64,000 nt of DNA, taken from assembly GCA_021613535.1 (NCBI GenBank), contig CP075494.1, forward strand, positions 1,674,001 through 1,738,000, written 5' to 3'. The notes beneath the pieces were generated by a model. The model was not told the origin of the DNA. It worked only from the letters and a program-made list of their open reading frames with translations, and ran no database searches. The DNA comes from Adineta vaga (lineage: Eukaryota > Animalia > Rotifera). Position 1 is the first letter of the stretch, and each line of letters begins with the position of its first letter. Of the stretch, positions 1 to 64,000 are shown in pieces. The translations under genes were made by a program, and so were the position numbers.

Positions 1-26
1 TTGAAAAGATTTATATTGTTATACCG

Positions 27-1327
27 ATATCTATAGTTTTTGTTTCTGATGTTGCAGGTCGAGTTGTCGTAGTTGTTTCTATACATGAAAAATAGTTTTA
101 TTTACCATAACGAGTTGGTGTGAGTAAAAGAATCGAACATTGGATTCTAAGATCAATATCAATGAGATCATAGTTCGGACGAAGTACATGTCTGTTATTT
201 ATCTATGGAAATGATAATGATGCGTGAAATTCAGTCTATCGAGTTTAGAAAAATGATTTTCAAAAAAAGTTGTCACAATTTAGATTCGAAGAAAAAGATC
301 TGAGTGAAAATTTTGTATGATTGAAATATGAATCAAGAAATAAGCCCTTTTATTCAAAGAAAAATATATTTAATAAATCATTTCAAATCAATATTATTTT
401 ATAAGTCTCCATTTGTTTATGAACATGTGTTTTTCTTCTATTCGTTCCTCAAATCTACAATAAATATTATATAATCGAAGTCGTATTTATCACGTTCTAC
501 AATGATGAATTGTGTAGATATCTTTAAATTTATGGAAAAGTACTACAAATTCAAGAATTGATTTCTCAATAAAATATTTTTTATAATTTTCAGAAGTTTG
601 TTTCACTATGTTCTCTAATTTATCATGCCGCAAATACGATCGAATTGTGTATTTAATTGTTCCTATGTTACATAAAACTGTTATCTAATATTCTATGGAT
701 AAGAAAAGTATACTAACCTGCTGACCAAAAAGTAGATTGTCGAGGTGATTCAGCACGTAATTCAATATCATCAATCGCTATATCATTTCCTTTATCTCCT
801 GCAACTTGTGAATTCATTAACAAAATGACCGAGCTGTGTGATGCTACAAATGAAAGACCATATTTCGACCAAGTCATATTTGTGCACCGAAGAATATCGC
901 CCGTAATGTTTTCTTCAAGTAAACTATTGTTGATTGCTAATCGAACTTCAAAGCGAACATTTGGTCCAAGAGAATTCTTTTTTTTGGCATAAATATTTGC
1001 CAAATATGCAGAAAAGTGATAACGTTGACCAACAATCAGATCAGTGACATTATACTTAAAAAGCATAGGATTCTTTTCACCCGCATAATCCACAAGAAAC
1101 ATATAGCCGTTGGTCTCGTTTGGTGTGTGATCTGATGCATTACTGCGCCACTCTTTATGAGTGGAAGGAACTGCATTTGCAAAACTAAATGTTCCAATAG
1201 CGTCATTAGGTCCAAAGTTTTGCGTAAGATTTGTAGTGAAATTGAAATAAGAAGGTGTTTTGTTAGAGTATTGATTTGAACCAGACTCAAATGTAATTAA
1301 GAAAGATGATGGATGATTAGTTGTTCC
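27..1327 (-). CDS. Internal exons of a gene encoding a Bacteroidetes-like lectin/beta-sandwich domain followed by a Thr-rich segment; gene runs off the window start
   Basis: ORF 713..1369 has GYMFLVD...YHFSAYLANI...PNVRFEV...W..YG..F.A...GNDIAIDDIELR motifs. Acceptor near 1328, donor CAG|GTTAG near 717, small exon ETTTTTRPATSETKTIDI at ~27-80. The 5' exon was not located. Confidence 0.6.
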
Positions 1328-1575
1328 TTGAATAAAATATAAATGAATAGATTTTAAAAAAAGAATCAATAAAATATTTTTGTTAAATATAAATTATATT
1401 ATTCTACAATACAAAACTAATATGTTGCTCAAATCATTTCCTCAAAATAAAACAAGATTAAATATTTGTTCAACTGATATTTTATTCTTTCTGATTTCTC
1501 TTTTATTATTCGATATGTTATCCGAAAGTTATGTGTACTGAAAAAAGTGTATGAGATAGAAGATATAGAAAAATA

Positions 1576-1770
1576 TCAGTATTTTTTCAATAACTCAGCA
1601 ATTATTAGTTCGTCCAGCTAGGTTCATCTACCAATTCGAGCGAGATATTGATGAGACGACTACATGCACAACATTTCAGCTCAATCGAATGTATTTTTGA
1701 AGAGTTATTGAATTAAACGGCCGGCCGGACATACTAACCGATTCTAATAGTGTACTCACTTTTTGTGAAT
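1576..1770 (-). repeat. Non-autonomous Helitron/Helentron-like dispersed repeat (copy 1)
   Basis: Reverse complement GTCTCATCAATATCTCGCTCGAATTGGTAGATG...GCTGAGTTATTGAAAAAATACTGA matches 56629-56706 and 58138-58210; CGGCCGGCCGGAC microrepeat present. The class assignment is an inference. Confidence 0.5.
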
Positions 1771-2414
1771 CGAAGATATGTATAATAATCACATGTTATG
1801 AAGAAAAAGTGTTTTTATTGAATATTTACCTGATATGAAATTGATCAGAAATAGAAGAATTAATTGTTTAGAACTCAAATTCTTCAATAACATTATTTCT
1901 CTTTAACAGACAAATGATTTTTTTCTCATTAATAATATTTCAAAAAAAATCTATATTTTTCTAAATTTAGTCAAATGTTATTTCTAAAAATATAGAAATC
2001 AAGATCTTTTTATTCAATTAAGAAAGCACGTTTATTTATTTGATTTTATCAAGACCTATTAGATATCGTCATTAAGATTTTACTTTGAATAGAATGACGT
2101 ACATTCTTTCTCTCTTTGTTAACTTACGTATGTCAATAATTATCTATTAACAAATATTAAAAAAAGATCAATAATAATCTATAAAATCTAAGTTGACAAT
2201 TAAAGTCACAAAAGAACGTGTTTTTTAATGTTCTATTAGTGTATTTATTATTTGCATCATATTTCGGGATACTCATCGAACTAAAAGTACGTACTATAAA
2301 GACTTGAAGAAAAACTTTTTGTTGATGTGATCATGTTTTATTCAACGTAAATTATTGGAAATTCGACCTTTAATGCGAATAAAGCTTCGAATTTCATACA
2401 CTCGAGATTCATGT

Positions 2415-3481
2415 TCATGGATTAATTCGATTCATTCGTTGTCTTGGAATAATCAACGCAAACAATTCTCGACGAAAACTCGGTGCTGTTAATGTATAAA
2501 CATAAAAACTCATCTGAAATATTCGGAAAATATCAAATGAAAATGTATCAAATAAAAAGAAAATGTCTTACTGCATTAAATATATAAGTTCCAAAAGCAC
2601 CTGTTGCTACTATCGCTAAACTTTCTGCAGCATTTCGATATGATGTTCTCATTGATGGTGGATCATATTGTGTTATTGATAAATAAACAAAATTACAGAC
2701 AAATGGAAGTGCTGTTACAATATATAAAATAACTTGTCCAATTAACATTGCTGAAAGTTGAATATCTCGTTTCCGAAGATGAATCTATGAAAATTTCTTT
2801 AAAAAAATCAATTAATTTATAGAAAAGATTTACTCTTTGTTGAGGAAATCTTTTCACATTTTGTTTTAATCTCCATATAATTAATCCACTAAATAAACTC
2901 ATCAATAAAGTTGGAATTCCAAAATTAAATACAAATAAAACCGTCGTATCAATAATTCTTCCAATTGTTGAATTCAACGTACAATTATTTGTTGAAGAAA
3001 TTGTATCATAAACAATTAAAACATATATTGATAAACAAAGACAAAGAAATATAATAAGAACAATAAGTTTCAATGCAATTTTTGTTTGACAAAACGATCG
3101 ATGTTGAACATTTTGTGAACATAAAAGAAATCGATCAAAACATGCTAAGACAACACAAGCTCGACTAAGCAATTGACATGTAGTTAAAAGATAATATCGT
3201 GTTTTACAAAGAATTGAATTGTATCCAATTGGATAATAATTTGTAAAAAATCCCAACATTCCAATAAATAATCCCCAAGTTAAACAAAATAAATTTGCCC
3301 ATGAACTTGTATGAAAATATATTGCACAAGAATTTGTTCGCATAGGCTGACGAAGAAATATGCAAATATTTAATAAACAACCAATCGTTCCGAGAGTAAA
3401 TAAGATTGGTTGACCAATTTGTTGAATTCCAATACGAGCAGATATTAATCGAACAACAGATGAATCAATTGTTGTATTCAT
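2415..3481 (-). CDS. Rhodopsin-like (class A) GPCR, 3 exons
   Basis: GTIGCLLN (TM1), LACFDRF (DRY-like), FYVYTLTAPSFR (TM7/H8). Introns at ~2789-2833 and ~2515-2572 join the ORF pieces in frame. Confidence 0.85.
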
Positions 3482-4207
3482 TTTTTTTTCTTTTATACGG
3501 AAATGTCTTTATGAATTCTCTATGGAATATTCTATAGAGTATTATTTCTTTCGACACAAATTTCATACAAAATTCATTAGTATAAGTATCGCGGAAAGAT
3601 TCTCTTGAGTTAATCTTCGAAATATTTCAAAGAAGAATTTCATTATCAAACAAGATGTTATTTAATTATACTTATTCTACTAGAAAAATCTGAAATTCTA
3701 AGCAGATAAATTAATTATTAACAATAATATACTCCAGTCCTCGAGCTCTGATTGAAATTTTGTAAAAGATTGTTTAGAGTATGGGTTCGGGAAACGCAGA
3801 GACGGGACACATCCACATCCAGCCATCAAATATATCAACAATGTCTTCTGTTAATTGACATAACATTTGTTTATTCGCTTTTGAAAGGTAATGGTTAGAG
3901 AGTTTTAGATGAATGTAAATTGTTCCTGAAATTAACGAGTGATAAAAATGTTTTATCTTTCTACAGAGGCGTTATATCAAGCTTCTGAGAACAGAACGTG
4001 AGTGTCGTAGATGGGTTTTTTTTCCACAAATTATACTTACCATATGTCTGTTTTAACGTAAGCATATTTAATTAAGATTAGAGATATAGGCACGTCAAGA
4101 GACGATTCTTTTATACGGTATATTCTAGTTTCCATTTACTTACATTTTCTATATTTTCAGTCTCGTTTACAACAGGAAAGATACCTTGAAGAAAGAAGAA
4201 AAACGAA

Positions 4208-7200
4208 ATGAATAAAATATTCATTATATTGATAATTCAATCCTTGTATTCGATAACAAGAAGTCAATTCAATTTATACAATACCGAAGAACATCGTACT
4301 GTGGGTAGTTTACATACGAATTGCTTACGTCATTATAGTCATAAAGATTGGAATTTTGCAGAATCAGTTGAATATTGTATCGATTCAATGGATAGCAATG
4401 ATGTTATGATTGAACCATTTCCTAATACAATCAATGGAAATCTTACATTCGATCAATTACGTCAACTAAATATAAACACACAAGATCTCATATCATGGTC
4501 TGCATCGATTGATTTAGCCGAACGATATCAATTCTATATTGAAAAACAAGAAAATTCAACGATATCGAATGAAATCTTCTTCAATTGTACAAAACCATGG
4601 TTTGGATCTCGATGTCAATATTCATTTGGTTTAGGTTCAACGTATGCGTTTGAAGATATTGTACGTAAAACATTTTCAAAGAAATTCTTTTCTAGTCCAC
4701 CTTATCTCGTTACTAATTTAACGTGTTATATTTATTTAAAATGTGATCGTGGAAATTCGATGATGTGTCTTGATTGGCGTGAAATTTGTGATGGACGAAT
4801 TGATTGTATTGATGGAGGTGCAGATGAAAAAGAATGTTTTATTTTAGAAATCAATGAATGTAATGAAGATGAATATCGATGTCATAATGGATTATGTATA
4901 CCTAAAGATTTTTTTCATGATAAATATCCGGAATGCCTTGATAAATCAGATCTCAAAGATGGACCGTCTGATTATACAAAAGCTGGTTATGTAAGTATAT
5001 TCGGATTTGAAGAACATTCATGTCTATCAGGTTACAAACAATTTCAATGTGGAGATGGACGATGCGTAGCAGATTTTGATGAATGTCTCACTAAACGACA
5101 TTTATTATTGTATGATTCGATAAGTCAACAAGGAAATCTATCATATGATTGCTGGTCAATGATAATTTGTCTGACTAAAATTTATAATCAAATTAATGGT
5201 ATATTATGTCAAAAAATCTTAGAAACATCAAATATTCATCACAAATCGCAAAATTGTGATCCTATTATTCAGTTTCCAATCGTTCCTGTACTTTTTGGTC
5301 ATGTACGTTTCTTATATACAATGAATAACATTTTCGATATTGATCATAATTTAGCATTTATACCTAATTATATCTGTTATGATAGTGAATTATGTGATTT
5401 TCTTCAACCAACATTTCATTATGGAATTTACAGTTGTCGAGAGAGTTATGGTATGGTGTTTAATTCGACTAGAATATTTCGAACATGGTCTTCAATTATT
5501 AGTGTAGTTGAACCTTTTTTTCGTAAATGTTCGATACGATACAAGAGTGAAAATACTTCTCAAGAACTATATGCAAACATGTATTGTTGTAGAAATTCTT
5601 CAAAATGTATTTCAAAACATCATCTTGTCGATCATATTTCAGATTGTTATTTAAATGATGATGAAGAAGAATACGAAAGTAGTTGTTTACTTAACCATGC
5701 AGGACGTTTCAAATGTGATAAAGAAAACAATACATGTTATTCATCAATAGTATCTAGAAATATCTGTCCTCCACGATATCAACTTAATTTCGATGAAATA
5801 AATATTCATCATATATGTGATCGAGATGTTCAAATGTTGTCGGTGCTTATTCATGGACAAAATCATACTGATGAAACTGAATGTGAACATTATCCATGTA
5901 ATAATATGTATACGCGATGTGATGGTTTTTGGAGTTGTCCAGATGGAGAAGATGAAGAAAATTGTACAACAAACCGACACATATGTCCATTAAAATCTCT
6001 TGCTTGTGTATCGCCAATGAATTATTCATTGATATGTTTGTCAGCTCATCGAATTAATGATAAACGTATTGATTGTCTTGGATCAGCAGATGAACTTCAT
6101 TATTGTCGACAAAATATTAAACATGGAAATTACTATCATGGATTTCGATGTTGGAATGGTAGTGAATGTTTAGGATTTGTAGATCTTTGCAATAAACGAC
6201 AGGATTGTAAGTTCAATGACGACGAATTATTTTGTGGAAATTACCAAGAATCCTGTGAAGGATGTCAGTATATCAATTGTACTAATGTGACTGAAACCCT
6301 TTGTCATATAACTATTCTTGGTGGAGTAACATTCTCATTGAAAACGGTACCAAAATATCCGCCGTCTCCTAAACAAAGAAGAATCGAACACATTTCTCAA
6401 CCACAATCCCAAAATTTACATAGTGTTGTAAAAGTGATCACACAAGAACCATATGATCGTACATGGCCATGGCGTTGTAATAAAGGTATTTATGTTAGCG
6501 TCTGGCCTGGAACTAATTCTTCGAATTATCGATGTCTTTGTCCACCACCGTACTATGGGAATCTTTGTCAATATCAAAATCAACGTGTTAGTCTTACAGC
6601 AAAAGTAACTCTGTTTGATAGGAAAAATGTCTATGCACTTATTTTTACTTTGATTGGCGAAGATGGTGATCGTGAAGAAATCAATTCTTACCATGAATTA
6701 ATATTAGTCAGTAAACGAGGTTGTCAACCTGTTCAAAACATATATCTCACTTATTCGACACGTCCAAAAAATAATTCTATGAATTACAGTATTCATGTTG
6801 ATATCTATGAAAAAATTCATTTAGAATATCTTGCTAGTTGGTATTTTCCAGTTCCCTTCTCATTTTTACCGAATAATCGAATGAGTATCATCTTAGCTAT
6901 ATCAAATAATGAACCATATCGTCCTAAATTTTGTACTTTAAAATGTCGTAATGGCGAATGCATGAAATATATTAACAAAAACAAGATGTTTTGTCGATGT
7001 CATAGAGGTTGGAGTGGTACTCAATGTGATATTCCCATTCACTGTAATGATTGTTCAACTGATTCAATGTGTATTGGTATGATTCATAATCGATCAATAT
7101 GTTTTTGTCGAATTGATAGAGGAGGTCCACGATGTTTACTTCCACTCTCATGTCCAAGTCAATTCTGTGAAAATAATGGTTCTTGTTTTTTAGTTAATGA

Positions 7201-8848
7201 TGTTTTACATGCAAAAGGTTTTGTATGTAATTGTACCGAAGAATTTACGGGAACCTTCTGTCAAATTGTGAAATCAAGACTTGAAGTGTCTCTTGATAAT
7301 TTACGATTTTCGTCGTCAATTATTCTATTTTATATCTTTAATTATATCGGTGGTATTTTACGTTTCGAACAAATGGAACAGATTGTTATACCACAACAAA
7401 TGAAAATGTTTCAAAAAACTACAATAATACGTTTAATAAACAAATTTCAAATGATATTTATTAATGTTGATGGAAATTTTTATCTGATTGTTCTTCAACA
7501 AGATGAACAAGAGAATATCACTACATCAGTTAATCCTTCTCAACGATGTTCATTTATCAATGAACTTTTGAATTCATCATTAGTAAATTTACATCAAATT
7601 CGACGAATGAAATATTATCCTATGATATGTCAAATTCATCTTTCTCTACAGTGTTTTTTTGATGATCCATATATGTGTTTATGTACTATTGATCGATTTG
7701 CTAATTGTCTGAAACTTAATTCTACTCCTCCTATATGTCGACATACTATTTACTGTGAGAATGGTGGACGCTGTTTGAACGATGATTCTTTATGTCCAGA
7801 ATCGACGATTTGTGATTGTACTGATTGTTATTTTGGCGATCGTTGTCAATTCTATGCTAAAGGAATTGGATTAACATTAGATGATATTTTACGTTATGAG
7901 ATTCAACCTAACATAAACTTATTTAATCAACCAAATTTTGTAAAATATTGTGCAATATTAATAATAATTATGTTTCTTACTGGTTTGATTAATAGCACTT
8001 TAACTGTTTTGACATTTCGTATGGAAAATTCTCGAGAAGTTGGTTGTGGACTATATCTTCTTGCATCATCAGTCACATCATTTCTTACAGTGTTCATGTT
8101 GTCATTGAAATTTTGCTTTCTTCTATTCACTCAAATGAATCCAACTGTTAATAATTCTCTTGTTTATGGAGGATGTCGATCTTTAGAATTTATTCTGAAA
8201 GTTTGTCTCTATACAGATAGCTGGCTGAATGCATCTATTGCTCTAGAACGTCTAATGACTGTAAAGATAGGAGTTAGTTTTAACAAACTATTGAGTAAAC
8301 GCATTGCAAGATGGACAATATTATTCTTACCATTTGTGATTATGGTATCTGTTATTCATGAACCAATCTATCGAAATCTCTTTGAAGATAAATATGAAGA
8401 ACGTCGATGGTGTTTATTTCTTTATTCACGTTCTCTTCATACTTACCATGTATTAATTTCACTTTTTCATCTACTTGGACCATTCAGTGCCAATCTTTTT
8501 TCGACTATTTTCATTATTATTTATACTGCTCGACAACGAAGAGCATTGCAATCAAAAATTTCATATAGAGAACATCAATGGCAACAATTTATGGCACACA
8601 AACATCTTATTATCAGTTCAATCATTCTAACAATTCTTTCAACACCTCGTATTATAATTGCATTCTTATCAGGATGTGTAAAAGCATCTTATAACCCTCA
8701 AGTATATGCTGCAGGTTATTTCATATCGTTCGTACCATCCATTAGTATTTTTATAGTATTTGTAATGCCATCAGATTTTTACAAAGAGCAATTCAAAAAA
8801 TCTGTTAAAAATGGAGTAAACTTTATCATTCATCGTAATATTAACTAA
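4208..8848 (+). CDS. LDL-receptor class A repeat / EGF-like / 7TM receptor (1546 aa, intronless)
   Basis: Signal peptide, several LDLa repeats (CLDWREICDGRIDC, CDGFWSCPDGEDE), EGF repeats, C-terminal rhodopsin-like 7TM (IALERL). Confidence 0.9.
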   Translation: MNKIFIILIIQSLYSITRSQFNLYNTEEHRTVGSLHTNCLRHYSHKDWNFAESVEYCIDSMDSNDVMIEPFPNTINGNLTFDQLRQLNINTQDLISWSASIDLAERYQFYIEKQENSTISNEIFFNCTKPWFGSRCQYSFGLGSTYAFEDIVRKTFSKKFFSSPPYLVTNLTCYIYLKCDRGNSMMCLDWREICDGRIDCIDGGADEKECFILEINECNEDEYRCHNGLCIPKDFFHDKYPECLDKSDLKDGPSDYTKAGYVSIFGFEEHSCLSGYKQFQCGDGRCVADFDECLTKRHLLLYDSISQQGNLSYDCWSMIICLTKIYNQINGILCQKILETSNIHHKSQNCDPIIQFPIVPVLFGHVRFLYTMNNIFDIDHNLAFIPNYICYDSELCDFLQPTFHYGIYSCRESYGMVFNSTRIFRTWSSIISVVEPFFRKCSIRYKSENTSQELYANMYCCRNSSKCISKHHLVDHISDCYLNDDEEEYESSCLLNHAGRFKCDKENNTCYSSIVSRNICPPRYQLNFDEINIHHICDRDVQMLSVLIHGQNHTDETECEHYPCNNMYTRCDGFWSCPDGEDEENCTTNRHICPLKSLACVSPMNYSLICLSAHRINDKRIDCLGSADELHYCRQNIKHGNYYHGFRCWNGSECLGFVDLCNKRQDCKFNDDELFCGNYQESCEGCQYINCTNVTETLCHITILGGVTFSLKTVPKYPPSPKQRRIEHISQPQSQNLHSVVKVITQEPYDRTWPWRCNKGIYVSVWPGTNSSNYRCLCPPPYYGNLCQYQNQRVSLTAKVTLFDRKNVYALIFTLIGEDGDREEINSYHELILVSKRGCQPVQNIYLTYSTRPKNNSMNYSIHVDIYEKIHLEYLASWYFPVPFSFLPNNRMSIILAISNNEPYRPKFCTLKCRNGECMKYINKNKMFCRCHRGWSGTQCDIPIHCNDCSTDSMCIGMIHNRSICFCRIDRGGPRCLLPLSCPSQFCENNGSCFLVNDVLHAKGFVCNCTEEFTGTFCQIVKSRLEVSLDNLRFSSSIILFYIFNYIGGILRFEQMEQIVIPQQMKMFQKTTIIRLINKFQMIFINVDGNFYLIVLQQDEQENITTSVNPSQRCSFINELLNSSLVNLHQIRRMKYYPMICQIHLSLQCFFDDPYMCLCTIDRFANCLKLNSTPPICRHTIYCENGGRCLNDDSLCPESTICDCTDCYFGDRCQFYAKGIGLTLDDILRYEIQPNINLFNQPNFVKYCAILIIIMFLTGLINSTLTVLTFRMENSREVGCGLYLLASSVTSFLTVFMLSLKFCFLLFTQMNPTVNNSLVYGGCRSLEFILKVCLYTDSWLNASIALERLMTVKIGVSFNKLLSKRIARWTILFLPFVIMVSVIHEPIYRNLFEDKYEERRWCLFLYSRSLHTYHVLISLFHLLGPFSANLFSTIFIIIYTARQRRALQSKISYREHQWQQFMAHKHLIISSIILTILSTPRIIIAFLSGCVKASYNPQVYAAGYFISFVPSISIFIVFVMPSDFYKEQFKKSVKNGVNFIIHRNIN

Positions 8849-8925
8849 AGAAAAGTGTCTGAATTGAACAGATCAATTGTATATTTAATGTATGTTGTTT
8901 TTCCTAAAATAAAAAATCGAAAACC

Positions 8926-9341
8926 AGGGTGTGGGTATGAGTGTGGGTAGTAAAAGAATACTATTTGTACCTATGAGATGTTTACTTTTCTTAAATAGAA
9001 CGATCTACAATGGAAAACAAATAACTTATCAACAATACTACCACCACTCCCCACCCAATATCTTCCAACTTTGCAACCAAATCTGTTACACGTTAAACTT
9101 TCGAATTCCAACTTTGTAAAAATATTTCACTGTTCCTTTTCTCTCTTTTTAATTTTTATCCAGCGTGTAAAATAAACATACGCATCCTTTTGGTTCACCA
9201 TAACAACTAATCGAAAACAAATATTTTCCTCCATTTCTTATAAAAAAAACGAATCATCCATATAATGCCATAAATATAATTAGCACAACTACGATAAAAC
9301 TGGTTATGTTAGCTTAACACCCACACCCACACCCTCAAGAT
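8926..9341. repeat. Telomere-repeat palindrome, long-spacer form (arms 8926-8948 and 9317-9341)
   Basis: AGGGTGTGGGTATGAGTGTGGGT...ACACCCACACCCACACCCTCAAGAT, with ~370 bp between the arms. Confidence 0.6.
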
Positions 9342-10844
9342 TTACATTTCGTGGAAAAATTCACTAGTCAAAATTATGTATATTGAAGATTCAGTTTGTT
9401 TTCTTTGTTCTTCAAGAATATAAATTGACTTGAGATAATCATCATCATCATTGTATTCATCTTGACGAGCTTCCAACAATTCCATTCGATCACCAAATAC
9501 AGCCAACTGACGATCAATAAAATCATTATGTTTTGTATATAAAAAATGACGCCAAAATGGATTTTGTTGTATATAATCAATCAGTATATTTGGCATATTC
9601 TTTTCCTTTTCATTTTCAATATCTTTAACAGCTTGTTTAACTGCTTGTTCAGTTGCTTTCGATACACTCGAATAGGACATGACAATTGTATTGATTTCAA
9701 TAGGCATATTCAATGTATTATGTGGAGAAGTGTTGAAACCTAGAACAGTTTCGACAGATTCTGCTTCATCTAGCATTCAATTTCCATTTTGAATATGTAT
9801 TTGATTAAGATATTCCAAAGTTTTTTCTTGTAAACGATGAAAATGAAACATACGTTCGACATGAGAATAAATTTTTTCTTTGGATAAAATACCTTGATAA
9901 ACTTCTTCTTCTAAATATTTACATTCCATATCAAATACAGAAAATAAAATACGATTATGACATGTTGATATATGTTCTTCAGCACATGAAAAACAACGTT
10001 GTCGTAAACCTGAATCTTTAGTCATAGCATTTAATAAGCAAGTCAATCGTTGGGAAAAATATTCTCTTTGATGTAAAACCTCGCCAGCCAAAACAATAGC
10101 AGCAAGTTTATATAACCATATTTTAAAACACTCAGCATTGGTTTCTTCTTTAAATGAACACCATTTCTGAGCGAATATTTTAGAAAAATATTCAAACGGG
10201 ATAGACATCATATGTTCTTGTTGATCTAAATATCGACCAAGAGTTACTCGTGGAATAAACCATAGACTTTGTGGAAGTTGATCAACATCCAAAGGATTAC
10301 CGCTTAAAACCAACTCTCCTAAACATTCCAGATGTCCCAAATATTTAGGTACTGTTCTTAAAGAATTATTTGCTAGATTGAGCAATTCAAGTTTTATCAA
10401 TGATTGAAGTGAATCACCCAAATCTATCAATTGATTATCTGATATATTTATTAACCGTAATTTTTGTAGTGTCACAAGTTGTGAAGGAAATTCAGTGAAG
10501 TTATTACTTCCTAAATGTATGAATTCAAGCTTATGAAGTCGTACTATGGCAGCAGGTAATGTTTTTAATTGAAGATCTGATAGATCAAGACGTGTCTGAT
10601 CTTGTAAGAAATGATTTTCAAATCTTTCCATTGCCTCATCTTTGCGGAAGCCAACATCCCAAGAAGCTAAAACTTCTCGAAAATTTCCTAGATTAAGTGC
10701 TTCCAAATCGTCAATAAGTAACATGGATATCAGCTGAATATTAAGCGATGCAGGCGTATCAGTCAGATCTTCTATAGTGTTGTTGGGAATATCATCAGCT
10801 GGAATAATAGAAGAAGATGAACATGCAAAGAAATAACTTAACAT
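9342..10844 (-). pseudogene. LRR + NEL (IpaH/SspH-type novel E3 ligase) protein with one in-frame TGA at 9777-9779
   Basis: LRRs (LDLSDLQLKTLP, LNLANNSLRTVP), then NEL motifs W..F..E.NA..F..WL.KL, LRQRCF..AEE..STCHNR and, after the stop in the same frame, ESVETVL.F...LNMP...MSY..VS...FWRHFL. Confidence 0.75.
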
Positions 10845-11203
10845 ATAAAAATAGTGAGAATATGACTTTATATATACATTAACAAAAAACGTTGTTTAAA
10901 GGAGATAAATATATCGGCGAAAGATTGTGTACGTATATATCAAATAAGTCAATAAAAACAAAATCATGTGATGTTGTTTTATGAATTATAATAATAACAT
11001 TATATTTAATGTAATATTCACAGATAAAAAGAATATGTTTCTTTCTTGTCTTTAACTTCTCATAAACTCTCATTCTGACTGAAAGAATAAAGATAATGAA
11101 AAATCTTCGAAATCGGAATTTCATTTTATGACACATTTTATTTATTCGACGAATATTATCTCCTACACATTCTCAAATTACGAAGTTTTACATTTGTTAC
11201 GTT

Positions 11204-11299
11204 GGTGTGGGTGTGGGTGTATTCTTTTATCTTCTACCACATCTACACCCACTCACCCACCCGCACCCACCCGCACTCACCTGCACCCACACCCACACC
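11204..11299. repeat. Telomere-repeat palindrome
   Basis: GGTGTGGGTGTGGGTGT-ATTCTTTTATCTTCT-...ACCCACACCCACACC. Confidence 0.75.
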
Positions 11300-11477
11300 G
11301 CTGTTTTGGCAAACGACGAGATGTTCGTCTTCAATGATAGTTTGTCAAACATGTTATTTTATCAAGATTTAATTATTTACACAAAAATTCTCAAAAAAAT
11401 CTTTTAATTTTCGAAGTAAAATATCAATCATGCAAGATAAGTACAAAACTATTCGTTGGATTTTCTACTTGAACACT

Positions 11478-12928
11478 TTATTGCTCCCGCCAGACACGCA
11501 GTTGTGGATTATAAAAAAGGTGTACGTCTTTTATCGAATCTGTTAATCGCGTTTGAAGTGTATACATCGGTTCATTGTAATTGCCTTGCCAATGCAAATC
11601 AATATAAACGTCCATGTTACCAGTACTATCATTGATCGGTATTTTATGTTCGATAGATTCTCGACCTGTGAGCTGTTTGGATTCGTATTTCGATAAAGTT
11701 CCTTGTCGAACTCGTATTCTTGCTCTCGAAAAAAGTGTATATGAAATGTCTTGATCAACATCGAGACCCATAATCGTAATTCTTTGTTTTTGAATGATAA
11801 CACGTACTCGTCGATGAAGCTCCCAGTCGGGTATAGAAATGTCTAATTTAGCCATCAATCCTCGCATAAGATCGTCGCATAAGGCGTGAATATTGAGTTG
11901 AGCTAATGGAGCTGATGAAGTCAATTGTAAATTGCCGATAGCTAATTTACCACCATGTTCACTGACTCTTTGTGGAACATACGCTGCTGGTGGAACGAGT
12001 ATTGAAGAGCCTAATACGAGACATACATCGGCTTTTTCTGCGTGTTCAAAACTTGTGTCGAATTCTTGTTGTGAAATACTCTCGCCAAAGTTAATGATCG
12101 AATCGTACAGTGTCGAACTACAATTGGTACATTTACGAGTTGTCTGATGATCGTGATCTTTGATGGCCGTTCGTGTTTGAAAATCACGAAAATATTTCGT
12201 ATGACAGTTCTTGCATATTTCCAAATTCGAATTACCATGAACCTCAGATATCAATGACAATGGCAAACCAGATCTTAGATGAAGCCCGTCGATATTTTGA
12301 GAAACAACAAAGTGCAGAAGATTTCGTCGAGCTAATTCGACTAGTGCCATATGTGTGACTGATGGAATTGCTTTTACTAAACTGACTGTACGAATCGTTG
12401 GAGAACGCTTAGCACCCGGATGATCACGAAGTTCCCACACACCTGGTCCGGTTGGTAGAATCGTATTCATACTGGATCGAAAGTCAGGAATACTATACAG
12501 AAAATTGAATAAATTATATTCGACACCATACTGGGGTGCAAAAAAGAAATAAAACACATTATCTTTATGAATTAGCAAAAGGAATTCACAATCGCATCAT
12601 GGATTCCTATGGACGTACAGGAAAATTTTCAGGAAGAGATATTTACCTATTTTTTAGTGCTTAACTCACTCCTTCTGAGTTTTCGATACAAGTCTATCAT
12701 GAGTTCTACTCACCCGGTAGATGTTGACACGCCGGCACCTATAATAATCACAATTTTAAAAATTACGTTCCGTTATTCGAAACCTTTCTTCGACTTACCA
12801 GTAAACACGATAAAATGCTTTGCATTACGAATCCACTCAGCCAATTGGTCAAGTTTCTGATCGAGAACGTCAGGTGGATCGATAATTTCTTTTTTTGTGG
12901 GATCTTCGTCTGCTATACTATATGCCAT
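11478..12928 (-). CDS. Class IV (SIRT6/7-like) NAD+-dependent sirtuin deacylase, 3 exons
   Basis: Spliced FTG|AGVSTSTG|IPDFRS...GPGVW, SQNIDGLH, EVHGN (catalytic His), CKNC/CTNC Zn ribbon, INFGE, LGSS, GNLQ. Confidence 0.88.
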
Positions 12929-13344
12929 ATCGTACGAATTTGATTAGACTTTTTTCACCGATCACAATCTGAAATCGTTTCAATTTATATATACATCCAT
13001 CTCTATCCTTAACTGCGTGTATGCATTAACGTAGAGTTGTCAACAATACAAACAAAATGTTTGCGCAACAATAGTGTCATCGTTGCTTACGTGCGTCACT
13101 GACAACTGTTGATTTGAGATTGACGCAAAAATTACAGAACTAAAAAAAGAATTGCGCAAGAGAAATACGTGTTTTTTTTCCTGTTCGAAGTTGATTTGAA
13201 AAACGTGCTCTTATTTTTTTACATTATTTTTAGATTGAAAAGGACATTTCTCTCATATTAAAAGACACTGATGATAAATGTCGTTGCTCGTCAGATTCAT
13301 TTTTTATCGAACCTGGTCTTTGCCTATGTTGTTTATAACCATTT

Positions 13345-13412
13345 AGGGTGTGAGTGTGGGTGTGGATATTCAATTCATCCTGAGCTCAAACCTCTGATCC
13401 ACACCTACACCC
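13345..13412. repeat. Telomere-repeat palindrome
   Basis: AGGGTGTGAGTGTGGGTGTGGAT...ATCCACACCTACACCC. Confidence 0.7.
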
Positions 13413-13617
13413 ATCGAACGAAGTCAAAACTGCGAGCACAATATCCTTCTTGATTTTCTACCCTCAGTAGTTTAATACCAGAATAAAATCAAAGCTAATA
13501 TATGTGTTTTCATTCATAAACTTGAATTCTTTTATTTAAAAAATAAAATATAAAAATAAGATTTGAGTATTATTCAGTTGTATCGTTACATTTTTTGGAA
13601 GTTAATTGAAATGTTTT

Positions 13618-14625
13618 TTAACAAAAAATGCGCATAAAAGTCCATTCGACACAAGCATGATCAAGTTTATTTGGATCGTATTGCAGAAGTCGATAGCCAC
13701 TTTGCCATAATTGGGAGAATAAGGACATATGCATAATGCTATGGTATATATCTCGATTCCACCAGTGAGACTCAAAAGATATCTGATATGGCAAGTTCTG
13801 GCTATTTTTGTTTGTCAATAAATCTCTGAATACCGAATATTCTCCACCTTCAATATCCATTTTCAAAACATGTACTTGTGTATGATTGTTTATCTTCAAT
13901 ATTTGTTCATAGTTCATATAGGTCAAGGTAGTCGAAAGCGGATTACCTGACATCTTCCCCGACTCTGGATAGATATAGCGTTGAATGGGTGAATTTTCAC
14001 CTAAACAAATTTTATAAAAACGTAGTCGGTCATATTCTTTTTGCGGAGGAGAACTTGTACAGTCAAAAGTGTACGCTAGGCATTTAGTTTGTCCTAAAAC
14101 CGATTCTTCAAATTGGAAATCATTCGCAGAGCCCAAGCTGTATACCGTACAAGAATCACTTGGAGATAGTACTTCTAAACCACAGATCCATTTTCCAGAG
14201 TCCACTGAAAGACCATAACGTTTCATCTGATTGTTATTATACGGACAGGGTAATAATTCATTGGTTGGATAGAGAATTTCGGGAAACTCTCTTTTCGTTT
14301 TATTAGGAGAGACAACGTATCTTTTGATAAAATCAAACGTTTTTGCAAATCCATCTTGCGTCCATATATAGTGTTTGTGTTCTAAATCTAAGACTAGTTG
14401 TTTTTTATAACCTATGAGGAAAGGATTCTTTTCACACCATTGAAGATCATTTGATATTGTCGTACGATTCTGCTTACTAAAGATGACATGTGAGTTAACT
14501 GAACACGTTTTGTTAGAATCAACAACATATATTTTATAGAAGTAAAGAATCAAGGAAAATACCGTCAGCTGAAGAAAAATCTTGATGTAGTTTTCATTGC
14601 GCATGAACAGGAAAGCCATCATCAC
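13618..14625 (-). CDS. Methyltransf_22/FkbM-like (METTL24-like) methyltransferase, type II membrane
   Basis: N-terminal TM; DSGKWICG, VYSLGS..DFQFE, TFDCT, VLKMDIEGGE, QISFE.H motifs; intronless. Confidence 0.85.
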   Translation of the reverse strand: MMMAFLFMRNENYIKIFLQLTVFSLILYFYKIYVVDSNKTCSVNSHVIFSKQNRTTISNDLQWCEKNPFLIGYKKQLVLDLEHKHYIWTQDGFAKTFDFIKRYVVSPNKTKREFPEILYPTNELLPCPYNNNQMKRYGLSVDSGKWICGLEVLSPSDSCTVYSLGSANDFQFEESVLGQTKCLAYTFDCTSSPPQKEYDRLRFYKICLGENSPIQRYIYPESGKMSGNPLSTTLTYMNYEQILKINNHTQVHVLKMDIEGGEYSVFRDLLTNKNSQNLPYQISFESHWWNRDIYHSIMHMSLFSQLWQSGYRLLQYDPNKLDHACVEWTFMRIFC

Positions 14626-16059
14626 TGTACTTGAATAGAAGAGTATAAGCGTGGAATATGTCCTTGATCTACTTCACGACGAACGATGTAAATAATGTGA
14701 GAATATTTTCAGTCATTCTTTCTTTCTTTCTTTCTCTCTTTTTCGATTGCAAAACTCTAGAGACATTTTTTTTATTTTTCGTTGTCATAGTTTCGCTCTT
14801 TATTGGAAGATTGGTAAAATGAAAACAAAAACGGCGTCTACCAATTTTAAATCACTTTCACTCCTTTTCTAAAAAATCAACTGTTCACGTGGCAGTCGAT
14901 TAGGAGATTTAGTTGAGATTGGAATATAGAACAATAGAGAAAATACTATTTAAATCTATAGTGTTATTTGTGGAGAGAGAAATTTTCGTACGAAAAATAG
15001 ATTTCTTCTCTAGGTAGAACTTAGAATTTTCTTTTGTTCTGTATTTTTAGAAAAATTTTTGCTACCTATTTTTTCCTCTTACGATAAATCGACACATTGA
15101 TTTAAATAAATCTTTCTCTTTTCGAAAATTATTTTGTTACAATTCTTTATTTAAAGTATAGGTCAGACTGCTTCCAAATGCCCCAACGTATAAGAAAGTA
15201 TATTTGTATGCATATAGAATAGATGTTCCAGGCGCATAAAGTATCTTTCAGAAATTTTTTTTTCGAAAATAAAGCTTATGTGAAATATGTTTTTATTGAC
15301 TAATTGGAAATAGAATGGAGTGAGTGGTATACTACTTTAGATATTGATAAAAACTTAGTGAATTTTGTAAACATTTCGAGTAGAGAGTTGATAGAAATAA
15401 AGCAATTGAGTTTGAAGAATATTGTTTTTTAGTACCGTTTGAAATCAAAATAAATTTGAAATAGTTTAGACGGAATGATTCCGAATAGGAGATGAAAATG
15501 TAGAGAGTACAATTCGTTAATGAAGTAAATATTTGTAGATTCCATACATAAAAATATTTTGAAATACAATCTTCTATGGATAACCTAACAAATATAGCGA
15601 AAATGAAACTATTTTTTGGTACTATTTTTTATACGCATTCAAATCTCAACTGAATTCTCATGTCAACTGTGACATCTGTTTGCTAAAACTTAATATTCCG
15701 TTTTTGAATTTGCAATTGCTAACATCCGAAAGATTATATTCGCGATACATCCACACATACGTTTCGTTTCCTTTTCTTTTCAAAGTTTGAAAATAGAAGT
15801 TTGATTAGTTTTTTTTTATTTGTTCTTTTTTTCTTTTCTGTTTAATTTTTGAACAGAACGATTAGACAAACAGAAATGAGAAACCGATTGAAAACTGGTA
15901 GGAATTGAAATTTTGTCATTCTCTCTATGTATTTATCTATGCAAATTATTGCAGAAAATTTCAATTCCACAGAGATCTCATCAAACCTTACTTAATTTCG
16001 ACTAAAGCATTTTTTGTTTTCATTGTAGAGATAAAATAATAGAATATTGCATTTTTTCA

Positions 16060-17149
16060 ATGATTCAACTCCTTACAAAAAATCGTACAAGATTAATTGC
16101 TGCAATAATCGGTGTTTTGATTATGGTATCAATATATAAAGGCGTTTTATTTATTAATGGCATTATACGTGGTACATTTCCATCCTCCTTGTCTTCTAAG
16201 TTGAATGTCAATACAGAAGTTCATGTAATGGAATCGCAAGTGCTCGATACATCCTTCTATTCTTTGGCTTCTTCATGTACATTAGGCGAAAGTAATAATG
16301 AAACTCTTCAACGTGCAAACGAGTTTGATGTAATCTATAAAACACTACGATGGAAAGATGGTGAAAGTGCATCCGGTCCAGGTTCGAATTTAGAAGGTGC
16401 CCTTGACTGGATAAAACATTTAAAATCACTATTTAAATATTTTTCTATTCGATCCATAGCTGATATACCATGTGGAGATACGACTTGGCAATTTTGTATT
16501 CGAGATATTAATACTATCGAACAAGTCTATTTTGGTGGTGATATATCCACACGAATTATAAAACAGAATCAAAAATTGTATGGAACAACACACAAGAATA
16601 AGTTATTTGATTATTGGGACCTTGTTAATTGTGGGATACCAACATTTACATATAAAAATTTGACACACGAATTCCGAAGTAAGTTGATATTCTTGATATT
16701 TCTGTTAATAAGCTAATATTATCTAAATAGGTAATAGTTTTGATTTAATTATCGTCCGTGATGCTCTTCAACATATGAACATTCGTAACGGTTTAAAAGC
16801 CGTACGCAATGTCGTTACGTCAAATGCAAAATACTTCGCGGTAAGCACTTATCCGCCAGAAAAAGCTTCGCCTGACACAGTCACTCGCTCAATAGAGAAA
16901 AATGAAACATTACCTTTAATCCCATCTGGTTGTTCAAAGAAAAATTATTGCAAAGTAGGAAATATTACTGAAGGGAATTGGTATCCCAATAATATCAATT
17001 GTCATCCATTCAATTTTCCATTGAATAAAGCAATTCTTGTACAACCATCTCATAAAATATTTTCCATTGAATACGACGAAATTCATATCTACAAAATTGA
17101 TGATGAGTTAAAAAATATTGTTAAGCATTACGATGACGCATGTATTTAA
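16060..17149 (+). CDS. Class I SAM-dependent methyltransferase (bacterial-type), type II membrane, 2 exons
   Basis: FDVIYK...W...ESASGPGS, IADIPCGD, Y.GGDIS. Intron 16679-16730 restores DLIIVRDALQHM. Confidence 0.8.
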
Positions 17150-18623
17150 ATATAATAAATAAAAGCTTTGTGCAGTATTTACAAAACCAAAGATGATTTC
17201 TCATGAGGATGCTCAGAACGAACTCACAAGGATTAAATACGATTCCTTTAATTATCTAGAATAAAGACAACGTAAGAGTCAGTTCTTTAACCAAGTCTGT
17301 CATATCACAAGCAATATTAAGATTCTCAACAAAAAACAAGATGCTGAATCACAGCACTAAGATGATTAATCTCTCTAATCTCAAAGTGTTCTACGATGAC
17401 AGACAACGCAATTGACACGAATCTCGCACTGTCATTTCACGACTGATAATCAAATACTATCGTTACTTGAGGATACCTTAAGTAATACATAGAGTAAGCT
17501 AATACATGTACTAAATATTTGTCTTTCGATCGACTTTCATAAGTCATAATTATGACTATTTGGCCGTCTATCCTTGCAAACACTCAGATATTTAATTTAT
17601 TTGATTTATTGATCTTTGATGATAAGTTTGTCTTTATTAATTCTTGATTTATCAGATAAACGAGGGTGTTAATAAGATGTTAAATCCCATACATAAATTA
17701 GTGCAGAATTAAGAACTGAATCTTTCGATAGTGATTTCAAGCGATTTTGAGAGTATTTACAGTCATGCTTTCAATTAGGGCTATCAACTGATAGAGTTGT
17801 CATCGTTTAGATTTTCTGGCCAATTTTTTTTACAAGGACACACTATTATATTTTGACTTAAACTATCTATGGCTATTTAACATTAAGAACTACTATGCGG
17901 AAAAAACACAAGTAAAAATGAATATTTCAAAACATTTTTTTATCAGATCATAAAATTGCATCGAAGAAATAAGCAAAAAAAAGAGGGTGGAGATAATTCA
18001 ATACTTATACATACGCCTTCAGAAATATTTGATTTCTGATATTTTACACAGAATAAAAGACTAATATTTAGTTACCGAATTAAAGAGGAAATATATTAAA
18101 ATATAAAGTAACACATTATTTATGTTCTTATATGAAGAGAATTCTTATTTTTCTATTTAGAAGCAGTTCAGCAGAATTACCATCATAAATCGATGAGTTT
18201 AATTCATTTGAGAGGTAAAAATTGAAATTGATCAATGATTATTGAACAGATCTGAAAGTTTGAATAGAACGATAACACCCACCCTCAAGATTGTACTTGA
18301 ATAGAATTTACTGAGTACTCAATAAGAATTTGTTAAATTTAATCATTTATTTACTTGTTTGTTTATGGCTTCTGGCGAATCTATATATTTGTATCATCCT
18401 CCTATATCTAGACATTACTTCAAAAACTTCTGAACTCTGCATTATTACTTACAGCAACCGAAACAACATCAATTTTATGCCAATTAATACATGATTCTTT
18501 TGTTTTCTTATTATTTTAAGGATCATCATATCATGATAGTAGTAAATAATGAATTCAAAAATAATAATATATATGTACATGGAAAATATGAAAATATCGG
18601 AAAGTACTACTAAATACTTGTAC

Positions 18624-18783
18624 TCGTTCGATCGGTGAGTCAATGCCTTACCAACATATCATAAACGTGGTAAACATGATATATTGATATATCAGTTGTG
18701 AAAAGAAAAAATCGTTCGATCTGTGAGTCAACGCTGCATCAATATATCATAAAGGTGATAAACATGACGTATTGAATATGAGT
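18624..18783 (+). repeat. Two-copy ~88 bp tandem duplication upstream of the PDI-fusion gene, each copy with TGAGTCA
   Basis: TCGTTCGATC(G/T)GTGAGTCAA...ATATCATAAA.GTG.TAAACATGA..TATTGA starting at 18624 and 18712. Confidence 0.75.
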
Positions 18784-18842
18784 GCATTCACTTCTCTCTA
18801 AGAATATCATGCGGTAAACAAAACTCGGAGAGAGTATGCCTT

Positions 18843-19333
18843 TATAAAGGACAGTGTTTTCTTGGTTTCGATCATTCTCCCGAAAAAATTATATTTTACA
18901 ATACAAAACACGCCTCTGACTTTAACATTTATAACGCAATTGGAAACGGTAAGTTTCAAGAATTTTTATTTTTTTTAATTACATAGAAGAAAGTATACTT
19001 CTCATTTTAATACCCCGACGATTATTGCTAAGAAAATCCTAGAAAAAAAAAGACAAAAAGATTTCTACTTTTGGTCTCTATTCGATGTATGTGATTATTC
19101 TAAAGTTCCAGAAATTTAGAATAAATCAAGAGCAGTTTTTCTCTATAGGCATACGCTATTCTCATATTTTAAAACAGCAATAGACATATCGTTGTGAATG
19201 ATTTTGGATGGTGAAATTGATCACTCTTACTTTTCTTTTTTTCTCACTTACATACGATTTGCACTATTTTTCATACACAGAGAATATGTTGAATGATTTC
19301 ATATTTTGACTTTCTTTTTGTTTTCATTCATAG
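18843..19333 (+). promoter_or_regulatory. Putative TATA box and 5'UTR intron of the PDI-fusion gene
   Basis: TATAAAG at ~18843; donor CG|GTAAGT at ~18949; polypyrimidine tract plus CATAG acceptor at 19333, 22 nt before the ATG. Confidence 0.5.
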
Positions 19334-19355
19334 ATCATTCTATTGATTATTAAAA

Positions 19356-22300
19356 ATGTTTCCAGGCTCCGTACAAGGAGCACTTTTAGCTGTTGTTATT
19401 ATTCTTACTCAAACAACAGAAAGCCATGTTCTTTCATTAACGAAAGATACATTTGATGATGCTGTGAAGAATAATAGACATTTACTTGTTAAATTTGTTG
19501 CACCATGGTGTGATCATTGCAAAGCATTGTCACCAGCTTATGCCGCTGCTGCTAAGCAACTAGTGGATTCCGGTAGTGATATCAAATTAGCTAGTGTTGA
19601 TGCAACTATTGAACAAGATTTAGCACAAAAATATGATGTTAAAGTTTATCCAACAATCAAATTCCTTAGTGATGGTACAACATTTGACTATACTGGTGGA
19701 CGTGCACGAGATGATATTACTAGTTGGTTGAAGAAGAAAACATTTGTCATCCACCATTATCGAAGAAAAGCACTGAAAAAACGTACGACCACAGTTCTGG
19801 CCCCCTATGTTTATGATCTCGATCCACAAATTGTGATCCAGCAAAATGTGAATCAGAAAGGATTGGTTATTATGGAAGGAAAACTCACAAAACCTTTCAT
19901 AGATGACCATATAAAATTATCTATCAAGTACCAGGATGTACAGGGCAATTGGGTGACAGGATGGTGTAAAACACTTTATTCTTACAATCAATATAATGAA
20001 AATGTAAGAGCTACATTCGAGTTACCTGCATCGGCACTGAACCCTTACAATGTAAAGATCGAATTAAGTTCTAATACGAACCTTTCCAACTTCAACAGTG
20101 TTGTTTGGGACAAAACGATCAGACATTACAAATTAGGTGACTACATCGCTACAAATTGTGATCTAGACGAAAATGAATATACCATCCTTTTAACACCGAA
20201 AAAAGATGGTACTTTGATCACAGACACTAATGGAAAAGTTACAGGAGTAAAAGACAGGGTGACAACCGCCCATTCCTGGAACAGACTGAACATTGGATAT
20301 TCATTGGATAATAAAAAGAATGATGTAGTCTTCTCACCTACAAATCCAGCGACCTTGTTTACCGACACCAATGGTGCCAAATCCATTAAAATGGTCAATC
20401 AGGGAGTTATTAGTGACACTTTGGGTTCCACCCCTGAATTTATTTACAATGTAGGTCCGGGACATCCAATTCCGTATTTATATAGTTATGAAGATCCTGT
20501 ATATATGTTCGCGGGCAAATTTTCAGTAAACGGATTTTTCATAAAATTCAGTCAATGGCCCGGTGAACCAAATGGTCCAGGATATCATAATTTTAAAAAT
20601 CCTAACAGTCTTCAAAGTAGATATTTCAATTTATACAATACTATAAGTGAAAAGTTATCTGATTTTATCAGTGATCAGGAGCCAGTAGTATTTGTATCAA
20701 GTATGACTACAGGTTTCCGAGTTTATAAAAGTAATGGAACTTATATAAACCTTACAGGCTATAGCAACTATGGTCCGTTATATTTTGGATATGGTAATGA
20801 TCAGGGAGGCGGTCGTAGAGGACCCGGATCTGAAAACTTTATCGTTTCAAGTACTTCCGAAATGACATTATATGGAATGGGTGCATTACGAAATGACTTT
20901 GTGAATTTTACTCCGGGATACCCATCCATCCGATCAATGCAGGATATTGAAAAAGAAATCTCTAAATTCATCAGATATGCTGGCATCTTCGGAAATACCA
21001 CTGCTTATGATGACACTTCAGAATGTGCAGGCGGATGTTTTGCAGCAAATCCTGGGGCTGTTTCAGATTATGTGATGTTAGACTGGGCTAAAGCACCAAA
21101 CAGCTACATTTTCACAGGAAAAGATAAAAACGGAAATGATGCTGACGGTCTTTACATTCCTGTAAAAAAAGCTTATGAAATGTGGTCTAAAGGTGGTGAA
21201 TTCATGAGAGACGAAAACGGAAATTACACTCCTATTCCGTCTGGAACTGCTACAGCTGGTTTGTATTGGGAGGATGAACCCGGTTTGATCAAGTCTATTA
21301 CTTTACAAGGAACAGGTGAAAATGCTAAGATTAAAGTCTTAGTTAATAAACTTAAAGAAGGAAATGCCGTAGTATCTTATCGAGTAGATGATAAAGTTTA
21401 CTGGACTTGGCACGTTTGGGTAACAGATGATCCAACCGTGAATGGTAGTACTTACCGTCTGGGTTTCGAGAAAGATAAAAATGGAAATCCTGTTACAAAC
21501 TGGAAATGGATGGACAGAAATCTAGGTGCAACAAGTGCAAAATTCTTAGGTAACAACTGGCATAAATCTCAAGGGTTACAATATCAATGGGGAAGAAAAG
21601 ATCCATTCCCTGCTCTTATACATAAGGACGGAACGATGTATGAGATTTCTGGAGAAATTGGTAACATTAGATACGTAGGAGCTGTTTATACCACAGGATC
21701 AACTTCTGCATTACCGGTAAAATACAGAGGAAACTTATACCCACAAGACAATACGGGATATGACACTCCGAGCGGAAATATTCGTTATTCTGTTCAGCAT
21801 CCGATCCACATGATCATTCCGCCACTCTATGTCAAGAAATATAATGAAACGGTGATTGATAACGATGAAAACATGTTTGTTCAAAACAGTGCTAATTCAT
21901 GGTATCATCAACAACGAACAACATGGTTCTCTAAACAGAAATACAGAAATGATTTCAACAGTGCCGATCCTTCACAGAACGTTGCATGGGATCTTTGGGG
22001 TGACACTCGTGGTGGCAAGATAAGTGACCTAAATAACCCTCAATTAGCAGAAGAAAGTAAGCGCTACGCAATGAAATCTCCTTATGACCCTTGTCCGTGT
22101 AACTGGAGAGTACCATCATTCTATGATAATGTTGGCAGTCCTAACAATGACAATAACGCTTCACCTTGGGGAAGAATTGGAGGCGCGAATGATGTGGACA
22201 CCTTTACTTCTAATCCTTCAACATCAAGTACAAGATTCCCTGGAATTAAGATATATCCCGGTTTAGGATATGATTTTACAGGCGTTGCAGGTCGTAATTT

Positions 22301-24350
22301 AGGATTAATTCCAATTAATGGAAATTATGAGTATTATCCTAATTATGTTACAATTAGAAGTATAAATACTTCAGGATTAGTATCACCTAAAATTGTGTAT
22401 CAAGATGGTTCATCTGATGGTGCATTAGGTTCTTCTACCTTCTCAGTGGGCGCAGCTGGTGGTGGACCTTGGTATGGACCGAGAGGACTTGGTTATATTT
22501 CAGACCCAGGAAATGTTCAAGAAACTGCCAATAATTTTGGATTGTATACTATGAACTCTGTTTCACATGATGGAAACACACACGAAACAGGTGGAATCAG
22601 ATGTATTATGGACCCGAATAATGCTTATATGCCAACTGATTTTGAAACTGAATTTATTAGCAGCCCAAATGAACAATACGCATTATCTACTCTAATTAAT
22701 TGGATAAAAGAACCAAACAGCTATGTAGAGTATACTAACAACTCTTTGACTACACAAAATCCGGCAGATAAAGACCGTGTTATTGAAATTCCGTTGCGTA
22801 AAGCTTATGCAATGTATAAACTACATTTAAGCACAACAGATGAATATCCTCAGGGAAGTCTCAAATCGAGCTCTGTTGTATGGACTACCAATACAGGCTT
22901 AATTCAAAACATGGAAATAATCGATGGAACTAAGGAAACGGCTAAACTGAAAGTTACTTTAAATGAAAATCAATACGGTAATGCTGTGGTAGCTTTCCAT
23001 TTAGGGAATTCCGGTCAGTGGGTAAATGGAAAAATGCAGGATCCCATTATCTGGAGCTGGCATATCTGGACTCCTGAAACAATAGTTGGTTCATTAGATT
23101 ACGAAACTGAAACCTCAACGAATGGGGGTATTATAAATGCTTCTAATACAGCTTTTGTAAATCCTGTGAAAAGTATTGGCGTTCCATTGAAGACTACTTT
23201 CATGGATCGAGACTTGGGTGCTTTAATGATGTTCCCAGAAGAAGCTTCAGTGGGTGGTGCATCATATACTTACAGCTTCATCCCTCAAGTCAGTAAAAGT
23301 GGAGGGCTACATTTCCAGTGGGGAAGAAAAGACCCTCTTCCTGTTTTCATCAATGCCGGAGGACATTATGATTTCGGAACTGCAGTAGGAAGTCAAGGAA
23401 GTATTTATAAGAATATGGCCAGATATACAGTCCGTACTCAGAGCGGACCGATGAGCAATGGAATAATTCCTTATTTAGGAACAATCGACAGTACAAGTTA
23501 TACTACAAATTATGCTAAAGAATTTTCAACCGATTATTCTTCAGTATTTTCATCAGCAGATTCTAAGAAGGATAAAATCAAGAAAGTATTGATGTATTCT
23601 GTAAACAATCCGCTATACTTTTTATATCAAAATCCTTCTACAGAAACAAATCAGTTTAAAAAAGTACGAGATTGGGTATCTGATGAAAATGGCCAGTTTA
23701 CAGACAGATGGGGACACGGTACAGAAAAATCACCTTTTGATCCATGTCCTGAAGGATGGAGAATACCTGATGCTTTCTATGCAAACATGCACTCTACACT
23801 GCCTCAGTTGAGCAATTTCTATTCTAACTGGCCATTATCTCATGGAAACAATCCTTGGTATTATAATGGTTATCAGGCTTCAGGTACAGGAACATACGGA
23901 TTAGCACCTTCAGGTGTATACCAAGCTAAAAGAGATGCTTATTCACCTGCAAACAAATTCTATCCGGGAAGCAGATCTATAATTTCTAACTATCCTGCCA
24001 CCAGATTTGGGTTTGTTTTCAATAACAACAGATATAAAATTGGTAACTATGCCAACAATGGAATCAGAGGCTTTCAAGGAGGAAAAGATCTTACCTTAGT
24101 TACAGCTGATGGACCTCTTAGATTAAGATTCAGCATGTCCGGAGCATGGACTGCATCGCCTTCCGATGTTTATTCTGGAACAGCGATAGGATTACATTTC
24201 AACATAGAATCATCAGCTGAGTTTAATATGCAGACCGGATATCCGTATTATCCTCAGGCAGCAATGTCTTGCCGTTGTGCAAAAATCAAGTATGATGGAA
24301 ATGGAAAGGAAATAGGAAGATACGAACCTACAGGCATTGAAGTTCAATAA
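19356..24350 (+). CDS. Chimeric secreted protein: signal peptide + PDI-a thioredoxin domain + polybasic linker + Bacteroidetes-type fimbrial/FISUMP-like surface protein with two tandem modules
   Basis: aa ~24-129 VLSLTKDTFD..VKFVAPWCDHCKAL..VDAT..YPTIKF..YTGGR..I.SWLKKKT. Then two copies of PNSY / IP..KAY.M / GNAVV / W.WH.W / MDR.LGA / G..QWGRKDP / KSP.DPCP..WR.P. Confidence 0.85.
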   Translation: MFPGSVQGALLAVVIILTQTTESHVLSLTKDTFDDAVKNNRHLLVKFVAPWCDHCKALSPAYAAAAKQLVDSGSDIKLASVDATIEQDLAQKYDVKVYPTIKFLSDGTTFDYTGGRARDDITSWLKKKTFVIHHYRRKALKKRTTTVLAPYVYDLDPQIVIQQNVNQKGLVIMEGKLTKPFIDDHIKLSIKYQDVQGNWVTGWCKTLYSYNQYNENVRATFELPASALNPYNVKIELSSNTNLSNFNSVVWDKTIRHYKLGDYIATNCDLDENEYTILLTPKKDGTLITDTNGKVTGVKDRVTTAHSWNRLNIGYSLDNKKNDVVFSPTNPATLFTDTNGAKSIKMVNQGVISDTLGSTPEFIYNVGPGHPIPYLYSYEDPVYMFAGKFSVNGFFIKFSQWPGEPNGPGYHNFKNPNSLQSRYFNLYNTISEKLSDFISDQEPVVFVSSMTTGFRVYKSNGTYINLTGYSNYGPLYFGYGNDQGGGRRGPGSENFIVSSTSEMTLYGMGALRNDFVNFTPGYPSIRSMQDIEKEISKFIRYAGIFGNTTAYDDTSECAGGCFAANPGAVSDYVMLDWAKAPNSYIFTGKDKNGNDADGLYIPVKKAYEMWSKGGEFMRDENGNYTPIPSGTATAGLYWEDEPGLIKSITLQGTGENAKIKVLVNKLKEGNAVVSYRVDDKVYWTWHVWVTDDPTVNGSTYRLGFEKDKNGNPVTNWKWMDRNLGATSAKFLGNNWHKSQGLQYQWGRKDPFPALIHKDGTMYEISGEIGNIRYVGAVYTTGSTSALPVKYRGNLYPQDNTGYDTPSGNIRYSVQHPIHMIIPPLYVKKYNETVIDNDENMFVQNSANSWYHQQRTTWFSKQKYRNDFNSADPSQNVAWDLWGDTRGGKISDLNNPQLAEESKRYAMKSPYDPCPCNWRVPSFYDNVGSPNNDNNASPWGRIGGANDVDTFTSNPSTSSTRFPGIKIYPGLGYDFTGVAGRNLGLIPINGNYEYYPNYVTIRSINTSGLVSPKIVYQDGSSDGALGSSTFSVGAAGGGPWYGPRGLGYISDPGNVQETANNFGLYTMNSVSHDGNTHETGGIRCIMDPNNAYMPTDFETEFISSPNEQYALSTLINWIKEPNSYVEYTNNSLTTQNPADKDRVIEIPLRKAYAMYKLHLSTTDEYPQGSLKSSSVVWTTNTGLIQNMEIIDGTKETAKLKVTLNENQYGNAVVAFHLGNSGQWVNGKMQDPIIWSWHIWTPETIVGSLDYETETSTNGGIINASNTAFVNPVKSIGVPLKTTFMDRDLGALMMFPEEASVGGASYTYSFIPQVSKSGGLHFQWGRKDPLPVFINAGGHYDFGTAVGSQGSIYKNMARYTVRTQSGPMSNGIIPYLGTIDSTSYTTNYAKEFSTDYSSVFSSADSKKDKIKKVLMYSVNNPLYFLYQNPSTETNQFKKVRDWVSDENGQFTDRWGHGTEKSPFDPCPEGWRIPDAFYANMHSTLPQLSNFYSNWPLSHGNNPWYYNGYQASGTGTYGLAPSGVYQAKRDAYSPANKFYPGSRSIISNYPATRFGFVFNNNRYKIGNYANNGIRGFQGGKDLTLVTADGPLRLRFSMSGAWTASPSDVYSGTAIGLHFNIESSAEFNMQTGYPYYPQAAMSCRCAKIKYDGNGKEIGRYEPTGIEVQ

Positions 24351-25095
24351 AATACAACTACAAATTCATGAAATGTTCTTCCCAGCTAGAAACAAAAATG
24401 GTCTGAGACGCAACAATTAAAATAATAAAAAACTGTCATAAAAAACCCTAAACAATGCATTTTCATTTTCCGTTTTAATATCTAAATAAAAGTTATAATG
24501 CGAATTATTCCTTACTATTGTTTAAGGTTTTTTCAATACCAGATTATTAATAATTTCCAGATATTTATTTGTCCACGAAAAGATAGAATGAATTATAAGA
24601 TGTATCCATATGGAAGAGGGTGTAATAAATTCGAGATTATCTAGTAATAGATCTGTACCTCCGTGTGTCTGAACAGTTCATTGAGAAGAGACTTTTTTCG
24701 GAATATATGAGGTCCAATCTTCTTAGTTTAATGCCGAAAGCGATTGACACGAAAGAATTTTTTAAAGCATGCTAGTCTACTACGCTTCAATATCTTTGGA
24801 TGTAAAGCAAGTAAGAATAGAATATACTGATCATTTTCGAAATAGATTTAATTGAAATAGTTGACATTAAATTGTTCAATAATACTTCATGCAACTACTA
24901 AAATAAGCGACTAACAACTGCAATGAAAACATAGAAATACAAAAAAATTTATATGCTACGAAAGCAATTATTTAACGAAGATTGAAGTTAATGATCGAAT
25001 GTATATTTTCCAGATAATTCACTCTTTTGATACGTTTGTGCATTAGGCGAATCGATTTCTTCTGTATTATTCACTTGTTTTGCTTGTTGAACTTC

Positions 25096-25157
25096 ATCTG
25101 GATGTGGGTGTGGGTATGGATACTACTCCTTCATCTACAACCACACCGCACGCACCC
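25096..25157. repeat. Telomere-repeat palindrome (degenerate)
   Basis: CATCTGGATGTGGGTGTGGGTATGGA...ACCACACCGCACGCACCC. Confidence 0.65.
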
Positions 25158-26100
25158 TTTTATAGTGTATGCGTAAAGATCGACATTTCATACAATTAGT
25201 GATGTGCCGAAGAATGTAAGTCACAGAACAATAAATAAGGAATAACGACAGAATAAAAGAAAACACAAATCATATACGACGTAACAAACAAGACGCGTTT
25301 TTTGCGAAAAAGAGTATATAATTCTATTGATTAAGAAAACAAAGAAACGATTTATAAGCTTTCATCTAAAAACTAACGAACTAAAGGTTGATTAGAAAGT
25401 GTCAAACCCTCTCACTAAACTAATATATTCAGAACAAACTTCCATATATATATATATATATATAAATATGACAAAAAACCCAAGTAAATAATAAATTTTA
25501 TGCAACTTGTGTATCTTATCGAAAAAGAAACCTATTCGACGATTTTTTGAAAAAATGTAAGTTGAAATAATTATGTCTTACTCAAGACTCGTAAAATGAT
25601 TAAAAAATCATCATATACTTGAATTTTTTTACTTTTTTTTCAGTTGATAGCTCTTCTCTTCCTCTACCAAAATGACTTGATTTCATCAATGACATACATA
25701 GAATTTCATCCTGAAAAATACCAATTTAATCAGAGAGATTGAAACTTTTTAATCATCTTCTGAATTAATTATAACTGACGCTTGTGAAGAGCCGATGACA
25801 TCTGATGAAGTATGCGATGCATAAATCCGTTTCGACTTGATCACAGGAACGATAAACGAAGGAGAAGATTCACAAATTAGGCTTTTATTGAGGAATCATT
25901 TATCCGAATCATTAAATAACTTATTTACGAAGAGAAAAAATGCATTTTTGATAGCATTTAAGATTACTCATTTTCATGTTAATATTGATCAAATTAATAC
26001 AAAAATTATTTTATCTAAAGTTCTTGACAATGTCATGTTTATCATTACCGGAAAGAAAAATCAAATTAAAGATATACGATGAATCATACGCTCAACTTGT

Positions 26101-28391
26101 TTAACCCTTTCAGGACGGGAAGCCACTATAGTGGCTTTTGATTGTTTTTGAATAGAAAAACGGTATTCATTGACGATCTAAATTAGCTATATATGTATCA
26201 TAATATACTTATTATAATGACATATATCTTATGTAGTTTTCGTGGTCGGTCATGCTGATTCCTCTTTTTTTTTGTCTTACATCAGATCATCAGAGTGAGT
26301 TGTAGATGTGGTCATCATTTGTATGTCATCTTTTTCTGTCTATCATTTTCATATCATTAACACATATACATATATATGTATGTATATATATATACTCTCT
26401 CTTACCCTCACTTTTTTTCGTTCTGCTACCGCACTTGAATTCGTATACATTCTTTTATTCTGGTATATTCCAATACGCACTTCTTTCATTTATCTTCTGG
26501 ATGTTTCTCTCTCTTTTTGGACCCTGATGTTTATATGTATACGTTCACTATTTGAAACTTTTTTATTCATTGACTAGTAACCAATAGTTCTCTCAAACGT
26601 TAAATTAGAAAAGTATTGAATATTCTCACTTATTTCATCTCATTTACTGTTTCTTATCGAAGAAAACATGGCTGCATTCAAGTGTAAGCAAAATACAGAA
26701 GTGAATGAAACTCGTATGAACATCGAATCCGACAGTGACAGCGAGTTTTTCGATGATCTCAGCAGTGAAGAATCGGATAATGACGATTATACATCTGTAC
26801 CGAATAGATCTTGGAGAGATGGGCATTTTACACCTCGTCTATTTGACTTTACACAAAAAACTGGTCTCAATTCGGATGTATTAGACTTGAAAAATGAATC
26901 TCCATTAGATTTTTTTGAACTATTATTCGATCGAACAATATTAGAACAAATAGTGAATGAAACAAATAAATATCATTCACTTTCAAACACAAGTATTCCA
27001 AATTCCTCCACATCTCATCAGACACAATGGAATGATACAAACGTTCCTGAGTTGTATTCTTTTCTAGCCATCGTAATGCTTATGGCTCATACGAAAAAGA
27101 ATCGGATAAAAGACTACTGGTCTACCGATGAGCTGATTTCTACTCCAATCTTTACTCAAATATTCACCAGAGATCGCTTTTTGTTAATTCTGAAATTTTT
27201 ACATTTCAACGATAATCAACGACAGCAAGATGGTGATAGATTACATAAGATAAAGCCAATTATTGATTATTTGAGAAAAAAAGTTCAAACTTTGTTTCAA
27301 ACCATACAGAAACCTATGTATTGATGAAAGCTTGATGTTATGGAAAGGACGTTTGAGTTTCAAACAGTATATACCAACAAAACGACATCGTTTTGGTGTG
27401 AAATTATTCATATTGTGCGATTGTCATTCCGGTTTCATTATGGATTTTATTGTTTATGCGGGTCAACAGACAGAAATTAAACTGGACAAAGAATTACGAA
27501 TATCGGGTTCGATTGTTATGACTCTGATGGATAACTATTTGGACAAAGGTCATGTTATATTCATGGATAATTGGTATACAAGTCCCATTCTATTCGAAAA
27601 ACTACACTACAGACGAACAGGTGCTTGTGGAACCGTCAAATCCAACAGAACTGGTCTGCCTATATTTCCTTCGAAATTACAAAAAGATAAACAAGCATTT
27701 CAACATACAAATATATTACTTGCATTGAAATGGCGTGATAAGCGCGATGTTCACATGTTATCTACAATCCATGTACCAGATATGGTACTAACTAATAAAA
27801 TTGATCATACAACGAATAAACCAGTAGCAAAACCTCTTTGTATCAAGGATTACAACGAGAATATGGGATTAGTGGATAAATCTGATATGCAGATTAGCTT
27901 TTCAGAATGTATTCGTAAAACTATCAAATGGTACAAGAAGTTATTTTTTCATCTACTCGATTTATCGATGCTAAATGCTTACATACTTTATAAAGAAAAG
28001 AAGCACGTAATTCTTGAGTTCACTGATTTTCGTCTACAAGTAATTCGACAGATCTTCGAAAAATATGGTACTCAACGAAATACAAGAAGAGGTCGACCAT
28101 CTGCTGACATATCATTGCGACTCACAACTCGTCATTTTCCATCGCTAACTGGTGGAAGATCGCGAACATGCATTGTGTGCAGTACGACTAGCAAACGACC
28201 CAAAAAGCGTTCTCGTACAAAGTATGAATGTTCAGACTGTAATGTAGGTTTATGTATCGCAAATTGTTTTCGAGAATATCATACATTACACTCATATTAA
28301 TAAACTTGAAGAAAGAAAAGAATAAATTGATGTTTAGTTATATTTTTCATATGATTTCCTATAAAAAATAATCCCGTCCTGAAAGGGTTAA
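26101..28391 (+). mobile_element. Full-length piggyBac transposon with TTAA TSDs and perfect 16-bp TIRs
   Basis: TTAA-CCCTTTCAGGACGGGA (TIR 26105-26120) ... TCCCGTCCTGAAAGGG-TTAA (TIR 28372-28387); subterminal palindrome AAGCCACTATAGTGGCTT. Confidence 0.95.
26668..28300 (+). pseudogene. piggyBac (PGBD4-like) DDD transposase with a single frameshift
   Basis: IDESL, MDNWY, VDKSD catalytic motifs and a C-terminal Cys-rich domain. One extra A in the A-run at ~27276-27282 separates the two ORFs. Confidence 0.9.
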
Positions 28392-28411
28392 GAGTGTGAT
28401 GTTAAATATAT

Positions 28412-28957
28412 TCAAAAAATGTTTTTTATTCCTACAAAACTCGATAGTAGGATAACAATAAGTATCCCTTTGGCTCTAGTTGCGTCAGATTTAAGTCGAA
28501 CAGCAATAGTATTACATTGAGAACCAGCTAAATTAATAACAGAAATTACTTGGTTATCTTGACTTAACGATAAATTAACAGGATATTCAAATAGACGATA
28601 TGGTAATGTGAAATCTTTTGGCATATCAATTGTTGTAAATACAAGTGGCTTGGCTGCACAAATACCGATTCCATAGGCTTGTCCTATTATTTGTAATTTG
28701 GTTCCATTGTCCTGTGCAGAAGTAGTTATGTAGTCAAAAAAACAACAACACGTTGAATTATCACATTTTCTATCTGTACTCCAACTACCAATCCAGTTTG
28801 GTAAAACTCGTATAAAAACATTTTCTTTAGTTGTCTCTATTAATTATGAAATAGTTTTATTAATTTAAAATATTAATATATGTATTTACATACTTGCATT
28901 TATAATCTTCATAAAAACAGTCATACTTAATAAAATATACCATAGTTTATTCATCAT
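28412..28957 (-). CDS. Small secreted, probably GPI-anchored Cys-containing protein, 2 exons
   Basis: Signal exon MMNKLWYILLSMTVFMKIINA, then VLPNWIGSWSTDRKCDNSTCCCFF... continuing in frame into ORF 28412..28624; hydrophobic C-terminus. Confidence 0.7.
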
Positions 28958-30413
28958 TACAAACTATATAGAACTGATCTAAGAATAAACAACGATGCTT
29001 TTCACAAGTTTTAATATGTTTGTTAATGAAATTTTTATCTAATATCTCGCACATCTTATCTTTCTTTTATAAAACTTAAAATATTAGAAAAAAAAATATA
29101 GAAAGATTATTTTACTTCTACGTATAGAACACGTGATATTGTGAAGAATTTTCTATTTTCTTTTTATATAAAATCTTTCAGATAGAATGAAGAACAGACC
29201 AGAATAAGCTCAAATTGCTCTGTTCTCTAATGTTGACTATGGTAAGATAACATTCTGCTGTAGTTTTACTTACATGTTGAGTAAATGTTATTTATGGCCT
29301 ATATGTATGTTGCACTTAAGTTTATAGCATAGTATTTATCGTGTATTCGTTCTTTTCTCAACACATACATCATATAAAAATCAATAAATTCAGATTGAAA
29401 GAAGAAAAAAAATGTTGATATACTACCTTCGCTTTCATATAGAAGAAGAATTGGTGTTGATTGTATTGCTTTATATAAAAACATGAACTTATATATAGAC
29501 TCGTGCGTGAAATGAAATACTAATAAAATATTTCATAGAAATCTAACTACTTACTATATCGGTTTTTAAACACGATAAAATTTTATATGCCAATTTAAAT
29601 CATTTGTCATTTGTGAATTGATTTCTTGATCTATATCTTGAATTTTATATTTAAAATTGGAACTAATAGCCACTATAAAAGGACATCTAAGTGAGATAAT
29701 TAATTCATTGTAGAATAAAAGGAGAATAGAAAACAAATGAGAGAAGTTAAGTTTTAAAAATATTCACTATTTCCGCAGAAAAAACATAATAGATAGATTG
29801 TGCGTGATTGTTCTACATTTAAAAAATATACATAAACATAAACTTACGAAATTCTGATTTGAAGAGTTGTAAATAAATATACAAACATAAAATCAAAGAA
29901 ATTAAAAATAAATATTTATATTTGTTTATTTGAGAATTAAATATTGATAATAAATATGAATAATCTTCATGTGTTATATAACGAAGGTGTGGGTACCTCT
30001 TCTTGTTGCTCACCAACATACATATATACGTTATACATCCATATTATCTATTTTTCAACGATTCTGTTGCAGTCTATATAGCGAATAACCATCTCTAAGT
30101 CAATTAAGTTTACTGCGACGCATTTATACGCAATTTTATTTCAATAGAAAACAGAAGTGTGCACTTACACACAATGTAATTATAAGCCCTTTTTTGTTTT
30201 GTCTTCAAAGAATAAAAACTGTTTTTTTTATAAATAAAATACAATTTTTTTAGATCTTCTTTGCCATACAAGGTTGAAAAATTGAAAAGATGCTCTATGA
30301 GTGATTTATACAAATTTATAAATTATATATTTTGTAAAGAGAAGAAAAAATATAGAACTTTATTTTTTTAAGCAATACATTCGTCAGACATAATAGAAAC
30401 CAGTAGTACGAGG

Positions 30414-32401
30414 ATGTTCTCTCAACAACAGTCGCCCATGAATGAATGGTCAACAACACAAACTTATTCATCTCAACATCGAGATACACCAAAAACATCA
30501 GTAGAAAATAAAGCCATTTCGTATAATACATGTCGTAGACATGACAATGAAGATCGCTTAAAAGATCGTAAAAAACGGAGGTAAAAAACAAGTAGTTCTA
30601 TATTATCCCAGAAGTTTTGCAGTTTCAACTGGAACTTTGCACTCCTAGTATTATGTTTTAATATATATATCATTAATATTTTTAAGATGCAGATTATTTG
30701 GTATACTACTAGAATGCTGTGGATCATGTTCACCATTCTGTTATGGTCTGTTATTGGGTGTACTCACTGCGGGCTTGGCATTAGCCATTATCATGACATT
30801 GTGGTTAACATCTTCAAAGCAAACATTGACATCAGAGGGTAAACATCGTACTTCTTCATTTTTACATATGCAGTCAAAGTATCCTTGATTGGTATCTTTT
30901 CAAATAATGTCTGTATCTAGTAAAATTTACTTCCACCCACACTCTCAAGATGGATCATTTGATCCATAAAAGCAATAGGTCACTTTTTTTAGTATTAAAG
31001 CGTGATTTTGATAACTGGTGCCTGATTTAGTAGTTTCTTATAATGTGAGACTAAGAAAGCATAATATCTTAGTAAATGCGATTATCTTGATATTTTGCAT
31101 AATAAGAAAACTTTGGTGCCCTATTGATGACAATTGCCATCTTGATTAATTCAATCAACAGTTAAGGATAATTTTCATTTACTAAACGTGAATTTCCAAC
31201 TTCAATTGAAAACACACCGTATTTCTTTTGCATATTAGATCAATAGCTTCATGTTCTTGGATGAAGCTGTTTTATGAAAACGAAATGTTCAATAGTTTTT
31301 CCATTTCTCTTGCAAACGTTTTGTAGAATTGGCAGTACAAATAGCAACATCAACATTATCAGGAACAACAGCAGCTACAACAACAGCTACAACAACAATC
31401 GCCTCAACAACAGCCTCAACAACAGCCTCAACAACAGTAACAACAACAGCCTCAACAACAGTAACAACAACAGTAACAACAACAGCAACAACAACAACAA
31501 CAGCCTCAACAACAGTAACAACAACAGCAACAACAACAACAACAGCCTCAACAACAGTAACAACAACAGCAACAACAACAGCCTCAACTGCTGCAACAAC
31601 AACTACAGACGGTAAGTATATATGAGAGTGTGGTGAATTTATGAATTTTTGTTTTCACCCAAACCTAAAACTCATTTTATTATTTACCAAATAATATCAT
31701 TATATTTCTAGGGGTTCTTTCATTATTTCTCAACAAAATCCATAAAAAAAGACAGCATGATTTGTTTTGTTCTTGCTCAATGCTTTGCCATAGGTAGAAG
31801 AATTGAAAAACTAGCCATTTTGTCTCGATTATATGTCTGAAATAAATTCAAAACAAATGAACACATTTCGGTTATGCCTTGGCAAAAATTCTTACTTTTC
31901 TTTATTATTTCCTTTGCAGGAACTACACAGACACCTCCATGTCCACCTGTTTCTGTTAGTTCTTCAAGTTTTCTCCATAATGCGACGACTGGACCAACCA
32001 TTTATACATGTCATGCTTATGAGTGGACAGCTCCGAACACTAGTCTGATTAGCCTTGCCTTTGAATTTCGCAATGATCCTTCGTCCTGGTATATTGATGA
32101 TGTATCCGTTAAGTACGGTAGTACTGAAATGTTAGTTAATGGCGATTTTGAGTCAGGCACTCTTGCCCCCGGCTGGCAGAGAACTCAAGCAATGAACATC
32201 ACTGGTGGACTTTATCCAGGAAATGTCAGCAATGTAATGCCTCGCACCGGTTCTTATAGTATTCGTGATGGAGTCCTAGGATATATTGATAAAATTAGCC
32301 AATCATTTATGACTACGGGTGGTCATATTTATATCGTTAGCTATTGGTTCAAGACAAATGCATTAGGAGCAAATCAATATATTTCTGTTAGTCTCTCATG
32401 A
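30414..32401 (+). CDS. Type II membrane protein with Thr-rich mucin stalk and C-terminal CBM/galactose-binding-like domain, 4 exons
   Basis: Exons ~30414-30580, ~30688-30838 (CCGSC + TM), ~31327-31611 (Thr-rich), ~31920-32401 (WYIDDVSV, LVNGDFESG..GW). GT-AG junctions keep the frame. Confidence 0.75.
31363..31610 (+). repeat. Coding (ACA)-based minisatellite (T/A/S/V stalk)
   Basis: ACAACAGCCTCA / ACAACAGTA / ACAACAGCA units. Confidence 0.9.
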
Positions 32402-32707
32402 TCAAAACAAGTAAACATCATAATTGGAATCGTTTTTATTCCCGAATAAATATCATTTTATAATCTACTATAGTTCTTCTTTTCTGTCCACTGTATTGAT
32501 AATGTTATAAATAGATGAGGTTGTGTGTGACTGTAACTGTCAGAGAAATAGATCCTCATCCGTCCTCAACATTTAATTCATTTCTTTTGTATGACAAAAT
32601 TATATGCCAACATTTTCATTTATCTTGAGAAATTATCTATAGATACGCAAAATCGTGTCGTATTCTATCTGTGACGAGAATGTTAGCAAAAAATAAATGA
32701 AAACCAT

Positions 32708-33242
32708 GGTGCAGATGAGGATCTGCGCCTTTTTATTTCGTCCACCCACACCCACAGCCAGCACCTAAATGATATTTTATGTAGTAAGAAAAAGTAAAAT
32801 ACATTCGATCAGTTGATTAACCAATTACAGAACATGATTTCGATTCCGGGACATGAAGTGGATTATAATAAACATAATAAAGTTTCGAGGTAAACATGAA
32901 AGAAATCAATTAGTCGCACAAGCAACAAAGACGAATCAATGAATATTTTGAAAAAACTAATTTCGAATTTCATTCCAAGATTTAAAGTATTAAAAATAAT
33001 ATGCAATTCTATATTTTCAATATTAATATTAAGAATTTCAAAGTTCAGTTCAAGCTCCGAATTACTCACTTTTCAAACAGTTCAGTTCATTTGAGTCGGT
33101 TCGTGAGCCTGCGCTTATATACCTCTAATTGATACTATGAATTATAAAATGAAATTTTCTTAATATTTATTTCGAGAGGGTGGATGTGATTGTGAGTGAG
33201 AGATTAAAAAGCTAAACGGTACCACCATTCACATTCTCACCC
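32708..33242. repeat. Two degenerate telomere-repeat palindromes (32708-32766, 33174-33242)
   Basis: GGTGCAGATGAGG...CCACCCACACCCACAGCC; GAGAGGGTGGATGTGATTGTGAGTG...CACCATTCACATTCTCACCC. Confidence 0.5.
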
Positions 33243-34288
33243 AAAATATTCTTCTGTAAACTTTTCTTCCATAAAAAGGTTACAGATATCTATTTTATAA
33301 AAAAAAATTAGGAACGTGATTGAAGATAAATCATGACAAAAATTATATTTAATAAAAGTCGAGTAAATATTACAAATTAATAGATAGTTTATTATTGATG
33401 AAGAAAATTGATACTTTGTTTTGACATAAAACATGCTCTATGATTCATCGAAGTTTTTACGAATTATGATCTTCATAAACGAAAAATATGAATTATTTTT
33501 GCGAACTTAATTAAATTCTATTCAATCGCTGTTTAAACTAATTAAATTTCTAGACTTTAAATTCAAGAGGAAAAGCTCTTCGGAAAATATGTTTTCTTTT
33601 TCTCCTACATGATGCCTAGAATAAATAGCGAGAAGAAAGAAAAAGACAACTATAAATTCAGAGGAAATCAACGATCAATGTCACTTTTTTTACCAAACAA
33701 AAATGTTATGATCAATTACTTTTATCATTAATACCAAACATTTGGATCATCGATGAATATCTTTCGAAATATGAGAAATTTCTATATATTCGTCAGTATT
33801 CTTCTGATTCTGTTTAATTCAACATCAGGTAAATAGTCTTATTTAGATAGATTTTGTATTTGATATTTGCGCAACGAACGAGTCCTATTACTATAACCAT
33901 CTATTCTATGATGCTCTATTTTACAATATGTTCACGCCATGATATGCCTCAATACGAATATTGATTCTAAAAATGTATGATATTTGCGTCTATGTTTAAC
34001 ATTCAAAAAGATGAACAGCATTCTATAAAATGAAGATCAACACTTGTACTAGAGAACGTCTTCAAATTTTATTCTAAGGTTCTATAGAAATGGTGAACTC
34101 TTTTCTAATAGTAGAGAAAAACAAGTTCTGAAGATCCAAAGTTATATGTCAACCATTTTGATGCAATCTTTTATTTTTCGTTTGAAAACATTTATCTTTA
34201 TATCAATTTCAATCTTAATTTATTGTTCCAACAAGAAAAGACAGAACACAAAAATTCATTCGAATGTTACTAACTGTTTTCCCGTTCA

Positions 34289-34678
34289 TCAGCAAAACTT
34301 ATGTAAACGGGTTAAATTGCCACCATGTGTGAAAGGACCGGTAAGTGAACAACGGAAAGTGGAAATGGATCTGTCGTTGGTGAATACTAGATCACAGTAA
34401 GTATTAACACATTTTCCATATGTGATAACTTCACGAAATCTGTTAACACCACTTAGTGTCCAGTAACCACCACAGAAATTTGGTTCACCACCGACAAGTC
34501 CATAATTGATTTTCCACGTGAAAGTGCTTGAATCAGCAAGAAAGTAAACATTATAACGTAACCCCTCCGTATTATAGCCTGTTCCTGTCCATATTCCATC
34601 ATTTGCTGGTGACATGGCTGATGCATAAAAATACATGCTCATCATGATCGTAGATAGAAGAAGCGACTTGAAAAACAT
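34289..34678 (-). CDS. Small secreted protein of bacterial-like type, intronless
   Basis: Signal peptide, then GIWTGTGY...W.INY...CGGYWTL...FRE.ITYG.C. Confidence 0.6.
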   Translation of the reverse strand: MFFKSLLLSTIMMSMYFYASAMSPANDGIWTGTGYNTEGLRYNVYFLADSSTFTWKINYGLVGGEPNFCGGYWTLSGVNRFREVITYGKCVNTYCDLVFTNDRSISTFRCSLTGPFTHGGNLTRLHKFC

Positions 34679-35041
34679 GTTTATTAGTGTTTCCAAATAC
34701 TAAGTTGCGAAGACGATGATAGTAAGGAAATATACAGATATTACACGTATTTATAGCTGTATAACTTCAATTATTTATTTTTGGATTGCTAAATAAATCT
34801 GCAAATCCCTGCCTTCTCTTTTCTTCATGCTTAAGAAAGTAATTATACTTTTTTTGATAGATAAATCCGTTTTTCACGGAATATTTACGTATTGAAAAGG
34901 AAATATGAAACCAATGTTCCCTCTACTAAAAGAAGGGTATACGCAGAATGAGTTACTTACGTTCGTTTGTTCGTCCGTTCGCTCGCTCAAATTCACATTT
35001 CTTTTTCTATCTATCTTCTATATATAAAGAAGAAAGTTTAT

Positions 35042-35089
35042 TTGAGCGTGGGTGCAGGTGTCTCTTTATATAAAAGAAACCCACACCCT
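35042..35089. repeat. Telomere-repeat palindrome following a Helitron-like TCTATATATAAAGAAG start
   Basis: TTGAGCGTGGGTGCAGGTG...AACCCACACCCT. Confidence 0.55.
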
Positions 35090-35092
35090 ACT

Positions 35093-36650
35093 TTAAGTTG
35101 AATTTGCATAGAATTTAAATGAATAGAGTAATCCAATCTCAGGAAGAGGTCCAATTAGATCGCGTTTGTCACGAGTTTTGATCGTTTTTATCAATGCAAC
35201 TAATGCCAATGGTTGAATGAGAATTTGATAACGAATAGTTGGATAATTACCAGTTAATTGAAGTGATTGTATAAGAAATGGTGATTCGTTTGGTTCTTGA
35301 CGATTTAAAATAATAATAGGTCGATCAGGTTTACAATTAGTTGTGTTACAAATACACATATGTCTATAAATTGGAAGATCAGAACGTGGATTACATGTTT
35401 GATTTGATTTACACACATGACTTGTAGACATTTAAGATTCTTTACGAAACAATGATGTTGCATATAACCATGTGGACGAACGCAAACATTTTCAGCTCTT
35501 GTGAGAGAATTTGATAAACAGCGAATCTGATTCATTTGCATGTCACAAAATTCGCCCTTCTATGGACGCGAACTACTGGCAGAAAATCGAATGGGCTAAT
35601 TAAATACTCCCAAAAGTGATGATCCAAAATTTGACTATCATTTAATAAAAGTATAAATAGAACGTTGAAAACAATTGGAATATCATCATGATGCCATCGA
35701 TGGAAACGAATCCAAATGATAACTCGTCGAGTATCGTATTGACAACAACGGTCATAAAAACTGAGAGGACAAAAAAATAAGAGATTTGATTTATGACTTT
35801 CTTCCAGATAAAATCCTCTATTACAATACATATACAAAGATGATGATTCAACTAATCGATCTTTAATTCGATGATTTGTAGAGCGTGCTACAATTATATG
35901 TTTTATTTGTGATTGAGATTGATCATAACATTTTAGGTCACTTTTACATCTCATGCTTACACATTTGTTTTCATTCGCACAGGGAAAAGTTTCAGGTAAA
36001 CACATACCAATATTCCAATAACAGATTAATTCGTCTGTTTCATCCATACAATCCTTTATTCCGTTGCAAATAGCCAAATAATGAATACATTTCGTTCCAT
36101 TATCACATAAAAAATGATCACCAATCATTCTATGATCAACGGGACATGATAAAACATTACGTCCATCATGCGCACCAATACAATCGATCTGACCATCACC
36201 TACTTGATTTTTCATATATTGTTTATTGATACAAAAGTATTCGAATATCTTGTCACATTTTGATTCACGAGCTCATAATTCTCATGGTGGTCGACAATTT
36301 ATTTCATCTTCACCATCACAAATATATTCATGTTCAATACATTGTCCTGTTCGATTACATTTAATTAAACCTTCATGACAAATCCATTTTAAACAATTCT
36401 TTTCATCATTACCATTCATTATGTCCCACATTGTATCACAATAACGATGAATGAGAATTGGTTACATATAATTTATTCAACGATTGATTTCCAAATCTCT
36501 GGTATAATAATAAATGAGATAATGGAAAAAAAGGATAAAACGTCAATTGTTGTCGTTCTTGATGAGTGAACCAAAATTTATCGGAAATATTTATTTGAAC
36601 ACCATTGATCCAAAGTTGTTTCACTGCGGATGTTGGTAACAGAAAGACCA
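35093..36650 (-). pseudogene. Decayed LDLa/EGF receptor paralog
   Basis: LDLa fragments (GDGQIDCIG, AICNGIKDCMDETDE), YCNRG and FCP..FY motifs scattered over several frames with stops. Confidence 0.75.
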
Positions 36651-36989
36651 ATCCTCACACATCCTGAACGTAAGAATGTAAATTAGTATCGAATTGTCAT
36701 TTGATAGTTGTTTTTATTATTCATTGTATTCCTTCATTTCCTATGGATACATCTTCAACATTTAGATTAAAAATGATGTTTTTTTCCAATATGATGTTTA
36801 CTTTCGAACTGCAAATTATTTCTAAAAAAGAATATTTAACTTAAGTAACTGTTTCCTTATTTTACCAGGAAGAAAAAAAATTCAATTAAAATTCTGTTTG
36901 AACAGATTTTATTATATTCTAATAGAAGAATTCTTTATATCTATTCTTTGATTGAGTTCAACAAAAATTCTCGTTTGTTACAATTAAAA

Positions 36990-37850
36990 AATGATAGAAA
37001 ATAAAATATTTCATAAAACAGTGTATATTCTCTTTTTGATATTCTAGTTTATTATTATATTATTTACATCAACTATATTATTTATCATTGTCGATCAATT
37101 GTCAATCTTCATACATGTTATTCATATTTTTCATTATTTTTCTCTGCAGTGACATTTCTAATTCAAACACCTCCAACTATTCTCCAAATTTATTTCAATG
37201 TCCGACAACCAACTTCACTATATTGTCAAATAAGTGTTTGTTTAGGAACATTCGGTACTGGCGTATTGGCATATTCATCTATAGCTCAAGCAATATCTCG
37301 ATTTTCCATTACAGCTCACTATAAACATAAGTATCTTTTAACATTTCGTACAAATTGGATCATGATTAATCTCAGTTGGTTAATCAGTGCTAGCATTGTA
37401 GTTGGAATGTTTATGTCACTTTATGCTTATCAATATGATCCTGAATCTCATTTTCGTATTATAATAACACATAATTTTCCAACATCAATTTTCATTAGTA
37501 ATCTCTTTGTATTTATATCTGTATTAATTTTAATAATTCTCTATGGAATTATTCTTCGTTATACAATTTATCAAACTCGTATTAATCCAAATAGTGAAAG
37601 TACAGTACAAGCTCGCAGAAATAAACGAGTTTTTCAAAATATTATTTTTACTTTTTCTGTTTATGGTATTGATGGGATTTAATATATTACTTGTGTTGTT
37701 ATGAATCGTATAAGTAAAGCAGCATGGCCATTGTATTCAATTCAAGTTATATCACTTTCATTTACTGGAACATTTCATTCGATATTTCTATTCATTATCA
37801 ATAAACAAGTTAAGGAACTTCTTTTTGCTATAAATTAACTAAACGATCAA
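36990..37850 (+). pseudogene. Degenerate rhodopsin-like GPCR
   Basis: YCQ..., QAISRF (DRY-like), YQYDPES, TM5 YGIILRY, RRNKRVFQNI; stop at 37680-37682 and frameshifts. Confidence 0.65.
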
Positions 37851-38625
37851 TGACGAGAACAGGAACAATAACAATAAAATTACGAAAAAGAAATCAAATC
37901 ATACCACATACGATATTTAATAAGAATTCAACTGATTACTTAATCGAACAAAATTAGATCTTAGTGTATTATTGAGATTTTTCAGGCTGAAAAGCGGGTT
38001 GATGGTCGAAGATTTGATAAAGGTTTGGGTAAAACTTGAGGAGTGCCACTCACGACAAGTCGCTCAGCTCTATGTTTAATAAAAATTTAACTTCGTCGTG
38101 ACTATAGTTAAGAATATTTGAGAATGATTGATGTTAGTTAAATCTAGTCATCATAATGTAGCATTCAGCTTATACACTTCTAATTGCGATATGTCTGTGA
38201 TCGTAAAAATAATGAAACAGGCTCATCATACTATAAAAGCTTGACTTTTTCATTTACTTGAAAGAATTTTATTCAGCACTATAACATGTTAATAGTATGC
38301 TCTGTTTATTACCTACCTTGTTTAAAATTATTTCCCATCGTGTAGAATTGAATCACAAGATGTCATGATATTTTATTTTGTTAGATACTCATCTGATTGA
38401 TCTTTCCGCTAAAAAAAGAAAAGTGGTAGATCGAACACTTGCTCAGGGTAAAAGTTCATTTTCTATTTCCACATTAATTCAAATTAACGTCATTATGTGT
38501 GCGAACGCAAAAGTACATTGTAGAAAGTATCTTTTCGTTCGTGATGAGAGAAACTTTTAATTTATTGTTGATCAAATAGAGAAATGAATAAAACTGTGTC
38601 AAATATCTACGAGATATATTTATGT

Positions 38626-40200
38626 TCAGGGATAATAAATTTCGCAGCTGTTTAATGTGACACTACTCGCGTCACCGCCACAGATAAGAACTTGGCCTGA
38701 ATTGCCGAGTAATGTAGCTGTGTGATAACCACGAGCTACGGACTGATTGGCTGCCCAACGGAAAGTAAATGTTGTTGGGTCAAAAAGTTCCGGTGTTTTC
38801 GATTCAGGATCATTGCCAACAAGTAGAACTTGTCCATTATTAAGAAGAGTCGCTGTATGAGCGGTTCTTGATTGTAGCATTGTGCCATTTCGCACAAATT
38901 TAAGAGTTGTTATATTGAACAAATCATACGTATTCAAACTATTGCTTGTAGTAGAAGATCCACCAGCAAAAAGAATTGACTGAATTGAGGCGATATACGT
39001 AGCAGTATGATAATAGCGTATACTTGACATACGTGCAGTTAAATTCATAAATGTATTTGAGCTGCTATTGTACATTTCCAAGGTATCAAGAATGGTAGGT
39101 CTTACCGGTGAACCGCCAGCAATAATAACATTACCATTAGGAAGGAGAGTTACCGTATGATAATATCGAGCAAATGACATTCTTGTTAAATTGAAAGTTT
39201 TTATTTCATTGTTATATACATCAAGCGTGGGCAAGTAAGTGGTTCCAGTGTCGATGGCAATTCCACCAGAAAGGAGTACATTCATGGTTGCATTCACCTC
39301 AATAGTCGTTGAGCTAAAATAGAAGCGTGGTGCACTTATGCTTACAGTTCTATTAATGATTTCCGTTACAGGATCGTAAAAATCAGCAGTAGTATTACCA
39401 GCGATTAAAATAATATGTGTTTCAAGACGATCAGCTGAATGGCCCAGTCTTCGCTGTGTCATATCTATTGTCTTTCTGAACGATCTGTTTGAGGAAACAA
39501 ATATTTCCATTGATATGAGTCCGTTACCACCCGTAATTAACACATTGTTTGTTTCTGGTATATATGTACTTGTGTGATATATTCTTGCCACTGTCATATT
39601 TTGTGTTCGAACCCATACATTTGACAGCAGTTTTTGAGTAGTCACACTTTCGGTGCTATATGTATCTGAAATAGACAATTAGTGAAAAAAAATTTGGATT
39701 ATATTTGAGATCGTGTTTCCAGAGAGGAACATAGACTCAAAATCAGTTATTAACATCTTGAGGATGAGGGTGAGAATGTTTATAAACTAATTCTCTCACA
39801 CCCACACCCACATCCTCAGAAACTTACTCGTGGATGCGGCACTAGTTATTGCTGTCGTTGCGCTTACGATCATCGATGTCATCTGTATTGTTGTTGGCAG
39901 TACCGGAGGCAATTGAAATAAATAAACAGAAACATTGTTATTTGTACGAAAAGTATAATTTGTAGAAAAGTTTGTATAAAAGAAGCACGATCGTGTGTCT
40001 TCTATACAATTGATGATATTATAACTCTTATTTGATCCATGTATGTAACATAAACATTCGTTACAATTGTTCGAGAATTGAAATATCAACGAAACATTAT
40101 TGCTTATTGCCTGTGGTATATAGATAGCTTGGGAAATTTTTCCAATTCTTACAGCTGATACTGTACATAAACTCATCAGAATCAGTGACCATCGAAGCAT
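38626..40200 (-). CDS. Secreted kelch-repeat (galactose-oxidase-like beta-propeller) protein with N-terminal Cys (apple/PAN-like) domain, 2 exons
   Basis: Signal peptide, CNECLC...C...C; intron ~39666-39827; repeated R..HTATLL.NG.VL..GG...E.YD motifs. Confidence 0.85.
39754..39820. repeat. Telomere-repeat palindrome inside the kelch gene intron
   Basis: CATCTTGAGGATGAGGGTGAGA...TCTCACACCCACACCCACATCCTCAGA. Confidence 0.75.
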
Positions 40201-41440
40201 TATGCAATTAGTAAATGAGAGTAATATCTGAAATATATTTGGATACTAGATAATGAGGAAGAGATTTTCGTTTAAAGAAATATACGCTCATGAACTATAA
40301 AAGTTTTATATAAATTTAATCGAATAGAATTCATTTTATCATCATAAATAATTCTATTTACTATTCTTTTGTTATTGAAATTAATCTGAATGTATAAATA
40401 AAAAAGAATATTTACAGAATTCAACTTACTATTGAGTTAGTCAGAGAAATATTCAATTAATGATTCAACTTTCCGTTTGCCCTACTAATATATTCTTTCT
40501 TTTTTTGCTCAGCGTGCAATTATTTCTCAGCCTTTCACTCTCTTTCTCTATTCAAAACAAATGTAATTAAGTTGTCGAACATTCAACAGTATCTGTGCGA
40601 GAAGCGCACCCATTAAAATGATTAGAAATAACAAATATCGCCTTACTTTTCCGCTACTTTTTATAAAGGTTATAGATATTTGACATTTATTTCGATCCTT
40701 ATTCGTTTGACTAGATATTACGTAATTGAAAAACAAGCAATCTACCGAATAAATCTTCTTTCAATTACATAAATAACTGAAAAAGTTATTTGTAATTCTT
40801 CTCTCATGTCAACGTGACTTGTAGGGTCGTTCAATTTTTTCATCACCTTCTGTTTACAGTATCTGATTAAGCTTGTTTTTGTGCAAGATAGTTAATTAGA
40901 TTGAAATGAATGATAACTGAAAAAAAAGAATATATTCTGTCTTACAAAACGCTACATTTCGATATTCTTTGGAGAATTATTTCTATGTTTACTACAGATA
41001 AAAATCTTGAGGGAATTGAGAAAGATGAGCAGTTCCTCATTCTATTTACAATGCAAGCAAAGCAACATACTTACTTTGCGAAGAGTACAAAATGTATTTA
41101 TTCATTTTGTTGTTAACGATGAAAATAATAAGTGGAGAATACTTTACTTTCGAGCTAGAAAAATAAATAAAAGCTTTTTTCATTATTTATCATTCCATCT
41201 GTACGCAAAAGTGTTCAACACTTTCGCCTAAATATCTATGAACAATTACGATTCGATATCTCGAGTGGAATATTAAAGAAAGATTAATATTGTAATGAAC
41301 AGGAGCATATACATGGTCACGTTTTAGCAATGTATGTTGTATAAGAATATTCCCTCGACTGAAGGGTGAGGGTGATACGAAAAAAACTAAAAAGGTTTGT
41401 TTGTGGCAAGTCAAAGGTTGAAAAAACATTGATCTTCGAA

Positions 41441-41485
41441 AGGGTGTGAGTGAAGAGGATATATCCACCCACACCCACACCCTCA
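41441..41485. repeat. Telomere-repeat palindrome
   Basis: GGGTGTGAGTG-AAGAGGATATATC-CACCCACACCCACACCCTCA. Confidence 0.7.
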
Positions 41486-42057
41486 TCGAATTCAAAAATT
41501 TTCAATTATCAAAAAGAAATAATTAAGCAGTTACTAAGACTTTTGTTTTAAAAATAAATCTCGATAGTCTCTTAAATGATTTTATTGAATATCAATTTTA
41601 ACTTTAACTTTCAAAATAAAATATAAATTTTACTTCTATTTCTTTATGTTGATGACGATAAACTTCTATTCCATTAAAAGTCTTCAAATGTGGATATATA
41701 TATATATTTTAATTGTTTGAATGCTTTTAGATTCTTATCTTTCGATTGTCTAAATATAAAAGAGACATAGGAGAATTGTGAATATAAAGCACAATAACTC
41801 GAATTACATTGTGTTTCTTGATAAAATCCAACAAATTCATAAAGATTAAAAATTTTATCAGTTGTAATAACATTACGAAATTCCAAAGATGGTTAAATTT
41901 CTCGTATAAAAATGGTATAGCTGTGATTTAATTTATTTCTAAGCAAATCATAAAAACTTTGAAAAGATTACCTTGTTTATAAATTAATTCTTGATTTTTA
42001 ATGATTCATTCTTTTAATTATTCGATTTGATGAACAATTTGGAATTCAATCGAAGGT

Positions 42058-42116
42058 TCTTGAGGGTGTGGGTGTGCGTGAGGGCTAAAAGAATATCCAC
42101 ACCCACACCCTCAAGA
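42058..42116. repeat. Telomere-repeat palindrome, near-complete
   Basis: TCTTGAGGGTGTGGGTGTG...CACACCCACACCCTCAAGA (19-bp perfect arms). Confidence 0.9.
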
Positions 42117-42329
42117 CTTTATTTCGTCTGATTGACAACGGAATTTATGACTGTTGACTGTTATACTTCGAATATTCTACTTAAAAAGTATCACATAGTG
42201 CATAGTGAGGATATTGGAGTAAATAGCATTTACTATTTTGAAAATAATATCGTTTTATTCGGAAAAATGAAACCACATACTCGTTACTAAAAATTCTTTT
42301 TATTTATCGAAAGACAAACAAAAAAATAT

Positions 42330-42650
42330 TTATATACCATCAACCGTACTGTTATCGTTTTTATTTTGGCAACAATATTTTTTACGAGTTTCACCCATTG
42401 TACAAAAACCACCATTGTTCTTACATATATTTTCATCATTTTCACAAGAGATTTTTAACGCCACTCCATTTTTACATGGATTACATTGACAATAATGACA
42501 TCCGGTAACATCTGATATAGCAAAACCATATGGACAAAATATCTTACAAAGTACATGTGGACATAATCTTGGTTCTCTTATTGGTTCAATAAAGGCTAGA
42601 GTATATCCACAATAAAATAAGAATATCCATAGAAACAATAGTTTTGCCAT
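42330..42650 (-). CDS. Small secreted antistasin-like Cys-rich protein
   Basis: Signal peptide MAKLLFLWIFLF...; CPHVLCKIFCPYGF....GCHYCQC antistasin pattern. Confidence 0.75.
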   Translation of the reverse strand: MAKLLFLWIFLFYCGYTLAFIEPIREPRLCPHVLCKIFCPYGFAISDVTGCHYCQCNPCKNGVALKISCENDENICKNNGGFCTMGETRKKYCCQNKNDNSTVDGI

Positions 42651-43034
42651 ATTCGAAAGAGGTTTTTGTATTTGGACGATGATTGAAATAAAGAAAATAA
42701 ATTTTGCTTTTATACTGAGTATTTGAAGTATACATATTTTGAATAGATTATTCCGGTGAATATTCAACACTCGAAATATGGGCAATAATTATGGCATAAA
42801 ATTATAAAATAAAGAATATGTATGTGACAGATTAGCATCGAGAAACAATGATTCATATTGTGACTTCATGTGCGTATAATCTAATGGATCTTAAAGTTCA
42901 GAGTGTGGATGTGCGTTAAGAGTATATCCTGACTCGCACACACACACGTTAAAAGTAAATGATACTCATCAAAAGAGAAAATTCAGCAGAAAATAGACAT
43001 TTTTTTATATTCTTCATGATTAATTAAGTGAACG

Positions 43035-45384
43035 TTAAAATTGTTTACGAAGATCTTCAAGTAATTTGTTAAGTTTGGTCATATCATTACCAAGAAGATT
43101 GAGTAAATATTTACGTGCTTTTTGTACAATACCATACCACATTGATGAAAGAGAAGCAAAACGTGTTTCAAGTATTGCAATAATGATAGAAGAAAGAAGT
43201 ATTTCTTTATTTGCCATGTGTGTAAATGTCGTTAATGGTTTTTTAGTTAGTTTTTCAATATCATTTTCATCTATTTGCCAAAGGCCATCAAATTTTTTTT
43301 TATTAATTAAATAACGAACGATATCTTCGTCATTCATCACTGATAGATCAGTTGTCTGCGTTGAAAAATTATTATTATCGTGAGAGTGAAAAGTATTCTC
43401 TGCATCATCGTCATTGTCTGGTAATGGCACACTCATTGCAGACTAAAAACAAACACTTAAAATTTAAATAAAATTTGAAAAAGTTATATAATATCATTAG
43501 AAGAGATTGATGATAACTATGTAAATGTTGATTATCAGCTGATATTTGTATTGGTACTTCACGTAACACCATATTACTATTATTTCCATTCAATCGTTTT
43601 TCAACACCAATAAATGCTGTATGAGGACTAAGAATATGATATTTTAATGATAATTCAATTATTCGTTTCTTTATTATTTCTTTTTCACTTTCATCATCAT
43701 TGTTAACAGCTTTTTGATGTTCTTGAAAACGAGTTTGCAATGAACATGAACTCATATTTTGTGTTGATGATGATAGTTTTTCATGTTGTAATTCAACAAT
43801 AAGTGCTTTAGCAGCTAATCGACCAATTGTTTCATTATTATGACTAACATTTGGTATTACATTCACTTTTGCTTCACCTAATCGATGTTGCCCACATGTT
43901 AATTCGACTCGCAAATTATGATCAAATCGAACGGATGAATTCTTAGCCAATGCATAAACAATCAAACGATCATTTACATAAACAGGTGGTGTTTTATTTG
44001 GAACACTTGTGATCATATCTAAGTTTCATTTGATTTCTACATTAGTTATACATGACTGTAAAGCTTTTTGTAATTGTTCACCAACATGAATATCAACACT
44101 TGTATGAGGCGGAATAAAAACAAATCGACCATTTGGTGATTGAGCTAAGTCTTTTACAAGTGATCGACTAGGAGATGAACCTAATCCAAATGAAAATATT
44201 CGAGTTGATGTTGCCATTGTTCGACAAAGATCAATCACTTCATTCACATTCGAAACTTCACCATCAGCCAAAAGAAAGATTTGACGAGCACGTCCTTCAA
44301 TTGTTGGATTTTTCTAAAGACAAATCTTAACAACACTCACTAATTCAGTACCACCTAAATCTGCTCTCATTGTCTTTGTAAGTTGTTCAGCTTTTTGTGA
44401 ACTTATTTCATTGTATATAACAGTCATTTCTGGAAATAAACTTTGATGATTACTACCAAATCGAATTATGTTGAAGTAACAATTCACAGGCAAACTCTTA
44501 AGAAAAAGTAACATTGCTTGTTGAGCTAATTCAATCTTATTTTCTCCATCCATTGAACCACTACAATCAACAATAAAAATAAATTCGTTTGTCATTACTT
44601 TATTATTCGTAACTCGTTGACAATCTTCTTCATTTGGTGTAAATGAAACCATCATTGCACCATTTTCAATAGCTAAGATTGTATTCGAACGATGTTCAAT
44701 CAATTGCATATCCAAAAGAATATCACGATCCAAACAAGTATTTTCTTGTGCAAATGTAATAACATAATAATCTTATTTACTTAAATTTATTTGAATTGGA
44801 TGTGATGAAGAACTAATTCTAGCAATATTATATTTCTCTACTTGACAATGAAAATTAATTTTATATGGAACAGATTGAACATATTTTGATGTTGTACCAG
44901 CTGGTGAACTCAAACTACCTTTATCAGGATTATAACGAGGTGCAATAGTTGTTGGTACAACAAATCGAATCTTTTCACCATTTTCAACAAGATTTAATTC
45001 AGTTACATAACATATTTCAATTTGACATTCTTTTCCAGATGGAAGTGCACCAACATTAATAATAAAATTATCTTGTGATTTTTCATCTTGTTCTAATAAA
45101 TAAGCACCATGACCTGATTGAAGAGCTTCACTATATTCCTTTTGTGCTATTTTCTTTTCTTTTAATTCAGCAATAATCTCTCGATCGTCAATTCGTGCAA
45201 TAAAACTATAGATTGCTGCTTGTTCTTCAATTGGGAAACAATATACAGCTTCAATTGATGTTGATTCTTCATTGCGAAAGAGTTGTGTAATACTCACATC
45301 GGCAGCAAAAGATCGAATAGTTGCTGCAATATTCACTCGTTTAAGAGGAACATATTGTTTTGAATTTTGTTTGTTTCGAAGCAT
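43035..45384 (-). pseudogene. VIT + vWA domain protein (VWA5A-like), disrupted
   Basis: VIT (IEAVYCFP, VGALP, PTTIAPRY) and vWA (EFIFIVDCSGSM, ADLGGTEL, DGEV, RIFSFGLG). In-frame TAA at ~44773 and frameshift/stop near 44026. Confidence 0.85.
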
Positions 45385-45850
45385 GTAGTAAAAAAAAGTA
45401 TATCTATCTCGATTTTTGTGAAACAAATCTTTAGCTTATATACTTGTCGTGACGTGACGTGAAGAGATAACAATAATAAAAACAAGATTGTGCAATAATA
45501 CACGAGGAAGACATATTTTAATGAGTCATATATTATAATACGTTTTTATAATCTTGTCATACAGCGATATCTATTTCTCTCAAATACAGCTTCAGTCGTT
45601 AGCATTTATTAATGTAAAGATTTCAGAAATTGTTAGCTCTGTTGAATAAAGTCAAAATTAATCGACAACACCATTACATACACTTCCATTCAGAGAATTT
45701 CCCCAAAAATATCAAATTTGGAACACCACTAGCATTTATCCAATTGATCAGTGTTCGATTGGTATAAAGGCGAAGTCCATTCATAAAACTATATGTTATG
45801 GTTATATGAGTTCAACTATTTGATATTATTACAGGTCTATTGTTGGAGAT

Positions 45851-45895
45851 GGTGTGGTTGTGGTTATATCTTCTTGACCCACACCCACACCCTCA
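45851..45895. repeat. Telomere-repeat palindrome
   Basis: GGTGTGGTTGTGGTT-ATATCTTCTT-GACCCACACCCACACCCTCA. Confidence 0.75.
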
Positions 45896-46396
45896 TATGT
45901 TTTCATAAAATAATTTTTTTAATTTTTGGATTACATTTGTTTTGTTAATGGTAAATCTTTCATTTCTAAATAGATTTGATATTGCTCTATAATATCAATT
46001 GATTGTTGACCAGAAATATACATCTTCACTTGTAATATTTTCATTCATTGTGAAATAAAGATTGATTATTGGTATAGCTGATACTTAATGAATAAAAATT
46101 AAATAAATTAAATACTTTAGATGAAACATTTTTCATGTAGAATCCAAGAACAAAAAAAATGAAGAAAATATTTAAAAACTAACATGAATTGTTTTGATTT
46201 TTCTAGATAACAATATATTGTTTAATAAAACATTAAATAATGTAGTTAATAATTACTTTTTTTTCTCTTCATTGCAAGAACCAATATTACATGTTTATCC
46301 TTTTGTTATTCTAATCTGTTACATGAAATAAAGCTTATTATCCACGATTCTTCTTTTCAAAGTTTTCTTAAGTATAATTCTTTATTTATAATAAGA

Positions 46397-47215
46397 TTAA
46401 AATCGATGAAAAAATGTAAAAATGATTGTAATTATCATCAGAAAAACAGATATTTGAAATCTCGAACCATTTAATCTTCCATCTGGTGTTTGTGTAACAT
46501 TGTATTTGAATAAAATATCTTTAACAATGTTTAATATTGATTTTGTATTACATAAATTTCGAGTACATGTTAAATCAAATGTTGCCGTTGTTGGATTTTG
46601 ATGCATTCGAATAGATGGTTGAAGTTCAGATGAAGTAGTTTGACATGATTGTGTTATTTTATTCTTTATTATTTGATTTTGCAAAGAACATGAAGCACGA
46701 TTTGGAAATTCAGCACATAATTCTTCTTTTTCTTTTAAATTATAACATTTTAATTGACGATTTTGTGTTGATAATGATGGACCGATGATATATGGTGATA
46801 ATTCATTGATAATTTTAGAAAAATCATATTGTCGTTGTGATAATTCTATTGAAATTTTAATTGCTAAATCTTTTGCACAATCATCTTTATCTTTACATTC
46901 AATATCCACATAGTGTGATAAAAAAGCTGTTGATCCACTTATTTGTAATAAACCACGACGTTGATTATTTGAATTATAAACTGTACTCGATGAGTCACTT
47001 GACAAATGAAAAAAATATTCTCCTGTATGAAAATAAAAAGTTAGCATAGCTCCACATTTTCCAGATGATATAATTTGATTACATCTTTCAGGATAAAGAA
47101 ACGGTGTTGAACTGTTATAGATATATGAACAATTCGTTGTACAGCGTAATGCTTGACAAGAGAAAAATGAAAGAAGAAGAATAATAATAATAATATATGT
47201 TTGATAAAGTGACAT
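46397..47215 (-). CDS. Secreted Cys-rich, probably GPI-anchored protein (Ly6/three-finger-like)
   Basis: Signal peptide, LRC...; C..KDDC and CTRNLCN motifs; hydrophobic C-tail. Confidence 0.65.
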   Translation of the reverse strand: MSLYQTYIIIIILLLSFFSCQALRCTTNCSYIYNSSTPFLYPERCNQIISSGKCGAMLTFYFHTGEYFFHLSSDSSSTVYNSNNQRRGLLQISGSTAFLSHYVDIECKDKDDCAKDLAIKISIELSQRQYDFSKIINELSPYIIGPSLSTQNRQLKCYNLKEKEELCAEFPNRASCSLQNQIIKNKITQSCQTTSSELQPSIRMHQNPTTATFDLTCTRNLCNTKSILNIVKDILFKYNVTQTPDGRLNGSRFQISVFLMIITIIFTFFHRF

Positions 47216-47528
47216 AGGATAGTGAAAGAAAACGAGAATAATGAAATCGTATGTTTGAGTGTTTGAGATATTTCTTTTTTCTTTCTTAAATACTGATATC
47301 AATATTTTATGTTTCTGATAAAGTAACTATGACATTACAATGTTTTTTTATTTTTTTATATCATCAACAAATGACGCATATAAAAAATAATTTATCTCAT
47401 GCGTAAATATGATATGATAAAATTTTATTTTTTTATTTTAAATTAAATTAAATAAGAATTGTTCAGTGTATTTCTCTGTATAATACCTCATGAGATCATA
47501 CATCACTTGAGTGTGACATATCCATCAC

Positions 47529-47965
47529 GAGGGTGCAGGTGTCGGTACTACATCTATCGAAACACCCACACAAACTTAATTTCTTTTTGTTCTCATGCAA
47601 TAATAATGACACATAGAAGAAGAAGAAGATAGCTATGTATTCTTGATTCTCCCTAATAACGTCGAAGCTAAAAATGTCGAATTCTATTAATATTGGCGAA
47701 AAATTCCAGGAAAAAATTCTTACGATATGTTTAATACAGGGTGCCACATAACCTTTGCCTCCTCCTCTGCATACCCTTAATAACTAATGATATCAGAAGG
47801 TTTTTATACCAGATTAAAGACCATCAAAAGCTGCGTCCACCGGTGCAGTTAAAGGGTGTATGTGAGGGTTGTTTTGATATACCCACACCCACACCCATCC
47901 ACACCCTCACCCACACCCACACCCACCCACACCCTCACCCACATCCACACCCACACCCTCAAGAT
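47529..47965. repeat. Two telomere-repeat palindromes (47529-47571; 47853-47965 with expanded ~85-nt CCCACA/CCCTCA arm)
   Basis: The second copy ends ...ACCCACACCCTCAAGAT. Confidence 0.8.
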
Positions 47966-48012
47966 TTACTAATAATATAAAAGTAAATACATATGAATTT
48001 TTAATTATATAA

Positions 48013-49015
48013 TCAACACTTACAACATGAAATAGGAAATTTTTGTACTCGATTATTGCCTGCATCTGCAACAAAAAGTGATCCATTCAAATCAAAAGCA
48101 ATATTATATGGTAAATTTAATTGGTTTGATCGATCTCCTCCATTTATATCACCCGCAATAATTATACCAAAATTTAAACCAATTGTCCAACGTATAATTC
48201 GATCATTACCTGTATCTACAATGAACATATTTTTATTTGTATCAACAATTAATGTTTGTGGTAACCACAAATGATAAAGATCAGAACCAAATGAATTTGT
48301 TTTTCCAGCAATTGTTTTACCATTTGTAGAATTTTCTTTCCACATTTGTATTCGATGATTATAAGTATCTGCTACATAGAATGTATTTGAATCTTCAATA
48401 TCAACAAATATTCCATATGGATACATAAATTGATGATCTTCTGATCCATAAGTACCACAAACAATTTGACTTATTATTGAAGAATATCATTTGCCAATAC
48501 GATGATTAAAAGTATCAACAATCCAAATAATTGATGTATTTGGTTCGATAAATATTCCACCGGCTCTATCGAATTCAAGAGCATGATCATTATTTGCATT
48601 ACCATCGGCAACAAGAATACCAGTAGAAACACCTTGCATCCATTTAGTTACTCGTTTATTACCAGTATCGAGTATATAAATATTACCATCATCATCAATA
48701 CTCATTTTTTCCACTAGAATACAAACTTTATATATGAAAATAGGAAGAAAAAAAAAGAATTTAACATACTCCAAATGAATTGATTAAGTTCATGACCATA
48801 ACTACCTTGGAGAAGTACTATTCCCATACTTAATGTTGGTTGAAAAGTTTGTATACGCATACTATCAGGATCTAATACATAAATAATACCATTTTTATCG
48901 ACATGTACATCGCTAGCAGATTCAAATACTAGTGGATAATAAGGTGACCATGGACTTGGATCTCTATAAACTACTGTTATTGCATTCTTCTGCCATACAG
49001 CTGTGGGACATATAG
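48013..49015 (-). pseudogene. NHL-repeat protein, disrupted
   Basis: YILDTGNKRV.KW, VDTFNHRI, YVADTYNHRIQ, VADAGNNRVQKF; premature TGA at 48487-48489; intron ~48716-48768. Confidence 0.75.
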
Positions 49016-49448
49016 TTATTGTAAATGATTTTTTGAATAAAAAACTAAATAAAAATATTTATTTACTTTTACGAGAAAAATTATCGTTTACATGAAGAAA
49101 AGAATTAATATCGAATAGATTTGTTTGATATACATTCAACTGATATATGAAGAAAAAGTATTTACTGTTTGACTGTTTTGTTTTTTTTTCTATAAAACTC
49201 ATTATTTTAAAATTAATATTTGAAGAGAAACATGACAATTTCTACTTATTTATGCTAAATTAATTTTCTTTCAACATAAACATTCTTACTATCATTATCG
49301 ATTGATTTTCTTTAGGATTTTTAAAAGTTATATTAAAAGTTAACTTTAATTTAAATAAACATTCTTAAGAAAATTAACATCCTGTTTATATATATATCTA
49401 TGAAATTTATTCATTTTTTTCTTATCAAAATATTTCCGATTTCTAAAA

Positions 49449-52166
49449 ATGCGAATTTATTTTTTCTTTAATTATATTAAAACAAAATTATTTGATTTAA
49501 ATCTTTTTATTAGTGGAAATGAAGATCCTATAAGAATAAAAAATGAAAAACGATCAACACGTATTTATTTAATTTTACTTATTTTATCAATTATTATTCT
49601 TACATTTTATTATTATATTATACCATATACACAAATTCGCGAAATTCAATCACCTTCATTTACTACTTATAATAATCTTTTACAATATTCAACATTAAAA
49701 TGTACTTGTACAAATATATCAGTTAAATATGAAGAATTTCTTGAAATTCAACCTATTTATCATGATTTATGTACAAGTGATTTTATTAGTATTAAATGGA
49801 TAAATTATTTATTTAAATTTTATGAACAAAGTTTAAATAATTCAATTTCAACTGATTTTTTTCGAATAGGTTTTTTTCAATTTCAAACACTTCGTTCATT
49901 ATGTCAATTAACACAAAAATATATTGAAAATAATCTTCATACATTTCAATCAACAGAATTTATTCAAACACAATTAATTTCTCAAATATTATTTTATACA
50001 AAATATCACAGCACAAAATTTATTTATCACTGGTGCATCAATGAGTAGTCTTTTAATAAAAATTGATGGTGATAAACCTTCAATGTGGAATTTTATGTTT
50101 GAAGGTATGAAATATGTTTTAAATGATAGTTCAATTTGTATTTGTTCAAGTTCTACTGTAGCTACTTGTATGACTTGAACAACATATGAGAATTATTTTT
50201 TATCAGGTTTTCAAACAGGTTGTTATATGTTTAATGCACTTTTAAAATCAACACTTGAAGTATTTTATAATCAAACATTTATTGATTTAATTACAAATTC
50301 ATCAAGAATTTTTATTTCTTTAAATTCATCATTATCATTATTAAATCGATATTCAACAATTGAAACATTATTTAATCAAATGTTTGTTATACATTGGTTA
50401 AATAATACATCTTATGAAAAATATTTTAATAGTTGTGTACCTAATATTTGTCAATATACAATTACTCAATATAATAGTTTCTTAAATATCATTACACTAA
50501 TAATTGGTTTATTTGGTGGATTATCGTCTATATTACATGCTTTAATACCTGTCATTATTATATACATATGTTCTATGTTATATAAGATTATAAAACAATT
50601 CAAGAAGAGAACAATGAGTAAGTAACAAATGAGTATTAGAAATCATATATTTGCAATGTTTGTTTTTTTTTAGAATCAATGAACGAAAAGAGTATATCTT
50701 TCTAATTGTTTTAATTTTATTATCAATAACGGCAATAATAATAGTTTCAATTATATGGTTTTTGGGAAAAAATCAAGAACCAAAATTAATTTTAAATATT
50801 CTACAAATAACAATAATGAATTTCTCAAATATGACAGAATCAATAAGAACAAATTGTATGAAAAATAGAATAATTGATATAAAAAAAAAACTCTTTTTAT
50901 TTGATTTTTTTAAGCTACATGTCATATGATTTTTAATCGTCAATCTCAAACTTATCTTACTGGTCATTTTCCAAAATTACTCGTTATAGATGATTTCAAT
51001 AGAGATTTAATTCTTGATTTAGCTATAACTAATTACGAAGATCATACATTGACTGTATTATTAGGTAAAGGAGATGGAACATTTCAAAATCAGTATGTAT
51101 TTTCGACAGGTAATGGATCGCATCCATGGGGAATAGCAACCGGTGATTTAAATAATGATGCATTATTAGATTTAGGTATGTCATCGAAAATTGAGTATAA
51201 TAAATAAGTTATTTTTTATTCTTTTTCTAGTCTGGAACTAATAATATAGCTATATTCTTTGGAATTGAAACAAATCTTTTATTTATTTCTCCACCATATA
51301 CATTTCCATTTGATACTTTAAATACTACACCAAGTGTAATTGAAGTAGTTGATGCAAATAGCGATGTATTTCTTGACTTGATCGTTGGAAATCAGCGAAC
51401 GACGTATTTTAGTTCAAGTAAATTTTTTAATTGCCAGAACATAAATGTAAATAATGATTATAGTCTTATTTCAGGTGCAGTATTATATCCTCCATATCGA
51501 AATGCAAAACTGTATGATATTTTTATAAATAGTGGCAATGGATATCGATTTAATAGTGTATGTCCTTCATCATGTCAAGTATCAGCTAATGTTATTTTAA
51601 TAACTGTTGGTGATTTTGATCAAGAAGGAAAACAAAATGATTTAGGTCTATGTACTTCAGATGGTTATGTTGAAATACTTTTATCAACTAAATTCTATTA
51701 TTTAGGATATTATAGTTGGATCAGTAACCATATGTATGAAAATCCATTATCGTTAGTAAAAGGAAAATTTAATGATGATGATCTCGATGATATAGCACTT
51801 ATTTCACCTAATTCTGATACTCTTCAAACTTTAATTGCTTATAATGATAATAGATTTGTTCAACATATCTATCTTACCGATGTTCATCCAACATCTTTAG
51901 CACGAATCAATTTTAATAATGATACAATTGATGATTTAGCGGTATTATATTGTAATGGAACTGTGAATATATTTGTCGGAACAAATATTGGACTTTTCAA
52001 GCGAAGTCCTTTCACTTTTGGTATCACTGATAGAAATATGGATGATGAATGTCTTCAATTATTGAAAGTTTCTGATTTAAATAATGATGGAAACGATGAT
52101 ATAATAATTGTCGATGCTGGAAAAAATGTCATCAAAATTTTCTTAGTTATAAATTGTATTGAATAG
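49449..52166 (+). pseudogene. Membrane protein with C-terminal FG-GAP/VCBS repeats, partly disrupted
   Basis: TM after RSTRIY, C.C...Y..F, second TM, then DDFNRD..LDL, GDLNND..LDL, DLNNDGNDDI; frameshift/stops at ~50000-50180. Confidence 0.65.
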
Positions 52167-52288
52167 TCTATATTTATTTCTTCTACCATAATAATACAAT
52201 TATAAAATAATAGTCTTCATTATTGAGTTCAATTTTGATTTCAACAACTTCCTCAAGCGAACACACTAATCACTCAAAGTGACAGAGA

Positions 52289-52360
52289 GAGGGCGTAGGT
52301 GTAGGTGCAGTTGTGGGTGTGAATCTCTTCTTTCCACACCCACACCCACACCCTCTAGAT
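52289..52360. repeat. Telomere-repeat palindrome
   Basis: GAGGGCGTAGGTGTAGGTG...CACACCCACACCCACACCCTCTAGAT. Confidence 0.75.
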
Positions 52361-53571
52361 GTGGTGTGTATGCTACATTCTTCTTTAATATCCAACACTC
52401 ACTTTATTATTTTCAAAAGAAGGTATCACTTATATTTTAAAAGCGCATTAGATTAAAAAAACATCTGGTGATTATTTCACATCATGACGAAGAGAGAGAA
52501 ATATATACTTTAATGCAATTTACTATGCTTTAATACGCACCAAAAAAGTTTTAATCAATATTTTTCTCACTATAAATCGAATATTTGCTTCCATAAGTCC
52601 ATTATAGCTAACGTTCTTTTATAAACTTATATGTTATTTTTTGGTTTTCTTTTCATCGATCTTATTGGATTCTTATACGGTGATTTTAACATAACTTAAA
52701 GCCCGTTTAAAATGCACTTCATTCTCAGATTATTTGAATAGAAACAGAAGAATAGACGAGTAAGTGTTATCGGAAGAACGAGCAAAGAAAACAAATCCTA
52801 ATCAGGCATTTAATGGATATCCTTTAGTTCGGTTACTTCTGAAAAATCTATATAAGTATATGTATTCAATATGTATAATCTCATAAGATTGATATAAATA
52901 TACCTGGAAGGTAAACATTGAAGCGTCTCGAACTTCATTTCTCAGACAGTATTTATTTCAAATAAATATGTTAACGAATTTTCTTTCATGTTAATAGAAT
53001 CGGACTAAGTGCATCACAGTTTTACATTAACTATTGCATATTCAAAGAACAAAAAGCGAGTAGGTAGTTTTTGAATAACATTTTCTTACTAGAAATAGAT
53101 AACAACGAGCAGTAAGATTAATAGTGACTATCCTACATCTTTATATCAGTTAATCGAAAAAGTATTTGGAAAATATCCATCGGAAAGTCTTTTAAGAATT
53201 TACTTCCAATTCGCATCAAAATGACTGGACTAAATATTCAACTGACACTTTTATTACTAGTTTGAATTGCATATGAGATTATAATTTAATTCCCTATCAG
53301 AATCTAAACTATCTTTGAAATTTTGATCAGTCTTTTCTATTAATATGAGTTTAGCTATTAAAAATTTGAATCTAGCCCGGTGATCAGAAACTATCCCGGG
53401 TCTAGTTTCAGCTGAGTTCGCGGCAAGAAACAAGGTTTAAGACTGAGACAGAAAATATGATCGATGTTTCTAATGAACAATATCAATCACGTTTTTTACT
53501 TCAGTTTTACGTTTTCTGGCGAAAAAACATTACATAGATTAAATGATTGAAATGATATTAAAAAAGGCAAA

Positions 53572-53610
<39 letters not shown>

Positions 53611-53787
53611 GATGATCTTTGATCCGGAAAAATACACACTGAACATTATTATGTATGGTAAATTTTTATCTTCAGAAATGAGACATCGATGACATTGATA
53701 TTGTAGTGCGTTATCTACTATAATATAAATGAATATCATTAGATAAGACTTTCTTTGTATTGTTTTTCACAGAAATAAACGTATAAG

Positions 53788-56330
53788 ATGATTAAGATGG
53801 CTGTTGATACTCCTGTAGATGAAGAACGACGAAATCGGCTTCCCATTGAAATCGATGAGAATAAAGAAACTGTTCAATTGATTTGGCTCAATGAGAATTC
53901 TAATGATTTGTCCGATAATTCATTCATTCATTCTATACTACTTGAACTCAACCCAGCAGTTCAATTCTATTCAGATTTCGATCGATGTATTAATTTAATT
54001 AAATCGATCAAAAATGAACAAATCTTTCTTATTGTTTCACACAATTTTGCGCAACGTATTCTGACAAAAATCTCTACTCATCGAAATCTTGTTTCTATCT
54101 TCATTTTTCCTGCTAATAATAAACAGCAGGAAGCATTAGTAGACGACTTTGATAAAGTCGTTGGTATTTTTACTGATCAAAATCATTTATTAGAATCGAT
54201 ACGAATGACAATGGATACAATTGAAGGAAAAACATTAATATTCAATCTTTTTAATCAAAAACAAAGATTTGGACGAGATTTATCAAAAGAATCAGCTTCA
54301 TTTGTTTGGCATCAGATGTTAATCTATATTCTAAGACAAATGCCACAAGATCAACAATCAAAAGATGAAATGCTCGATATATGTCGAAACTTTTATCGTT
54401 ATAATAGACGAGAATTAGAAAAAATTGAATTATTTCGATTAACTTATACAAGTGATAAAGCCATTGAATGGTATACAAAAGATTGTTTTCTATATAAATT
54501 ATTAAACAAGGCACTTCGTACAGAAGATATCGAATTACTTCATCTATTTCGATTCTTTATTATTGATTTATGCTCAGCACTTGAAAAAGAATGTCTTCAA
54601 TTAAAAAATCAAACTAATCTTATTACATATCGTGGAACACAAATTCTTAATGAACAACTTGAAATATTGAAACAAAGCGAAGGAAAAATTATTTCAATGA
54701 ATGGATTTTTCTCTACTTCTCGTGATATTAAAGTTTCACTTGTTTTCGCAGGACAAAGTCAACCAGAAGCTATTTTTCAATCAGTTCTCTTTGAAATTAA
54801 AATTGATCCATCATCAACAGCAGTAGTTTTTGCTGATATTGAACGTGAAAGTCGAATAAAAAGTGAAGAAGAAGTTCTTTTCAGTCTGAATACTGTTTTT
54901 AAAATTGAATTCGTTGGATTTGATTCAGAATTAAATATTTGGAAAATCAAATTAATTACTACAAATGAAGGTACAGAAAAAATTCAAGAATATATAAAAT
55001 CAATAGAGCAACGTCTAGATGAATATCCACCAATAATTTATTTTGGTCGACTTTTAATCAAAGATTTAGGTCAAATTAATCGTGCTGAAAAATATTTTGA
55101 AATGTTACTTAAAACACTTCCATCTAATCATGAACATATATCAGCTGTTTATAATCAAATTGGAAATATTCATGATCGGAGAGGAAATCTTAATCTAGCA
55201 TTAAAATATTTCGAATTAGCTTATCAAACTGGTCAAAAACAATTAACTCAAAATTTTCAACACTTTGCTGGTTCTCTTAATAATATTGGACGGATTCATA
55301 GAAATAAAGGAAATTTTAATCAAGCACTTAATTATTATAATCAAGCATTAGATATCGAAACGAAATATTGTTCAGATGATCATATACATAAAGCGGTTTT
55401 AATTGAAAGTATTGCAGTAATATATGCTGATAATAATCATTTTGAAAAAGCTTTTAATCTTATGGATGAATCTTTGAAGATGTTAAGACGACTTTTACCT
55501 GCACAACATCATTATATTGCTCTATGTTTTGGGTATATTGGATATATTTATGAAAAAAAGGTGATTTTAATCAAGCATTGAATTATTATTATCAATTATT
55601 GGAAATGAATGAACAATGTTTACCATCAGATCATCCTGAATTGTCGACAAATCTTAATATGATCATCGAAATTTATAAGAAAATAGGTCAAACTGAAAAA
55701 GCTTTGAATTTTTGTCGAACAACATTGGATAAACAAAGAAAAACACTTGGTGATATTCATTCTTCTATTGCTGAAACATTGATTAGTATGGGAAATATTC
55801 TTATAGAAGAAAAAGTAAATGAATCATTCAATTATTTTAAAGAAGCTTTATCAATTCTTGAACAATTAAGATCATCTGATACTCTATTAATTTCGCAATG
55901 TCTTACATGGATAAGTTGTATCTATTGGAAACGTAATATGATCGATGATGCATTACAAAATCAACTTCGAGCATTGAATCTCAATTGTCAAAAACTGTCA
56001 AACGATCATCCAAAAATTGCTAATAATCTTAGAAATATTGGTATATTTTATCGACAAATAAATGATCTATCGGGAGCACTTCGTTATTTTAATGAAAGTC
56101 TTTCGATTTATCAAGTCTATTATAGATCAGATCACGAAGATGTGAGAAGAATTCAGAAAGATATTGCTGAATTGAATAAAGATTTCGTGTTAAATATGGT
56201 AACTGATTCAACAATATTACAGTATACAAAAGAAAAGATTCCAAGAACCTTGGTCACTACTGTCATTAACGACTGTCGACGACCATATATTATCATGTAT
56301 ACAATTGAATTACACAATATTAAACTTTAA
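53788..56330 (+). CDS. ADP-ribosyltransferase (R-S-E clade) + TPR protein with one frameshift at ~55553-55560
   Basis: WYT...LY..LNKALR, TYRG, FFSTS, EEEVL, then TPRs. Adding one A to the A-run restores EKKGDFNQALNYY. Confidence 0.85.
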
Positions 56331-56445
56331 ATTATGAAAAACGATTGTAAAATATAACGACTCAATTGTAAATAGTGATCTTTCGCCTTTTGAAGGTTTA
56401 TTTTCGGAGAAATTTTATTATTTATATTATCTAGAAATGTAAATA

Positions 56446-56706
56446 TCTGTATATATAAAGAAGCGTGTTTGTTTGTCTATTCTTTATGCATTTGATCCTT
56501 TTAGGGTATGGGTGAGGGTACTACATCTATTTGAGATTCCTACCCCACAGTCACACCCAACGTTACCCACACTCACATCCACATCCACCTTTACCCACAC
56601 CCACACCCAAATTTTGTTGTACAGCATTGTCTCATGAATAACTCGATCGAGTTCGAAGATGAGAACGGTCGGTCGAGAAATGGCTGAGCTATCGAAAAAA
56701 TACTGA
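56446..56706 (+). repeat. Helitron-like non-autonomous repeat containing a telomere-repeat palindrome (56503-56608)
   Basis: TCTGTATATATAAAGAAG..TGTTTGTTTGT start; 56629-56706 homologous to 1576-1657 and 58138-58210. Confidence 0.55.
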
Positions 56707-57049
56707 AAAGTCTTCAGATTATCCCTGGGGGGAATACAGCGATTTAAAAAAAGACATTTTTTTTCTCTTTCATCTATATCCGTATAGTCAGTTGTATCAG
56801 GGATAATAGATCCTCAAGTTCTATACTATGGGGGGTTGGTGTGGGTGTAACGATTTTTGATAGAAGAGGTGCTAGCGTTGGTGGAGCTACGCTTTCCTTT
56901 ATTTCTTCATATCATATATCGTATCGTTCTCACACAAAACAGTCACTTATATACGCTTCCGGAAGAGAAAAGGACACAGGATTATAAGGGTAAAGTACAA
57001 AATAAGGACAAATATCAGCACATGTGACGCTTTTCACTGATTCGTCACA

Positions 57050-57107
57050 GTGGGTATGGGTGTAACTGTTGTGGCCTTCTTTATCCACACCTACACCCTC
57101 AAGATGG
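57050..57107. repeat. Telomere-repeat palindrome
   Basis: GTGGGTATGGGTGT...TCCACACCTACACCCTCAAGATGG. Confidence 0.75.
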
Positions 57108-57328
57108 TTCGTCTTGACCTGTGGTTGAATATGTTCTTTTATAATTCATGATGAACAAATGATTACTACATCTTTTATTCTTTGATGAGTCATAATCAGA
57201 ATTTAAAACAGTCTTTATCTTCGTACTTTGTAATATGCCCACGCTTTCTCTTTTCTTTATATAATATAACATTCTGTTAGTTTGAATTGATAAAGCGACA
57301 TATTTTTCTATTCGAGATCCTACAAAAT

Positions 57329-58017
57329 ATGACGGACAATGACGAAGCACCACCACAAGACAAATTCTTTCATTTATCGGGAAGTGGTAATGGTATATGG
57401 GAAATTAATCGACCTCAACAAGTAATTGTTGAACTTGTTAAACGAGATGTTTTTCATGGTGAAGTATTAGATATTGGTTGTGGAATTGCTGATAATGTAA
57501 TTTATATTGCTACACATGTGAACAAGATTCATATCACGGCTATGGATATGGTAATTTTTTTTTTTTCTTTTCGAAATAAATCAATTTTGTTCAGGTACCA
57601 AAAGCCATTGAAGTTGCTCGTGAAAAAGCAGAAAAAAATAATGTTAATATTCAATTTGAAATTGTTAATATCCTTGAGGATATTTCAAAGACAAATTTAA
57701 AACAAAATTCATATGATATCATTCTCGATTCAGCTACATTTCATTGTTTTTCAAATGAAGATCGTCAATCATATATGGAAAATCTACAAAAATTAATTAA
57801 ACCAGGTGGTCTTTATATTCAAATAGCTTGTTGTGAGAAAGAAACACGACCAACTAGACCACGTCGAGTAAAAAAAGCTGATTTAAATCAATTATTTTCA
57901 TCAGAAAATGGTTGGACAATTGAATCAATGGAGGATACAGTTTATGAAGCAACACCTGAGTACCAATTAGGAACAAATTTTATATCCTATCTGTCATTTA
58001 TTCGAAAAAATCTTTGA
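57329..58017 (+). CDS. Class I SAM-dependent methyltransferase (actinobacterial/TPMT-like type), 2 exons
   Basis: WEINRPQ, VLDIGCG; intron 57551-57595; AIEVAR, YDIILDSATFHCF, LIKPGG. Confidence 0.85.
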
Positions 58018-58137
58018 AATAAACTAATAAATAGAAGACTTTTTGATCAATATTTGGAACTATTTGTGTACATGGTTAAATAAAATATTTAGATTTGCTT
58101 TGATCTTTGATAGAGAAGGAAAAGTTGTACACAGAAT

Positions 58138-58260
58138 TATCTCATCAAGATGTCGGTCGAGTTCGAAGATGGAACCGATCGGTTGTACCATTGCCGACTT
58201 ATAGAAAAATTTCCGTATTTTCTATATATATGTAAAGAAGATATTTTGTTTGTTTGGGTC
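58138..58260 (+). repeat. Helitron-like dispersed repeat (copy 3)
   Basis: TCTCATCAAGATGTCGGTCGAGTTCGAAGATG... followed by TCTATATATATGTAAAGAAG..TGTTTGTTTG. Confidence 0.5.
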
Positions 58261-59626
58261 ACTGTTTCGCTAGTTAGTTAATCCTTGCAATAACTACGAT
58301 CACTAAACTTTCCACGATAATTACTTAGGTATATAGAAACGTCAAATTGAGTTTGAGATCACTAGGGTGAGGATCACAAGGGGATCTGGGTGAAGTTCAC
58401 CCAAATGACTTTTGTGTTGCTTAATGTCACACTATTTTATTCAATGAGTAAAATATAATTCCTTGAAATCAATTTTCTTGTTTAGCTGGGTAAAAAATGG
58501 AGAATAATTGCTGCAACCATCAGTATAAACAATAATAAGCGTATCAAGTAGCCATTAGTAGAGCCAATAACGATAAATCCAAAATGAATAACTAATTTAA
58601 TTGTTGACCCAACGCTACAAAGAATTGAAATATTAACATTATTCTGTTGTCGATACGTATAACTAACTTGATATATGTTGGTTTTAGTTTCAGTTTTAGT
58701 TTTGCATTTTGTGTTGTTGTAAACCATAGCAAAATAATTTGAAATTAGAAGTCTATTTATATTATAGGATAACAAAGAGAATTACAAAACAGAAACATCG
58801 GCATGCTTTCCTCACGTTCTCAATCTAAGTATTTTTTAATAAAAAAAAAACGATATAAATTACTTGTAATATTGTTTGTGATTTACACCTACTTTAGTTT
58901 GGAAATAAATTAAAGACTTTTTAAAAGATATTTTAAAATATATCATGCAATTTGTGACTGAGAATATCTTCATTAAAATGATCGTTTTGGTGTCTTTTTT
59001 CCTTGTTTACTCAAAAACAGAATCAATCTTCAATAGTACGATTTAAAATTGATCATTAGTAAAGTCTTATTCAGATATTACGAAAGGTGACCATTCGATT
59101 GAAGTATAACTTTTTTTCTCTGTTCTTTCAATTAGTATATAATATTGTACATGATATTTAGTAACAAAAATAAATTTAATACAACATATTCAAGCGACTT
59201 CTTTTTTTAAAATTTAATATAACCAATTACTATTATTGGTTAATCCTTTTTTTTACTTACTTTTAAAAATAATTATGTTATAAAGGGTGTTTTATAAGTT
59301 TCGGCCCCTTTTTTGTTTTTTTTCTTGTCTTTTCATCTTCCATCGTGGGATGCTTTCCAATATAGATTATGAAAGGGCCACACACAAGCTTTCAAATGAG
59401 AAAAAAATTCATTCTATTAACAACAGCTTTACGAGAAAGCCATATTGATCAAAATTGTGAAAAATTTTCTCAACGTGCAATTTCTGCTTTTTGTACATTA
59501 TTATTGCGGAAAAACAGTTGTGTACTAATCCATACGACCACATATATCTTATATGTTCTTTTTACGGCGTTGCACTCACATGAAAGATCACGCATTGGTA
59601 GATGTGTACTAAGTAATCAACAACAT

Positions 59627-59691
59627 TGAGGGTGTGGGTGTGGGTGTGGATGATGCTTACAGGATATGCACTCACATCCACACCTTCTTGA
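59627..59691. repeat. Telomere-repeat palindrome
   Basis: TTGAGGGTGTGGGTGTGGGTGTGGA...CACTCACATCCACACC. Confidence 0.75.
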
Positions 59692-59874
59692 ATGTGGTTC
59701 TCATCTATATAATAACTTATTCTTGATAATGTTAGTTTAATTTTATCGAAATGTCGAATAAAATTCATATAAATAAATAAATACTAATAAAAACCGCTAT
59801 AGCTCTCCAATTTTTATTCTGAATTTTGTCCTTAAAATCTTTAAATATATGTAAGAGTAATAATGAGCAAGGTA

Positions 59875-60624
59875 TTAGAGTTTCAGCAAGTTATGATCTT
59901 GGTTATTGTCTTCTTGAATATTCTCTTTTGATTCATCACTAATCGACGCTTTTTCATGAGTGACCAAATGCAAATGAAGTTCAGGAAGAGTAATGTGAAC
60001 TGATGATATCAAATTTTCAGATTGTTCATCAATGTTACTATAGTACTATTACACATTTGAAGTAATTCAGGTGAAATCTTCCGATTTAATTCATTGATAT
60101 TAAAGAAATGTTCCTGAAATAATCAAGTTTTATTGTTTAAATCAAAACTTATATGATAGATAGAAAGTATCACCTGAACTGATGACATATCCAAGTCCAT
60201 CATAATAACATTTACTGGTTGAAAACAAAAATGATCTCGAACACGCATAAGTACATTACGAATAGTTGTCCATTCTGCAATGAAGTAAAGGATAAAAGTT
60301 TTAATTAGTTTTAATTAGAAATAAAAAAGGGTTGATAAATACCTACCCTGTACTCGAAGATATTCAGCTAGATTACGATACAATTCGATTGGATCTTCAA
60401 CAGCAATTGTGTTACCGTGCCATCGTTTATCAACACGTAATAATGGTTCATATTGCCATCTTGAGGGTGTGGGTGTGGGTTAAGAGTATAGTCTGACCCA
60501 CACCCACACCCTCAAGATGGTAAAGAATCAACTTTTGAATACAATTTTGCATTATAATAATTTTTATCAATCTTACCAAAACGGCTGTAATGATGAAACA
60601 CCATCCAATCTCACCGTTGATCAT
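59875..60624 (-). pseudogene. Small multi-exon gene of unknown function, probably disrupted
   Basis: Exons WQYEPLLRVDKRWHG...YLRVQ|EWTTIRNVL...SSVQ|EHFFNINE... join in frame across GT-AG introns. The first junction and the last exon are frame-inconsistent. Confidence 0.45.
60456..60520. repeat. Telomere-repeat palindrome, perfect reference copy (25-bp arms, 15-nt loop)
   Basis: CCATCTTGAGGGTGTGGGTGTGGGT-TAAGAGTATAGTCTG-ACCCACACCCACACCCTCAAGATGG. Confidence 0.95.
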
Positions 60625-60835
60625 AGAATTAAAATAAATACGATCTTATATTGACTATAAAAATATATATTTAGTTTCAATACAAAGAGAAATAAATTTT
60701 CTAATGGTAGATGCATCTTTTATGACTTTTTTTAGTTTTCGTTGAAAGTAAATATTACTAAACTAATAAACGTGCTTAATAAAATACAGAATATATAATG
60801 ATAAAAGTATCATTCATTGATGTTAGTATGAAAAA

Positions 60836-63800
60836 ATGCAATTGTTTGGTATAGTCATTATTTTCTGGTGCATTGTTCTGTATGATAGTCGTATTCTTTT
60901 ATATGAAACGGAAAATATCACATCATCAACAGAAAAATTCGATTGTGTATATTTAGATGACATTTTTCGACTATTTTACGTATCAGAAATTCATTCAGGT
61001 AAAATACCGTATTGTCGACGAGCACATATCGAAGATGTTGATTTAACTGTGAATGAATGCCAGAATGAAGGAATTTTAAAATCATTTTCTCATCTCTACA
61101 AAACAAATATACATCCATCACAAGTACGTAACTGGAGATCAGGTATTGATGTAGCTGATAACTATGCTGCATATTATTATAAGAATGGTATTGATGAGCA
61201 AGATAATTTTCTCTGTCATTGTTCTTATTTAAATACATTTGGAAGATATTGCGAATATGAACTACCTGATAAAATAAATTCATTTGAAAATATTATCATT
61301 TCACAAATAGATATTAGACGACAATATGAATGGTATCATCAACTATATGGTAGTATACTTTGTTATGTCACATTGCCATGTGATTCATGTTTATTATGTC
61401 TCGATATTGGCGAGATATATGTGATGGTGAACAACAATGTCGAAATGGTTGGGATGAAGAAAATTGTGATAAACTTGAATTTAATGAATGTGAAGAAAAT
61501 GAATATCGGTGTACAAATGGTATGTGTATAGCTGAAGAATATTGGCTCAATGGTTAGGAATTATAAATAATTAAATAAAAGAATGAATGAAAATATGATC
61601 TATAATTTAGGTGAATTAGATTGTATGGATTGGAGTGATGAAAATTTTTATGTTGATCTTAATGAAGTTTATTTTTGGAAGACAGTTACAATAGATTGTG
61701 ATGAACATGTATGTCCTTCAGATGAATGGTCATGTGGAGATGGACAATGTATAGCTTGGCGAGATAGATTATTTATTCAAAATCAATTACGATTGAATAT
61801 AAATTGCCGAAATCTTCGTAATTTCAATCATATATGTGAATTAAATCATATAACAAATATGTGGACAAAACCAAATGGTTTATGTTGGACATTTGAATGG
61901 CCTTATGATGATCCTTTTTTAAGTATGGATAATAATGCACTCTCAGATGACGTTAAATGTGTTTATCTTATACGTTGTACTCTCTCGAATGGCTTAGAAA
62001 TTGATTGTTCATGTAATGGTCTCAATTGCTCACAAATTATATCAGATTTTTGTGATCCGAATATGTTTTATGCATATCCGCTACGTCCACTTATTCGTCC
62101 TTATGTTGTAATATATTATGATGTGGATAACAATTTCAAAGAAAAAATACCATATTTATTTATAAGTGGAACTATAAGATGTCGAGGATATCATGGTTTA
62201 ATCGAAGATTTAGTAGATTTTATACTGAATTTATACACATTAACAAATACTCGTTGGGATTATATACCATGTATAAATATGAATACGATTCGAAATTACA
62301 GTTCAAGTATAAAATATGATAGTAATTGTTGGAATAATTCATTGACATTCAATGGTCGTCCTTATGCATTTCATGATGGACAAACCAATTGTGGAAGTCC
62401 AGATAAGGAGATATATTCAACAAAAACTAAGCATTTTTGTACTCGAGTACGAAAACATCGATTTCAGTGTTCAACTGATCAGGAAACTTGTCTCTCTGTG
62501 CCATCATTAGGAGATCAAAGTATTCAATGTTCAAATTATTACGATGAATATTTCTTTGGAAATTATGAATTATTATCGAAAAAAACTTGTGAAAAAAACA
62601 ATCTAATTAATTGTCAAATTTTAAAAGAATATATACAAAATTCTACATGTATCTCTAATTATTCACATACAAATTATTTGCAAATGAAATCACTTCGTCA
62701 AATTTCATTTCGTTTATATTGTAATAGTATTTGGGATCAACCAGAACATACTGATGAATTATCTGAATATTGTCAATATTGGATTTGTCGTCAAGATCAA
62801 TATCAATGTCGAACAGGACAATGTATTCCATTAGATTGGGTATGTGATGGACAATGGGATTGTAATGAAATGTATTCAAATTTATCTTTTTCAAAATTTT
62901 GTAAAATAGAAAAAGAATCTCCATGTTTACTTGCAAATGTTTCTGATCCATTAAATGTAGAAAAATATCATCCATGTATATCTTATACGAAAATTGGTGA
63001 TGAAATTGAAGATTGTTATAATGCCTATGATGAAAAAAATACGAAAAATAGACCATATGTTTCTATTTGGACTATGTGGGGATATACGTATCAATGTGGT
63101 AATATGATTAGAAATCATATGGAATCCTGTACAAATCATACGGATAGATTTACAAAAATATTTACTTCATTAGAATATTATCAAAATCAAAATTGTTCCA
63201 AATCTATTGATGTAATTTGTATTAATGATAATCGTTGTATTCCAAATGGACGATGTGATGGAAAACATGATTGTTTATATGGTGAAGACGAATATTGGTG
63301 TGCTCCAAAGAATTTTCTTGAACAATATATATATCGTGCAGAGAAGATGAATTCCAAGGATATACAACCAGTTTTAAATGGACAAATATATCCAATCTTA
63401 CATAATTCTTCCATATCATTACAAATCAAATCATTAAATTCAAAAACAAAGTTTAATAATATATCTTCTTCGACATTTCGGCAGACTTTCTATTGTCCAT
63501 CAGCTTATTATGGTTCAAAATGTCAATGGTTTAGTAATCGAATTACTATTAGTACTCATCTTGATCTTAATACATGAGATTTTTCAATAAAAATTATAAC
63601 ATTATTTAAAATAAAAGTTAATTTTCTTTTTAATGAATTTCTCATTGATACTTATGATGAATTTTATTCTAATCCATCAATTGACATTCATCAATATGTT
63701 AAACATAAATTTTATTTACTTTATTCACGATCAAATCAAATGTTATTTCATAAAATAGATAGATTTTTGAATCGAACTGATATTGAAATAAATCATCCTT

Positions 63801-64000
63801 ATTCTGTTCATTTTAATATTTATCAATTGTATAATAATGAAACTATTCCTATTCCATTAGGATCATGGCATTATCCAATATATTTTGATTTTTTACTTGC
63901 ATTTCGTTTAGCAACACCATTACGTTTTCCAAATCTTACTCATCATCCATGTCGAAATCATTCATGTCATCAAAATTCTATATGTCAACCTATTTTTAAC
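60836..64000 (+). pseudogene. LDLa/EGF(-7TM) receptor paralog, frameshifted, runs off the window end
   Basis: Same architecture as 4208..8848. A 2-nt insertion at ~61406 breaks CLDWR.ICDG; intron ~61553-61610; TGA at 63575-63577; internal deletions. Confidence 0.8.

Follow-up and report, generated by a model that had tools for sequence, protein, structure and literature searches.

A probable host/foreign chimeric gene of Adineta vaga joins the 5' end of a PDI gene to a Chryseobacterium-like secreted protein

The genome of Adineta vaga (100.8 Mb, six contigs) carries on contig C5 a long ORF located on the plus strand at positions 19356-24350 of the window, the whole stretch of 64,000 nucleotides that was analysed (C5:1674001-1738000). 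The frame is uninterrupted, encodes 1664 residues, and is the sole long ORF in a neighbourhood of about 10 kb. It is made, in order, of a host PDI signal peptide, one thioredoxin a-domain, a linker of 22 residues and a cargo of about 1.5 kaa. The single open frame, the a-domain ending with WLKKKT at nucleotide 19742, the linker and the cargo motifs are all as described in the original prediction. Neighbouring ORFs include animal-type genes, for a 7TM/LDLa/EGF receptor-like protein and for a Kelch protein, together with a piggyBac-like transposase and several domains characteristic of foreign genes of bdelloids.

The signal peptide (about residues 1-21, 19356-19418) matches the N-terminus of a host PDI, and features a hydrophobic core at residues 6-17 (Kyte-Doolittle maximum 2.85 at residues 8-18); its cleavage position is putative. 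The a-domain (residues 25-127, 19428-19736) is of the PDI type. It matches the Pfam Thioredoxin profile PF00085 with an E value of 4e-26 and 91 bits (cut-off 23.5), and exceeds the curated threshold of the NCBIfam profile pdi_dom TIGR01126 by a small margin (108.1 bits versus 107.2). The profile of the whole family, ER_PDI_fam TIGR01130, is matched only at positions 2-108, with 145 bits, under the cut-off of 344. The active-site tetrapeptide (19509-19520) reads CDHC in the ORF as well as in its orthologue L023, and the catalytic motif CGHC, found in the parent PDI gene described below, was absent from both when the translations were compared. No Pfam family was detected by a Pfam search in the remaining 1520 residues.

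Searching the whole genome with residues 1-143 identified the source of the front end, a gene located at C5:7228389-7228814 (81% identity), hence on the same chromosome as the window and 5.5 Mb distant. The other matches are an older duplicate of this gene on C2, and otherwise only distant members of the PDI family. Homology to the parent locus (L007, C5:7.23 Mb) is evident at the DNA level. It starts at 19175, 181 bp upstream of the ATG, and stops exactly at 19742, at the end of WLKKKT, with 77% identity over the entire interval; in the a-domain 82% of the residues are identical. The homologous region includes the upstream flank and 5'UTR (19175-19355), co-duplicated from the parent, a stretch which is kept also in L023 and in the A. 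ricciae copy L021, and may hold the promoter and possibly a splice-leader acceptor, an acceptor-like site being conserved about 25 nt ahead of the ATG. The parent continues into a normal b domain, and the b'-a' exons are found further along. The front end is therefore a partial copy, made at the DNA level, of a classical PDI gene of the host, and the notion of a host ER-entry module fused before the cargo agrees with these data. An origin of the PDI part as a retrocopy is ruled out, since the orthologue retains PDI intron 1. Classical ER PDIs have an a-b-b'-a' architecture, CGHC active sites and a KDEL signal. The ORF has in common with them, and specifically with the parent, the signal peptide and the a domain (82% identical), and the upstream flank. 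In contrast, it keeps the a domain only, under relaxed constraint and with a CDHC site, lacks the b, b' and a' domains, and has a C-terminus which is not KDEL-like.

The linker (residues 130-151, 19743-19808) had been regarded as a protease site. The segment between WLKKKT and the first conserved block of the cargo aligns to the residues that immediately follow the signal peptide in Chryseobacterium proteins, and Rotaria and metagenome copies still have this post-signal-peptide segment, and carry in addition an in-frame relic of the bacterial signal peptide. The linker is, on these alignments, the former mature N-terminus of the bacterial protein itself. The RR and KKR sites are peculiar to the window copy, as L023 reads GG and SKS at the corresponding positions; a conserved dibasic site was not found across the window, L023, Rotaria and metagenome copies. 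A designed cleavage site is thus not what the linker looks like.

The cargo begins with a region (19803-21101) followed by two repeat units. Models were obtained with AF2 from 44-sequence alignments. Residues 150-582 (pLDDT 86.5) are predicted to fold as a beta-sandwich followed by a concanavalin-A-like lectin jelly roll, which matches over about 200 aligned residues, with VIA Z scores of 9-13, the lectin-type domains of glycosidases, tailspikes and ER lectins. Repeat unit 1 (21102-22760), in which the motifs W.WH.W, MDRNLGA, QWGRKDP and DPCP..WR.P reside, is modelled (pLDDT 85.5) as an Ig-like domain (Z 5-6.4) plus a larger domain. Repeat unit 2 (22761-24347) has the same two-domain organization, and is 28% identical to unit 1 (E 4e-19). 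The larger domain resembles Bacteroidota models of the ESM Atlas, predictions being compared with predictions: TM is 0.69 for DUF8290 and 0.51-0.55 for fimbrillin-associated, DUF4906 and FISUMP models. In Bacteroidota such domains end fimbrillin-like surface proteins. Similarity to the C-terminal domain of Legionella Lcl (PDB 8q4e) is weak (Z 4.9). Comparing the cargo sequence to solved structures gave nothing meaningful, and a Foldseek search of unit 1 against PDB gave generic Ig-like matches only. The assignment of the motifs to FISUMP-like proteins is accordingly reasonable at the level of predicted folds (TM 0.51-0.69), and does not hold at the level of sequence profiles. Unlike FISUMP proteins, the window protein has no match to FISUMP/Fib_succ_major (PF09603, TIGR02145) at E <= 0.1, and a bacterial relative matches the FISUMP profile only below threshold (E 0.0096). 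To our knowledge, no function is known for DUF8290, FISUMP, DUF4906 or Lcl C-terminal-type domains, and "binding module" is a loosely supported term for them.

The remainder of the ORF had been attributed to Bacteroidetes, and comparative analyses agree. Residues 144-1664 match, with E = 0 and 100% coverage, Chryseobacterium proteins of 1633-1665 aa annotated as "T9SS type A sorting domain-containing proteins", such as P0006 of C. carnipullorum and P0008 of C. shigense. The proteins are colinear over the entire mature region, with 62-66% identity, and feature the same two repeat units and motifs; divergence of the cargo from any bacterium is thus 34-38%. Closer relatives (82-91% identity) are found in rotifers, among which A. 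ricciae, A. steineri, Rotaria socialis and R. magnacalcarata. When 10 rotifer and 44 bacterial sequences were placed in a maximum-likelihood tree, the rotifer copies came out as a single clade (SH-aLRT 100) embedded in Chryseobacterium, which argues for a single horizontal transfer; the tree indicates that the cargo derives from a Chryseobacterium-like bacterium. The bacterial gene neighbourhood is a polysaccharide-synthesis cluster, which gives no lead on function.

Unlike its bacterial homologues, the rotifer gene has neither a bacterial signal peptide nor a sorting domain, and carries a eukaryotic leader and a partly host-like codon usage. Bacterial proteins run on for about 90 residues beyond the position of the rotifer stop codon (24348-24350), with a linker followed by a Por_Secre_tail domain (PF18962); the domain is carried by the bacterial kin, and was not found in the ORF by a Pfam search. 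Reading through the stop at 24348 uncovers a remnant (24351-24449) of the linker and of the first part of the sorting domain, riddled with stops yet recognisable in tblastn searches with bacterial C-termini (39-49% identity). E values are as low as 4e-21 for whole alignments, which include the conserved coding end from 24204, and the best match to a window stretch lacking the relic has an E value of 3e-24. In A. ricciae L021 the relic is easier to recognise. Its location downstream of the stop codon fixes the direction of the transfer. The composition of the gene points the same way as the prediction that the cargo is GC-richer: GC3 values are 0.17 for the PDI part, in agreement with the 0.15-0.17 of host genes, and 0.29 for the cargo, compared with 0.33 for the Chryseobacterium homologue, and the codon composition of the cargo is intermediate between the bacterial gene and host genes. 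Among rotifers dN/dS of the cargo ranges from 0.08 to 0.18 (dS from 0.27 to about 1.0), being 0.18 versus the closest relative and 0.08 versus distant ones. The cargo is strongly constrained, under purifying selection.

Orthologues from related rotifers help to trace how the two parts came together. The cargo is 90% identical to that of the window in L023 and L024, short contigs which are labelled Rotaria sp. Silwood1 and behave like an Adineta, the species label being doubtful. In L023 the PDI-derived part is longer than in the window, and includes the upstream flank, exon 1, a 58-nt intron 1 and exon 2. After the first 6 nt of the parent's intron 2 the homology to the parent ceases; the former donor GTAAGA is translated in frame, and is followed by sequences formerly bacterial. 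Once spliced at intron 1, L023 encodes an intact protein of 1806 aa comprising signal peptide, a domain, part of the b domain, linker and cargo. Relative to L023, the window copy lacks 415 bp, corresponding to 119 codons plus the intron, which explains why its ORF is intronless. The alignment blocks flanking the missing segment (partial b domain and PDI intron 1) overlap by four nucleotides, AACA, at 19739-19742; judging from the sequence context, which was checked, the overlap is in all likelihood the scar of a microhomology deletion. A. ricciae L021 has the upstream flank and the signal peptide in common with the window, and no thioredoxin domain. Twelve residues after the signal peptide it jumps, at the microhomology ATGT, directly into the cargo.

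A chimeric assembly at the junction, or a cargo contributed by contaminating bacteria, are readings to which we assign almost no weight. The locus lies within a chromosome-scale contig, flanked by animal-type genes and the piggyBac-like transposase. The stretch is present in DNA runs of at least five studies, and among the contigs placed on the window every bin is covered by two DNA runs. One contig from an independent DNA run, X6, crosses the junction (19615-19871), and the only loose end, at 19807, corresponds to the C3 paralogue's own upstream sequence. The same join of PDI to cargo recurs in independent assemblies of related rotifers (L023, L024 and L021), and a cargo which has lost both bacterial signals, and is so diverged from any bacterium, does not look like a contaminant. 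Nothing in favour of an artefact was found, and spanning contig, other assemblies and chromosomal context rule it out. Slightly better placed, though still quite improbable, is the view that the ORF is an evolutionary leftover, a recent chimera either unexpressed or no longer useful, which is following the fate of the C3 paralogue, broken by three frameshifts and two TGA stops. The A. ricciae copy also contains one frameshift, and RNA support is thin. In a run guessed to be RNA, low-depth contigs fall at 19383-19541, 20295-20483 and 21106-21266, and none crosses 19676-19869 in this one run of low depth. These contigs are 98-100% identical to the window copy, and therefore do not come from the parent PDI; the locus is likely transcribed, with probable-RNA contigs on both sides of the junction and none spanning it. 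The integrity of a frame of 1664 residues and the low dN/dS of the cargo, whether measured against the closest relative or against distant ones, speak likewise against a leftover.

More attention is due to the role of the thioredoxin domain, which had been proposed to act as a tag for the cargo. The domain could be a working folding aid in cis, or a pro-domain released at the RR/KKR sites of the linker by a protease of the kexin/furin type, a possibility that we consider rather unlikely. The a-domain frame is intact, and both active-site cysteines (CDHC) are kept in the window and in L023, thus in two lineages; compared to L023, the window linker gained four basic residues in 11 positions (GG to RR, S to K, S to R). 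However, the two sequences differ in the a-domain by 15.5 non-synonymous and 6.5 synonymous changes (dN/dS 0.62), a ratio not different from neutral (binomial p 0.44), although 22 substitutions in 106 codons make for a weak test; in the same pair it exceeds the value of 0.18 of the cargo (Fisher p 0.008). The b neighbour has been deleted in the window copy, A. ricciae has lost the PDI body altogether, and through all this the cargo stayed constrained. Dibasic sites are missing in L023, Rotaria and metagenome copies. The furin consensus has an arginine at P4, which the KKR of the linker lacks, and this counts against a furin-type cleavage. Only 10 cysteines occur in the 1521 residues of the cargo, hence there is no obvious need for a dedicated oxidoreductase. 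Near-neutral evolution of the a-domain, loss of b in the window and of the entire PDI body in A. ricciae make a passenger the simplest reading, and the idea of a functional tag finds little comfort in them. The thioredoxin domain looks like a passenger, for which a residual role is possible.

Whether the front end may serve other genes is a related question. Signal peptide, a-domain and linker had been envisaged as a reusable "domestication cassette" for acquired genes. This idea is rejected. The linker DNA occurs once in the genome, residues 1-143 were found fused to no other cargo in a whole-genome search of A. vaga, and among public proteins of 915-2912 aa the front end was found only on the same cargo. 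As far as sequence comparisons tell, the cassette occurs once, which by the prediction's own criterion clearly makes the fusion a one-off event. The cargo, in turn, is found behind different leaders. In A. steineri it is preceded by a signal peptide plus an EGF-like module, whose closest A. vaga match is a host locus (68% identity); the A. vaga C3 copy and its relatives have a short spliced leader exon before the cargo, for which no DNA homology to PDI was detected. Leader swapping could be the rule for this gene. According to this view, the cargo would have captured, independently in different bdelloid lineages, a PDI fragment (A. vaga and A. ricciae), a signal peptide with an EGF-like module (A. 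steineri) and a short spliced leader exon (C3-type copies), and the A. vaga thioredoxin domain, with its newly polybasic linker, would be turning into a cleavable pro-domain. Taken as a whole this scenario is unlikely. If true, bdelloids would offer a natural series for the re-addressing of a bacterial secreted protein to the animal secretory pathway.

The explanation that we favour, and hold with good confidence, is that of a host/foreign chimeric gene, in which a bacterial cargo acquired the captured 5' end of a PDI gene, subsequently trimmed by microhomology deletions. A bdelloid ancestor would have acquired once a gene encoding a T9SS-exported surface protein of the Chryseobacterium type, about 1650 aa long. 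The bacterial export signals were presumably of no use to an animal cell; the C-terminal T9SS sorting domain would have been severed by a stop codon, and be decaying in the 3' flank. In the lineage of A. vaga and A. ricciae, the 5' end of a duplicated PDI gene of the host plausibly took the place of the bacterial signal peptide. The captured fragment would have included the upstream flank, the signal peptide, the a domain, intron 1 and part of the b domain, with the fusion point set 6 nt into PDI intron 2, so that the former splice donor is now translated in frame. Later deletions, occurring at 4-nt microhomologies, may have shortened the PDI part. The window copy, by losing 415 bp, would have become the present intronless ORF including signal peptide, thioredoxin domain and cargo, and the A. 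ricciae copy would have been trimmed to the signal peptide plus 12 residues. The PDI promoter and the signal peptide for the ER are plausibly what selection maintains; the thioredoxin domain would hitch-hike, its frame staying open for the sole reason that it precedes the cargo. Given the signal peptide of host type (core residues 6-17), and the lack of a retention signal of the KDEL type, the product should enter the ER and leave it; once secreted, it may act as a multi-lectin, adhesin-like binding protein. By inference, it would be a secreted multivalent binder of glycans or ligands.

No other animals match bdelloid rotifers in the uptake of foreign genes, which are well known in their genomes. 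The type of gene described here is known as well. HGT-chimeras, i.e. animal genes fused with horizontally acquired fragments, have been described in arthropods (104 cases, PMC13389597), and at least one of them carries an N-terminal signal peptide in the animal-derived part (PMC13389597). As in arthropod chimeras, intervals of animal and bacterial ancestry coexist in a single ORF (PMC13389597). The foreign interval falls in the donor clade, the host interval has a parent gene in the genome, and both parts have been found on one molecule in independent data, as expected for HGT-chimeras. Differences are also apparent. The host is a bdelloid rotifer, a group outside the arthropod survey (PMC13389597), and the foreign part corresponds to nearly an entire mature protein of 1.5 kaa. 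In the rotifer gene, moreover, the path to the fusion can be read stepwise, from the read-through of an intron donor to two nested microhomology deletions and the relic of a sorting domain. No paper on the fusion of PDI to this cargo was found by a literature search. The gene is an unusually well-resolved host/foreign chimera of a kind already known.

Few cases reveal how a bacterial gene is rewired for use in an animal cell, and here the traces of nearly each step are still legible: the donor clade, the sorting domain that was discarded, the parent gene of the host, the intron junction which is read through, and two nested microhomology deletions that proceed toward a bare signal peptide. All this provides a concrete model that can be tested, in which the scarce resource appears to be the capture of a promoter and a signal peptide, and passenger domains erode.

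Candidate foreign genes appear to cluster in the region 5' of the fusion gene. An ORF in which leucine-rich repeats precede a NEL-type E3 ligase domain (window 9777-10844, minus strand; Pfam NEL, E 2.3e-10) sits ~9 kb upstream of the fusion gene, within a rotifer chromosome; the LRR-NEL architecture is otherwise typical of injected effectors of bacteria. Two intron-free ORFs, encoding a Sir2 domain (window 11478-12578) and an FkbM-type methyltransferase domain (window 13618-14625), both on the minus strand, are placed between the LRR-NEL and fusion genes. On the 3' side, at a distance of 2.3 kb, two neighbouring ORFs (window 26668-28300, plus strand) together make up a piggyBac-like transposase, comprising DDE_Tnp_1_7 and a zinc finger. 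A different mobile element, a Helitron, comes after the orthologue in A. ricciae (L021, 12726-16654). Farther along the window, a gene encoding an ADP-ribosyltransferase and TPR protein was identified (53788-55581, plus strand), and a gene of the same kind adjoins the cargo copy of A. steineri (L025, 1-245). This may reflect loose synteny, or just the size of a large gene family.

The A. vaga paralogue on chromosome 3 (G000:C3:18033796-18038499, minus strand, corresponding to L019 796-5499) has a DNA identity of 90%, and is interrupted by three frameshifts and two TGA stops. Despite these breaks, it has been annotated as a 1445-aa protein, I4U23_016605, in a gene model which skips the broken parts and borrows its N-terminus from unrelated upstream sequence. 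The copies of R. socialis (L027, 3900-4130) and of a metagenome (L022, 100-300) lack the bacterial ATG, and retain a remnant of the bacterial signal peptide that is still in frame and located directly 3' of a polypyrimidine/AG acceptor-like site.

The longer PDI-cargo orthologue is carried by two contigs of 8-9 kb, L023 and L024 (GCA_905250055.1, GCA_905331515.1), labelled Rotaria sp. Silwood1. The tree places both with A. vaga and A. ricciae; dS is only 0.27 against the window, and ~1.0 against the copy of A. steineri and one unlabelled copy from a metagenome; the sequence nearest to their PDI part is the parent PDI of A. vaga. The contigs probably derive from an Adineta within the Silwood1 sample, or have been mislabelled.

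The tree of the rotifer cargo copies is discordant with taxonomy, A. steineri and Rotaria grouping together, apart from A. vaga and A. ricciae. Protein identity between copies of different rotifer genera is still 82-91%. Taken together, the discordance and the high cross-genus identity suggest that the rotifer copies reflect old paralogy, combined with very slow protein evolution.
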